Shown here: positions 1 through 25,757 of the stretch, piece after piece
Layout of the letters: each line of letters opens with the position of its first letter
Numbering within the stretch: position 1 is the stretch's first letter
Assembly: GCA_964568325.1 (NCBI GenBank)
Contig: CAZMQR010000001.1
Location: forward strand, 1-25,757
Length of the DNA: 25,757 nt
Direction: 5' to 3'
Source of the DNA: an uncultured Chloracidobacterium sp.
Lineage (GTDB): Bacteria > Acidobacteriota > Blastocatellia > Pyrinomonadales > Pyrinomonadaceae
Notes under the pieces: generated by a model
Database searches by the model: none
Told to the model about the DNA's origin: nothing
Seen by the model: only the letters and a program-made list of their open reading frames with translations
Translations under genes and position numbers: made by a program

Positions 1-159
1 GGTTCGGTCCTTGAATTGCTCTATAACTTTAGGATCCATCCGCTGGCAGATGTTCGGGCGGCGGCGATGCGCTACTTCAATATCGTCGGCAATTTCCAGT
101 TTCCGATCACCGAACCGATCGCGTGGTCAAAGACCATCTTCCTGCTCGAAAAGAAATGA
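1..159 (+). CDS. 3' end of a gene of unknown function (partial)
   Basis: Frame +1 is open from base 1 (GSVLELLYNFRIHPLAD...TIFLLEKK) to TGA at 157-159, which overlaps the next ATG (ATGA), as expected for coupled genes. Confidence 0.6.
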   Translation, partial: GSVLELLYNFRIHPLADVRAAAMRYFNIVGNFQFPITEPIAWSKTIFLLEKK

Positions 160-938
160 GCCGCTCGCCGCTCATCATTGCCCACCGCGGAGCGAGTGCT
201 CACGCGCCGGAGAACACAATGGCAGCACTGCGACTGGCGATAGATCTCGGGGCGGACGGCGTCGAATTCGATGTCCGGCTTGCACGAGACGGAGTGCCGG
301 TCGTCATTCACGATGCGACGTTGAAACGCACGGCCGCGCGGCCCGAGCAAGTCTGCGACCTGACATCCGAAGAACTCCGCCGCATCGATGTCGGATCGTG
401 GTTCAATAGGCGATTTCCGAAACAGGCCGACCTCCGATTCGCTCGCGAGACAATTCCCACGCTGGCGAGTGCCCTGAGCCTGTGCGAGAGCTTTGCGGGC
501 CCGATATACGTCGAACTGAAATGCCGGCCCTCGGACGTCAAGCCGCTGACGGCGGCCGTCAGCGGCCTGATCCGAGACTCGCCGTTCCTGTCGCAGATCA
601 TCGTCAAGAGCTTTGACCTCGCTGCTGTCGCCGAATTGCGAAGCCTGTTGCCGTCCGTCCAAACGGCTGCGCTTTTCGAACCGTCGATCATGACCGTTCT
701 TCGGCGACGCAGCCACCTGATCGGCATGGCCCGCGAAGCAGGTGCCCGGCAGCTTTCGCTTCACACTTCACTCGCAACGCCAAAACTGACACAGCTTGCC
801 GCGGATGTCGGCATGTCCGTCGCTGTATGGACGACCGATGACCCGCGATGGATAGCCCGCTGTAGGCAGCGCGGCATCGGATCACTCATCACCAACGACC
901 CGGCCGGCATCATAAGACATTTGGGCCGAAGCGACTGA
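156..938 (+). CDS. glycerophosphodiester phosphodiesterase (GDPD family)
   Basis: Motifs [20 protein letters not shown] and [11 protein letters not shown]; ATG at 156 overlaps the upstream stop. Confidence 0.92.
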
Positions 939-978
939 TTGTTGCCTGTCACGATTTTTGAGAATAAACTCAAGAGGA

Positions 979-2346
979 ATGAAATTTTACGAGACAGTTC
1001 TCGATCTGATCGGCAACACGCCGCTGGTGCGGATCAATCACCTTACAAAAGAGCACAAGGTAAAGGCACAGGTCTTTGCGAAAATGGAGAGCCTTAATCC
1101 CGGCTACTCGGTAAAGGACCGCATCGGCATCTCGATGATCGAGTGGGCCGAGAAGGATGGCACGCTAAAGAAAGGCGGCACGATCATCGAGGCTACGAGC
1201 GGCAACACCGGTATCGGCCTCGCCCTGGTCGCGGCTGTTCGCGGCTATAAGTGCATCTTTGTGTTGACCGACAAGGTCTCCGTCGAAAAGGTTCGATATC
1301 TAAAGGCAATGGGTGCCGACGTCGTCGTCGTCCCGGCAGCAGCCAAGCCCGGAACGCCCGATCATTATCACGAAACGGCCGCCCGCATCCACAGAGAGAC
1401 GCCGAACTCATTCTATCCCGATCAATACCAGCATCCGGCTAATCCGCTCGCCCACTATCGCACGACGGGGCCCGAGATCTGGAATGACACAGACGGCAAG
1501 ATCACTCATTATGTTGCCGGCATCGGCACCGGCGGCTCGATAAGCGGCACGGGCCGTTATCTGAAGGAACAAAACCCGAAGATCAAGATCATCGGCGCCG
1601 ATCCGTACGGATCGATATTCAAGAATTACAAGGAATCAGGCCGCGTGCCCGAAGCAACGCCTTACCTGGTCGAAGGCATCGGCCAGAGCTTGCCGGTCAC
1701 CAATGCCGACATGAGCGTAATCGACGAGGTCATAAATGTGACCGACCGCGATTCGTTTGAATGTGCCCGCCTGCTCGGACGCCGCGAGGGAATCTTCTGC
1801 GGCGGCTCGACCGGCACGAACTTCTGGGCGGCGTTGAAGGTCGCTAAGGATCTGGACGAAAACGGCGTCGTCGTCTTTATCGTCTGCGACACCGGCGAGC
1901 ATTACCTGACCAAATTCCATTCGGACGAATGGATGAAAGAAAAACTCCTGCTCGAACCCCAACGCATCACCGCCGGACTCATCGCAGAGACAAAGAACGG
2001 CGCGTCGCCTACGGGCGTTATCTTCGTGGGGCCCGACGCCACGGTCGCGGAGGCCCTCGAAATGATGAATTCGCACGGTGTGACCCAACTGCCGGTCATC
2101 GATGGCTACACGGCCGTCGGCAGCCTCCGTGAAAGCGGCCTGTTGACAAAACTGCTGGCTAACCGCGACCTCATGGACGCAAAGATCAGCGACGTGATGG
2201 ACAAGGCCTTCCCGGTCGTCGATGTCGATACAAGTCTCAAAGAGATCAGAGCGAAGCTCCAGCGCCATCCGGCCGTGCTGATCGAGGATTTCAAACGCAT
2301 CACGGGCATCATTACGCGTTCGGATGTGCTTGATATCGAGAAATAA
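979..2346 (+). CDS. cbs: cystathionine beta-synthase (PLP fold II plus C-terminal CBS pair, no heme domain)
   Basis: SVKDRIG (PLP lysine), ATSGNTG, GIGTGGS, then tandem CBS domains; AAGAGGA ribosome-binding site before ATG 979. Confidence 0.85.
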
Positions 2347-2370
2347 TTTGGGTTAACCTTTCCGCACTCT

Positions 2371-2730
2371 ATGAGCGACGAGGTCAAAAAGGCAGACAAT
2401 GACGGCGAATGGCAGATGCCCGAGCCCGTATTCCGATCATCCGAAGGCTACACGCCCAAGGCCGCTGCGGCTGTGCCCGAAGACGACTTCCCGACCAACC
2501 CCGCCTTTGACGAGGCTCCGACCGAAACACCTGACAAGCCCACCGACGACGATGCCGTCCAGACCGTTCGGCCGAAGGAAAAGACACGCGTCCGCCATCA
2601 AAAAAAGAAAAAGCGCGGCTGCCTGAAGTCAGTCGCGCTCATGATCGTGATCCTGATCGCATCCGTCGCCCTGATCATCGGGACGGTAATCTATTTCATC
2701 TTCTATTCCGGCCCACGCGGACCTTTCTAA
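2371..2730 (+). CDS. hypothetical membrane protein (acidic/Pro-rich N-terminus, C-terminal TM helix)
   Basis: 119 aa; KKKKRGC basic patch followed by a hydrophobic stretch. Confidence 0.75.
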   Translation: MSDEVKKADNDGEWQMPEPVFRSSEGYTPKAAAAVPEDDFPTNPAFDEAPTETPDKPTDDDAVQTVRPKEKTRVRHQKKKKRGCLKSVALMIVILIASVALIIGTVIYFIFYSGPRGPF

Positions 2731-2798
2731 GTTCAGAGTGCAAGCTTTAGCTTGTCTCCGGCGAACGCATGAACAAGCTAAAGCTTGCACTCTGAACT
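2730..2798. repeat. perfect 26-bp inverted repeat (REP/REPIN-like), possible bidirectional terminator
   Basis: AGTTCAGAGTGCAAGCTTTAGCTTGT (2730-2755) is the exact reverse complement of 2773-2798, with a 17-nt loop; lies between convergent genes. Confidence 0.9.
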
Positions 2799-4203
2799 AC
2801 GGATGCGTCATGTCCTCAGCCTTGACCAGCCGGTCAAAATCTTCGGCTGACAATAGCTCTAATTCCATCGCTGATTCCTTTAACGAAATGCCCTTTTTGT
2901 GGGCATTCTTTGCGATCTTGGCGGCGTTGTCATAGCCGATGTGCTGATTTAATGCGGTCACGAGCATCAATGAGTTTCGCAGGTAGTGGTCGATGTTCTC
3001 GCGGTCGAGTTCGATGCCCGCGATGCAGTAATCGACAAAACCGTGACAGGCGTCGTGGATGAGCCGCACCGAATGCAGGTAGTTGTGGATCATCACGGGC
3101 TTGAAGACGTTCAACTCAAAATTGCCCTGCGAGCCGGCGAACCCTATCGCCGCGTCATTGCCCATCACCTGAACCGCGACCATCGTCATCGCCTCGCTCT
3201 GCGTAGGGTTGACCTTGCCGGGCATGATCGACGAGCCGGGCTCGTTCTCGGGCAGCGTGATCTCGCCGATGCCGCAACGCGGGCCTGAGGCCAACCAGCG
3301 AATGTCGTTTGCGATCTTCATCAGGCTCGCTGCGAGCGTCTTTAACGCTCCTGACGCAAAGACGACTTCATCATGCGCACTCAATGCCGCGAACTTGTCC
3401 GGATGTGCCTTGAAGGGCAAGCCCGTCAGCTCGGCGATCTTTGCCGCCGCGCGGTCGGCGAATTCGGGATGTGAGTTCAGCCCCGTACCGACGGCCGTCC
3501 CGCCGATGGCGAGATCAAGAAGGCCGGGCATCACCATCTCGAGCCGCTCGATATCGCGTTCGACGAGCGCGGCCCAGCCGCCAAACTCCTGCCCGACGGT
3601 CACGGGCGTCGCGTCCTGCAAATGTGTGCGGCCGATCTTGACCACGTCCTTGTATTCCTCGGCCTTTGCTCGAATGGCGTCGGCGACCTTTTGCACTTCG
3701 GGGATCAGGGCGTGCGTCCGCTCGGCGGCAGCGACATACATCGCGGTCGGAAAGGTGTCGTTAGACGACTGTGACTTGTTTACGTCGTCGTTAGGATGGA
3801 TCGGCGCCTTCGATCCCATCTCGCCGCCCGCGATCTCGATCGCGCGGTTCGAGATCACCTCGTTGGCGTTCATGTTCGTCTGCGTGCCCGAACCTGTCTG
3901 CCACACACGCAGCGGAAAATGCGCGTCGAGCTTGCCCTCGATCACCTCGTCTGCGGCCTGCGAGATGAGTTTTGTCTTCTCATTATCGAGCTTCCCGAGA
4001 TCGCGATTCACAATCGCCGCTGCCTTCTTGAGGATGCCAAGCGCGCGAATCACCTCGCGCGGCATCACGTCAAAACCGATGTTAAAGTGCTTCAGCGACC
4101 GCTGCGTCTGCGCTCCCCAATACGCCGATGTCGGCACCTCGATCTCGCCCATCGAATCGGTCTCGATGCGCGTCCTTGCTGCTTTCTCCGTTGCTTCCGC
4201 CAT
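2797..4203 (-). CDS. fumC: class II fumarate hydratase
   Basis: Signature [15 protein letters not shown], plus [12 protein letters not shown] and [10 protein letters not shown]. Confidence 0.98.
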
Positions 4204-4308
4204 GTTGATAGACCTGCCCGTGCGAAAAGTAGATTCTAATTCATGCCGCTAAGCGAGACAAAGCATGCGAAAGGTGACCTGTGTCATGTTCCCGCCAATG
4301 TATTCAGG

Positions 4309-4314
4309 TATCAT
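4309..4314 (+). promoter_or_regulatory. putative -10 element (leaderless transcript)
   Basis: TATCAT ends 6 nt before ATG 4321; no SD sequence. Confidence 0.5.
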
Positions 4315-4320
4315 TAAAAT

Positions 4321-4683
4321 ATGAAACTCAGGATCAGCGGCAATTCACTGCGCCTGCGACTAACTCGCAGCGAGGTTGAGGAATTTGCGTCGACGGGCAC
4401 TTACGAAAGCTCGATCGCCCTCGTAGGAGGGCGGCTTGTCTATAAGCTGGAAAAAGACGCCGACTCGGCATCGCCGTCGGCTATGTTCTCTGACGGCATG
4501 ATCACGGTAAGTGTGCCTGCATACGCCGCAGACCAATGGACCGGAAGCGAGGACGTGGGCATTGAGGCGACGCACGCCGGACTAAAGATCGTGATCGAGA
4601 AGGATTTCGCCTGTCTCACCCCGCGGCCCGGCGAAGATACTCCCGATCATTATCCACATCCGGCGACCGGTGCCGTGTGCTGA
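4321..4683 (+). CDS. conserved hypothetical protein (DUF7009-like)
   Basis: N-terminus MKLRISGNSLRLRLTRSEV and C-terminal IEKDFACL...YPHP resemble that family (recalled, not searched). Confidence 0.75.
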   Translation: MKLRISGNSLRLRLTRSEVEEFASTGTYESSIALVGGRLVYKLEKDADSASPSAMFSDGMITVSVPAYAADQWTGSEDVGIEATHAGLKIVIEKDFACLTPRPGEDTPDHYPHPATGAVC

Positions 4684-4687
4684 ACGC

Positions 4688-5893
4688 TCAAATCGCCCCG
4701 ATGTCGGCGAGACACCGTTTGATGCGGTCAAATGAATGTTGAATATCGTTGTCGAGTCCGACCGAGAATCGAACCAGCCCGTCGGTCAGGCCCATCGCTT
4801 CACGTTCCTCTACCGGTATCTCCGACGAGGTACTATGGCCCGGACTGCTGAATAACGTCTTGAAATACCCCAAGCTGACCGCAAGATAACCTACCTTTTC
4901 CTGCTGCATCCGCGTCATTAGAGCGTTCGCTTTCTCGAGCGACCCCGCGTCAAGGGCCAGCATGCCGCCGTAGCCATAGCCCGGATTCATCATCTTCGAG
5001 AGCATCTCGTGCTGCGGATGATCGGGCAGGCCGGGGTAATAGACCTTCAGGCCCAGCTCACTAAACCGCTCGGCCAGGAACATGGCGTTCGCGCTGTGTT
5101 GCCGCATTCTTAGGTGCAGCGAATGAAGGTTTTTCAGAATACTCGCCGCCCGAGTGCTGTCCAGCACCGCTCCTAATAGCATCGATGCCCCGGCATTAAT
5201 GTCGGTCAGTTGATGGATGAATTCGCTGCTTGCGCACACGGCCCCTGCGACACAATCACTCGTTCCGTTAATAAACTTGGTCAGGCTGTGGACGACAACG
5301 TCGGCCCCTAGCCGGATCGGCGAGAGTATCATCGGCGTGAACGTGTTATCAACGACGAGCTTCAAACCGTGCTCGTGGCAGACCGATGACAACGTCGGAA
5401 TATCGGCTACCTCAAGCAGCGGGTTGCTGAGCGATTCGTAATAGATCACTCGGGTCCGATGGTTGATCAGGGACCGCACCTTGTCGAGATCGGCGAGATC
5501 GACAAAATGAACGGTTATGCCGAGCCTAGGGAGGAAATTCTTAAAGAATGCGTACGTCCCGCCGTAGATCGTCCGCGACGAGATGACCTCGTCACCCGTG
5601 CCGCAGAGTTGCAGGATCGCTGACGAGATCGCCGCCATGCCTGACGCCTTGGCCTGTGCTGCCTCGCTGTCCTCCATCCGCGCAAGTGCATCGGACAGAT
5701 ATTTATTGGTCGGATTCCAATGACGCGAATAGAGAAAACACCCTTCGATCTCATGATCGAATAGCTCCTCCATCTTGTCCGGACTCATGAACGTAAACGT
5801 CGAAGAATCCGTGATCGACGGATTCACATCGCCAAATTCGCCAAAGACCAGGAAATCCTGAATGGCATCGCTTGGGTCAAATCTCTCATTCAT
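4688..5893 (-). CDS. methionine gamma-lyase-like PLP enzyme (Cys/Met metabolism family, plant-MGL-like)
   Basis: VVHSLTKFINGTSD (PLP Lys), YSRHWNPT, IYGGT, DNTF, LAVSLGYFKTL...STSSE. Confidence 0.85.
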   Translation of the reverse strand: MNERFDPSDAIQDFLVFGEFGDVNPSITDSSTFTFMSPDKMEELFDHEIEGCFLYSRHWNPTNKYLSDALARMEDSEAAQAKASGMAAISSAILQLCGTGDEVISSRTIYGGTYAFFKNFLPRLGITVHFVDLADLDKVRSLINHRTRVIYYESLSNPLLEVADIPTLSSVCHEHGLKLVVDNTFTPMILSPIRLGADVVVHSLTKFINGTSDCVAGAVCASSEFIHQLTDINAGASMLLGAVLDSTRAASILKNLHSLHLRMRQHSANAMFLAERFSELGLKVYYPGLPDHPQHEMLSKMMNPGYGYGGMLALDAGSLEKANALMTRMQQEKVGYLAVSLGYFKTLFSSPGHSTSSEIPVEEREAMGLTDGLVRFSVGLDNDIQHSFDRIKRCLADIGAI

Positions 5894-6507
5894 ATCGATT
5901 TACGGCAATAACAGTAAACAAACTCCTGGGTCGTCCCGAATGGCGTCCGATGCGACTCGTCGAGGCTCGAGATCAACTCAAACTCATCGCCAAACTCGTC
6001 GTGCATCGTCGCGGGACTATATCTCACCACGTCGAGGCCGCTGCATTTCATCGGCCCGGCGAGGCCGAAGGACGCGATGATCACATGACCACCAGGCTTT
6101 ACCGCACGGTTGACGAGATCAACGTAACGCCGGCGATCCTCCGAAGCGGTAAGAAAGTGAAACACCGCCCTATCATGCCAAACATCATAATGATCTTTGG
6201 CAAGTTCTACGTTTGTAATATCGGCCTCGATCCAATTGACGAGGTTGTTCCGCTCGCCAAGCCGCGCCTTGCTGACCTCTATCGCCGTACTCGAGATATC
6301 GAGCACCGCGACATCGATGAACCCGGCATCCAACAGATCATCCACCAACGTCGAATTGCCGCCGCCCACGTCGATGATCGCCGCGTCCTTTTCGACGCCG
6401 GTCTGAACGATCATCCTGAGCGAATTATCCAGATGCTCGCGAAACCAACTGACCTGACCGTGCGGCTTCGTTGAATACACGTTCTCCCAGTGGGCCTTTT
6501 TATCCAT
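5890..6507 (-). CDS. class I SAM-dependent methyltransferase
   Basis: IIDVGGGNS motif I, LDISSTAI, YDVWHDRAVFHFL; GAGGAG SD; TGA overlaps the lyase ATG (ATGA). Confidence 0.9.
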   Translation of the reverse strand: MDKKAHWENVYSTKPHGQVSWFREHLDNSLRMIVQTGVEKDAAIIDVGGGNSTLVDDLLDAGFIDVAVLDISSTAIEVSKARLGERNNLVNWIEADITNVELAKDHYDVWHDRAVFHFLTASEDRRRYVDLVNRAVKPGGHVIIASFGLAGPMKCSGLDVVRYSPATMHDEFGDEFELISSLDESHRTPFGTTQEFVYCYCRKSI

Positions 6508-6661
6508 TAGAACTCTCCTCTTCGTCCGCGTTTCGGCGTCGTGACCCGACGTCGCATGCGCCGCGAAGTCAGGTCGGATAGCCGAGTTTAGGCAGGATCA
6601 CGAGCTGCAGCAGCAGCCAAAAAGCCACCAGGCCTATCACCCATAGAATGTCGTCGATCAC
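6500..6661 (-). CDS. small membrane protein, candidate selenoprotein (53 aa with TGA at codon 31 read as Sec; 30 aa otherwise)
   Basis: Hand translation: MIDDILWVIGLVAFWLLLQLVILPKLGYPT-(TGA 6571-6569)-LRGACDVGSRRRNADEEESSNG-TAA. The GTG start overlaps the upstream TGA; the TAA overlaps the downstream ATG by 8 nt. Confidence 0.65.
6520..6568 (-). promoter_or_regulatory. putative bacterial SECIS hairpin
   Basis: Directly 3' of the UGA. Upper stem CGUCG/CGACG closes a GGUCA loop beginning at nucleotide 23 after the UGA; CUUCG/CGAAG can pair at the base. Folded by eye only. Confidence 0.5.
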
Positions 6662-7083
6662 GGCCGCGCTCCCATAGGCAGGCCCGCCGCCTTCCACGCT
6701 TCAGTCCCGCCTTTTACAACTATCGCTTGTTTGAATCCGGCATCGATGAGTATCCTGGCCGCCTGCGACGAGCGATTATCGGTGCGGCAGATCAGATACA
6801 CAGGCTCATTCGCCTCCAGCATATCGAGGCTCGCAGCTAGTTTATCGAGTGGGATGTTGCGGGCCCGGTCCGCATGGCCGGCCGCGTATTCTTCCGGTGT
6901 TCTGACGTCAATGAACTGCGAATAGGCAGCCGAAGTCGCCGGCAAAGCGGCCTGAGGTGAGATCTCGGTTACGCCCGGAGCACTTACGACATCTGGTGCA
7001 TCAGTCGTCTTGGTCGGGGCCGACCGGCAGGCCCACGTGATCGCCAACAACGAGATCAGGACAACAATAGGTACTCTATTCAC
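6658..7083 (-). CDS. rhodanese-domain protein, probable lipoprotein
   Basis: IDVRTPEEYAAGH and active-site YLICRTDNRS; hydrophobic leader ending in TWAC (non-canonical lipobox); GTG start with GAGG SD. Confidence 0.88.
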   Translation of the reverse strand: MNRVPIVVLISLLAITWACRSAPTKTTDAPDVVSAPGVTEISPQAALPATSAAYSQFIDVRTPEEYAAGHADRARNIPLDKLAASLDMLEANEPVYLICRTDNRSSQAARILIDAGFKQAIVVKGGTEAWKAAGLPMGARP

Positions 7084-7096
7084 AAAAACCTCGGCT

Positions 7097-8584
7097 TCAA
7101 TTGACCTGAAAATTGCGCATCATGCCCATATCCTCATGCTCGAGATTGTGGCAGTGATATACAAACTTGCCCATAAAATCCTCGAACCTGAGGAGTAAAC
7201 GAACTCGCTCGCCCGGCATAAGCATGAAAGTGTCCTTCCATCCTGAGTCCACAAATCCATATCTTACGCCTTCGTAATTCGTTGCCCCCGATGGGTTCAT
7301 TTGGCGTTCGATGATCTGGAATTGTACGAGATGAATGTGCATCGGATGGGCCATCTGCACCATTCCCGCCTGATTTGGGATGTCCCATACCTCAAGCGTA
7401 TTCAGCGCCACATTCTCATTCGCCGCGACCCCGTTCATCTCAAACATTCCGCCGTTGAGCATGAACATGCCCATCTGAAATGTAATCGGGAATGCTCTCG
7501 GGTTCCCCACGTTGACGGCGTCCTCGAGGCGGTAGCGAGTTATTGCAGACAGCGTCGGCGGCAGCACGAAGTTGTCCACCACGCGGAGCCTGACACGAAA
7601 CGACATGATCGGAAAAGCCGCACCATTCGGCAGCGCGGCCCCACCATTGCCCATGTTTCCCATAGGCGAGAATGCCTGGCTCACCAGCCGACGGTTTCGT
7701 CGCAACGGAGCTCCTCTGAAATCCGCAATGACCTCATATCTTTCACCGGGCGACAGCATCAGATACGGCCGCTCGACCGGCGCCTCGAGTAATCCGCCGT
7801 CAGATGCGATGACCGTCAGCGGCGTTCCGTCGCTCCACGCAAGCTTGTAGAAACGCGAATTTGACCCGTTAAGAAAACGGAGCCGGTACGTTCGGCTTGC
7901 CACATCGACCGAACGCGCCATCTTTCCATTCACAAGCACGCGGTCGCCCAGATACCCAACCATCGTGATCGGCTGATAGGCAAACTGATTGTCGGGGGCA
8001 AATATGCGGTCCTGCAGCACGATCGGTATTTCGGCCTCGCCCGACGGCAGCCCGAGCGCCTGTTCTTCGTCATCAGTGACAATAAAGAGCCCGGCCAGGC
8101 CGCGACAGACCTGCGTCGCGGTCCGCATGTCTGGATGCGGGTGATACCAATAGGTGCCGGCGCGATTCATTACCGTGAACTCATAGACATAACTTGCCCC
8201 CGGCTCGACCGTAAAACGCGGATGAGCGTCCATTGCCTCAGGCACATGCAGCCCGTGCCAGTGCATCAGCGTCATCTCGGGCAGGTTGTTGGTAAAGTTG
8301 ACCCTGATGGTTTGGCCTCGATGCACGCGGATCGTTGGGCCAAGGAAAGAACCGGGAATCGGCTCAAAGTTCTGCGGCGTTCCCTGCACGACCTCGCCCT
8401 CATACCTCCAGACCGATGTCTGAGCCCCGGGCAGCAGGCCTACGGTGGATACAACCGCCCGAAGATTGATGATGACGTCGGGCACCGCAGCGGTCCGCGC
8501 CGCATGTGAGCCAAAGGCCAGCCGATCGCCTAACAGGGCCGCACCTGCGACACCGGTCAACTTAACAAAATCACGTCTCTTCAT
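7097..8584 (-). CDS. TAT-exported multicopper oxidase (CueO/bilirubin-oxidase-like)
   Basis: KRRDFVK twin-arginine leader; copper motifs HWHG, WYHPH, HPMHIHL and HCHNLEHEDMGMM. Confidence 0.93.
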   Translation of the reverse strand: MKRRDFVKLTGVAGAALLGDRLAFGSHAARTAAVPDVIINLRAVVSTVGLLPGAQTSVWRYEGEVVQGTPQNFEPIPGSFLGPTIRVHRGQTIRVNFTNNLPEMTLMHWHGLHVPEAMDAHPRFTVEPGASYVYEFTVMNRAGTYWYHPHPDMRTATQVCRGLAGLFIVTDDEEQALGLPSGEAEIPIVLQDRIFAPDNQFAYQPITMVGYLGDRVLVNGKMARSVDVASRTYRLRFLNGSNSRFYKLAWSDGTPLTVIASDGGLLEAPVERPYLMLSPGERYEVIADFRGAPLRRNRRLVSQAFSPMGNMGNGGAALPNGAAFPIMSFRVRLRVVDNFVLPPTLSAITRYRLEDAVNVGNPRAFPITFQMGMFMLNGGMFEMNGVAANENVALNTLEVWDIPNQAGMVQMAHPMHIHLVQFQIIERQMNPSGATNYEGVRYGFVDSGWKDTFMLMPGERVRLLLRFEDFMGKFVYHCHNLEHEDMGMMRNFQVN

Positions 8585-8596
8585 ACTAATGGTCAA

Positions 8597-9982
8597 CTAC
8601 TCGGCCGCTTTCGTGCTGGCACACGCGGCCGCGCTCACCTCGGTTTCGAGCCCGGCCTCTATCCACGCCGCCGTTCCGCCCGTGACGTTAAAGACCTTCT
8701 TAAAACCCGCATTTTCCAGAATACCGCAGCCGATCGACGATCGGTAGCCGCCCTGGCAGATCACGTAACTCGGTACTGCAGGATCAAGTTGATCGATCTC
8801 TGAGGCAAGTTTGTCGAGCGGGATATTTCGCGACCGATGTGCATGCCCCGCGTCGTGCTCCGCAGGCCGGCGAACATCGACAAGCTGCAGGTACTTCTCG
8901 GTCTTCGACAACTCGGCGACCTCGCCAACCGCTACCTGCTCGATCACTTTTCTCTCACCGGTGTAGTCGCCGATGAATTGATATCCGATGACTGTTTCAT
9001 GCCCTACGCGGGCCAGCCGCATTACAGCCTCATCGACCTGATCCGCACCGTTGGAAATGATCGCTATCGGCGTGCCGATCGGTATCAGAGTGCCCGACCA
9101 CGAGGCAAACTGCCCGCCAAGACCGATATTGATCGAATTCGGAACGTGCCCTGCTCCGTATTCAGTATTCGTGCGGATATCGATAACTACACCGTCAAAA
9201 GCAAACACTTCGTCCGTTGATAGGGCCGTAGGCCTTGCAAGCTCATCAAGCGCGGCCGCGCCCTCAAGGTTCTTTGCCGCACTTCGCGGAAAATACATCG
9301 GCACCTCAGGCTGGTCGGCCGCCACGAGCTTAACGAACTCATCCTTCGTCATTGGCTGCAATGCGTAATTGAATTTTCGCTGTTCGCCGAGCGTTGACCA
9401 GGTCTCTTTTGACAGAGACTTACCGCAAAGCGAACCGGCTCCGTGCGCGGGATAGACCTCAGTATCATCCGGCAGCGGCAGTATCTTTTCACGCAGGGAA
9501 TCGTAGAGCATCCCGCCCATCTGCTCGGCCGTAAACCCTTTAGACCCAATAAGGTCCGGGCGGCCGACATCTCCGATGAAAAGCGTATCGCCCGTGAATA
9601 TCCTGAGCGGCGAGCCGTCAGATTCCGCAATGATCGTGATGCCCTCAGGCGTGTGTCCGGGCGTTTCGAGAAATCTGAGCTTCACACGACCGACCGACAA
9701 CTCGTCGCCGTCGGTAACCTTGAGCGTGGGGAACTTTGTATTTGCACGCTGCCCGTAAACGATCTGTGCTCCGGTCTTAGCGGCTAGCTCAATGTGTCCG
9801 CTGACAAAGTCCGCGTGCGAGTGCGTTTCGATGACGTACTTGATCTTCTGCCCGTTGGCCTCAGCCTCGTCCAGATATTGCTGCACGTCACGCTGCGGAT
9901 CGATGATCGCCGCCTCGCCCTCAGAGCCGAGGTAATATGACGCATGAGACAAACAGCCTAAATAGAATTGCTTGAACTGCAT
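8597..9982 (-). CDS. MBL-fold persulfide dioxygenase-rhodanese fusion (CstB-like)
   Basis: ETHSHADF, TPGHTPE, FTGDTLFIGDVGRPDL, HGAGSLCG; a Cys-less rhodanese domain followed by a catalytic one (YVICQGGYRS); AAGGAG SD before ATG 9982. Confidence 0.88.
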   Translation of the reverse strand: MQFKQFYLGCLSHASYYLGSEGEAAIIDPQRDVQQYLDEAEANGQKIKYVIETHSHADFVSGHIELAAKTGAQIVYGQRANTKFPTLKVTDGDELSVGRVKLRFLETPGHTPEGITIIAESDGSPLRIFTGDTLFIGDVGRPDLIGSKGFTAEQMGGMLYDSLREKILPLPDDTEVYPAHGAGSLCGKSLSKETWSTLGEQRKFNYALQPMTKDEFVKLVAADQPEVPMYFPRSAAKNLEGAAALDELARPTALSTDEVFAFDGVVIDIRTNTEYGAGHVPNSINIGLGGQFASWSGTLIPIGTPIAIISNGADQVDEAVMRLARVGHETVIGYQFIGDYTGERKVIEQVAVGEVAELSKTEKYLQLVDVRRPAEHDAGHAHRSRNIPLDKLASEIDQLDPAVPSYVICQGGYRSSIGCGILENAGFKKVFNVTGGTAAWIEAGLETEVSAAACASTKAAE

Positions 9983-10034
9983 TTCTCCTTTCTCCGTATT
10001 TGTGAACATTTTATCAGTATCGAGTGAGCGGTGC

Positions 10035-10613
10035 TTATTTCTTCACTGCACGGTCACGCCGCCCCGCCCTCGTTGGCGGCAAGTCACAAGCTGCCGAGGC
10101 CTTGTTCCAAGGCATTCGTGCCAGCACCATCGCCATTCCGCACGTATCCGTAACGGCAGCGAACACAAGGCCCGCGCCGACAAAACCGCTGAGAATGAAG
10201 AAATACGGCGTAACTGCAAACCCCACGACAATGCCGATCACGACGAGCAGGCCCGCCGCGAAGCGCACTTGACGCTCGAGCGACCAGACCTTCGATTCGC
10301 CTACGACAATAGGCAGGGCGGCGCCCGCCCACGCGGCCATTCCTCCCTTGATCACATGGATGTCGGTGAAACCCTTGGCCGACAGTTTTTCAGCAGCCTG
10401 TCGTGCGCGGTTTCCCGAGCGGCACATCAGATATACCGGTTTTGAATGATCGATATCGGCCGCGTGTTTCTCAAAATTGGACAACGGCATCAACTGCGCG
10501 TCTGCTATACGCTCGCTGTTGAACTCGGAATATTCCCGCACGTCGATCACCTGACACTCACCGCCAGTTTCGAGCATCTCATTGATCTCGTGCACAGTTG
10601 CTAGTTTGATCAT
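10035..10613 (-). CDS. rhodanese plus DUF2892 membrane protein (YgaP-like)
   Basis: IDVREYSEF and YLMCRSGNRA; C-terminal WSLERQVR...TDTCGM...MPWN two-helix membrane domain. Confidence 0.9.
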   Translation of the reverse strand: MIKLATVHEINEMLETGGECQVIDVREYSEFNSERIADAQLMPLSNFEKHAADIDHSKPVYLMCRSGNRARQAAEKLSAKGFTDIHVIKGGMAAWAGAALPIVVGESKVWSLERQVRFAAGLLVVIGIVVGFAVTPYFFILSGFVGAGLVFAAVTDTCGMAMVLARMPWNKASAACDLPPTRAGRRDRAVKK

Positions 10614-10641
10614 CGCTCTTGATTTCTCTCCTATTGGTCTA

Positions 10642-10684
10642 ATATACTCAACTCGGATATGAGTATATAACTATATCGTTATAT
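10642..10684. promoter_or_regulatory. two overlapping inverted repeats, putative ArsR-family operators
   Basis: ATATACTCA-N9-TGAGTATAT (10642-10668) and the near-perfect 20-bp palindrome ATATAACTATATCGTTATAT (10665-10684). Confidence 0.65.
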
Positions 10685-10690
10685 TATCAA
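10662..10690 (-). promoter_or_regulatory. sigma70-type promoter of the leftward operon
   Basis: Minus strand TTGATA (10690-10685), 17-nt spacer, TATACT (10667-10662). Confidence 0.75.
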
Positions 10691-10697
10691 GCGTGTA

Positions 10698-11021
10698 ATG
10701 AAAAAGACTATGTCACCTGAGGTAGTCGGCTTAGTCGCCCAGCGGTTCAAAGTGCTGTCAGAACCGCTCAGGTTGCAGATACTGCAGCGTCTGGAAAGAG
10801 GTGAATCGAGCGTCTCGGACATCACCCACGCAGTGGCCTCGACCCAACCTAACGTGAGCAAGCATCTGCGGATCCTGCAAGACGGCGGCCTTGTCGCTCG
10901 CCGTCAGGATGGCAATACGGTTTACTATCGTATCGCCGATGACTCGGTCTTTGAACTCTGTCAGGTTGTCTGCGGGAGTTTGCAAGAGAAGTTTGTTCGG
11001 CAACGATCGATTTTTGCATGA
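10698..11021 (+). CDS. ArsR/SmtB-family transcriptional regulator
   Basis: LSEPLRLQIL, STQPNVSKHLRILQDGGLV and GNTVYYRI winged HTH; the only Cys are C88 and C92. Confidence 0.93.
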   Translation: MKKTMSPEVVGLVAQRFKVLSEPLRLQILQRLERGESSVSDITHAVASTQPNVSKHLRILQDGGLVARRQDGNTVYYRIADDSVFELCQVVCGSLQEKFVRQRSIFA

Positions 11022-11732
11022 TCAAGCCGTAGGCCGAAGGTACCTGACGACAAATCTCGGCGGCTCATCCTCATTCTCCGGCGGCATTTCGACAAAGCCG
11101 GTCTCAACAAGGCCGTTTTCACTAAACCGAGAAAGGTCGCGCCGCGAGCACGGCCACGGCACGGTATTAGGTTCCTCGTCGTCACCTCTCCCGCGCGTGA
11201 CGACGACGAGCTCGCCACCCTCGGCGACAAATGCGGCGATCGAATCGATCACCCGCGGACGCATCTCAAGCGGCAGCGGCTGTATCGTGTAGATCTCCAA
11301 TACAAAGTCAAAAGCTCCGAGCCAGCCAGGAGCGGGCTGAAACAGGTCAGCGGCCTCGAATTGAATGTCCGTATCGCCGTAGAGCTTCTTTGCCCACTCG
11401 ATCGCGGTCGGCGAGAGGTCAAACGCCGTTACCTTAAATCCGAGGTCGTGCAGATACTTAGCATCGTCGCCAAGCCCGCAGCCCACCACGAGCGCGGTTC
11501 GCCCATCGCCTTTCAGCCTGTTTGCTTCCGCCCACTTGTGAAAGTAACTGTTCGGCTCAAGGTCGGCCCACGGTATGACCTCGTTGTCGCCCGCGGCCTC
11601 CCTGTATAGCGCGTCGAACCAGCCCATGACATCGCCCCGCGCCGCAAATTCCTCCTGCAGTTCGCGGACACGCTCGCGTCGTCGTTCAAGGTCAGCATTC
11701 ATATCAGGTGATGAGGGCATCGGCAGCTCCAC
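11022..11732 (-). CDS. class I SAM methyltransferase (thiopurine/thiol MTase-like)
   Basis: ALVVGCGLGDDA, VTAFDLSPTAI, IPWAD; the true start may be ATG 11720 (GGAG SD). Confidence 0.85.
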   Translation of the reverse strand: MELPMPSSPDMNADLERRRERVRELQEEFAARGDVMGWFDALYREAAGDNEVIPWADLEPNSYFHKWAEANRLKGDGRTALVVGCGLGDDAKYLHDLGFKVTAFDLSPTAIEWAKKLYGDTDIQFEAADLFQPAPGWLGAFDFVLEIYTIQPLPLEMRPRVIDSIAAFVAEGGELVVVTRGRGDDEEPNTVPWPCSRRDLSRFSENGLVETGFVEMPPENEDEPPRFVVRYLRPTA

Positions 11733-11787
11733 TTCCTAGTTTACCCAAACACCGGCCGTCAAACTAGCACACGGTTGCCGGAAGACC

Positions 11788-11793
11788 TATAAT
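11788..11793 (+). promoter_or_regulatory. putative -10 element of lpdA
   Basis: Consensus TATAAT 42 nt upstream of the TTG start; weak -35. Confidence 0.5.
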
Positions 11794-11835
11794 GGTTAAT
11801 TCGCAATTTGACTTTATTTACTGAGGTTTATCGCT

Positions 11836-13245
11836 TTGGCAGAACAATTTGACGTAACTATCATCGGCTCGGGGCCTGGCGGCTATGTTGCCGCGGTGCG
11901 TGCCGGACAGCTTGGATTAAAGGTCGCTCTGATCGAGAAAGAAAAGGACGCACGGCTGGGCGGCACTTGCGGCCTGCGGGGCTGTATACCGACAAAGGCA
12001 CTGCTGAATGCCGCTCATCTGTATCAGAAAGCAGGACATTTTGAGCAGTTTGGGCTAAAGGTCGATGGCCTGTCGTTCGATTTTCCGTCGATCCAGAAAT
12101 ACAAATCCGACGTCGTGGCAAAAAACTCAGCCGGGGTGACCTATCTGATGAAAAAGAACAAGGTCACGGTCTATAACGGCTTCGGGAAGATTCTCGACAA
12201 AGGCAAAGTCGAGGTCGCACTCGCCGACGGCAAGAAGCAGACGATCGAGACAAAGAACATTATCATCGCCACCGGCTCGGTCGTCCGGCCGATCCCCGGC
12301 TTTGAGACCGACGGCAAGACGGTCGTCAATTCCGATCACATCCTGGAACTGCAAAAGGTGCCGAAATCGCTGATCGTCATGGGCAGCGGCGCGGTCGGTT
12401 CGGAGTTCGCGAGTGTTTACAGCCGGTTTGGCTGCGACACGACGCTCGTCGAGCTGCTTGATCGTATTGTCCCGCTCGAAGACGCGGATTGTTCAAAAGA
12501 ACTCGCACGTGCATTCAAGAAGCAGGGTATCAAGGTCGAGACCGGCCTTAAGCTCGACAAGTTGGAAAAAACGAAGTCGGGCGTCAAAGTCTCGGGCAAG
12601 AACGCCAAAGGCGACACCGTCATGCTCGAAGCTGAGATGCTGCTCGTCGCCGTCGGCCGCATGGCATATCTCGAAGGCCTCGGCCTTGAAAAAACAAAAG
12701 TAAAGGTCTCGGACCGCGGCACAGTCGAGGTCAATGAATACTGCGAGACCGCCGAGCCCGGCATCTATGCCATCGGCGACGTTATCCCGACCGCACAACT
12801 CGCCCACCTCGCCTCGAAAGAAGGCATTATGGTCGTCGAAAAGATCGCAGGCAAAAATGTGGAGCCGATCAAGCACAACCTCGTCCCGAACTGCACCTAC
12901 TGCGACCCCGAAGTCGCCAGCGTCGGCCTGACCGAAGAGAAAGCAAAGGCCGCAGGTTATGACGTGAAGGTCGGTAAATTCCCGTTCTCAGCCTCTGGCA
13001 AAGCACGCATCCTCGGCGAGACCGACGGCTTTGTAAAGATCGTCGCCGAAAAGAAATACGATGAGGTTCTCGGCGTCCACATCATCGGCCCGCACGCCAC
13101 GGAACTCCTCGCCGAAGCCTGCGTCGGCATGGCCCTCGAAACCACTGCCGACGAACTAGGCCGCATAATGCACGCCCACCCAACCGTGAGCGAATCCGTC
13201 ATGGAAGCCGCCGAAGGTGTGCATGATCTGACGATTCATATGTAA
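11836..13245 (+). CDS. lpdA: dihydrolipoyl dehydrogenase (E3)
   Basis: GSGPGG, redox GGTCGLRGCIPTK, GSGAVGSE, HAHPTVSE; TTG start after a GAGG SD. Confidence 0.96.
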   Translation: MAEQFDVTIIGSGPGGYVAAVRAGQLGLKVALIEKEKDARLGGTCGLRGCIPTKALLNAAHLYQKAGHFEQFGLKVDGLSFDFPSIQKYKSDVVAKNSAGVTYLMKKNKVTVYNGFGKILDKGKVEVALADGKKQTIETKNIIIATGSVVRPIPGFETDGKTVVNSDHILELQKVPKSLIVMGSGAVGSEFASVYSRFGCDTTLVELLDRIVPLEDADCSKELARAFKKQGIKVETGLKLDKLEKTKSGVKVSGKNAKGDTVMLEAEMLLVAVGRMAYLEGLGLEKTKVKVSDRGTVEVNEYCETAEPGIYAIGDVIPTAQLAHLASKEGIMVVEKIAGKNVEPIKHNLVPNCTYCDPEVASVGLTEEKAKAAGYDVKVGKFPFSASGKARILGETDGFVKIVAEKKYDEVLGVHIIGPHATELLAEACVGMALETTADELGRIMHAHPTVSESVMEAAEGVHDLTIHM

Positions 13246-13270
13246 AGTATCCTTTTGACGATTCTGTTCT

Positions 13271-13873
13271 ATGGAAACCAGACACCAAGTTCCGAAGTTC
13301 TGTTGGTTTAACTTGATGTTCTTGCAGGACTGTCAGACCCATCTCGATTCAAACTCAGGGAAGAAGATTGCTGACATCTATGCCGAATTTTGTAATAAGC
13401 ATGGACTGGATGGCGACGCGTCGTATTCATATCCGCTCATTAACCAGGGCCTGGTACTGACTGCACTATATGGCTTGCTAGTATATCCCCAGGAGTTGTG
13501 GGAGAAAGACAAGGAAATGGGGACGAACTTTGCTTTTTTCTCGAGGCGCGTTTTCAATTTCAGCGATTTGGTTGAACATCCAAAGTCGATCTGGTCTGAA
13601 GAACAATTTCGCAGTTTGGTCACTTACGATTTCATTAGACGGATTCGACATTCTATCGCGCACGCAAATGTTTCGATTGGTACTGATAGTCAGCGATATC
13701 TTTTTTGGAATCTGAACAGAAGAGATGAAAAGGACTTTGAGGTCAGCGCAAGTCATCAGGAAATTGGTGGTTTCATTACGGAAATTGCCAAGTATTTTAC
13801 AAACGAAGTTAGTTCAACATCTTCCTCGAAGACCGATATATCACTCATTCCTTACTTAGGTCCGATCAGTTGA
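13271..13873 (+). CDS. HEPN-domain protein (pEK499_p136-like), putative RNase
   Basis: RHSIAH fits the HEPN Rx4H motif; N-terminal LTALYGLLVYPQE helix is typical of that subfamily; GC is lower than the flanks. Confidence 0.7.
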   Translation: METRHQVPKFCWFNLMFLQDCQTHLDSNSGKKIADIYAEFCNKHGLDGDASYSYPLINQGLVLTALYGLLVYPQELWEKDKEMGTNFAFFSRRVFNFSDLVEHPKSIWSEEQFRSLVTYDFIRRIRHSIAHANVSIGTDSQRYLFWNLNRRDEKDFEVSASHQEIGGFITEIAKYFTNEVSSTSSSKTDISLIPYLGPIS

Positions 13874-13938
13874 TGACTAACCGACTGGTAGGAGTTCAAC
13901 TTCCTATCCGCGGAGACATGAATAACTTTTGTCTTCGG

Positions 13939-13965
13939 CCTCTGCGTTCTCCGCGATCTCTGCGG
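13939..13965. repeat. three tandem imperfect 9-bp repeats (REP-like)
   Basis: CCTCTGCGT / TCTCCGCGA / TCTCTGCGG; an inverted related copy CCGCGGAGA lies at 13908-13916. Confidence 0.65.
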
Positions 13966-13978
13966 TTAAAATAGGGCT

Positions 13979-14983
13979 ATGCGGACTCTACTATGCGTGA
14001 TCGTGCTCGTGGCTGTACAATCGCTTGCGGCCCAGTGGGTAAAGCAGAACGTCGATACTACCGCGAGCCTTCGCGGGCTGTCGGTCGTGAGTGAAAAGGT
14101 CGTCTGGGCGAGCGGCACGGGCGGGACGGTGATCCGCACCATCGACGGCGGCAAGACTTGGAATGTAATGACTGTCCCGGGCGCCAAGCAGCTCGACTTT
14201 CGAGATGTCGAGGCGTTTGGTTCCGAAACAGCTTATGTTCTCAGTATCGGGAACGACCGCAACTCGAGGATCTTTAAGACCCTCGACGGCGGAGCGACCT
14301 GGAAGCAGCAGTTCATGAGCATGAACATTCTCACCTTCTACGACGCTATCGCCTGTTGGGACGAGATGAATTGCATTGCGATGTCGGATCCGGTGCATGG
14401 TAAATTTTTGCTTACCGGCACAACGGACGGGGGCACATCATAGAAACAGATCGACAACGCAGAAATGCCGCCGGCCACGATGAGCGAATCCGCGTTTGCC
14501 GCTAGCGGCACCTGCCTGATCGCGCACGGCAAGGACGGCCTGTTCCTCGTGACCGGCGGCGGTAATTCGCGCGTGTTTCGATCAGTTGATCGCGGGCGCA
14601 CTTGGACGGTTGTGGCGACTCCGCTCGTCAAGGGCCGCCCTGGCACGGGCATATTTTCCATTGCAATGTCCGACGCAAGAACAGGAGTGATCGTTGGCGG
14701 CGATTACGAAAAACCGACCGAAACGGCCGGCTCACTGGCCTTCACCAGCGATGCAGGTAAGGCATGGAAAGCCGGAACCGGCCTCACGGGATACCGATCT
14801 GGAGTCGCATACGTTGACCGCAAGACGATCATCGCGGTCGGCACGAGCGGCTCGGATATCTCACGAAACGGCGGAAAGAAATGGAAACCCCTCGGAACTG
14901 AGGACCTGAATTCTGTGCAATCCCGCGGCCCACAGGCGACTTGGGCCGTCGGGCCAAAGGGCCTCGTCGCCAAGCTCAAGTGA
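13979..14983 (+). pseudogene. secreted BNR/Asp-box beta-propeller (Ycf48/WD40-YVTN-like) interrupted by an in-frame TAG
   Basis: ORFs 13979-14443 and 14465-14983 are in the same frame; the TAG at 14441-14443 sits at the invariant Trp of an Asp-box. Confidence 0.8.
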
Positions 14984-15234
14984 GTTTCGCCTGGTACGAC
15001 ATCCTCGGCACGGTTGGCGTCGCGGTCATTGTCGCCGCATATTTCCTGCTCCAGACGGGACGGCTGCGGAGTGGGCAGTTGGCGTATTCGGTGATGAACG
15101 GCGTCGGGGCGGTGCTGATACTCATCTCGCTCTACTACGCATTTAACTTCCCGTCGCTTGTAGTAGAATTCTTCTGGCTGTTGATCAGTTTGTACGGTAT
15201 CGGGCGGTACTTTTCGCACAGGCGGAGCCGCTAG
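14980..15234 (+). CDS. small membrane protein (CBU_0592-like)
   Basis: GTG overlaps the upstream TGA; hydrophobic helices with AYFLLQ, YSVMNGVGA and EFFWLLISLYG. Confidence 0.8.
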   Translation: MSFAWYDILGTVGVAVIVAAYFLLQTGRLRSGQLAYSVMNGVGAVLILISLYYAFNFPSLVVEFFWLLISLYGIGRYFSHRRSR

Positions 15235-15276
15235 ATTCACCTAAAGCGCAGGCTGGCAGCCTGCGGTCTGACGATA

Positions 15277-15711
15277 ATGCAGAGTTTTACGACCGTTCCA
15301 TTCAAGGCTGAGAGCGAGCACGGCATAACCCATGCGCACGGCATGGCAAAGTTTTCGAGCGCCGGGATCGTGCTTGAATTCGAGGCTAAGATACTTGGAC
15401 TGCTCTCGCAGGGCATCAAAGAGATTCGTCTGCCGATCGGTGAACTCCTCGACGTAACATTCAAGAAAGGCCTGTGGCGAAGGAGCTCGAAAATAATCAT
15501 CCGCCTGAGGTCGATCACTAAACTGGCGGACCTGCCAAACAAAGGTGGCAAGATCATCCTAAAGATCGCGAAAGACGATTTCGAACGCGCCCGCGACGCC
15601 GTCGAGCGCTTGCAAAAGGAGATGTCAGAGCCGCCTGAGCTTCAGGCAAGCCTGCCAAGATCGCTGTTCGACAACAGCGAGGACGAAACGCAGGAGTTGC
15701 AGGATGGATGA
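15277..15711 (+). CDS. hypothetical protein
   Basis: 144-aa ORF that reads as a plausible soluble protein; its stop overlaps the next start. Confidence 0.75.
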   Translation: MQSFTTVPFKAESEHGITHAHGMAKFSSAGIVLEFEAKILGLLSQGIKEIRLPIGELLDVTFKKGLWRRSSKIIIRLRSITKLADLPNKGGKIILKIAKDDFERARDAVERLQKEMSEPPELQASLPRSLFDNSEDETQELQDG

Positions 15712-15988
15712 GTTATTCGAATGGGGTCCGGTAAAAGCTGAATCCAATCTTGCGAAGCATGAAGTTTCATTTGAAGAGGCGCAAACGATCTTCTTCGACA
15801 CTCACTCGCTCGCTGTCCCAGATCCCACGCATTCGGTCGATGAACAACGCTTCATCATCACGGGATATTCGATCCTGGGTCGGCAATTAGTTGTCGTCCA
15901 CACTGACAGAGATGGTAAAATCAGGATCATCAGCGCAAGGCTGGCGAACCGCCGAGAGAGACAGGTATATGAGCAAGAAAAACGATAA
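15704..15988 (+). CDS. brnT: BrnT-family toxin (DUF497)
   Basis: FEWxxxKAESNLAKHxVSFEEA and IRIISARxAxRRERxxYE. Confidence 0.88.
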   Translation: MDELFEWGPVKAESNLAKHEVSFEEAQTIFFDTHSLAVPDPTHSVDEQRFIITGYSILGRQLVVVHTDRDGKIRIISARLANRRERQVYEQEKR

Positions 15989-16190
15989 CAGCGACGATAT
16001 GTTGGATCACTACGACTTCTCTGGTGGTGTTCGGGGTAAGTATGTCGACCGCGTCAGGGAAAGCGGGCAGATCGTCCTTCTGGAACCTGACGTCGCTGAG
16101 GTATTTACCGACTCTGACGCCGTTAACGTAGCTCTGCGCGGTCTCCTGCCGGTCATTCAAAACCAGGTCGAGAGATCGCACCAACATTAA
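15969..16190 (+). CDS. putative cognate antitoxin (BrnA-like)
   Basis: Overlaps the toxin 3' end; YDFSGGVRGKY and LEPDVAEVFTDSDAVNVALR. Confidence 0.8.
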   Translation: MSKKNDNSDDMLDHYDFSGGVRGKYVDRVRESGQIVLLEPDVAEVFTDSDAVNVALRGLLPVIQNQVERSHQH

Positions 16191-16207
16191 ACCTCAAGGG
16201 TGAAAGA

Positions 16208-16483
16208 ATGCCAAAATACGTAATCGAACGCGATATTCCCGGCGTCGGCGATTCACCGGCCGACGCCCTGCAGGCGGTCTCGCAGACATCTTGCAACGTG
16301 CTCCGCGAGCTTGGGCCCGAGATACAGTGGGTCCAGAGCTATGTGACCCACGACAAGATCTACTGTGTCTATATCGCCCCGAATGAGGACATTATTCGCG
16401 AGCACGCGACCCGCGGCGGATTCCCCGCGAACGCCATCAACGAGGTCAAGACCGTGATCGACCCGACAACGGCCGAGGCCTGA
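16208..16483 (+). CDS. DUF4242 domain protein
   Basis: MPKYVIERDIPG...WVQSYV...KIYCVYIAPNED.IREHA.RGGFPA. Confidence 0.85.
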   Translation: MPKYVIERDIPGVGDSPADALQAVSQTSCNVLRELGPEIQWVQSYVTHDKIYCVYIAPNEDIIREHATRGGFPANAINEVKTVIDPTTAEA

Positions 16484-16695
16484 TGCCGACCGGCCCAAAA
16501 CCACCGACGATGTCCCCGGCCCACATCCAGCGGGTGGCATTCATTGCCATTCTCTCTTTCCTGTTCTTTCTCGGGATGATGTTTGTCTACTACCTGCGTG
16601 GCTCGCTCCTCTATTTCCTACTCGCGACCGCATTTTTGGTCGTGTACGTGATCACGATGATCTCGTTCGTAAAATTGCGAAAGGGTCGCGGTTAG
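16483..16695 (+). CDS. small hypothetical membrane protein (2 TM helices)
   Basis: TGATG stop-start overlap; two hydrophobic segments. Confidence 0.7.
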   Translation: MPTGPKPPTMSPAHIQRVAFIAILSFLFFLGMMFVYYLRGSLLYFLLATAFLVVYVITMISFVKLRKGRG

Positions 16696-16761
16696 TGCGC
16701 TGATTGGATCGCAACAACACAAATGACCAAACTTGGCCTCAAACCAGATAGTAAGAAATGC

Positions 16762-16790
16762 TTGACAAATCGTTGATATTGTGATACGTT
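16762..16790 (+). promoter_or_regulatory. near-consensus sigma70 promoter with extended -10
   Basis: TTGACA (16762-16767), 17 nt, TACGTT (16785-16790) preceded by TGn. Confidence 0.7.
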
Positions 16791-16850
16791 GTTTCAGTGT
16801 CGCAACCCATAAAGCTCCCGTCTGAGCCGCCAAGATCCTTTTACCAGATT

Positions 16851-17121
16851 TTTTTTTCAAAACTCGGCGGGGCAGCGGGGAAAATGGGGCTAAGTGTTGA
16901 AAACACAGACAGTTATTTGTCCCACTCGGCAGCGGGACAGCAGTGGGACACGCCACTCGCTGCGCCCCGGCAAATACGATCCAAGGTTCGAGGAATTCGG
17001 GCGGGTGAAAGATCATGTTATTTTTTTCAAAATCCGGCAAAACAGCCCCGGAAACCAGCGTAAGTTGTTGAGATCACAGCCACTTAATTGTCCCAGAGGG
17101 GCAGCGGGACACGGTGGGACA
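16851..17121. repeat. two imperfect ~100-bp direct repeats with 170-bp period and internal inverted repeats
   Basis: Both 16851-16950 and 17021-17121 read TTTTTTTCAAAA..CGGC..CAGC..TAAGT(T)GTTGA..CACAG..TTA(T/A)TTGTCCCA..GCAGCGGGACA..GTGGGACA. Confidence 0.85.
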
Positions 17122-17243
17122 GGCGATTCGGGCCGCAGACGCTAAATGATGCAAACATTGATGTTATGCAAAACACTAAATGTAGATGGTTCCGGTGGGA
17201 AACGAAACATCTCGCCAGCCGGTACACACCGATCACGGACGGG

Positions 17244-17272
17244 CTGACTTAAACGGGTTTTTTCTGTATTCT
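17244..17272 (+). promoter_or_regulatory. putative promoter for a leaderless E2 transcript
   Basis: CTGACT, 17 nt, TATTCT ending 8 nt before ATG 17281; no SD. Confidence 0.5.
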
Positions 17273-17280
17273 GTTTGTTT

Positions 17281-19101
17281 ATGAGCGTTGATGTCGTAAT
17301 GCCTCAGATGGGCGAATCGATAACCGAGGGCACTGTTTCCAAATGGCTGAAACAGGTGGGCGACCGTGTCGAGAAGGACGAAGCCATCCTTGAGATCTCG
17401 ACCGATAAGGTAGATGCCGAGGTCCCAAGCCCCGGCGCAGGCGTCCTTCTTGCGATAAACACCGCGGAAGGCGAAACCGTCGAGGTCGGGACGGTCGTCG
17501 CAGTGATCGGTGACGCAGGAGAGGTTCCAGCCGCAGCACCACCTACCGGGCAGGCCTCCGAGTTAGCCTCGAACGCCAGTGAAATGACAGGTCTGGAAGG
17601 TCCCGCTCAACCTCAACCGGTCTCGACGGAGATGCCCGATTCAACGTCAGCGGGGGCAAGAGCGCCTTCCGGACTGCAAGTTGCTGACGCGACGCCGGCA
17701 GCTGCGCCATCGGCAAATGCGACAGAGGTCATCATGCCCCAAATGGGAGAGTCCATTACCGAGGGCACTGTCTCGAAATGGCTTAGAAAGGTCGGTGATG
17801 ATATCGCAAAAGACGAGGCGCTGCTTGAAATATCGACCGACAAGGTCGATGCCGAGGTGCCAAGCCCGGCCGGCGGCAAATTGCTTTCGATAAACGTGAA
17901 CGAAGGTGAGACCGTCGAGGTCGGAGCCGTACTTGCATTGGTTGGTGCTGCTGGTTCCGTCGCACAGCCGACTCAACCTAAGCAAAATGAAGGTCAGGAA
18001 GGCGGGCTTGGCCCCGCCCAAGCTACGCCGGCGTCAGGTCAGGAGCAAACCTCTGCCGTCGCACCGGTTCTGGCCAAAGCAGCCGCTGCAACCGCCGGTA
18101 ACGGCAATGCAACGGTCGATGAACTTCGCCGTCAAAGGTCCAGCCCGCTCGTTCGCAAGATTGCGGCCGAGCACGGCATCGATATCACGCGAATTCCGGG
18201 CAGCGGCATCAGCGGCCGCGTTACAAAGCACGACATTTTGAGCTTTATTGAAACCGGTGCAGCCCTGAGGCCGCAGGATCTGCTTGTAAAAGGAGCGGCC
18301 TCAGTTCCGACTTCCGAACCGCAAGTGCCGAGTTCAAAAACCGAAAGCCAAAAACCCAAAACCGCTTTTGCGGCTCCGCCGCCGATCGCAACTTCGATGG
18401 AGGACCGCATCGAGAAGATGTCGGTAATGCGGAAGAAGATCGCCGAGCATATGACGTTCTCAAAACAGACGTCAGCCCACGTGACCAGCGTTTACGAGAT
18501 CGACATGACGAACGTGGCCAAGTTTCGCAAGGCGAATCAGGATGGGTTTCAGGCAAAGTTCGGCACAAAGCTGACCTTTATGCCGTTCATCTTTCAGGCC
18601 GTGACGGCAGCGATACGCGAGCATCGAATCGTAAATTCGCAGGTCGATGGCGATAACATTATTTACAAGGGCGACATCAATCTCGGCATGGCCGTCGCCC
18701 TCGATTGGGGCCTGATCGTGCCGGTGATCAAAAATGCCGAGACGATGTCGCTGTCCGAGATCGCGGTCAAAGCCAACGACCTCGCCGACCGCGCCCGCGG
18801 CAAAAAACTCAATCCCGACGAGGTGCAGGGCGGAACGTTTACGATAACGAATCCCGGCGTGTTTGGCGGCCTCTTTGGAACGCCGATCATCAACCAACCG
18901 CAAGTGGCGATACTTTGCGTCGGAACGATCGAAAAGCGTCCAAAGGTGATGACATCACCAGACGGAGACGATTACATCGCGGTAAGGCAGATGGCCTATT
19001 TTGCGCTGACCTATGATCATCGCGTGGTTGACGGGGCAGACGCAGAGAAGTTCCTGGCGTATCTCAAGCGATATCTTGAGAATGCGCCGTTTGCAATCTG
19101 A
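17281..19101 (+). CDS. 2-oxo-acid dehydrogenase E2, dihydrolipoamide acyltransferase with two lipoyl domains (SucB/DlaT-like)
   Basis: Two STDKVDAEVPSP lipoyl domains, an SSPLVRKIA E3-binding domain and catalytic LTYDHRVVDGA; the substrate cannot be fixed from sequence. Confidence 0.93.
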   Translation: MSVDVVMPQMGESITEGTVSKWLKQVGDRVEKDEAILEISTDKVDAEVPSPGAGVLLAINTAEGETVEVGTVVAVIGDAGEVPAAAPPTGQASELASNASEMTGLEGPAQPQPVSTEMPDSTSAGARAPSGLQVADATPAAAPSANATEVIMPQMGESITEGTVSKWLRKVGDDIAKDEALLEISTDKVDAEVPSPAGGKLLSINVNEGETVEVGAVLALVGAAGSVAQPTQPKQNEGQEGGLGPAQATPASGQEQTSAVAPVLAKAAAATAGNGNATVDELRRQRSSPLVRKIAAEHGIDITRIPGSGISGRVTKHDILSFIETGAALRPQDLLVKGAASVPTSEPQVPSSKTESQKPKTAFAAPPPIATSMEDRIEKMSVMRKKIAEHMTFSKQTSAHVTSVYEIDMTNVAKFRKANQDGFQAKFGTKLTFMPFIFQAVTAAIREHRIVNSQVDGDNIIYKGDINLGMAVALDWGLIVPVIKNAETMSLSEIAVKANDLADRARGKKLNPDEVQGGTFTITNPGVFGGLFGTPIINQPQVAILCVGTIEKRPKVMTSPDGDDYIAVRQMAYFALTYDHRVVDGADAEKFLAYLKRYLENAPFAI

Positions 19102-19256
19102 GCAAGATCTCGTGTTCCAGGCGTTGAGCAGATGGAGTATACTCAAAATGTTGGCTTGTCCCTCCCGCGGTATTTGACCTTTGTACTGCAACCCGCGCTG
19201 ACGATTTCACGTCAAACACGTCGGCTTGTCTCTATTTTTTCCTCGAGGAGTTGATT

Positions 19257-20213
19257 ATGTATAGAAAGATTTCGGTTCTGCTACTGACCGTTGCCTTCTC
19301 TGGTTTGAGCCTGTTTGCCCAGGACACACAGCTTCGAACGGCCGTTGCGGGCCAGAAGTACAAGATCAAGGGCAACATCATCTCAAAGGAGAATGACACA
19401 ACATTCATTGTCCGGGATTCGACGAACGTCGACACACGACTCGTGATCACACCTAACGCGAGCATTAAGAGCAAGAGCTTCTGGGGCGGCGACAGGTATC
19501 CGCTTACCTCGCTCGTGCGCGGTGCCACGATCGAGACCGAGGGCGTCGGCGACAGCAGCGGAAGCGTCTCGGTAAGCAAGGTGCGTTTTGATAAAGATTC
19601 GCTTGAGACCGCACGCGCCATCGATGCCCGCACTTCGCCCATCGAAGACCGCGCGACCGCGATGGAGCAGAATCAGCAGCGGCTTTCCGGCCAGATCGAC
19701 GAATTGATGGCAATTTCCAATGCTGCGAAGGGTGGTGCTAAGGCAGCCCAGGACACTGCGGATGCCGCTGTCGCGGGCGTTAACGCCACGAACAAGCGGA
19801 TCACGGACCTCGATGATTTCGTCGTGCAATCGACTACGACCGTGAACTTTAGGGTCAATAGCTCGGTCCTGTCGAGTGAAGCAAAGGCGTCGCTGGACCA
19901 GATGGCGGCAACCGCGATGACCATGAAGGGTTATGCCGTAGAGGTCACCGGTTTTGCGTCCGCAGAGGGCGGCACTGCAAAGAACAAGGCCCTCAGCCAG
20001 CGGCGTGCTCAGGCCGTGAAAGACTATTTGATCGAGATCCACAATGTGCCGCTCCGCCGATTTGTTGAATCCTATGGCTTTGGCGAACTCCAGGCCGTCG
20101 CCGACAATTCGACGCGCGAGGGCCGCGAGCAGAATCGCCGTGTCGAGGTAAAGCTCCTCGTCAGCCGCGGCATCAACACCAACGTCGAGGTAAAGGCACA
20201 GCCGAACGAATAG
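19257..20213 (+). CDS. OmpA-family protein with signal peptide
   Basis: GFAS...NKALSQRRAQAV...NRRVEV peptidoglycan-binding domain after a coiled segment; GAGGAG SD. Confidence 0.9.
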   Translation: MYRKISVLLLTVAFSGLSLFAQDTQLRTAVAGQKYKIKGNIISKENDTTFIVRDSTNVDTRLVITPNASIKSKSFWGGDRYPLTSLVRGATIETEGVGDSSGSVSVSKVRFDKDSLETARAIDARTSPIEDRATAMEQNQQRLSGQIDELMAISNAAKGGAKAAQDTADAAVAGVNATNKRITDLDDFVVQSTTTVNFRVNSSVLSSEAKASLDQMAATAMTMKGYAVEVTGFASAEGGTAKNKALSQRRAQAVKDYLIEIHNVPLRRFVESYGFGELQAVADNSTREGREQNRRVEVKLLVSRGINTNVEVKAQPNE

Positions 20214-20293
20214 TTGTCAGTTGATTGTTAGGGCATTAGATGAGCGAGGCCGATCTCACACTCGCTTCTGAAGATGCCCTTTCCTTTTGCGAA

Positions 20294-21397
20294 ATGAAGG
20301 TGCCAGCGCGCAGATACCTTGTGCTCATCTCAACGCTCTTTGGAGCGTTGGCGATGGCCGCATCTGCTCAAACCCCGACGCCAAGGCCGACGCCGGACGA
20401 TGACGTTATCAAGGTCTCATCGCGGTTGGTCGTGGTTCCGGTTTCGGTCACAGACAACAACGGCGATCCGGTCGCCGGCCTGACAGCGACAGATTTTCGC
20501 GTCTCGGAAGAAGGCCGGCGGCAATCGGTCGAGAGCGTCGGCAGCGCGGACGTGGTGCCGCTTGAGATCGCACTCCTCTTTGACATATCGGCCAGCACGG
20601 ACGCGATGTTTCGCTTTGAGCAAGAGACGGCGGCCAGGTTCCTCCGCGATGTGATGAGACAGAATGACCGGGCTACGGTCTTTACGGTTGGCGAACGCGG
20701 CGTGCTTGTTCAATCGAGAGATACATCCGAACGGTCGATCGCGAGCATTAGGGCCATCATGCCGACGAAGGAACAGACGGCCTTTTATGACGCGGTCCGT
20801 TTCGCTGCAGAACACTTAAGGCGAAACGCCCCCGACGGCGTTCGCAAGGTAATGGTCATCATCTCCGACGGCGAAGACACAAACAGCGAAGGCGTGATCC
20901 GAGCTATCTGGAACGCCGAACGAAAAATCACCGACGACGTTCAGGGCGAGAAGCTTCGGGACCTGCGCGTGAGGGCCCGCGATGGAGCAAAGTTGGCGGA
21001 ACAGGCACGTGTCGTCAGGAGCCTGCAAGACGCCGATGCCGTCTTCTATTCGATCAATCCTGCGGGAAGTTCATTTCGATTGAACAAGATGAGCGTGTTT
21101 GGCCAGCAGAATATGGAGCGTTTTGCTAAGGAGACCGGTGGCTCGGCATTCCTCCCGAGCTTCCTGCCGATCGATACAAAAGACGGCTACCTCAACGACA
21201 ATAATTCGCGGAAGAATCAGGAGCTTCTCGACCGCATTTTTCGCCAACTGGCAAACGAACTGAGGGCCCAATACTTGATCCAGTATTACTCCGAAGCCGA
21301 GTTTCCGGCGAATCGCTTCGTCAAGGTTGATATCGATGTGCCAGGCCGCTCCGGATCGCGCGTCCGGTCGCGTGAGGGATACTTCGTCAAGAACTAG
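20294..21397 (+). CDS. secreted VWA-domain protein (acidobacterial VWFA type)
   Basis: MIDAS DISAS, TAFYDAV and ISDGED; signal peptide then PTPRPTP linker; start could be 20240. Confidence 0.88.
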   Translation: MKVPARRYLVLISTLFGALAMAASAQTPTPRPTPDDDVIKVSSRLVVVPVSVTDNNGDPVAGLTATDFRVSEEGRRQSVESVGSADVVPLEIALLFDISASTDAMFRFEQETAARFLRDVMRQNDRATVFTVGERGVLVQSRDTSERSIASIRAIMPTKEQTAFYDAVRFAAEHLRRNAPDGVRKVMVIISDGEDTNSEGVIRAIWNAERKITDDVQGEKLRDLRVRARDGAKLAEQARVVRSLQDADAVFYSINPAGSSFRLNKMSVFGQQNMERFAKETGGSAFLPSFLPIDTKDGYLNDNNSRKNQELLDRIFRQLANELRAQYLIQYYSEAEFPANRFVKVDIDVPGRSGSRVRSREGYFVKN

Positions 21398-21981
21398 CCG
21401 TCCTTTCGGCCGACCGTCTCGAGCGCCATCGCACGCCGCTTCCCGGCCTCGAATTTCGTCCTCGGCGTCGCGTCCTGCGGAAGCGCGACGTTGCCCTGGA
21501 TCGCGTTTGTATTGTTGACCTTGCCCTTGGCCTCGGTGTTCTTATTTTTCGGCGGCATCGCGATCGCGCCCATCAGCCGCTCAGGCGTTGGCGTCGGGAA
21601 CGGAAACCTCAGATCGCCGATCGTCGGCTTGCTCTTTGAAAACAGCGAAACGAACAGCACGCCGGTGAACAGAGCAGTTATCAGCGACGCGATAGCCGTC
21701 GCATACAGCCTCGTCCGCTGTTTAACCTTCGCCCATCCTACCGGGCAATCGGCCGTGATAACACTTCCGTCGGCACGCCTGTAATAGCGAACACAAAGCC
21801 GGCCTTCGTGGTTTGTAACGAGTTGCTCCGCCTCGTCACGGGTCATCCCTGAAAGGTTGTAAACCGTAAGCTTGCAATCTCCACAGAAGCGCTTGCGGTC
21901 GTCGCCATACATCTCATTCCAGTCCGCCGAGCACGGGCTGGCGATATTGATATTGTTCAAAGGGCTGTTAAATCTTGTCAT
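21394..21981 (-). CDS. hypothetical protein with Cys-rich N-terminal domain and one TM helix
   Basis: SPCSADW..M.GDD..RFCGDC...RLCVR...DCPVG followed by a hydrophobic helix; GGAG SD. Confidence 0.8.
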   Translation of the reverse strand: MTRFNSPLNNINIASPCSADWNEMYGDDRKRFCGDCKLTVYNLSGMTRDEAEQLVTNHEGRLCVRYYRRADGSVITADCPVGWAKVKQRTRLYATAIASLITALFTGVLFVSLFSKSKPTIGDLRFPFPTPTPERLMGAIAMPPKNKNTEAKGKVNNTNAIQGNVALPQDATPRTKFEAGKRRAMALETVGRKDG

Positions 21982-22061
21982 AATCGCTCCGCTCTTCTCA
22001 AGAATTCAGCAATGCGCTGATGTTGAAGGAACGAAGCTGCAAGGATTACTTGCACGTTTTA

Positions 22062-23723
22062 TTACGGATGATGACGACGATATCTGTGGGTGATCGGCCG
22101 CCTCCGTCCGACGCCGATGGCGTTCTTTGAGATGATGAGCGTCGGTGGCAATTGCTGTCGTTTGAACTCGTTCGCAGGGTGCTCGACCTTGTTGAGAATG
22201 CCGTAAACCAGGTCGGCATCGTTGCCCGCGGCGATGATCTCGGCGGGCGAGGATTTTTGCTCGAAGTACATCTTGAGAACCGGATCCATTGTCTCGTACG
22301 CCGGCAGGCTGTCCTGGTCGAATTGATTTGGAGCAAGCTCGGCCGACGGCTTCTTGTCGATTATCTTCTTGGGGATGATCTCGCGGCCGGCCTTTTCGTT
22401 CATGTGCCGGGCGATCTGCCAGACCTCTGTTTTTAGCACGTCGCCGAGCACGGCGAGACCGCCGTTTGTGTCGCCATAGAGCGTGCAATAACCGACGGCA
22501 AGTTCGCTTTTGTTGCCGGTCGATAGAAGCAATCGACGTTCGGCATTCGAGATCGCCATAAGGATTACGCCGCGAAGACGCGACTGCATATTCTCAGCCG
22601 CAAGCGATTCGCCGCCTTTTGTCGGCTTGTGCAAATTGGTTTGTTTTAGCAGCACTTCGAAGGCATCCGAGATCGGTTCGATACGACTTTCGCAGCCGAG
22701 ATTGCGGACAAGTTCCTCGCTGTCCTTGATGCTGCCCTCAGACGAGAATGGCGATGGCATCATGACACAGAGCAGGTTTTCCGGGCCGATCGCCTCGGCC
22801 GCAAGTGCCGCTACCAAGGCCGAATCGATGCCGCCCGATAGTCCAAGAACGGTCTTCGTAAAGCCGTTCTTTCGGGCATAATCCCTTATTCCCAAAACCA
22901 ATGCCCGATGGATCGAATCGATCTCGCCGCCCGTGATGCCGCGCGCGTCGGGCTTGCGGCAGTCTAGCTCGACAGTCTCGACAAACTCTTCAAAAGCAGC
23001 CGCCTGCAGGATGATATCGCCCTCTTCGTCAGCGATCAGGCTGGCGCCGTCAAAGATGATGCCGTCGTTGCCACCTACGAGATTCACGAAAACGATCGGC
23101 TTCTTCTGCAGCTTGGCTCGATGCGCGACCATGTCGCCGCGAAGCTTGATCTTGCCCTTGTTATACGGCGAAGCGTTGACCGATATGATCACGTCGGCTC
23201 CCATCGCGATGACCTCGTCGGTCGGGTCGTGTTCATACAAACGCTCACGCCAGAAGGTCTTGTCGTTCCAAAAATCCTCGCAAACGACAACGCCGAGTTT
23301 GACGCCATTGACCTCGAAGATGCTGCGATGATCGCCCGGCTCGAAGTATCTCGGATCGTCAAACACGTCATACTCGGGCAGCAGCGATTTGTCGGCATAG
23401 CCCAGCAAACTGCCATTAGAGATAACGGCTGCGGTGTTGTAAAGCCTCCGCCCATCAGCGTCTTCATTACGACGAACCGTGCCGACTACGGCCGTAATTC
23501 CCTCAGTAACCGGGATGATACTCTCGAGCGGTTCGGCGACATGTTCAATGATATCCGCGTCCTGAAACCAGTCCTGCGATGTATATCCGTGAGTGCAGAC
23601 CTCAGGAAAGACAACTACGTCAGAACCGTCAGCCTTGGCCCTTGCGATCGCCTGAATGATCTTGGAAGTGTTGCCCTCGAGGTCGCCGTTAGTGGTGTTG
23701 ATCTGGGCGATCGTTACTCTCAT
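22062..23723 (-). CDS. nadE: glutamine-dependent NAD+ synthetase
   Basis: Nitrilase-type domain (FPE, DKSLLP, VCEDFW) plus GLSGGIDS and TGNKSE in the synthetase domain. Confidence 0.95.
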   Translation of the reverse strand: MRVTIAQINTTNGDLEGNTSKIIQAIARAKADGSDVVVFPEVCTHGYTSQDWFQDADIIEHVAEPLESIIPVTEGITAVVGTVRRNEDADGRRLYNTAAVISNGSLLGYADKSLLPEYDVFDDPRYFEPGDHRSIFEVNGVKLGVVVCEDFWNDKTFWRERLYEHDPTDEVIAMGADVIISVNASPYNKGKIKLRGDMVAHRAKLQKKPIVFVNLVGGNDGIIFDGASLIADEEGDIILQAAAFEEFVETVELDCRKPDARGITGGEIDSIHRALVLGIRDYARKNGFTKTVLGLSGGIDSALVAALAAEAIGPENLLCVMMPSPFSSEGSIKDSEELVRNLGCESRIEPISDAFEVLLKQTNLHKPTKGGESLAAENMQSRLRGVILMAISNAERRLLLSTGNKSELAVGYCTLYGDTNGGLAVLGDVLKTEVWQIARHMNEKAGREIIPKKIIDKKPSAELAPNQFDQDSLPAYETMDPVLKMYFEQKSSPAEIIAAGNDADLVYGILNKVEHPANEFKRQQLPPTLIISKNAIGVGRRRPITHRYRRHHP

Positions 23724-23731
23724 CCGAATGT

Positions 23732-24532
23732 TCAGGTGGCCTGCTCCTCCGGCTTGGGTGCTTTCTTAACCATCGTCAATCGGTTGCCGCGGTCGTTGTA
23801 CACTACCTCATCCATTATGTTGTAGATGAACAGGACGCCGCGGCCGCTGGTCTTGAAGAGATTCCCCGGATCGAGCGGATCAGGGATCGCATTGACATCA
23901 AACCCTTCGCCTTCGTCCTCGATAGTGAATTTGGCTTCGTCTCGTGATATGTCAGCCGAGATTCGAACAAGCTTACCGGCATCAAATTTGTTCCCATGCT
24001 TGACCGCATTAACGAAAGCCTCATCAAGGGCAACGAAGAGATTCGACTGTTCGGGCTTGCACACGCCAAGCTTTTCGACACGCTTCATCAGGTATTCGAG
24101 CACGATATGCATCAGCGAGATCACGCTTGGCAGTTCAAAAACAATCTGTTCATGCAGCTCCTGAACGAGTTCGGCCGTATCAACGTGGCGGATCTTATAG
24201 TCAAGTATGGTGGCCACCATCGCCTGAAGCTCTTCCTCATCGAGGGGATCACGGCGAAAATTTCCGGCACCGAGCTTAAAGGCCTTTATGTGTTCACTGC
24301 CTTGCGTGGGACCCGACAGACAGAATCCCGACGCGTCGCTTACACACGTCGGATCACCCGGCCGCAGATCGAGATCGGTAATCACGAGATCAAACGGATC
24401 GAAGGTGCCGATCGCCATTGCCTCAACGCGATCATTGACTATCCGAACGGCGTGGCCCGCGTGGACAAAGACCTCCTCAAGCGCTGTGGCGAGGTCATCA
24501 TGATCGTCGATGATCAGTATTTGTCGGTGCAT
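23732..24532 (-). CDS. receiver-like domain fused to an RsbW-type HATPase (anti-sigma factor/Ser kinase)
   Basis: ILIIDD and LVITDL at the N-terminus; DEAFVNAVKHGN, DEGEGFD and GRGV at the C-terminus; start 24532 or 24556. Confidence 0.8.
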   Translation of the reverse strand: MHRQILIIDDHDDLATALEEVFVHAGHAVRIVNDRVEAMAIGTFDPFDLVITDLDLRPGDPTCVSDASGFCLSGPTQGSEHIKAFKLGAGNFRRDPLDEEELQAMVATILDYKIRHVDTAELVQELHEQIVFELPSVISLMHIVLEYLMKRVEKLGVCKPEQSNLFVALDEAFVNAVKHGNKFDAGKLVRISADISRDEAKFTIEDEGEGFDVNAIPDPLDPGNLFKTSGRGVLFIYNIMDEVVYNDRGNRLTMVKKAPKPEEQAT

Positions 24533-24615
24533 AAAAGCGGCGGGCCCGCTGTTCAAAACTAACGAGCCGTATGCTGCCGTTGTTGCAAATAATAACGCAT
24601 CGATGCCCGCACCAT

Positions 24616-25572
24616 CTAGCCATCAGCCGCCTCGTTTGACTCCGATGAAGGCGCGCCCGCCGTGAAATTCGCCGCTAGAAGAACGTAGCTGATCCATATT
24701 AGGTCAGCCAGCAGCAGGTGGCCGAGTTGCATAATGATCGGTGCAAGCATCAATAATGTTGCCGAACCAAAGGCTATCTGCGCCAGGACAAGAATGGCCA
24801 GGACGTTTGACCAGCGTTTGACACCGGTCTCGCTGCCAGCCTGCGCGGCGAGCCAGCCCGTCAGAAAGATCAGAAAGACGCTCGTCAGTATTGCGGTTAT
24901 TGGGTGCAAAAGCCTTAGCCGGAGCAGATAATTTGATGCCGGCGAAAAGTCCTTCCCAATACCCTCAGCCAATGTTCCCGATGGAAACACCATGTGAGCA
25001 AGCGCGGCTATCGAGCCGGTAATGCCGACTATGAATATTGCCGCAATGCCGACGGCGATCGCCGCCTTATATTTGCCGGCCACGGGTTGCCGCAGTGGTT
25101 CACCGCAGCATGCATACCTGGCCGTAAGCGTAAGAAAGGCCAGCAGGATGAATGTATTGATCAGATGTCCCGCCATCCAGAACGGTCTCGCTGCCGTCAG
25201 TGCCCCGGCCGTGTTGCCCGTGAGCACCAAGCCTGCTCCGACGAGGGCCTCGGTGACGATAAAGATGAACGAGACGAATGCCGTCCGCCGAACCCTGCTT
25301 CCTCGCTGGAAGCTCCTAAATGCCCAGATGACCAAGACGAGCACTGCGACAAACGCGAGAAAGCTCGTGATACGATGCGAGTATTCGATCACCGTCTTAA
25401 GCTCCGGCGCCGATGGGATCACCTCACCCTGGCAGGTAAGCCAATGCTGGCCGCAGCCGTCGCCCGATTTTGACGCTCTCAGGAACACGCCCCACAGGAT
25501 CACGACGAGGTTCCACCCGAGGGTAAACCATGCATATTTGGCAAAGCTGGTGAGCTTTCTATTGCTGTCCAT
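24616..25572 (-). CDS. ctaA: heme A synthase (COX15/CtaA)
   Basis: Eight-helix hydrophobic pattern; GCGQHWLTCQG Cys loop, EYSHR and conserved His in helices. Confidence 0.88.
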   Translation of the reverse strand: MDSNRKLTSFAKYAWFTLGWNLVVILWGVFLRASKSGDGCGQHWLTCQGEVIPSAPELKTVIEYSHRITSFLAFVAVLVLVIWAFRSFQRGSRVRRTAFVSFIFIVTEALVGAGLVLTGNTAGALTAARPFWMAGHLINTFILLAFLTLTARYACCGEPLRQPVAGKYKAAIAVGIAAIFIVGITGSIAALAHMVFPSGTLAEGIGKDFSPASNYLLRLRLLHPITAILTSVFLIFLTGWLAAQAGSETGVKRWSNVLAILVLAQIAFGSATLLMLAPIIMQLGHLLLADLIWISYVLLAANFTAGAPSSESNEAADG

Positions 25573-25578
25573 TTTGCT

Positions 25579-25588
25579 TAGAATAGCA
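25579..25588. promoter_or_regulatory. overlapping divergent -10 elements
   Basis: Minus strand TGcTATTCT ends 7 nt before the ctaA ATG; plus strand TAGAAT at 25579-25584 precedes the gene at 25608. Confidence 0.5.
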
Positions 25589-25607
25589 CTTTCGTTCGGC
25601 TGAGATA

Positions 25608-25757
25608 ATGAACCGCATTCTTGCCGCTATCTCGATCATAGTCGCTGTCAGCATCGGCGTGTTTGCCGGCCGGCCTTACGTTGTGGTTCTCGGCATCGGA
25701 CAGGACGCAGGCGTTCCTCAGATGGGATGCGACTCGCCGTTCTGCCGTCGGGCATGG
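25608..25757 (+). CDS. 5' end of a secreted MBL-fold hydrolase (PqqB/PhnP-like), partial
   Basis: Hand translation MNRILAAISIIVAVSIGVFAGRPYVVVLGIGQDAGVPQMGCDSPFCRRAW: signal peptide then LGxxQDAGxPQxGCxxxxC. Confidence 0.75.
   Translation, partial: MNRILAAISIIVAVSIGVFAGRPYVVVLGIGQDAGVPQMGCDSPFCRRAW

Follow-up and report, generated by a model that had tools for sequence, protein, structure and literature searches.

Bacterial operons combining sqr and pdo contain rhodaneses and fusions of persulfide dioxygenase (PDO) with rhodanese (PMC9163753), and YgaV and YgaP constitute an ArsR-rhodanese pair that responds to sulfide (PMC9774250). Reactive sulfur is also methylated by MddH, MddM1, and MddM2, which are small class I S-methyltransferases acting on H2S or methanethiol (MeSH). 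The mddH gene is located among genes for a multicopper oxidase and metal resistance, MeSH is supplied by MegL, and some of the verified MddM1 enzymes are Acidobacteriota proteins, 216-220 aa in length (PMC11445057, PMC12904073). Here, we compared these systems with a locus in a window of 25,757 nucleotides, the whole stretch of DNA analysed, from an 80%-complete MAG. The host is a wastewater Acidobacterium, a probable member of the Blastocatellia (Pyrinomonadaceae).

Organization of the operon and its sulfur core

The window contains a real gene cluster for the removal of toxic reactive sulfur. According to the ORF listing and translations, seven co-oriented genes (4688-10613, minus strand) are divergent from arsR, with junctions of 52, 12, 13, -4 (GTGA), -8, and -4 (ATGA) nt when translation of the small ORF is continued past its in-frame TGA; otherwise, the peptide/methyltransferase junction is +61 nt. 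All domain calls were backed by Pfam and NCBIfam (Table 1). Sludge RNA-library contigs bridge the junctions of the PDO gene and the multicopper oxidase (MCO) gene (7885-9340 and 8280-8782), of the MCO and exported rhodanese genes (6736-7147), and of the peptide and methyltransferase genes (6434-6659), with the caveat that such contigs may derive from DNA and that a two-gene contig does not prove a single transcript.

Table 1. Features of the operon and its flanking genes, in window coordinates.
Feature	Position	Strand	Basis
Methionine-gamma-lyase (MGL)-like PLP enzyme, 401 aa	4688-5893	-	Pfam Cys_Met_Meta_PP, 334 bits
Class I SAM-dependent methyltransferase, 205 aa	5890-6507	-	Pfam Methyltransf_11/25/12
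Membrane selenoprotein candidate, 53 aa	6500-6661	-	Translation with TGA=U; GTG start 6661
SECIS-like hairpin, apical loop GGUCA	6535-6553	-	Consensus fold, 42 orthologs
Exported (lipoprotein) single-domain rhodanese, 141 aa, loop CRTDNR	6658-7083	-	Pfam Rhodanese, 64.8 bits
Tat-exported three-domain multicopper oxidase, 495 aa	7097-8584	-	Pfam Cu-oxidase_3/Cu-oxidase/Cu-oxidase_2
CstB-like persulfide dioxygenase (PDO-Rhd-Rhd), 461 aa	8597-9982	-	Pfam Lactamase_B and two Rhodanese stretches
YgaP-like membrane rhodanese, 192 aa	10035-10613	-	Pfam Rhodanese, 63 bits; YgaP-like_TM, 35 bits
Operon promoter TTGATA-17-TATACT (-35, 10690-10685; -10, 10667-10662)	10662-10690	-	Consensus scan, 10/12 matches
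Candidate operator ATATAAC-N6-GTTATAT	10665-10684		Read from sequence
ArsR/SmtB-family repressor, 107 aa	10698-11021	+	Pfam HTH_5/HTH_20; NCBIfam HTH_metalloreg, 90.7 bits
TPMT/TehB-like methyltransferase, 236 aa	11022-11732	-	Pfam TPMT, 37.5 bits; TehB, 25.5 bits

The 84-nt divergent gap holds one sigma-70-like promoter, the spacer of which is occupied by the candidate operator palindrome, with a 3-nt overlap with the -10 box. L107, L021, and L138 have a conserved copy of this palindrome ahead of the cluster, and variants were found in L139 and L154-L157 (including L155 and L156). RNA-library contigs end at 10637-10661 on the operon side and start at 10666-10686 on the arsR side, and a DNA-like run crosses the gap; the contig ends offer only a weak hint of the promoter. 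The sole Cys residues of ArsR, C88 and C92 (F-x-LC-x-x-VC), are located in the last helix, and this CxxxC pair is invariant in nine orthologs adjoining YgaP-PDO clusters, none of which carries a helix-2 Cys. ArsR scored 52.6 bits against the NCBIfam BigR equivalog (cut-off, 155) and matched TsoR weakly (48.9 bits). The cysteine positions of BigR and SqrR are absent and the score falls below the BigR cut-off, so that persulfide sensing by this repressor is proposed by analogy.

The YgaP-like protein combines a cytoplasmic rhodanese (loop CRSGNR) with a C-terminal TM domain (YgaP-like_TM was formerly DUF2892), and orthologs with 74-87% identity occupy the same position. In the CstB-like protein, the middle rhodanese lacks the Cys and the C-terminal rhodanese retains the catalytic Cys (CQGGYR). 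Its full-length PDB matches were 3TP9 (260 bits) and 3R2U (214 bits), the latter of which we take to be S. aureus CstB, followed by BpPRF and ETHE1. The frame is also open from an ATG further upstream (10009); however, ortholog alignments begin at Met10, and the publicly called product has 461 aa. The signal peptide of the exported rhodanese ends in a lipobox Cys that is retained by about 15 orthologs, and orthologs of this rhodanese in L107, L021, and L138 are fused to a DUF2202 ferritin-like domain.

Among 48 loci of the operon family, most contain an ArsR/YgaP/TauE/PDO/Rhd/SEC core. The gene arrangement is more than chance, because the same order recurs in the conspecific contig L108 (identical) and in another species (L107, with TauE added between ygaP and the PDO gene), and a third species (L213) shows PDO-MCO-Rhd-peptide. 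G007 retains TauE at the same site as L107. Since sister loci keep TauE, the window lineage has lost it recently, and its absence is no feature of the design. The preliminary description, which reported seven same-strand genes with gaps of 52, 12, and 13 nt and overlaps of 4, 8, and 4 nt behind one repressor-controlled promoter, agrees exactly with the ORF listing, given TGA read-through. Its assignment of the core to sulfide/persulfide detoxification is borne out by the domain calls for ArsR and the YgaP-type, CstB-like, and exported rhodaneses, and its placement of rhodaneses in membrane, cytoplasm, and envelope is supported, the lipobox Cys of the exported one being conserved in orthologs. 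It also correctly recorded the operon as devoid of TauE and SQR, which is a lineage-specific state.

A probable membrane selenopeptide and the methyltransferase and lyase genes

When the TGA at 6571-6569 is read through, the small ORF ends at a TAA (6502-6500) and would encode an N-terminal TM helix, the segment LPKLGYPT-U31-LRGAC with the motif T-U-x4-C, and a charged tail. The TGA and downstream frame are kept in 47 orthologs with synonymous codon changes, and in 14 of these the TGA is directly followed by CTN, a non-start codon. Matches to the selenopeptide profile were obtained in 139 of 401 genomes of the class and in 70 of 301 of the phylum, and almost all of them contain a single in-frame TGA. 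The SECIS-like hairpin begins 15-18 nt 3' of the UGA and shows compensatory changes in six of seven pairs; the observed covariation was reached by none of 500 shuffles, and slid controls were lower. The genome also contains selA, selB, and tRNA-Sec. The TGA conservation, the covarying hairpin, the selenocysteine genes, and the spread of the profile all fit a real selenoprotein, as which this peptide had been proposed as a candidate, and the small ORF very probably encodes one. The peptide matched no family among the NCBIfam models, and identity with TsoA was rejected (a 144-position TsoA model had no hit in five genomes). PDO or rhodanese genes are present at 38 of 48 selenopeptide loci.

The gene for the 205-aa methyltransferase begins at an ATG within the read-through selenopeptide ORF, with an 8-nt overlap, and its stop overlaps the start of the lyase gene (ATGA). 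This methyltransferase belongs to a very large, well-conserved family and is present in 28 of 201 class genomes; 10 of 22 examined loci are in or beside a PDO/rhodanese/selenopeptide cluster, and the other 12 are away from sulfur genes. It adjoins the PDO gene in L138, L139, L152, and L154-L157, some of which carry TauE, an SQR-like gene, or DUF302. The MGL-like lyase retains the PLP-Lys, Tyr, and Arg residues and has Gly at the position of MGL Cys115/116, and its best PDB match is C. freundii MGL (IYGG vs wild-type IYGC). It scored below every NCBIfam equivalog cut-off (MGL, 295 bits vs 549.7), and orthologs with 78-93% identity occur in about 10 of the 48 operon-family loci. The TPMT-like gene, an associated eighth gene, is positioned tail-to-tail with arsR; in L213, L207, L210, L215, and L148, its ortholog immediately precedes a co-oriented PDO or rhodanese gene, and tblastn located it at 12 of 40 further selenopeptide loci. 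The two methyltransferases and the lyase, each present at 4-12 of these 40 loci, are recurring accessories of the sulfur core.

Genomic contexts of the multicopper oxidase

The oxidase carries the motifs HWH, HPH, HPMHIH, and HCHNLEHEDMGM, Met-rich stretches, and a Tat motif (RRDFVK; Pfam TAT_signal 18.6 bits, below the cut-off of 22.7). It scored 307 bits against NCBIfam CueO (cut-off, 525), and its PDB matches were bilirubin oxidase 8z59, McoP, and CueO. The frame is open from a TTG at 8596; the public annotation gives a protein of 495 aa. The operon copy is the sole such oxidase gene found in the 80%-complete MAG. It stands behind a promoter of the ArsR kind rather than one that senses copper, and the window region examined contains no copper pump or chaperone.

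The oxidase could represent an integral catalytic step of a trans-envelope pathway, replacing SQR and oxidizing sulfide, polysulfide, or thiols (methanethiol, for example) in the periplasm. Its placement, flanked by the PDO gene on one side and the exported rhodanese gene on the other at distances of 12-13 nt in three species, is consistent with such a role, as are the RNA-library contigs bridging both junctions, the finding of no SQR-like gene in the 80%-complete MAG, and the occupation of the same slot by another exported protein, unk464, in the sister operon of L138. However, only 3 of the 48 loci, all from close species, have the oxidase within the operon, and the G007 copy lies outside the operon, adjoining an integrase fragment. 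Homologs from other phyla are found in copper-resistance contexts, with PDO in 2 of 80 loci; neighbours in the 75 usable loci include P-type ATPases (17), SHOCT (19), Metal_resist (8+4), second oxidases (10), and response regulators (10). The P-type ATPases are of the copper type. The motifs and Met-rich segments are typical of CueO-like cuprous oxidases, and our full-text literature search found no description of sulfide oxidation by such an enzyme. We therefore consider an integral sulfide or thiol oxidase unlikely. Because just three closely related species have the oxidase in the operon and its wider family occupies copper-resistance loci, it is more probably a cuprous oxidase that has been recruited to sulfide stress than a sulfide oxidase. 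The survey upheld one part of the earlier proposal, the association of the methyltransferase and lyase with the sulfur core, which is syntenic in several species, and did not support the part that made the oxidase a periplasmic sulfide/thiol oxidizer.

Proposed function and comparison with described systems

We favor, as the probable reading, a lineage-specific, enlarged ArsR-controlled operon for sulfide/persulfide (sulfane-sulfur) detoxification. Directly observed are the gene content, order, and spacing, the palindrome, the class-wide core, the coding and SECIS signatures, and the RNA-library bridging; the following steps are predicted. ArsR would bind the palindrome between the -35 and -10 boxes, with modification of its C-terminal CxxxC pair by sulfane sulfur as the signal for release. 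The YgaP-like rhodanese and the CstB-like enzyme would accept cytoplasmic persulfide sulfur and oxidize it to sulfite or thiosulfate, which would be exported via TauE in sister species, this transporter having been lost in the window lineage, and the lipoprotein rhodanese would deal with sulfane sulfur in the envelope. For the selenopeptide, a conserved core partner, the most likely role is that of a selenol/thiol redox or sulfur-relay element positioned at the face of the membrane. The 205-aa methyltransferase, and probably the TPMT-like enzyme, would S-methylate HS- or methanethiol to volatile products, and the MGL-like lyase may split methionine, homocysteine, or cysteine-type compounds that accumulate in or feed this branch. 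The Tat-exported oxidase appears to be a late add-on from a copper-resistance family, most likely re-oxidizing Cu(I) produced by periplasmic sulfide, polysulfide, and thiols; if so, envelope copper protection would be co-induced with sulfide stress.

A mosaic of the sulfur core with two unrelated elements, a copper oxidase and a methionine-salvage or catabolism pair, assembled by neutral rearrangement and served by internal promoters of their own, would account for the free reassortment of modules among species, the integrase fragment near the G007 oxidase, the methyltransferase loci remote from sulfur genes, and the 61-nt gap ahead of the methyltransferase if the UGA terminates. Such a mosaic is quite improbable, given the very tight junctions, their bridging by RNA-library contigs, and the many different arrangements in which the methyltransferase, lyase, and TPMT-like genes rejoin the PDO/rhodanese/selenopeptide core.

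TPMT and TehB families are known from selenium and tellurium methylation, and MGL-type enzymes also cleave seleno-amino acids. A selenium-centred unit, in which selenide or selenite is handled via rhodanese-bound selenium, two methyltransferases, and a selenomethionine/selenocysteine lyase, with the selenopeptide as a selenium-dependent component or sensor, would suit the very probable selenoprotein, the TPMT and TehB matches, and the overlap through which methyltransferase translation could depend on Sec decoding, but is unlikely, since the conserved partners of the peptide are a sulfur-oxidation set (PDO, TauE, rhodaneses, and sometimes an SQR-like gene), the methylation genes and lyase are only accessory, and the presence of a selenoprotein is uninformative on selenium as a substrate.

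Read as a sulfur-detoxification operon, the locus resembles the S. aureus cst operon (CstR, TauE, CstA, CstB, and SQR) in its multidomain PDO-rhodanese-rhodanese enzyme, additional rhodaneses, thiol-based repressor adjoining the operon, and, in sister loci, TauE. It differs in having an ArsR-type rather than CsoR-type repressor, in the absence of SQR and TauE, and in the addition of a selenopeptide, multicopper oxidase, methyltransferases, and MGL-like lyase. As in BigR-Blh of Xylella and Agrobacterium, SqrR, and E. coli YgaV-YgaP (PMC9774250), an ArsR-family repressor is divergent from or ahead of a YgaP-type rhodanese and PDO-rhodanese, with a palindromic operator within the promoter; however, the window ArsR has the last-helix CxxxC instead of a helix-2 Cys and scores below the BigR cut-off, and the PDO has a domain order opposite to that of Blh (NCBIfam Blh, 59.6 bits vs 625).

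MegL and the Mdd enzymes (MddA, MddH, and MddM1/M2) convert methionine to methanethiol and then DMS and methylate H2S (PMC11445057, PMC12904073). The small cytoplasmic class I SAM methyltransferase of the window, translationally coupled to an MGL-type lyase, is alike by description only and, unlike these systems, is embedded in a persulfide-oxidation operon, a setting that neither paper describes for any Mdd gene. The oxidase shares three cupredoxin domains, all four copper-binding motifs, a Tat signal, Met-rich segments, and homologs embedded in copper-resistance loci with CueO-type periplasmic cuprous oxidases, whereas its score is below the CueO cut-off, its promoter is of a sulfur-type ArsR, and no copper sensor, pump, or chaperone is nearby.

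The Tso operon of three selenoproteins (TsoR, an ArsR-type regulator; TsoB, a rhodanese/DsbD selenoprotein; TsoA, a selenoprotein with an LULAxC motif; PMC13188914) similarly combines an ArsR-type regulator, rhodanese chemistry, and a short U...C selenoprotein. In contrast, the window rhodaneses use Cys, and the motif T-U-x4-C directly follows the TM helix. The core of ArsR, YgaP-type rhodanese, CstB-like PDO-rhodanese, and exported lipoprotein rhodanese is thus a known kind of system, and the tiny membrane selenoprotein, very probably genuine, is newly recognized and found across the phylum.

Operon organization, transcription, and regulation

The analyzed window constitutes contig C1 of the metagenome-assembled genome G000 (2.7 Mb, 80.5% complete), and near-identical sequence occurs in public sequencing runs from sludge and wastewater samples. 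The names carried by its close protein homologs point to Blastocatellia/Pyrinomonadaceae (Acidobacteriota). With the start codons favored by orthologs and public gene calls, the first three junctions between the operon genes are gaps of 52, 12, and 13 nt, and at the remaining three the genes overlap by 4, 8, and 4 nt. The 8-nt overlap requires read-through of a TGA codon in the small open reading frame (ORF); otherwise, a 61-nt gap lies at this position. These gene, junction, and domain calls bear out the seven-gene, ArsR-divergent arrangement proposed in the preliminary description.

Coordinates of the operon genes and adjoining features in the window and of DUF302 genes in homologous loci of other genomes
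Feature	Coordinates	Strand	Remark
Rhodanese with YgaP-like transmembrane domain	10613-10035	-	192 aa
Metallo-beta-lactamase-fold dioxygenase with two rhodanese domains (PDO)	9982-8597	-	461 aa
Three-domain multicopper oxidase	8584-7097	-	495 aa; RRDFVK Tat motif
Rhodanese with signal peptide	7083-6658	-	141 aa
Small ORF (selenopeptide)	from 6661 onward	-	in-frame TGA
Class I SAM methyltransferase	6507-5890	-	205 aa
Cys/Met-metabolism PLP enzyme, closest to methionine gamma-lyase (MGL)	5893-4688	-	401 aa
arsR	10698-11021		divergent from the operon
TPMT/TehB-like methyltransferase	11732-11022		tail to tail with arsR, abutting its stop
DUF7009 gene	4321-4683	+	converges on the lyase stop, 4 nt apart
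DUF302 gene, locus L148	9280-9700 region
DUF302 gene, locus L139	9234-9641
DUF302 gene, locus L021	10887-11300
DUF302 gene, locus L235	6567-7037

The locus is present in three metatranscriptome libraries of one sludge study. Contigs from RNA libraries extend across the junctions of PDO and oxidase (7885-9340 and 8280-8782), oxidase and rhodanese (6736-7147), and peptide and methyltransferase (6434-6659). Around the divergent promoters, RNA contigs end at 10637-10661 on the operon side and start at 10666-10686 on the arsR side, and the gap between them is spanned by a run that is probably DNA. This pattern is compatible with the predicted promoters driving transcription in both directions and with transcription continuing over the junctions, with the proviso that contigs are no proof of single transcripts and that DNA carry-over is uncontrolled. 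The ygaP bins exceeded the downstream bins in the three RNA libraries, a difference from which nothing is concluded on expression level or attenuation, because contig depth cannot rank genes. A contig joint in run X5 that skips 6789-9644 was treated as chimeric or foreign, given that it has only 21 nt on one side and comes with loose ends. Terminator-like and internal promoter-like matches from a simple scan lie inside coding regions, barely above shuffle expectation, and were left unused. The convergent junction of the DUF7009 and lyase genes is likewise spanned by RNA-library contigs (4384-4841). The position of the DUF7009 gene is kept in the conspecific contig L108 and in loci L107 and L213 of other species, the last of which is without the methyltransferase and lyase genes.

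The 84-nt divergent gap contains the operon promoter (TTGATA-17-TATACT), the spacer of which is filled by the palindrome ATATAAC-N6-GTTATAT (10665-10684). The palindrome, or a variant with longer spacing, recurs upstream of the homologous clusters in eight other species, with arsR either divergent or co-directional. Because it is kept ahead of these clusters in either arsR orientation, this candidate is very probably the operator of the ArsR repressor. As the mark of the BigR/SqrR/YgaV subfamily, we took a sensing Cys pair split between helix 2 and helix 5. The only Cys residues of the ArsR encoded here are C88 and C92, both in the last helix; the motif F-x-LC-x-x-VC is common to all nine orthologs examined, and none of these nine has a helix-2 Cys. 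The ArsR also falls below the NCBIfam BigR equivalog cut-off (52.6 vs. 155 bits). Since both features separate it from BigR, thiol-based sensing of sulfane sulfur is suggested by analogy and would proceed through a different cysteine geometry. Contigs of three runs (X2, X6, and X1) carry a 6-nt insertion, ATTGAA, behind position 10709 near the arsR start, and the ArsR of the conspecific contig is 109 aa long vs. 107 aa in the window; these differences at the N-terminus represent strain-level variation.

The PDO comprises a Lactamase_B domain and two Rhodanese stretches according to Pfam, with a C-terminal loop CQGGYR. Its full-length matches in the PDB are 3TP9 and 3R2U, followed by BpPRF and ETHE1. 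The catalytic Cys is absent from the middle rhodanese and present in the C-terminal one, as in CstB-type enzymes. Escherichia coli ygaVP likewise pairs an ArsR regulator with a rhodanese of the YgaP type (PMC9774250), and sulfide-oxidation operons typically carry PDO-rhodanese fusions together with free rhodaneses (PMC9163753). By gene content, the core of the operon is a persulfide detoxification unit of the known cst/BigR kind. Neither a TauE-type exporter nor a sulfide:quinone reductase (SQR) was found among the ORFs and Pfam domains of the window. The closest TauE in G000 is a 25%-identical paralog elsewhere in the genome, and no SQR-like gene was matched in this genome (80% complete); SQR-like genes are present in L155 and L156. 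Because sister loci, including L021 and L107 as well as many others, keep TauE between the ygaP and PDO genes, its absence from the window is a recent loss. The TauE of L107 (5557-5994) is called at 145 aa only, vs. about 255-268 aa elsewhere, and may represent a decaying intermediate between an intact gene and its full absence from the window.

A probable small membrane selenoprotein in the operon family

The TGA of the small ORF was found at the same codon in the first five orthologs and then in 47. The consensus of the peptide is M-x-x, a transmembrane helix, LP[KR]xGxxT-U-[ML]xxxC-x-[VA]-[GE]-[SF]-R, and a charged tail. Downstream of the TGA, codons for the same residues change synonymously, comprising Arg (cgc/aga), Gly (ggc/gga/ggt), Ala (gca/gcg/gcc), and Cys (tgc/tgt). 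The alternative that the TGA is a genuine stop followed by a restart at the ATG directly after it was rejected, because 14 of the 47 orthologs have CTN, which is no start codon, at that position. A 7-pair hairpin with a GGUC-type loop begins 15-18 nt 3' of the UGA; six of the seven pairs exhibit compensatory changes, a covariation that was reached in none of 500 shuffles and was lower in slid controls. G000 further encodes the machinery for selenocysteine (Sec), with selA (517.6 bits) and selB (360.5 bits) both above their cut-offs, and tRNA-SeC(tca).

A peptide profile matched 139 of 401 genomes of the class, a tally that includes two unpublished genomes (G154 and G223; the other results are independent of both), and 70 of 301 genomes of the phylum (43 of 185 genera). 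Nearly all of the matches have exactly one in-frame TGA. Searches of the read-through peptide against NCBIfam returned no match to E = 10 except a chance ATP-synthase b, and the TsoA family search gave no match to it. The region around the peptide matched no Rfam family apart from a chance snoRNA (E = 3.8), and the U-x4-C motif does not occur in the text of a 2026 review on prokaryotic selenoproteins. With its conserved TGA, covarying hairpin, and accompanying Sec machinery, the ORF, which the preliminary description had proposed as a Sec candidate, very probably encodes a new selenoprotein, a strong candidate outside the described families searched. The positive-inside rule would place Sec on the cytoplasmic side of the membrane.

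In 38 of the 48 selenopeptide-bearing loci surveyed, PDO or rhodanese genes precede the peptide, and its other neighbors in the 48 loci include TauE (16 loci), ArsR (15), and DUF302 (15). The selenopeptide is a core member of the operon family. No homolog with Cys in place of Sec was found among these 48 loci. An ortholog in genome G370 (L228:4102-4245) encodes Gly (GGN) where the others have Sec, and its frame continues across a TGA further on; this is a decayed copy or else a form without Sec. The DUF302 proteins adjoin the selenopeptide at +1 or -1. In distant families of the class (L227, L230, L231, L233-L235, L239, and L240), the selenopeptide adjoins an RND efflux set (OEP-HlyD-AcrB), which either replaces the PDO gene there or accompanies it; DUF302 and ArsR are often present too.

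Methyltransferases, lyase, and multicopper oxidase

The 205-aa methyltransferase belongs to Methyltransf_11/25, a large conserved family, and shows weak matches to UbiE and UbiG. It is present in 28 of 201 genomes of the class and stands in or beside a PDO/rhodanese/selenopeptide cluster in 10 of the 22 loci examined. With MT denoting this methyltransferase, SEC the selenopeptide, and unk464 a 464-aa exported protein, the arrangements are PDO-unk464-MT-Rhd-SEC, PDO-SEC-DUF302-MT, PDO-TauE-SEC-MT-SQR-like, and PDO-MT-Aminotran_5. A PDB search with its sequence returned only uncharacterized or unrelated small methyltransferases (6mro, 9w6x YtkW, and 8gdu). The TPMT-like gene was found in 12 of 40 further selenopeptide loci, in many of which it immediately precedes the PDO gene.

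Orthologs of the lyase with 78-93% identity occur in about 10 of the 48 selenopeptide loci. Its motifs SLTKF, LYSRHWNPT, IYGG, and LVRFSVGL align to Citrobacter freundii MGL, and it keeps the PLP-binding Lys, the active-site Tyr and Arg, and the carboxylate-binding Arg of that enzyme. A Cys at position 115/116 is typical of bacterial MGL; the lyase has Gly there (IYGG vs. IYGC in 2rfv, the wild-type C. freundii MGL). It falls below all NCBIfam equivalog cut-offs, including that for MGL (TIGR01328; 295 vs. 549.7 bits).

The published S-methyltransferases for H2S and methanethiol (MeSH), MddH and MddM1/M2, belong to class I and are small, MegL is the source of methanethiol, and mddH is reported to have genes for multicopper oxidases and metal resistance around it (PMC11445057, PMC12904073). 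The window methyltransferase is likewise a small soluble class I SAM enzyme within about 205-220 aa. Recurrent synteny and this analogy point to a putative branch S-methylating HS- or MeSH, which the lyase would feed or relieve. We found no paper describing a methyltransferase in a PDO/rhodanese operon. Another Methyltransf_11/UbiE-like family (216 aa, e.g., L031:5520-6170), not alignable by BLAST to the window methyltransferase, adjoins oxidase homologs in 5 of 75 loci and echoes the published association of mddH with oxidases.

The CueO type was defined by HxH, HxH, HxxHxH, and HCHxxxHxxxxM in three cupredoxin domains, together with export. The window oxidase contains three Cu-oxidase Pfam domains, all four copper motifs (HWH, HPH, HPMHIH, and HCHNLEHEDMGM), and Met-rich stretches; its Tat motif scores 18.6 bits for TAT_signal, below the cut-off. 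Its closest NCBIfam model is CueO, yet the score is below the equivalog cut-off (307 vs. 525 bits), and its best solved relative carries the name bilirubin oxidase. No second gene of this kind was found in G000. Within the operon family, its position between the PDO and rhodanese genes is restricted to the window species, L107, and L213. In genome G007, a 66%-identical ortholog lies on the far side of arsR, with an integrase fragment and a DUF302 gene ahead of it. The 80 loci of 40-54% identical homologs in other phyla have mostly copper-resistance neighbors, namely SHOCT proteins, copper P-type ATPases, Metal_resist proteins, response regulators, and second oxidases, and a PDO is present in two of them. 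In L052, one of these loci, a 47%-identical homolog of the window methyltransferase lies just downstream. Neither cop genes nor copper-type regulation was found at the window locus, where the promoter is of the ArsR type, and literature searches yielded no account of a multicopper oxidase in a PDO/rhodanese operon. In the most economical reading, a cuprous oxidase was recently recruited under a sulfur-responsive promoter. Its co-induction with the sulfur genes would make physiological sense, because sulfide and thiols are both reductants of Cu(II) and ligands of Cu(I).

In locus L138, unk464 (8327-9721, + strand), which has a signal peptide ending in AIQAC and no Pfam family, separates the PDO gene from the methyltransferase gene and so takes the slot held in the window by the oxidase. 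Its homologs occur in L207, L209, L210, L215, and L206, which with L138 makes 6 of the 48 loci of the operon family, and atlas features point weakly (at a rather high score) towards kelch or galactose-oxidase-like beta-propellers.

The preliminary description, which had proposed a trans-envelope sulfur or selenium detoxification system incorporating the copper oxidase, stands in part. Both the sulfur detoxification unit and its layout across the envelope are borne out, and recurrent synteny among the surveyed loci shows a genuine association of the methylation and lyase genes with the sulfur core. The Sec candidate of that description is supported as well. In the gene-neighborhood survey, the methyltransferase and lyase recurred with the core, and the oxidase was rarely found within the operon family. 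The proposal that the oxidase acts on sulfide or thiols is the weakest element, given the copper-resistance contexts of its homologs and its restriction within the operon to three species.

A joint reading and its relation to known systems

Taken with all its parts together, the following joint reading is tentative, and we regard it as rather unlikely to hold in full. The T-U-x4-C peptide would define a new family of 50-60-aa membrane selenoproteins acting as an obligatory selenol-based sulfane-sulfur relay or reductase, which would serve the YgaP/PDO/rhodanese persulfide system throughout Acidobacteriota. In the lineage of the window, this system would have grown to three branches of disposal: cytoplasmic oxidation, S-methylation to volatile sulfides by two methyltransferases and the lyase, and an envelope copper oxidase acting on Cu(I)-sulfide or thiol species. 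Sec read-through and methyltransferase translation would be coupled.

Reactive sulfur, including H2S and persulfides, is a major bacterial stress and signal. The small membrane selenoprotein emerges as a conserved member of persulfide-oxidation clusters, with matches in a quarter to a third of the sampled Acidobacteriota genomes; if genuine, it would be a new family among the selenoproteins of prokaryotes, and selenium would gain a part in sulfide tolerance. Genes for thiol methyltransferases and MGL-type enzymes repeatedly accompany those for oxidative sulfide detoxification, a link that could tie persulfide stress to methanethiol and DMS production in soils and wastewater. The copper oxidase under a sulfur-type repressor would offer a concrete case for copper-sulfide cross-toxicity in the cell envelope. 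To our knowledge, the known detoxification operons (cst, BigR-Blh, SqrR, and YgaVP) contain neither a selenoprotein nor a methylation branch, and the selenopeptide is the most novel component of an otherwise known type of system.

Follow-up and report, generated by a model that had tools for sequence, protein, structure and literature searches.

SELENOK and SELENOS are eukaryotic single-pass membrane selenoproteins. Both are small, with one transmembrane helix near the N-terminus and a disordered, charged cytosolic tail that carries the selenocysteine (Sec). In SELENOS, a selenenylsulfide links the Sec to a nearby Cys. In bacteria, TsoA (NF045695, LULAXC motif) and other small Tso/Sao selenoproteins are short and have their Sec a few residues from a Cys. 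TsoA has a rhodanese-type partner (TsoB, a rhodanese/DsbD fusion), and its function is known from context alone. The MerT-like proteins (PF02411), which occur in Sec and Cys forms, are small inner-membrane proteins with a Cys/Sec pair near the membrane surface and an ArsR/MerR-type regulatory context. E. coli YgaP and the stand-alone YgaP-like transmembrane proteins (PF11127/DUF2892) are the membrane-anchored part of rhodanese-based sulfur transfer and have a conserved Cys at the membrane.

The locus described here lies in the window, i.e., the whole stretch of 25,757 nucleotides that was analysed. Its small protein, as predicted, shares the traits named above, and it is found in the same operons as YgaP-like proteins. 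The differences are as follows. The small protein has no sequence similarity to SELENOK or SELENOS (no Pfam match of any kind). Its predicted Sec is located 6 residues past the helix and not at the extreme C-terminus, its SECIS is a bacterial in-frame hairpin and not a 3'-UTR element, and its context is sulfide detoxification instead of ER-associated degradation. In contrast to TsoA, it has no NF045695 match at E <= 1 and carries T-U-x4-C behind LPKLG, whereas the TsoA motif is L-U-L-A-x-C (U-x3-C); taxa and operon differ as well. Unlike the MerT-like proteins, which have three helices and a Pfam family, it has one helix and no Pfam match, and its gene has sulfur enzymes and no mer genes as neighbours. 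It is not homologous to the YgaP-like proteins either (no PF11127 match): those domains are two-helix hairpins with a WCPM-type motif, whereas a single helix is seen in the model of the small protein.

The interval 6661-6500 on the minus strand is very likely a genuine, previously uncatalogued gene with a product of about 53 residues and selenocysteine at UGA-31. However, neither selenium in the product nor the full-length peptide has been shown directly. The features of the gene are as follows.

6500 to 6661, minus strand: entire small gene (53 codons, then TAA), its UGA at codon 31 being read as selenocysteine (from the translation and from homologues with the same in-frame TGA).
6669 to 6673, minus strand: GGGAG, a Shine-Dalgarno-like motif 7 nt before the GTG start (read from the sequence).
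6659 to 6661, minus strand: GTG start codon, which forms GTGA together with the rhodanese stop TGA (6658-6660); its position agrees with the ATG starts of the homologues.
6587 to 6658, minus strand: predicted single transmembrane helix, residues 2-25, with the conserved core WLLLQLVILP (AlphaFold2 model, conservation and charge bias).
6569 to 6571, minus strand: UGA, codon 31 (Sec), directly behind an invariant Thr (comparison of homologous loci).
6554 to 6556, minus strand: TGC, Cys36, the partner of U31 (U-x4-C); Cys in 120/121 sequences, with TGC/TGT wobble.
6534 to 6554, minus strand: SECIS hairpin with arms 6551-6547 and 6541-6537, loop GGUCA at 6546-6542 and two outer pairs past an A-C mismatch (fold and covariation).
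6500 to 6502, minus strand: TAA stop, overlapping the start region of the methyltransferase gene (ATG 6505-6507), inside ATGGATAA.

The frame consists, in this order, of a hydrophobic helix, LPKLGYPT, U, LRGAC and a charged tail. The sequence read after the TGA at 6571-6569, up to the TAA at 6502-6500, is LRGACDVGSRRRNADEEESSNG. Gene callers cut the product to 29-42 residues ending in …PKLGYPT, and the public records hold hypothetical stubs or nothing. Every word sampled from the TGA stretch was present in 14 DNA runs, and two metatranscriptome libraries contained contigs identical to it, i.e., the stretch is present in RNA libraries. An assembly error behind the TGA is ruled out by these runs and libraries, a pseudogene by conservation across >120 genomes, and an alternative genetic code by the use of TGA to terminate the neighbouring genes.

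Comparison of homologous loci shows that UGA-31 is a conserved sense position, not a stop, and that it aligns with Cys in homologues. In loci of the Pyrinomonadaceae-type family, the site is TGA in 94 of 96, TGC in one and GGA in one. In other Acidobacteriota families, TGA was found in all 39 loci with the motif, always as T-U-x4-C. The Thr-UGA pair is invariant among 121 distinct homologous sequences of the TGA form, and the Cys five codons past the UGA is retained in all but one of them; the second Cys is missing in one lineage (L036/L120). Besides the one TGC ortholog (P0018/L059), P0003 and dozens of other full-length Cys homologues (…TCMSGAC…) were found. The comparison also shows that coding constraint persists behind UGA-31. 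In the codon entropy of the 121 sequences, codons +3 to +5 vary at the third position (wobble), and they are therefore coding. The third positions are constrained at codons +7 and +8, which indicates RNA constraint. The small gene was found in 94 of the 301 Acidobacteriota genomes sampled (about one third) and in 60 of 187 genera. In its Sec or Cys forms, the family counts 879 representative clusters at E <= 0.001. The Cys-form relatives occur in Planctomycetota-like and other lineages and are uncharacterised.

The published bacterial SECIS model (PMC13188914) calls for a small apical loop at a distance of 16-37 nt from the UGA, with G among its first two nucleotides. In the window, the hairpin is CGUCG-GGUCA-CGACG (6551-6537), and its loop begins 23 nt after the UGA. 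Taken alone, this hairpin falls short of significance (z = -1.3; an equally good fold was obtained in 20 of 200 shuffles), and the minimum-free-energy fold of 76 nt favours another pairing that competes with it. It is held to be more than chance because of the comparative evidence (conservation and covariation) and not because of single-sequence folding. RNAalifold on the MAFFT alignment gave no structure; loops of 4 and 5 nt shift the 3' arms out of register when ungapped. Explicit pair counts and a register-free hairpin search were used in its place. Pair 29-39 covaries (UA 32, CG 18, UG 11), with a score reached by none of 500 shuffles. Compensatory change is seen where second-position Val/Ala exchanges (GUC/GCC) pair with synonymous CGA/CGG. 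The register-free search yielded 63 stems that differ from one another and have their loop at +23/24. Across the family, the loops are of RGUC type and lie mostly at +23/24; a low-GC relative has a different hairpin with the loop AGGU at +17. The published model is thus met by GGUCA at +23 in the window and by the RGUC-type loops of the family with their compensatory pairs, and the comparison shows that a stem-loop matching it is conserved 23-24 nt past the UGA. The stem is not followed by a U-tract. Rfam has no matching family, its sole match being a chance snoRNA (E = 3.8).

The machinery for Sec insertion is encoded in the same assembly, where selA (518 bits), selB (360 bits) and selD were identified together with tRNA-Sec (71.5 bits). 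Among the 94 Acidobacteriota carriers of the small gene, selA is present in 93, and the remaining one has selB. None of the other selA-negative genomes contains the small gene. As a separate observation, the selD of this assembly has one in-frame TGA itself.

An initial annotation, made from the sequence alone, had proposed a hidden selenoprotein gene at this place. Its coordinates, the overlap of the GTG start with the rhodanese TGA, the transmembrane helix, the TGA at 6571-6569 and the overlap of the TAA with the methyltransferase ATG all held. The same is true of the hairpin with the loop GGUCA starting at nucleotide 23 past the UGA and of the claim that standard gene callers miss the gene, which they truncate to 29-42 residues or omit. 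Support for the selenoprotein reading is strong, and each condition that the annotation had named as refuting it turned out in its favour. Homologues extend past the UGA, and conservation and codon periodicity continue behind it; Cys-containing homologues exist, and selA, selB, selC and selD are all four present. As for folding, the single sequence is not significant, but the hairpin is conserved with covariation among homologues.

The AlphaFold2 model has a single helix at residues 2-25 (pLDDT about 90). The mean number of K+R is 0.16 before the helix vs 3.75 after it, and this charge distribution predicts an N-out/C-in topology with the U-x4-C pair at the cytoplasmic membrane face. The adjacent rhodanese of 141 residues looks exported, which would place it on the opposite side of the membrane from the predicted Sec position.

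The neighbourhood of the small gene in the window comprises the following genes.

6658 to 7083, minus strand: upstream rhodanese, 141 residues long, whose N-terminus forms a signal or lipoprotein-like segment (Pfam Rhodanese, 1.1e-17).
7097 to 8596, minus strand: TAT-exported multicopper oxidase, CueO-like (Pfam and NCBIfam).
8597 to 10009, minus strand: metallo-beta-lactamase fold with two rhodanese domains, persulfide-dioxygenase-rhodanese type (Pfam and NCBIfam).
10035 to 10613, minus strand: rhodanese fused to a YgaP-like transmembrane domain, the first gene of the operon (Pfam).
10698 to 11021, plus strand: divergent regulator of the ArsR family, HTH_5 (Pfam).
5890 to 6507, minus strand: downstream SAM-dependent methyltransferase, translationally overlapped (Pfam).

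The persulfide-dioxygenase-rhodanese is the most constant neighbour (48 of 53 Pyrinomonadaceae loci have it upstream and on the same strand), and the arrangement was also seen beside a Cys form. A rhodanese-YgaP orthologue lies upstream in 44/53 loci, a homologue of the ArsR-family regulator was found in 45/53, and a rhodanese domain ends <=200 nt upstream of the small gene in 23/53. TauE or SulP are further typical neighbours. Of about 80 related loci, just a handful contain the multicopper oxidase. Downstream of the small gene, a methyltransferase was found in 11 of 62 loci and a PLP lyase in eight of 62; most loci have other or oppositely oriented genes there. Both were ruled out as functional partners on these counts. 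The methyltransferase of the window is weakly similar to Se/As-related methyltransferase families (NCBIfam). The initial annotation had also described the product as a membrane-anchored thiol/selenol carrier in a sulfur-handling operon. This role fits the conserved neighbourhood and is not shown. The operon partners had to be corrected in part: the upstream persulfide-dioxygenase-rhodanese, rhodanese-YgaP and TauE/SulP are conserved, whereas the downstream methyltransferase is not.

In several lineages, YgaP-like membrane genes directly adjoin the small gene. Elsewhere, Cys forms adjoin thioredoxin-like, DsbD and YgaP-like membrane genes, and in other phyla they are also found beside ArsR, CzcB/RND efflux and YHS-domain genes. 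Outside the Pyrinomonadaceae, the neighbourhood is heterogeneous and no single partner dominates across the phylum. Among the 78 upstream neighbour proteins scanned at 39 loci, class-V aminotransferases (6/78) and YgaP-like transmembrane proteins (5/78) were the families seen most often. The sulfur-relay role therefore rests on part of the family. A physical interaction between the small protein and a YgaP-like protein is possible, as a hypothesis only. Complex prediction for a naturally adjacent Cys-form pair, P0169 and the YgaP-like L125, gave a score of 0.01 and so speaks neither for nor against it.

In the proposed mechanism, SelB with Sec-tRNA would bind the hairpin, and selenocysteine would be inserted. 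The product would cross the membrane once, with its short acidic N-terminus outside and a helix ending in LPKLG. In the cytoplasm, a flexible, basic tail would carry the T-U-x4-C pair at a distance of about six residues from the membrane surface. There the selenol/thiol pair may cycle through a selenenylsulfide and accept sulfane sulfur or reducing equivalents at the membrane. The protein would probably work with the rhodanese domains that the persulfide-dioxygenase-rhodanese and the rhodanese-YgaP have in the cytoplasm, and with membrane proteins such as a YgaP-like domain, TauE or SulP. The genes of this proposed set form an operon, beside which an ArsR-family regulator is encoded divergently. 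Of the roles considered, a selenol/thiol redox pair or sulfane-sulfur relay anchored in the membrane is the likeliest. It is inferred from the neighbourhood, not shown, and could as well prove wrong as right.

The alternative that survives best keeps the selenoprotein and changes its chemistry. The U/C-x4-C motif might belong to a metal-resistance module and bind or pass a soft metal such as Cu(I), Hg(II) or Ag(I) at the membrane, with no sulfane sulfur involved. The CueO-like oxidase in the operon of the window, the ArsR/SmtB type of the regulator and the ArsR, CzcB/RND efflux and YHS-domain neighbours of Cys forms in other phyla speak for it, as do the catalogued Sec forms of mercury transporters (PMC13188914). 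However, the oxidase is present in few of the related loci, the constant neighbours are the persulfide-dioxygenase-rhodanese, rhodanese-YgaP and TauE/SulP, and thioredoxin-like and DsbD neighbours are also seen. The soft-metal reading is thus considered unlikely.

Much less plausible is that UGA-31 is a true stop. The gene would then encode a membrane peptide of 30 residues, and the hairpin would be an RNA element of another role (terminator, attenuator or mRNA stabiliser). The products of the gene callers do end at …PKLGYPT, the helix and the LPKLG motif lie wholly before the UGA, and hairpin conservation would be expected here too. Nevertheless, amino acids are conserved behind the UGA with wobble-type variation, Cys at +5 is nearly universal (120/121), full-length homologues have TGC/TGT in place of TGA, and the gene was seen only in genomes with Sec machinery. 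Moreover, the stem lacks a U-tract behind it, and the genes downstream differ from locus to locus.

Equally hard to sustain is read-through of the UGA with insertion of a standard amino acid, whether through near-cognate Trp or Cys or through a suppressor. The inserted residue cannot be deduced from sequence alone, and some database entries have W at the site. Yet the one W entry that was checked proved to be a TGA translated under another code by the caller. The full Sec machinery and a SECIS-type hairpin at the canonical distance are present, the site aligns with a redox-type Cys (a classical Sec/Cys exchange), and TGA is an ordinary stop in the same operon (rhodanese, 6658-6660). Finally, a role of the small frame in the window mainly as a selenium-dependent translational coupler, in which only ribosomes decoding UGA-31 reach the TAA at the methyltransferase start and thereby tie methyltransferase and PLP-lyase expression to selenium supply, is suggested by the stop/start overlap in ATGGATAA, by the 11/62 loci in which a methyltransferase directly follows and by its weak similarity to Se/As-related families, but it is very improbable, and at most an add-on to the protein's own function, as the peptide is conserved across the phylum regardless of downstream genes, which are other or oppositely oriented in most loci.

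The selenoprotein reading thus preferred concerns a family without previous record in the sources searched. Pfam-A and NCBIfam 20.0 gave no match for the Sec form or ten Cys forms. The 119-family table of the 2026 inventory (PMC13188914) includes no small transmembrane T-U-x4-C family, the nearest cluster in the ESM Atlas is labelled only 'hypothetical protein', and motif searches of the literature found nothing.

A selenoprotein family overlooked by standard annotation means that selenoproteome censuses of the Acidobacteriota, a dominant phylum of soil and wastewater, are incomplete. With its tiny ORF and a SECIS overlapping conserved codons, the gene is a clean training example for selenoprotein-aware gene callers, and an experiment on either the Sec or the Cys form would annotate hundreds of gene clusters. 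To our knowledge, the persulfide-dioxygenase/rhodanese pathway has no known selenium-dependent component, and the finding would place a selenol at the membrane in this sulfide-detoxification pathway. A bolder reading is possible, though less likely than not. In it, the gene would found a large and still unnamed family of redox micro-proteins that span the membrane once and have Sec and Cys forms. Close to the membrane, they would act as the selenol/thiol relay subunit of sulfur-anion exporters and of YgaP-type membrane rhodaneses when persulfide is detoxified. If this is true, the family would be a bacterial functional counterpart of SELENOK and SELENOS, and its dependence on Sec in Acidobacteriota would be so strong that they lose the gene, and do not convert it to a Cys form, once the Sec machinery is lost.

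The small gene is read on the minus strand, and its features, in the order of reading, are as follows.

GGGAG motif, minus strand, 7 nt upstream of the GTG, read from sequence
6661-6659, minus strand, start codon GTG, overlapping the TGA stop (6658-6660) of a 141-residue rhodanese gene
6571-6569, minus strand, UGA codon, preceded by a hydrophobic stretch and then PKLGYPT
6502-6500, minus strand, stop codon TAA, within ATGGATAA

The ATG of the downstream methyltransferase also lies in ATGGATAA, and the residues encoded between the TGA and the TAA are LRGACDVGSRRRNADEEESSNG. The U-x4-C spacing is formed by U31 and C36. The initial annotation had described this frame, its UGA, the U-x4-C motif and a hairpin, and had inferred a selenoprotein acting in sulfur handling. 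The observation and the main inference held; the functional assignment remains a hypothesis. The recoding signals and the conservation of the gene are shown. Its identity as a selenoprotein is very likely, the insertion of Sec itself being inferred.

A six-frame search of related genomes recovered homologues in about half of the genomes of the same genus and, beyond it, in several further families of the class. Every homologue has exactly one in-frame TGA, across which the alignment extends. Scanning one genome per species gave 168 loci, the best 80 being MAGs labelled Pyrinomonadaceae, Blastocatellia or Acidobacteriota. The codon aligned to the UGA is TGA 94 times, TGC once (locus L059) and GGA once (L079). 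A phylum-wide profile search found the gene in 94 of 301 genomes and 60 of 187 genera, with one TGA in nearly all matches. T-U-x4-C was present in all 39 loci of other families where the motif was found (40 fetched). Across 121 distinct sequences, the UGA and the Thr before it are invariant, and the Cys five codons downstream is kept in 120. In the same set, third-position entropy at codons +3, +4 and +5 after the UGA is 1.77, 1.97 and 0.99 bits, and second-position entropy is at most 1.05 bits; these codons carry the third-position wobble of coding sequence. The third positions of codons +7 and +8 are unusually constrained (0.44 and 0.64 bits), which points to an overlapping RNA constraint.

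Two departures from the motif were seen. The GGA (Gly) of L079 (4183-4236) belongs to one Aridibacter-labelled MAG. In a single lineage (L036 and L120), T-U-MRPKSD is found, the second Cys being absent and the hairpin kept.

Taken by itself, the hairpin of the window (CGUCG-GGUCA-CGACG, loop beginning 23 nt past the UGA) is unremarkable (z = -1.3), and a longer fold favours a different pairing. The case must therefore rest on comparison with other genomes. Among 85 distinct Pyrinomonadaceae-type sequences, 64 have a stem of 5-9 bp whose apical loop, GGUC(N), AGUC(U) or AGUU, starts 23-24 nt after the UGA, and 63 different stem versions occur among those bearing the hairpin. Pairs were counted in an ungapped alignment of 82 sequences.

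Base pairs counted at three hairpin positions
Pair 29-39: UA 32, CG 18, UG 11
Pair 27-41: CG 55, UA 11, GC 3
Pair 26-42: AU 43, GC 7

The observed covariation was matched by 0 of 500 shuffles, even though sequences with 4-nt loops were scored as broken. In the key compensation, replacement of Val (GUC) by Ala (GCC) goes together with a silent switch of the Arg codon from CGA to CGG, which protein-level selection alone would not yield. The published bacterial SECIS consensus (PMC13188914) places a G among the first two nucleotides of the loop, at a distance of 16-37 nt from the UGA, and the spacing and G-rich loop start of the family agree with it. In a low-GC relative belonging to another lineage the hairpin is different, with a 7-bp stem and the loop AGGU at +17.

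Sec machinery was found in the window's assembly, a 2.7-Mb MAG of 472 contigs that is 80.5% complete.

Sec machinery of the window's assembly
SelA: 518 bits
SelB: 360 bits
SelD: one in-frame TGA of its own
tRNA-Sec: 71.5 bits

From its in-frame TGA, SelD is itself a selenoprotein in this genome, and its gene (G000 contig C61:3875-4798, locus L009) adds a second Sec gene to the assembly. Over the same 301 Acidobacteriota genomes, selA was found in 231, a tally including one genome flagged unpublished (G082: selA present, small gene not found), and in 93 of the 94 carriers of the small gene. The lone carrier without selA (G271, 95% complete) has selB at 363 bits, and no other selA-negative genome of the sample gave a match to the small gene. 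No statistic is attached to this co-occurrence, as related genomes are not independent samples. The small gene is linked to the Sec trait.

In the word-indexed protein search, most matches were stubs, 29-42 residues long, that end in PKLGYPT, NCBI-sourced entries among them, the form in which gene callers see the gene; a full-length protein of 59 residues with Cys at the site was also returned. When 1.84 billion representatives were searched exhaustively with a profile, 879 matched at E <= 0.001. In the top 150 of these, the majority are full-length (45-90 residues) with LP[KRW][LF]G[IV]xTCMSGAC, 22 end at the site, and 29 have W there; in the single W entry checked, the caller had translated TGA as Trp. 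Of the outcomes that the initial annotation had named as refuting it, neither homologues ending at the UGA without downstream conservation nor a lack of Cys-containing homologues was met, and selA, selB, selC and selD, which it proposed to look for, were all found.

AlphaFold2 with the family alignment gave a single helix, at 2-25 (pLDDT about 90), followed by a disordered tail. The flank preceding the helix averages 0.16 K+R and 1.0 D+E over 122 family members, and the 20 residues past the helix average 3.75 K+R. By the positive-inside rule, this bias predicts an N-out/C-in orientation that would leave U31 and C36 on the cytoplasmic side; the orientation is a prediction only.

The operon of the window comprises, in order, seven genes.

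1, minus strand, rhodanese fused to a YgaP-like transmembrane domain
2, minus strand, metallo-beta-lactamase fold with two rhodanese domains, persulfide-dioxygenase type
3, minus strand, multicopper oxidase, TAT-exported
4, 6658-7083, minus strand, rhodanese with a signal-like N-terminus
5, 6661-6500, minus strand, small gene
6, minus strand, SAM-dependent methyltransferase
7, minus strand, Cys/Met-metabolism PLP enzyme

An ArsR-family regulator gene is divergent from it. Neighbours were counted only in Pyrinomonadaceae loci with enough flank.

Neighbours of the small gene in Pyrinomonadaceae
Dioxygenase-rhodanese gene, upstream, same strand: 48/53
ArsR homologue: 45/53
Rhodanese-YgaP orthologue, upstream: 44/53
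Methyltransferase, downstream: 11/62
PLP enzyme, downstream: 8/62

Loci without a rhodanese directly upstream have a TauE/SafE sulfite exporter or SulP-STAS permease as neighbour, and a TlpA/AhpC-like redoxin can follow. In L043, L055, L091, L097 and L096, a DUF2202 protein and then TauE/SafE or SulP-STAS take the rhodanese's place immediately upstream; the redoxin follows in L055 and L091. Cys forms of unrelated metagenomic lineages occur in comparable settings. One of them lies in an operon of the same kind as that of the window (ArsR, rhodanese-YgaP, peroxiredoxin, dioxygenase-rhodanese, small gene, AhpD-like CMD, efflux genes, TauE). Other Cys forms lie between thioredoxin-like genes and beside a DsbD_TM-thioredoxin fusion, with VKOR-DsbA close by. 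Still others are preceded by an ECF sigma/zf-HC2 pair and accompanied by ArsR, RND efflux, YHS, DsrE and YgaP-like TM genes.

The neighbourhood is mixed in other Acidobacteriota families. Among 78 upstream proteins scanned at 39 of their loci, six are class-V aminotransferases of the cysteine-desulfurase type and five are YgaP-like TM proteins (60-79 residues) bearing a WCPM motif. Between four of these five genes and the small gene there is hardly any gap or none at all; the fifth is 260 nt upstream. Stand-alone YgaP-like TM proteins of this size, with a conserved FTNWCPM, adjoin the Sec or Cys gene on its upstream or downstream side in several distant lineages (L172, L176, L179, L157, L125), some abutting it, and may be a membrane partner of the small protein.

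Several further observations concern the window. The 141-residue rhodanese (6658-7083, minus) has a hydrophobic signal-like N-terminal segment ending in LLAITWAC, possibly a lipoprotein signal; if real, the protein would be exported like PspE, across the membrane from the predicted Sec position. The ArsR gene is flanked by genes for a TPMT/TehB-like methyltransferase (11022-11732, minus) and a pyridine-nucleotide-disulfide oxidoreductase (11836-13245, plus), both recurring beside the operon in many related loci; TPMT/TehB enzymes methylate selenium and tellurium. The gene at 13271-13873 (plus) encodes 200 residues with a HEPN pEK499_p136 domain and is apparently unrelated to the operon. Sulfur-amino-acid metabolism genes abound at 958-2346 (plus), 2797-4203 (minus) and 4688-5893 (minus), with a cystathionine-beta-synthase-like PALP+CBS-domain enzyme and a methionine-gamma-lyase-like PLP enzyme around fumarase C.

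As for function, a soft-metal role is suggested by the multicopper oxidase, ArsR, RND and YHS neighbours, but these were weighed as rare beside the Sec form, and it is considered unlikely. An alternative genetic code is excluded because TGA also terminates normally within the operon. An artefact is rejected: all sampled words of 5800-7200 are present in 14 metagenomic DNA runs (activated sludge, wastewater, biofilm, digester), and two sludge metatranscriptome libraries contain contigs that span 6469-6716 and 6434-6659 with zero differences. These contigs may reflect transcription, DNA carry-over into the RNA library not being excluded.

In the preferred reading, that of a selenoprotein, SelB would insert Sec at codon 31. 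More tentatively, the selenol/thiol pair at the inner membrane face may cycle through a selenenylsulfide, accepting sulfane sulfur from cytoplasmic rhodanese/thioredoxin-type and membrane partners or supplying them with reducing equivalents. Such a sulfur/redox-relay role is a hypothesis, for which the evidence does not quite tip the balance.

Neither the Sec form nor ten Cys forms matched Pfam or NCBIfam models, and in the ESM-Atlas the nearest cluster carries no name beyond 'hypothetical protein'. A small transmembrane T-U-x4-C family is not among the 119 prokaryotic selenoprotein families of the May 2026 inventory; TsoA (LULAxC) is nearest by motif, yet does not match. The architecture resembles that of eukaryotic SELENOK and SELENOS, with no homology shown. 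The small gene represents a new family among the bacterial selenoproteins with an in-frame SECIS, a well-known kind.

Follow-up and report, generated by a model that had tools for sequence, protein, structure and literature searches.

DnaA is an ATPase with a C-terminal HTH that reads asymmetric boxes of 8-9 bp in both orientations beside an A/T-rich tract. Box clusters exist at oriC, datA, DARS and the dnaA promoter; the dnaA gene lies next to such a cluster, and scattered ones are regulatory or titration sites. A direct-repeat arrangement with 7-8 conserved and 3-4 variable bases in 11-bp phasing, extended in some cases to long arrays, is known from the operators of OmpR/PhoB regulators (pho boxes, Streptomyces PhoP). 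REPIN-RAYT systems consist of a vertically inherited low-copy gene flanked by its own repeat, of which tens of intergenic copies exist (10.1101/2022.05.22.493013; PMC3337134). Two reports (PMC9371898; bioRxiv 10.64898/2026.10.17.759575) describe staphylococcal satellites that have self-loading Rep helicases and iteron origins, and "Promoter reuse in prokaryotes" (PMC3575422) describes homologous promoter cassettes in front of unrelated genes.

The window analysed here, a stretch of 25,757 nt from the MAG of a soil and wastewater Acidobacterium (Pyrinomonadaceae; labelled G000 below), carries two intergenic copies of a unit of ~108 nt. In each unit T7-9 CAAAA precedes a GGGACA-like box; a conserved TAA stands 17±1 nt beyond this box and is followed by TGTCCCRC-N7-GYGGGACA-N3/4-GYGGGACA. 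Another unit of the same genome, on contig C32, lies 43 nt from a gene encoding an ATPase of DnaB/gp4 fold with a C-terminal HTH (Pfam AAA_25 + HTH_23). With DnaA this system shares the combination of an ATPase with a C-terminal HTH, the boxes in both orientations by an A/T tract, and the presence of gene-adjacent as well as scattered clusters. It differs in its fold, which is RecA/SF4 (DnaB-like) whereas DnaA is AAA+, in its several paralogs with a box variant each, in its stereotyped 108-bp modules, and in the gain and loss of units between species. The likeness to REPIN-RAYT is one of logic only, with a low-copy gene, matched dispersed repeats and several such pairs per genome. The present protein is not an HUH/Y1 transposase, and its unit is ~108 nt long, asymmetric and devoid of a GTAG/CGTC tag, in contrast to the REP/REPIN palindromes of 20-40 nt, which often form inverted pairs. 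Y1_Tnp genes occur in 78 of the 81 genomes of the genus, and none of the seven Y1_Tnp-like genes of the window's genome shows clustering of GGGACA/TGAAAC boxes within 1.2 kb.

Iteron origins (staphylococcal satellite Rep-ori, phage P4 alpha, SV40 large T antigen) likewise involve a helicase-type ATPase with a DNA-binding domain, whose gene lies beside short direct and inverted repeats (GAGGC pentamers in SV40) that adjoin an A/T tract. They differ in being SF3 rather than SF4/RecA and in occurring once per replicon instead of in dozens of chromosomal copies, and the present system has no primase or mobile-element context. Promoters of the rrnB P1 type resemble the left part of the unit, where the A/T tract fits the UP consensus, a -35-like hexamer follows after 3 nt, and the spacer is 17±1; as with reused promoters, homologous cassettes precede unrelated genes. 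Unlike in UP promoters, the -10-like TAA-N-N-N has no conserved last T, three extra -35-like box copies follow downstream, and one third of the units have no co-directional downstream gene. Boxes 3 and 4 of the unit, and arrays of seven boxes in the related genome G024, share the 11-bp direct-repeat phasing of OmpR/PhoB operators, but the partner is no winged-helix response regulator, and each unit additionally has one box in inverted orientation and a fourth one at a distance.

The features of the locus are as follows.

16696..17260, + strand: whole cassette of promoter, two units and conserved tail, flanked by a small membrane ORF, which is truncated, and by the E2 gene
16762..16790, + strand: P0, a sigma-70-type promoter reading into the units, with a predicted start near 16797
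16845..16952, + strand: unit 1, GGGACA family (nhmmer E = 1.2e-30; R1 E = 2.9e-20)
16849..16862, no strand: A/T tract of unit 1, T9CAAAA, UP-element-like or DUE-like, in conserved columns
16867..16875, + strand: box 1 of unit 1, GCGGGGCAG, one mismatch relative to GCGGGACAG, placed with respect to the A/T tract as a -35 would be
16890..16894, + strand: CTAAG of unit 1 with the conserved TAA, at a -10-like position judged by spacing and conservation
16918..16925, - strand: box 2 of unit 1, TGTCCCAC, an inverted box copy
16932..16939, + strand: box 3 of unit 1, GCGGGACA
16943..16950, + strand: box 4 of unit 1, GTGGGACA, 11 nt past box 3 and the perfect complement of box 2
17015..17123, + strand: unit 2, GGGACA family (nhmmer E = 4e-27; R1 E = 1.3e-16)
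17021..17032, no strand: A/T tract of unit 2, T7CAAAA
17037..17045, + strand: box 1 of unit 2, degenerate, GCAAAACAG
17060..17064, + strand: GTAAG of unit 2 with the conserved TAA
17089..17096, - strand: box 2 of unit 2, TGTCCCAG, inverted
17104..17111, + strand: box 3 of unit 2, GCGGGACA
17114..17121, + strand: box 4 of unit 2, GTGGGACA
17123..17195, + strand: conserved tail beyond the last unit, with GCTAAAT at 17141-17147, highly conserved relative to G082
17281..19101, + strand: 2-oxoacid dehydrogenase E2 gene (Pfam: two lipoyl domains, E3-binding, catalytic)

The repeat structure which the initial annotation had noted in the window is real. Its period of ~170 bp corresponds to a start-to-start distance of 170-171 nt between the two units; Tandem Repeats Finder reports no 170-nt period, because the two copies are just ~73-78% alike, and its sole report is the 11-nt box repeat. 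The perfect 9-bp inverted repeat described in unit 1 is found at 16918-16926 / 16942-16950. The TAAGT...ACTTA inverted repeat is likewise present in unit 2, but its spacer folds like shuffled sequence (152 copies, p = 0.43). That description was incomplete in that it overlooked the fourth, upstream box, the resemblance of the layout to a promoter, and a strong promoter that lies 50 nt before the units.

This promoter, P0, comprises TTGACA (16762-16767), a 17-nt spacer with TGTGA, and TACGTT (16785-16790), and is almost invariant relative to G082. Near-identical modules lie 18-125 nt upstream of all ten GGGACA-unit arrays of the window's genome (eight recovered by a 9-of-12 scan, those on C178 and C56 by eye), and a stringent promoter pattern has 13 genome-wide matches, ten of them with units downstream. 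At the other end of the arrays, an sTAAw motif follows the last unit at +26 from box 4 on contigs C198, C145, C287 and C216 (by eye). The cassette can be aligned in G082 and has no counterpart before the orthologous E2 genes of G048, G096, G013 and G024, where a longer upstream ORF is followed by a spacer of ~100 nt; among the genomes compared, only G000 and G082 carry it. The E2 gene itself is not part of the element, and the stretch TGTATTCT (17265-17272), which precedes E2, is conserved in five of five relatives, with or without the cassette.

The initial annotation had made its reading depend on the existence of further copies, and these are present both in the genome and in its relatives. 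The window's genome harbours 15 full units at 10 loci (nhmmer), and a sequence-model search found units in 44 of the 81 genomes of the genus (all tallies for the genus count one unpublished genome, G023, on which no individual statement depends). Tracking of the family was centred on this one Pyrinomonadaceae genus and took in some further MAGs of Acidobacteriota. In the window's genome there are 12 occurrences of the strict pattern TGTCCCRC-N6-10-GGGACA-N3-7-GGGACA, and seven of 24 other genomes drawn from the genus have 3-22 each; the pattern has no occurrence in 16 genomes from other families of the class, and the backwards control none across all 41 genomes. The box arrangement is more than chance.

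A fixed geometry is common to 152 non-redundant copies. The T and A columns of the A/T tract are conserved at 0.94-0.99, box 1 follows the end of the T run after 10-11 nt, and the three positions of the TAA are conserved at 0.86, 0.92 and 1.00. The spacer between the hexamer of box 1 and the TAA is mostly 17 nt long (42 copies), with 14 copies at 16 nt and four at 18 nt. Box 2 begins 27-28 nt past the TAA and is conserved at 0.99 or above, while box 1 is the least conserved of the family's boxes. A sister family of ~12 units in the window's genome keeps this scaffold, including the T run, the A-rich spacer, GTAAC and GTTA, and carries CTGAAACA/TGTTTCAG in all four boxes (TGAAACA type). On contig C128 a TGAAACA unit is directly followed by a GGGACA unit, and a TGAAACA array precedes the genes for tRNA-Arg and tRNA-His.

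At the orthologous site in G082, identity is 89% for the motif positions and 81% for the remainder of the unit, compared to 65% at the third codon positions of E2, taken as a neutral proxy. The units at this site are kept above the neutral rate, and the original suggestion of selection on the motifs while the spacers drift is supported. The occupancy of sites is variable between species: in the rpoB-rpoC spacer, some genomes have a unit, and the window's genome has a different palindrome. The downstream gene is co-directional with the unit in 90 cases versus 47, and about one third of the units converge on or face away from the next gene; gene calls around units are crude (longest ORF), and this orientation was Pfam-verified for C198, C287 and C56. 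The downstream proteins of 110 arrays are mutually unrelated, with no cluster above two members. As a side observation, the genes behind units include, besides the 2-oxoacid dehydrogenase E2 gene of the window, tRNA genes, rpoC and aroC elsewhere.

Homologues of the AAA_25 + HTH_23 protein are encoded in 32 of the 81 genomes, with one to four gene copies per genome in ordinary chromosomal context; clusters of AAA_25 + HTH proteins are also known from Bacteroidota. A full unit lies within ~400 nt upstream of at least 20 of the 38 homologue genes, with R1 matches at two more, and at the ATPase-HTH gene the -35 TTGACA of its own promoter abuts the A/T tract of the unit on the opposite strand. In the AlphaFold model (pLDDT 82) the RecA-type core is closest to DnaB and T7 gp4 and is followed by a helical HTH at residues 269-319. 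PHROG matches of the protein are to primase/helicase, and its HTH has a weak likeness to sigma-70 ECF region 4 and to the resolvase HTH. The PDB sequence search returned nothing but a marginal resolvase-HTH match and PADLOC just weak matches at the level of the P-loop. No nuclease, transposase or recombinase domain was found in the protein by Pfam, profile and structure comparisons, and no primase, other replication gene or mobile-element gene among the neighbours examined near its gene.

The box type follows the paralog. Units adjacent to paralogs carry boxes of the types GGGACA, TGAAACA, GGAACA/G, GAGACA, GTGGACA and CCGGACA, and among the genomes tested a dispersed box family is found only where a paralog adjoins a unit of the same type. 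Triple boxes of the GGAAC type number 12 in G082 (GGAACA) and 10 in G079 (GGAACG), as in the gene-adjacent units, and are absent from G000, G013 and G048; the GTGGAC type occurs three times, in G072 only, and the TGAAAC type 11 times in G000, once each in G048 and G058, and in neither G013 nor G021. In G000, two box families go with two paralogs (C32, C163). The recognition helix reads S-[KR]-S in 14 of 14 paralogs at GGAC-type boxes, and in none of the five at AAC-type boxes, which span at least three clades. Across the 81 genomes, protein and units occur together in 27, the protein only in 5, units only in 17 and neither in 32 (odds ratio 10, Fisher p = 1e-5, uncorrected for phylogeny). The gene is present in 22 of the 26 genomes with at least five units, the remaining four being 68-88% complete, and most of the 17 unit-bearing genomes in which no gene was detected have 1-4 weak unit matches or are fragmented MAGs. 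Two complete genomes that lack the gene have essentially zero units.

From evidence that is comparative throughout, we interpret the two units of the window as members of a population of dispersed double-stranded DNA sites of ~108 bp that would serve a cognate ATPase-HTH protein. On balance we consider it probable that the boxes are where this protein assembles and that it controls transcription, and that the units turn over, by multiplication and loss, in the manner of REPINs. The boxes of 7-8 bp (core G-R-R-A-C-A) would be its recognition sequences, four per unit, one placed 3 nt past the A/T tract, followed by one inverted and two direct copies with 11-bp phasing. Each paralog would own a box variant together with a population of units, one adjacent to its gene and a handful to ~37 scattered between genes. 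Among the ideas of the initial annotation, a protein-binding array of iteron- or origin-like character fits best, given the helicase-fold ATPase-HTH gene beside one unit per box family and paralogs that track the box sequence; its alternatives of a recombinase site, a simple mobile-element remnant and RNA domains are not supported.

The order of motifs suggests a promoter, with an UP-like A/T tract, box 1 at -35, 17±1 bp, and the TAA at -10, in which case boxes 2-4 would be located at about +17 to +50. The UP consensus, which in sigma-70 promoters lies at about -59 to -38, is AAAWWTWTTTTNNNAAANNN; the units show aaaa-T8-n-AAAA-nnn directly before the box, and this tract is in register with the -35. 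GGGACA agrees with TTGACA at four of six positions, and the -10-like hexamer keeps T-A-A with a variable last base, i.e. without the conserved T at the -7 position of sigma-70 promoters. The consensus sequences of sigma-54 and IHF, compared by eye, did not fit. We infer that the HTH binds the boxes and that the protein, once assembled, may control transcription starting at or running through the unit; in the window the regulated target would be the E2 gene, fed by P0. The direction of such regulation and any part of the ATPase in it are likewise inferences. The unrelated downstream genes are odd for a regulon, and a ring-helicase fold is unusual in a transcription factor.

Alternatively, the units may be selfish, non-autonomous elements of REPIN type, copied or maintained by the ATPase-HTH protein and devoid of host function, with incidental effects on neighbouring genes. 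We regard this as unlikely, although much of the genomic pattern parallels the maintenance of REPINs by RAYTs as outlined in bioRxiv 10.1101/2022.05.22.493013: the low-copy gene in ordinary context flanked by its own unit, the handful to ~37 dispersed units that share its box type, several specificity-matched families within one genome, the unrelated downstream genes, and the fast turnover evident from the E2 cassette and the rpoB-rpoC spacer. The protein, however, has no nuclease, transposase or recombinase domain, and neither terminal inverted repeats nor target duplications are visible in the units. Copies inside one genome are 60-75% alike, which indicates that they are old rather than recently spread. 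Conservation above the neutral rate at the orthologous site also argues against a lack of function, and mobility needs no stereotyped promoter-like spacing. The simpler idea of a remnant left by a mobile element is not supported, as no terminal inverted repeats are visible by eye, and the unit ends (A/T run, GGGACA) are not mutually inverted as in MITEs; no target duplication appears at the filled versus empty E2 and rpoB-rpoC sites, which is a weak test as the boundaries are blurred. Tyrosine-recombinase sites, also suggested initially, are not supported either: inverted boxes around a 7-nt spacer exist, but this central spacer is different in each copy, whereas partner sites of the dif, lox or FRT type share an identical one of 6-8 bp, and no integrase was found among the unit neighbours examined.

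There is a slim chance that the units are RNA domains of a long leader or small RNA transcribed from P0, in which box 2 would alternate between pairing with box 1, box 3 or box 4 and so act as a switch, or in which the GGGACA boxes would sequester an RNA-binding protein. A strong conserved promoter reads into each array of the window's genome, the boxes of each unit are mutually complementary across families, and the hairpin of boxes 2 and 3 has a mean of -12.0 kcal/mol versus -4.0 in shuffles. The R/Y position of box 2 covaries with those of box 3 (A:T 105, G:C 20, A:C 15, G:T 10) and box 4, and it shows a double change from A-T to G-C between orthologues, which could mean that the hairpin matters, in RNA or as a cruciform. 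However, the direct boxes 3 and 4, which are unable to pair, covary as strongly (odds ratio ~22), and the excess of A:C over G:T is in the wrong direction for a forward-strand RNA. The support from single-sequence folds, alignment folds and the 152-copy tests is limited to the box hairpin: RNAalifold returns this invariant hairpin alone, spacer 2 folds as its shuffles and spacer 1 gives a weak signal. Rfam has no match in the whole window at gathering thresholds, and a permissive search of 16600-17350 gave two at chance level (E > 5). No intrinsic terminators occur at the T runs or 3' of the units, the 9-of-12 scan finds an upstream promoter at fewer than half of the arrays of other genomes (45 of 116), the G024 arrays of at least seven direct boxes cannot form hairpins, and the HTH of the cognate partner is of DNA type. 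The repeated RNA domains of the initial annotation are thus not borne out.

Some origins are activated by transcription, and a promoter firing into the unit would be in accordance with a slimmer possibility still, namely that the units are origin-like helicase-loading sites. A self-loading initiator-helicase would bind the boxes as iterons and open the A/T tract, providing extra start sites for chromosomal replication or repair. The DnaB/gp4 fold and the primase/helicase matches are consistent with this, as is the location of the gene beside an array of direct and inverted boxes bordering an A/T tract, the arrangement of an initiator gene and its iterons. Yet the A/T tract of 13-17 bp is short for an unwinding element beside four putative binding boxes, and no primase, replication or mobile-element gene accompanies the ATPase-HTH gene. 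Instead of one origin per replicon there are 15 (the window's genome) to 37 units per genome, in places several per 10 kb, and to our knowledge multi-origin bacterial chromosomes are not known. The units show no obvious replichore polarity on inspection of their coordinates in G096, and one-strand runs in G082 are within chance after collapsing tandem pairs.

Examples of ECF promoters are TGAAAC-N16-CGTA of B. subtilis SigW and those with GGAAC-type -35 elements. Least probable of all is that the units are plain promoters of this type (-35 = box, -10 = CGTAA) with the ATPase-HTH gene as a mere regulon member, a reading to which the box core GRRAC + N16-17 + (C)GTAA and the consensus UP element in register lend some resemblance, but which explains neither the three further boxes downstream nor a box type that follows the paralog of each genome, and which has no autoregulated sigma gene to offer, because none of the 12 Sigma70_r2 genes of G000/G082 lies on a unit contig or within ~8 kb of a unit.

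The pairing of protein and site is apparently undescribed in the literature found: work on Acidobacteria repeats, promoter reuse, REPINs and iteron helicases provided context and no description of it, and searches with the box motif words yielded unrelated papers alone. The association also leads to a further question, namely how an ATPase of helicase fold acts at dozens of fixed places on the chromosome. It is conceivable, though we hold it tentatively and as rather improbable, that these genomes contain a resident two-part system of DnaB-fold ATPase-HTH proteins, each with its own population of stereotyped units of origin- or promoter-like character, and that the recognition helix co-evolves with the boxes of these units. 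Taken furthest, this would mean that a sequence-specific ring ATPase loads itself and opens DNA at dozens of chromosomal sites, resulting in ATP-driven opening of promoters or in local starts of replication or repair; we know of no such mechanism of DNA opening on bacterial chromosomes.

If the pairing holds, it would represent a second case, after REPIN-RAYT, in which a protein maintains a private set of short elements within a bacterial chromosome, here with an unlike class of enzyme and with elements that resemble promoters or origins. The box variants, at least five with matched paralogs and sometimes two to four in one cell, form a natural series for the study of an HTH recognition code. 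The system may also explain how strong promoter cassettes were moved in front of unrelated genes in Acidobacteriota, and, in a phylum without genetic tools, the units with their promoter would be candidates for use as expression parts.

Two units of about 108 nt, at positions 16845-16952 and 17015-17123, lie between the end of a small membrane ORF (16695) and the ATG (17281) of a gene identified by Pfam as an E2 acyltransferase. Both were found as the initial annotation had described them: its account of the repeat anatomy is correct and its motif description stands, while the upstream box (box 1) and the wider family had been overlooked. The elements are as follows.

P0, TTGACA at 16762-16767 and TACGTT at 16785-16790: sigma-70-type promoter with a 17-nt spacer containing TGTGA, reading into unit 1
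A/T tract, first element of either unit: run of T7-9, then CAAAA
Box 1: GCGGGGCAG in unit 1, degenerate GCAAAACAG in unit 2
(C/G)TAAG, 3' of box 1: conserved in both units
Box 2 (inverted), 3' of (C/G)TAAG: TGTCCCAC or TGTCCCAG
Boxes 3 and 4 (direct): GCGGGACA and GTGGGACA, spaced 10-11 nt apart

In the source genome (G000, a 2.7-Mb, 472-contig MAG, 80% complete) nhmmer found 15 units at 10 loci, with tandem pairs at five of them. A sequence-only covariance model found units in 44 of the 81 genomes of the genus, with a maximum of 37 per genome; the genus tallies (81) take in the unpublished G023, with two weak unit matches and no protein match, on which no specific claim depends. None of 16 genomes from other families of the class contained the strict box pattern, and its backwards control gave zero matches. 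Alignment of 152 non-redundant copies yields the consensus aaaa-T8-n-AAAA-nnn-gcGGGACAg-N15-(c)GTAA(c/g)-N17/18-(g)TTA-nnn-TGTCCCaC-N7-gtGGGACA-N3/4-gtGGGACA, with inter-element distances constant to ±1 nt. The model finds no GGGACA units in genome G024, whose retrieved flanks (L201-L204) instead hold arrays of 5-8 direct boxes with an 11-nt period (TGAAAC, GGAACA and CGAACA, in part mixed with GGGACA), an inverted box 5' of the direct ones (GTGTTTCA, TGTTC) and a run of AAATTCC heptamers.

A scan for an inverted box plus two direct boxes revealed a sister family of about 12 units, which have the scaffold of the GGGACA family with CTGAAACA/TGTTTCAG at all four box positions (layout T7-GCGCGAAA, an A-rich spacer, GTAAC, N18 and GTTACGG). 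One sister-family array is located upstream of tRNA-Arg and tRNA-His, and on contig C128 a GGGACA unit directly follows a sister-family unit. Because four boxes switch in concert on one scaffold, the sequences point to a trans-acting reader with family-specific recognition.

A candidate partner is encoded 43 nt downstream of the unit on contig C32, a 398-aa protein with Pfam domains AAA_25 and HTH_23 (ATPase-HTH). Its AlphaFold model (pLDDT 82) has a RecA-type core, nearest to DnaB and T7 gp4, then a helical HTH (residues 269-319), and ends in a disordered tail. PHROG matches are to primase/helicase families, and the HTH is weakly similar to sigma-70 ECF region 4, Cbp1 and resolvase HTHs. In databases the protein carries no name more specific than "AAA family ATPase" or "KaiC/GvpD/RAD55 family RecA-like ATPase"; proteins that combine AAA_25 with an HTH are common among Bacteroidota and some phages as well. 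The gene has homologues in 32 of the 81 genomes, and at least 20 of the 38 homologue genes examined are preceded, at up to about 400 nt, by a full unit, which in most cases is directed away from the gene. Where unit and gene diverge, the -35 element (TTGACA) of the gene's own promoter is immediately adjacent to the A/T tract of the unit, on the other strand.

G000 (C32, L277) and genome G082 (C2:1879324-1880807, L275/L233) carry the segment of promoter and unit 5' of their orthologous ATPase-HTH genes (75% identity) in inverted orientations: the unit is directed at the gene in the former and away from it in the latter. Paralogs show both layouts (about 5 with unit and gene in one direction, about 15 with them opposed), and either an old inversion or an invertible switch could account for the difference. 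The gene on C32 is directly followed, on the other strand, by a PIN_10/DUF5615 gene that, together with the small ORF upstream of it (L012:8511-9106), looks like a toxin-antitoxin pair.

By sequence comparison, the source of all evidence here, box type follows the ATPase-HTH paralog, and so do the dispersed box families. GGGACA boxes adjoin a paralog in at least 11 cases, and TGAAACA boxes adjoin others, including the second G000 paralog (C163); further paralog-adjoining types are GGAACA, GGAACG, GAGACA, GTGGACA and CCGGACA. When these other types were detected by exact patterns, GGAAC-type triple boxes numbered 12 in G082 (GGAACA), 10 in G079 (GGAACG) and none in G000, G013 and G048, the GTGGAC type was confined to G072 (three), and the TGAAAC type numbered 11 in G000, one each in G048 and G058, and none in G013 and G021. 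In the complete genomes G013 and G048, which lack the ATPase-HTH gene, these box families are essentially missing. Units and gene co-occur in 27 of the 81 genomes, with the gene only in 5, units only in 17 and neither in 32 (odds ratio 10, p = 1e-5, for related, not independent genomes and uncorrected for phylogeny). The recognition helix carries S-[KR]-S in 14/14 paralogs at GGAC-type boxes and in 0/5 at AAC-type boxes, the latter five being spread over at least three clades.

Modules like P0, with a likeness extending well past the hexamers, lie 18-125 nt 5' of all ten G000 arrays and also precede many sister-family units; genome-wide, units follow 10 of 13 matches to a stringent promoter pattern. 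In other genomes the same test finds an upstream promoter at fewer arrays (45/116), and two genomes have, in the rpoB-rpoC spacer, a unit without one. Two strong tandem promoters at a contig end (G000:C85:8581-8727) may be the promoter region of an rRNA operon; the first has 26 of 27 bases in common with P0 around the -10 and start region, and GGGAC/GGAACA boxes with a spacing of 11 nt come after it. By crude gene calls around units, the gene 3' of the unit shares its strand in 90 cases and lies on the opposite one in 47, and Pfam confirmed three convergent cases in G000. The genes 3' of 110 arrays are mutually unrelated and include E2, 2-oxoacid dehydrogenase E1 alpha, alanine dehydrogenase, thiolase, isochorismatase, YbaK and rpoC; a tandem pair on C216 is upstream of aroC.

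The A/T tract, which matches the UP-element consensus, ends 3 nt before box 1, which therefore stands at the -35 position. TAA follows box 1 at 17±1 nt (17 nt in 42 copies, 16 in 14, 18 in 4), and boxes 2-4 fall at about +17 to +50 in promoter-like numbering. Because of this arrangement we interpret the unit as a promoter-like module, in which the cognate protein would occupy the -35 position and the early transcribed region, and where the ATPase may oligomerise or remodel DNA. At the ATPase-HTH gene the tract is placed as an UP element would be for a consensus promoter of the opposite strand. The anatomy also fits an initiator-type site, with the boxes as iterons and the A/T tract as unwinding element, which we consider less probable; a REPIN-like replicator, with which the population behaviour of the units agrees, is likewise less probable. 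These three readings are mutually compatible. The nearest known systems are DnaA with its box clusters and REPIN-RAYT pairs in logic, and iteron origins with initiator-helicases and UP-element promoters in anatomy; the literature searched holds no account of such a protein-unit pairing.

A hairpin role for the boxes, as RNA or cruciform, is a minor alternative. It is favoured by a double change, A-T to G-C, that separates orthologous units of G000 and G082, and by the C216 tandem pair, whose states are concerted (A/T/T versus G/C/C). The box 2:box 3 hairpin is the sole part that folds better than shuffles, other spacers doing so weakly or not at all. Covariation links the R/Y position (a variable purine/pyrimidine site) of box 2 to boxes 3 and 4, and is equally strong between boxes 3 and 4, which are mutually unable to pair. 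Mismatch types show no clear preference for either RNA strand, Rfam gave no match, and the units are not evidently RNA. In rpoB-rpoC spacer copies of two other genomes (L157, L050), an extra inverted box 5' of the T run pairs without mismatch with box 1 (CGCTGTCCCGCAG / CTGCGGGACAGCG), thereby enclosing the A/T tract in a 13-bp-stem hairpin directly 3' of the rpoB stop codon. The units failed the defining tests of REP/RAYT, MITE, tyrosine-recombinase site, ECF regulon and any Rfam family.

Other repeats and mobile elements were also observed. An IS3-family element (about 1.39 kb, rve DDE domain, 3-bp target duplications, ends TGTGTCGTCCTGAAA with GTCCTG and TGTCCCA motifs) adjoins units far more often than by chance (G064: L178-L181, L186-L195, L217-L227; G024: L201-L204). 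Of the left ends in G064, about 11 in number, at least 9 are located 15-60 nt 5' of the unit T run in constant orientation, and in G024 the element sits within the 11-nt-period arrays. Many G000 contigs carry other long-hairpin families, whose arms are three tandem repeats of about 10 nt of a 7-nt box (types ACAGGAT, CACAGAT, CACGAAA, CGCAGAG and CCAAAG; for example C385:2254, C59:2067, C114:1748, C266:254, C33:8624 and the C140 rpoB-rpoC spacer); the CGCAGAG family has inverted GGTAGTGGTTCAGTTTGAAA ends at its flanks, as a MITE would. Y1_Tnp (RAYT-like) genes are present in 78 of the 81 genomes, at 1-19 per genome.

The whole cassette of about 560 nt (P0, two units and a conserved tail) is confined, 5' of E2, to G000 and the closely related G082; at this locus the upstream ORF is longer and the spacer short in G048, G096, G013 and G024, which have no cassette there. 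The 70-aa membrane ORF (16483-16695) corresponds to the N-terminal part of the longer ORF of G048, G096 and G013, the 3' half of which the cassette appears to have displaced in G000 and G082. Just 5' of the E2 start, TGTATTCT (17265-17272), ending 8 nt before the ATG, is kept in 5/5 relatives with or without the cassette and may be the native E2 promoter, with a very short or leaderless mRNA. Between G000 and G082, identity is 89% at motif positions and 81% in the rest of the units, above that of other cassette DNA (63%) and E2 third codon positions (65%), which indicates that the units are under selection at their present site.
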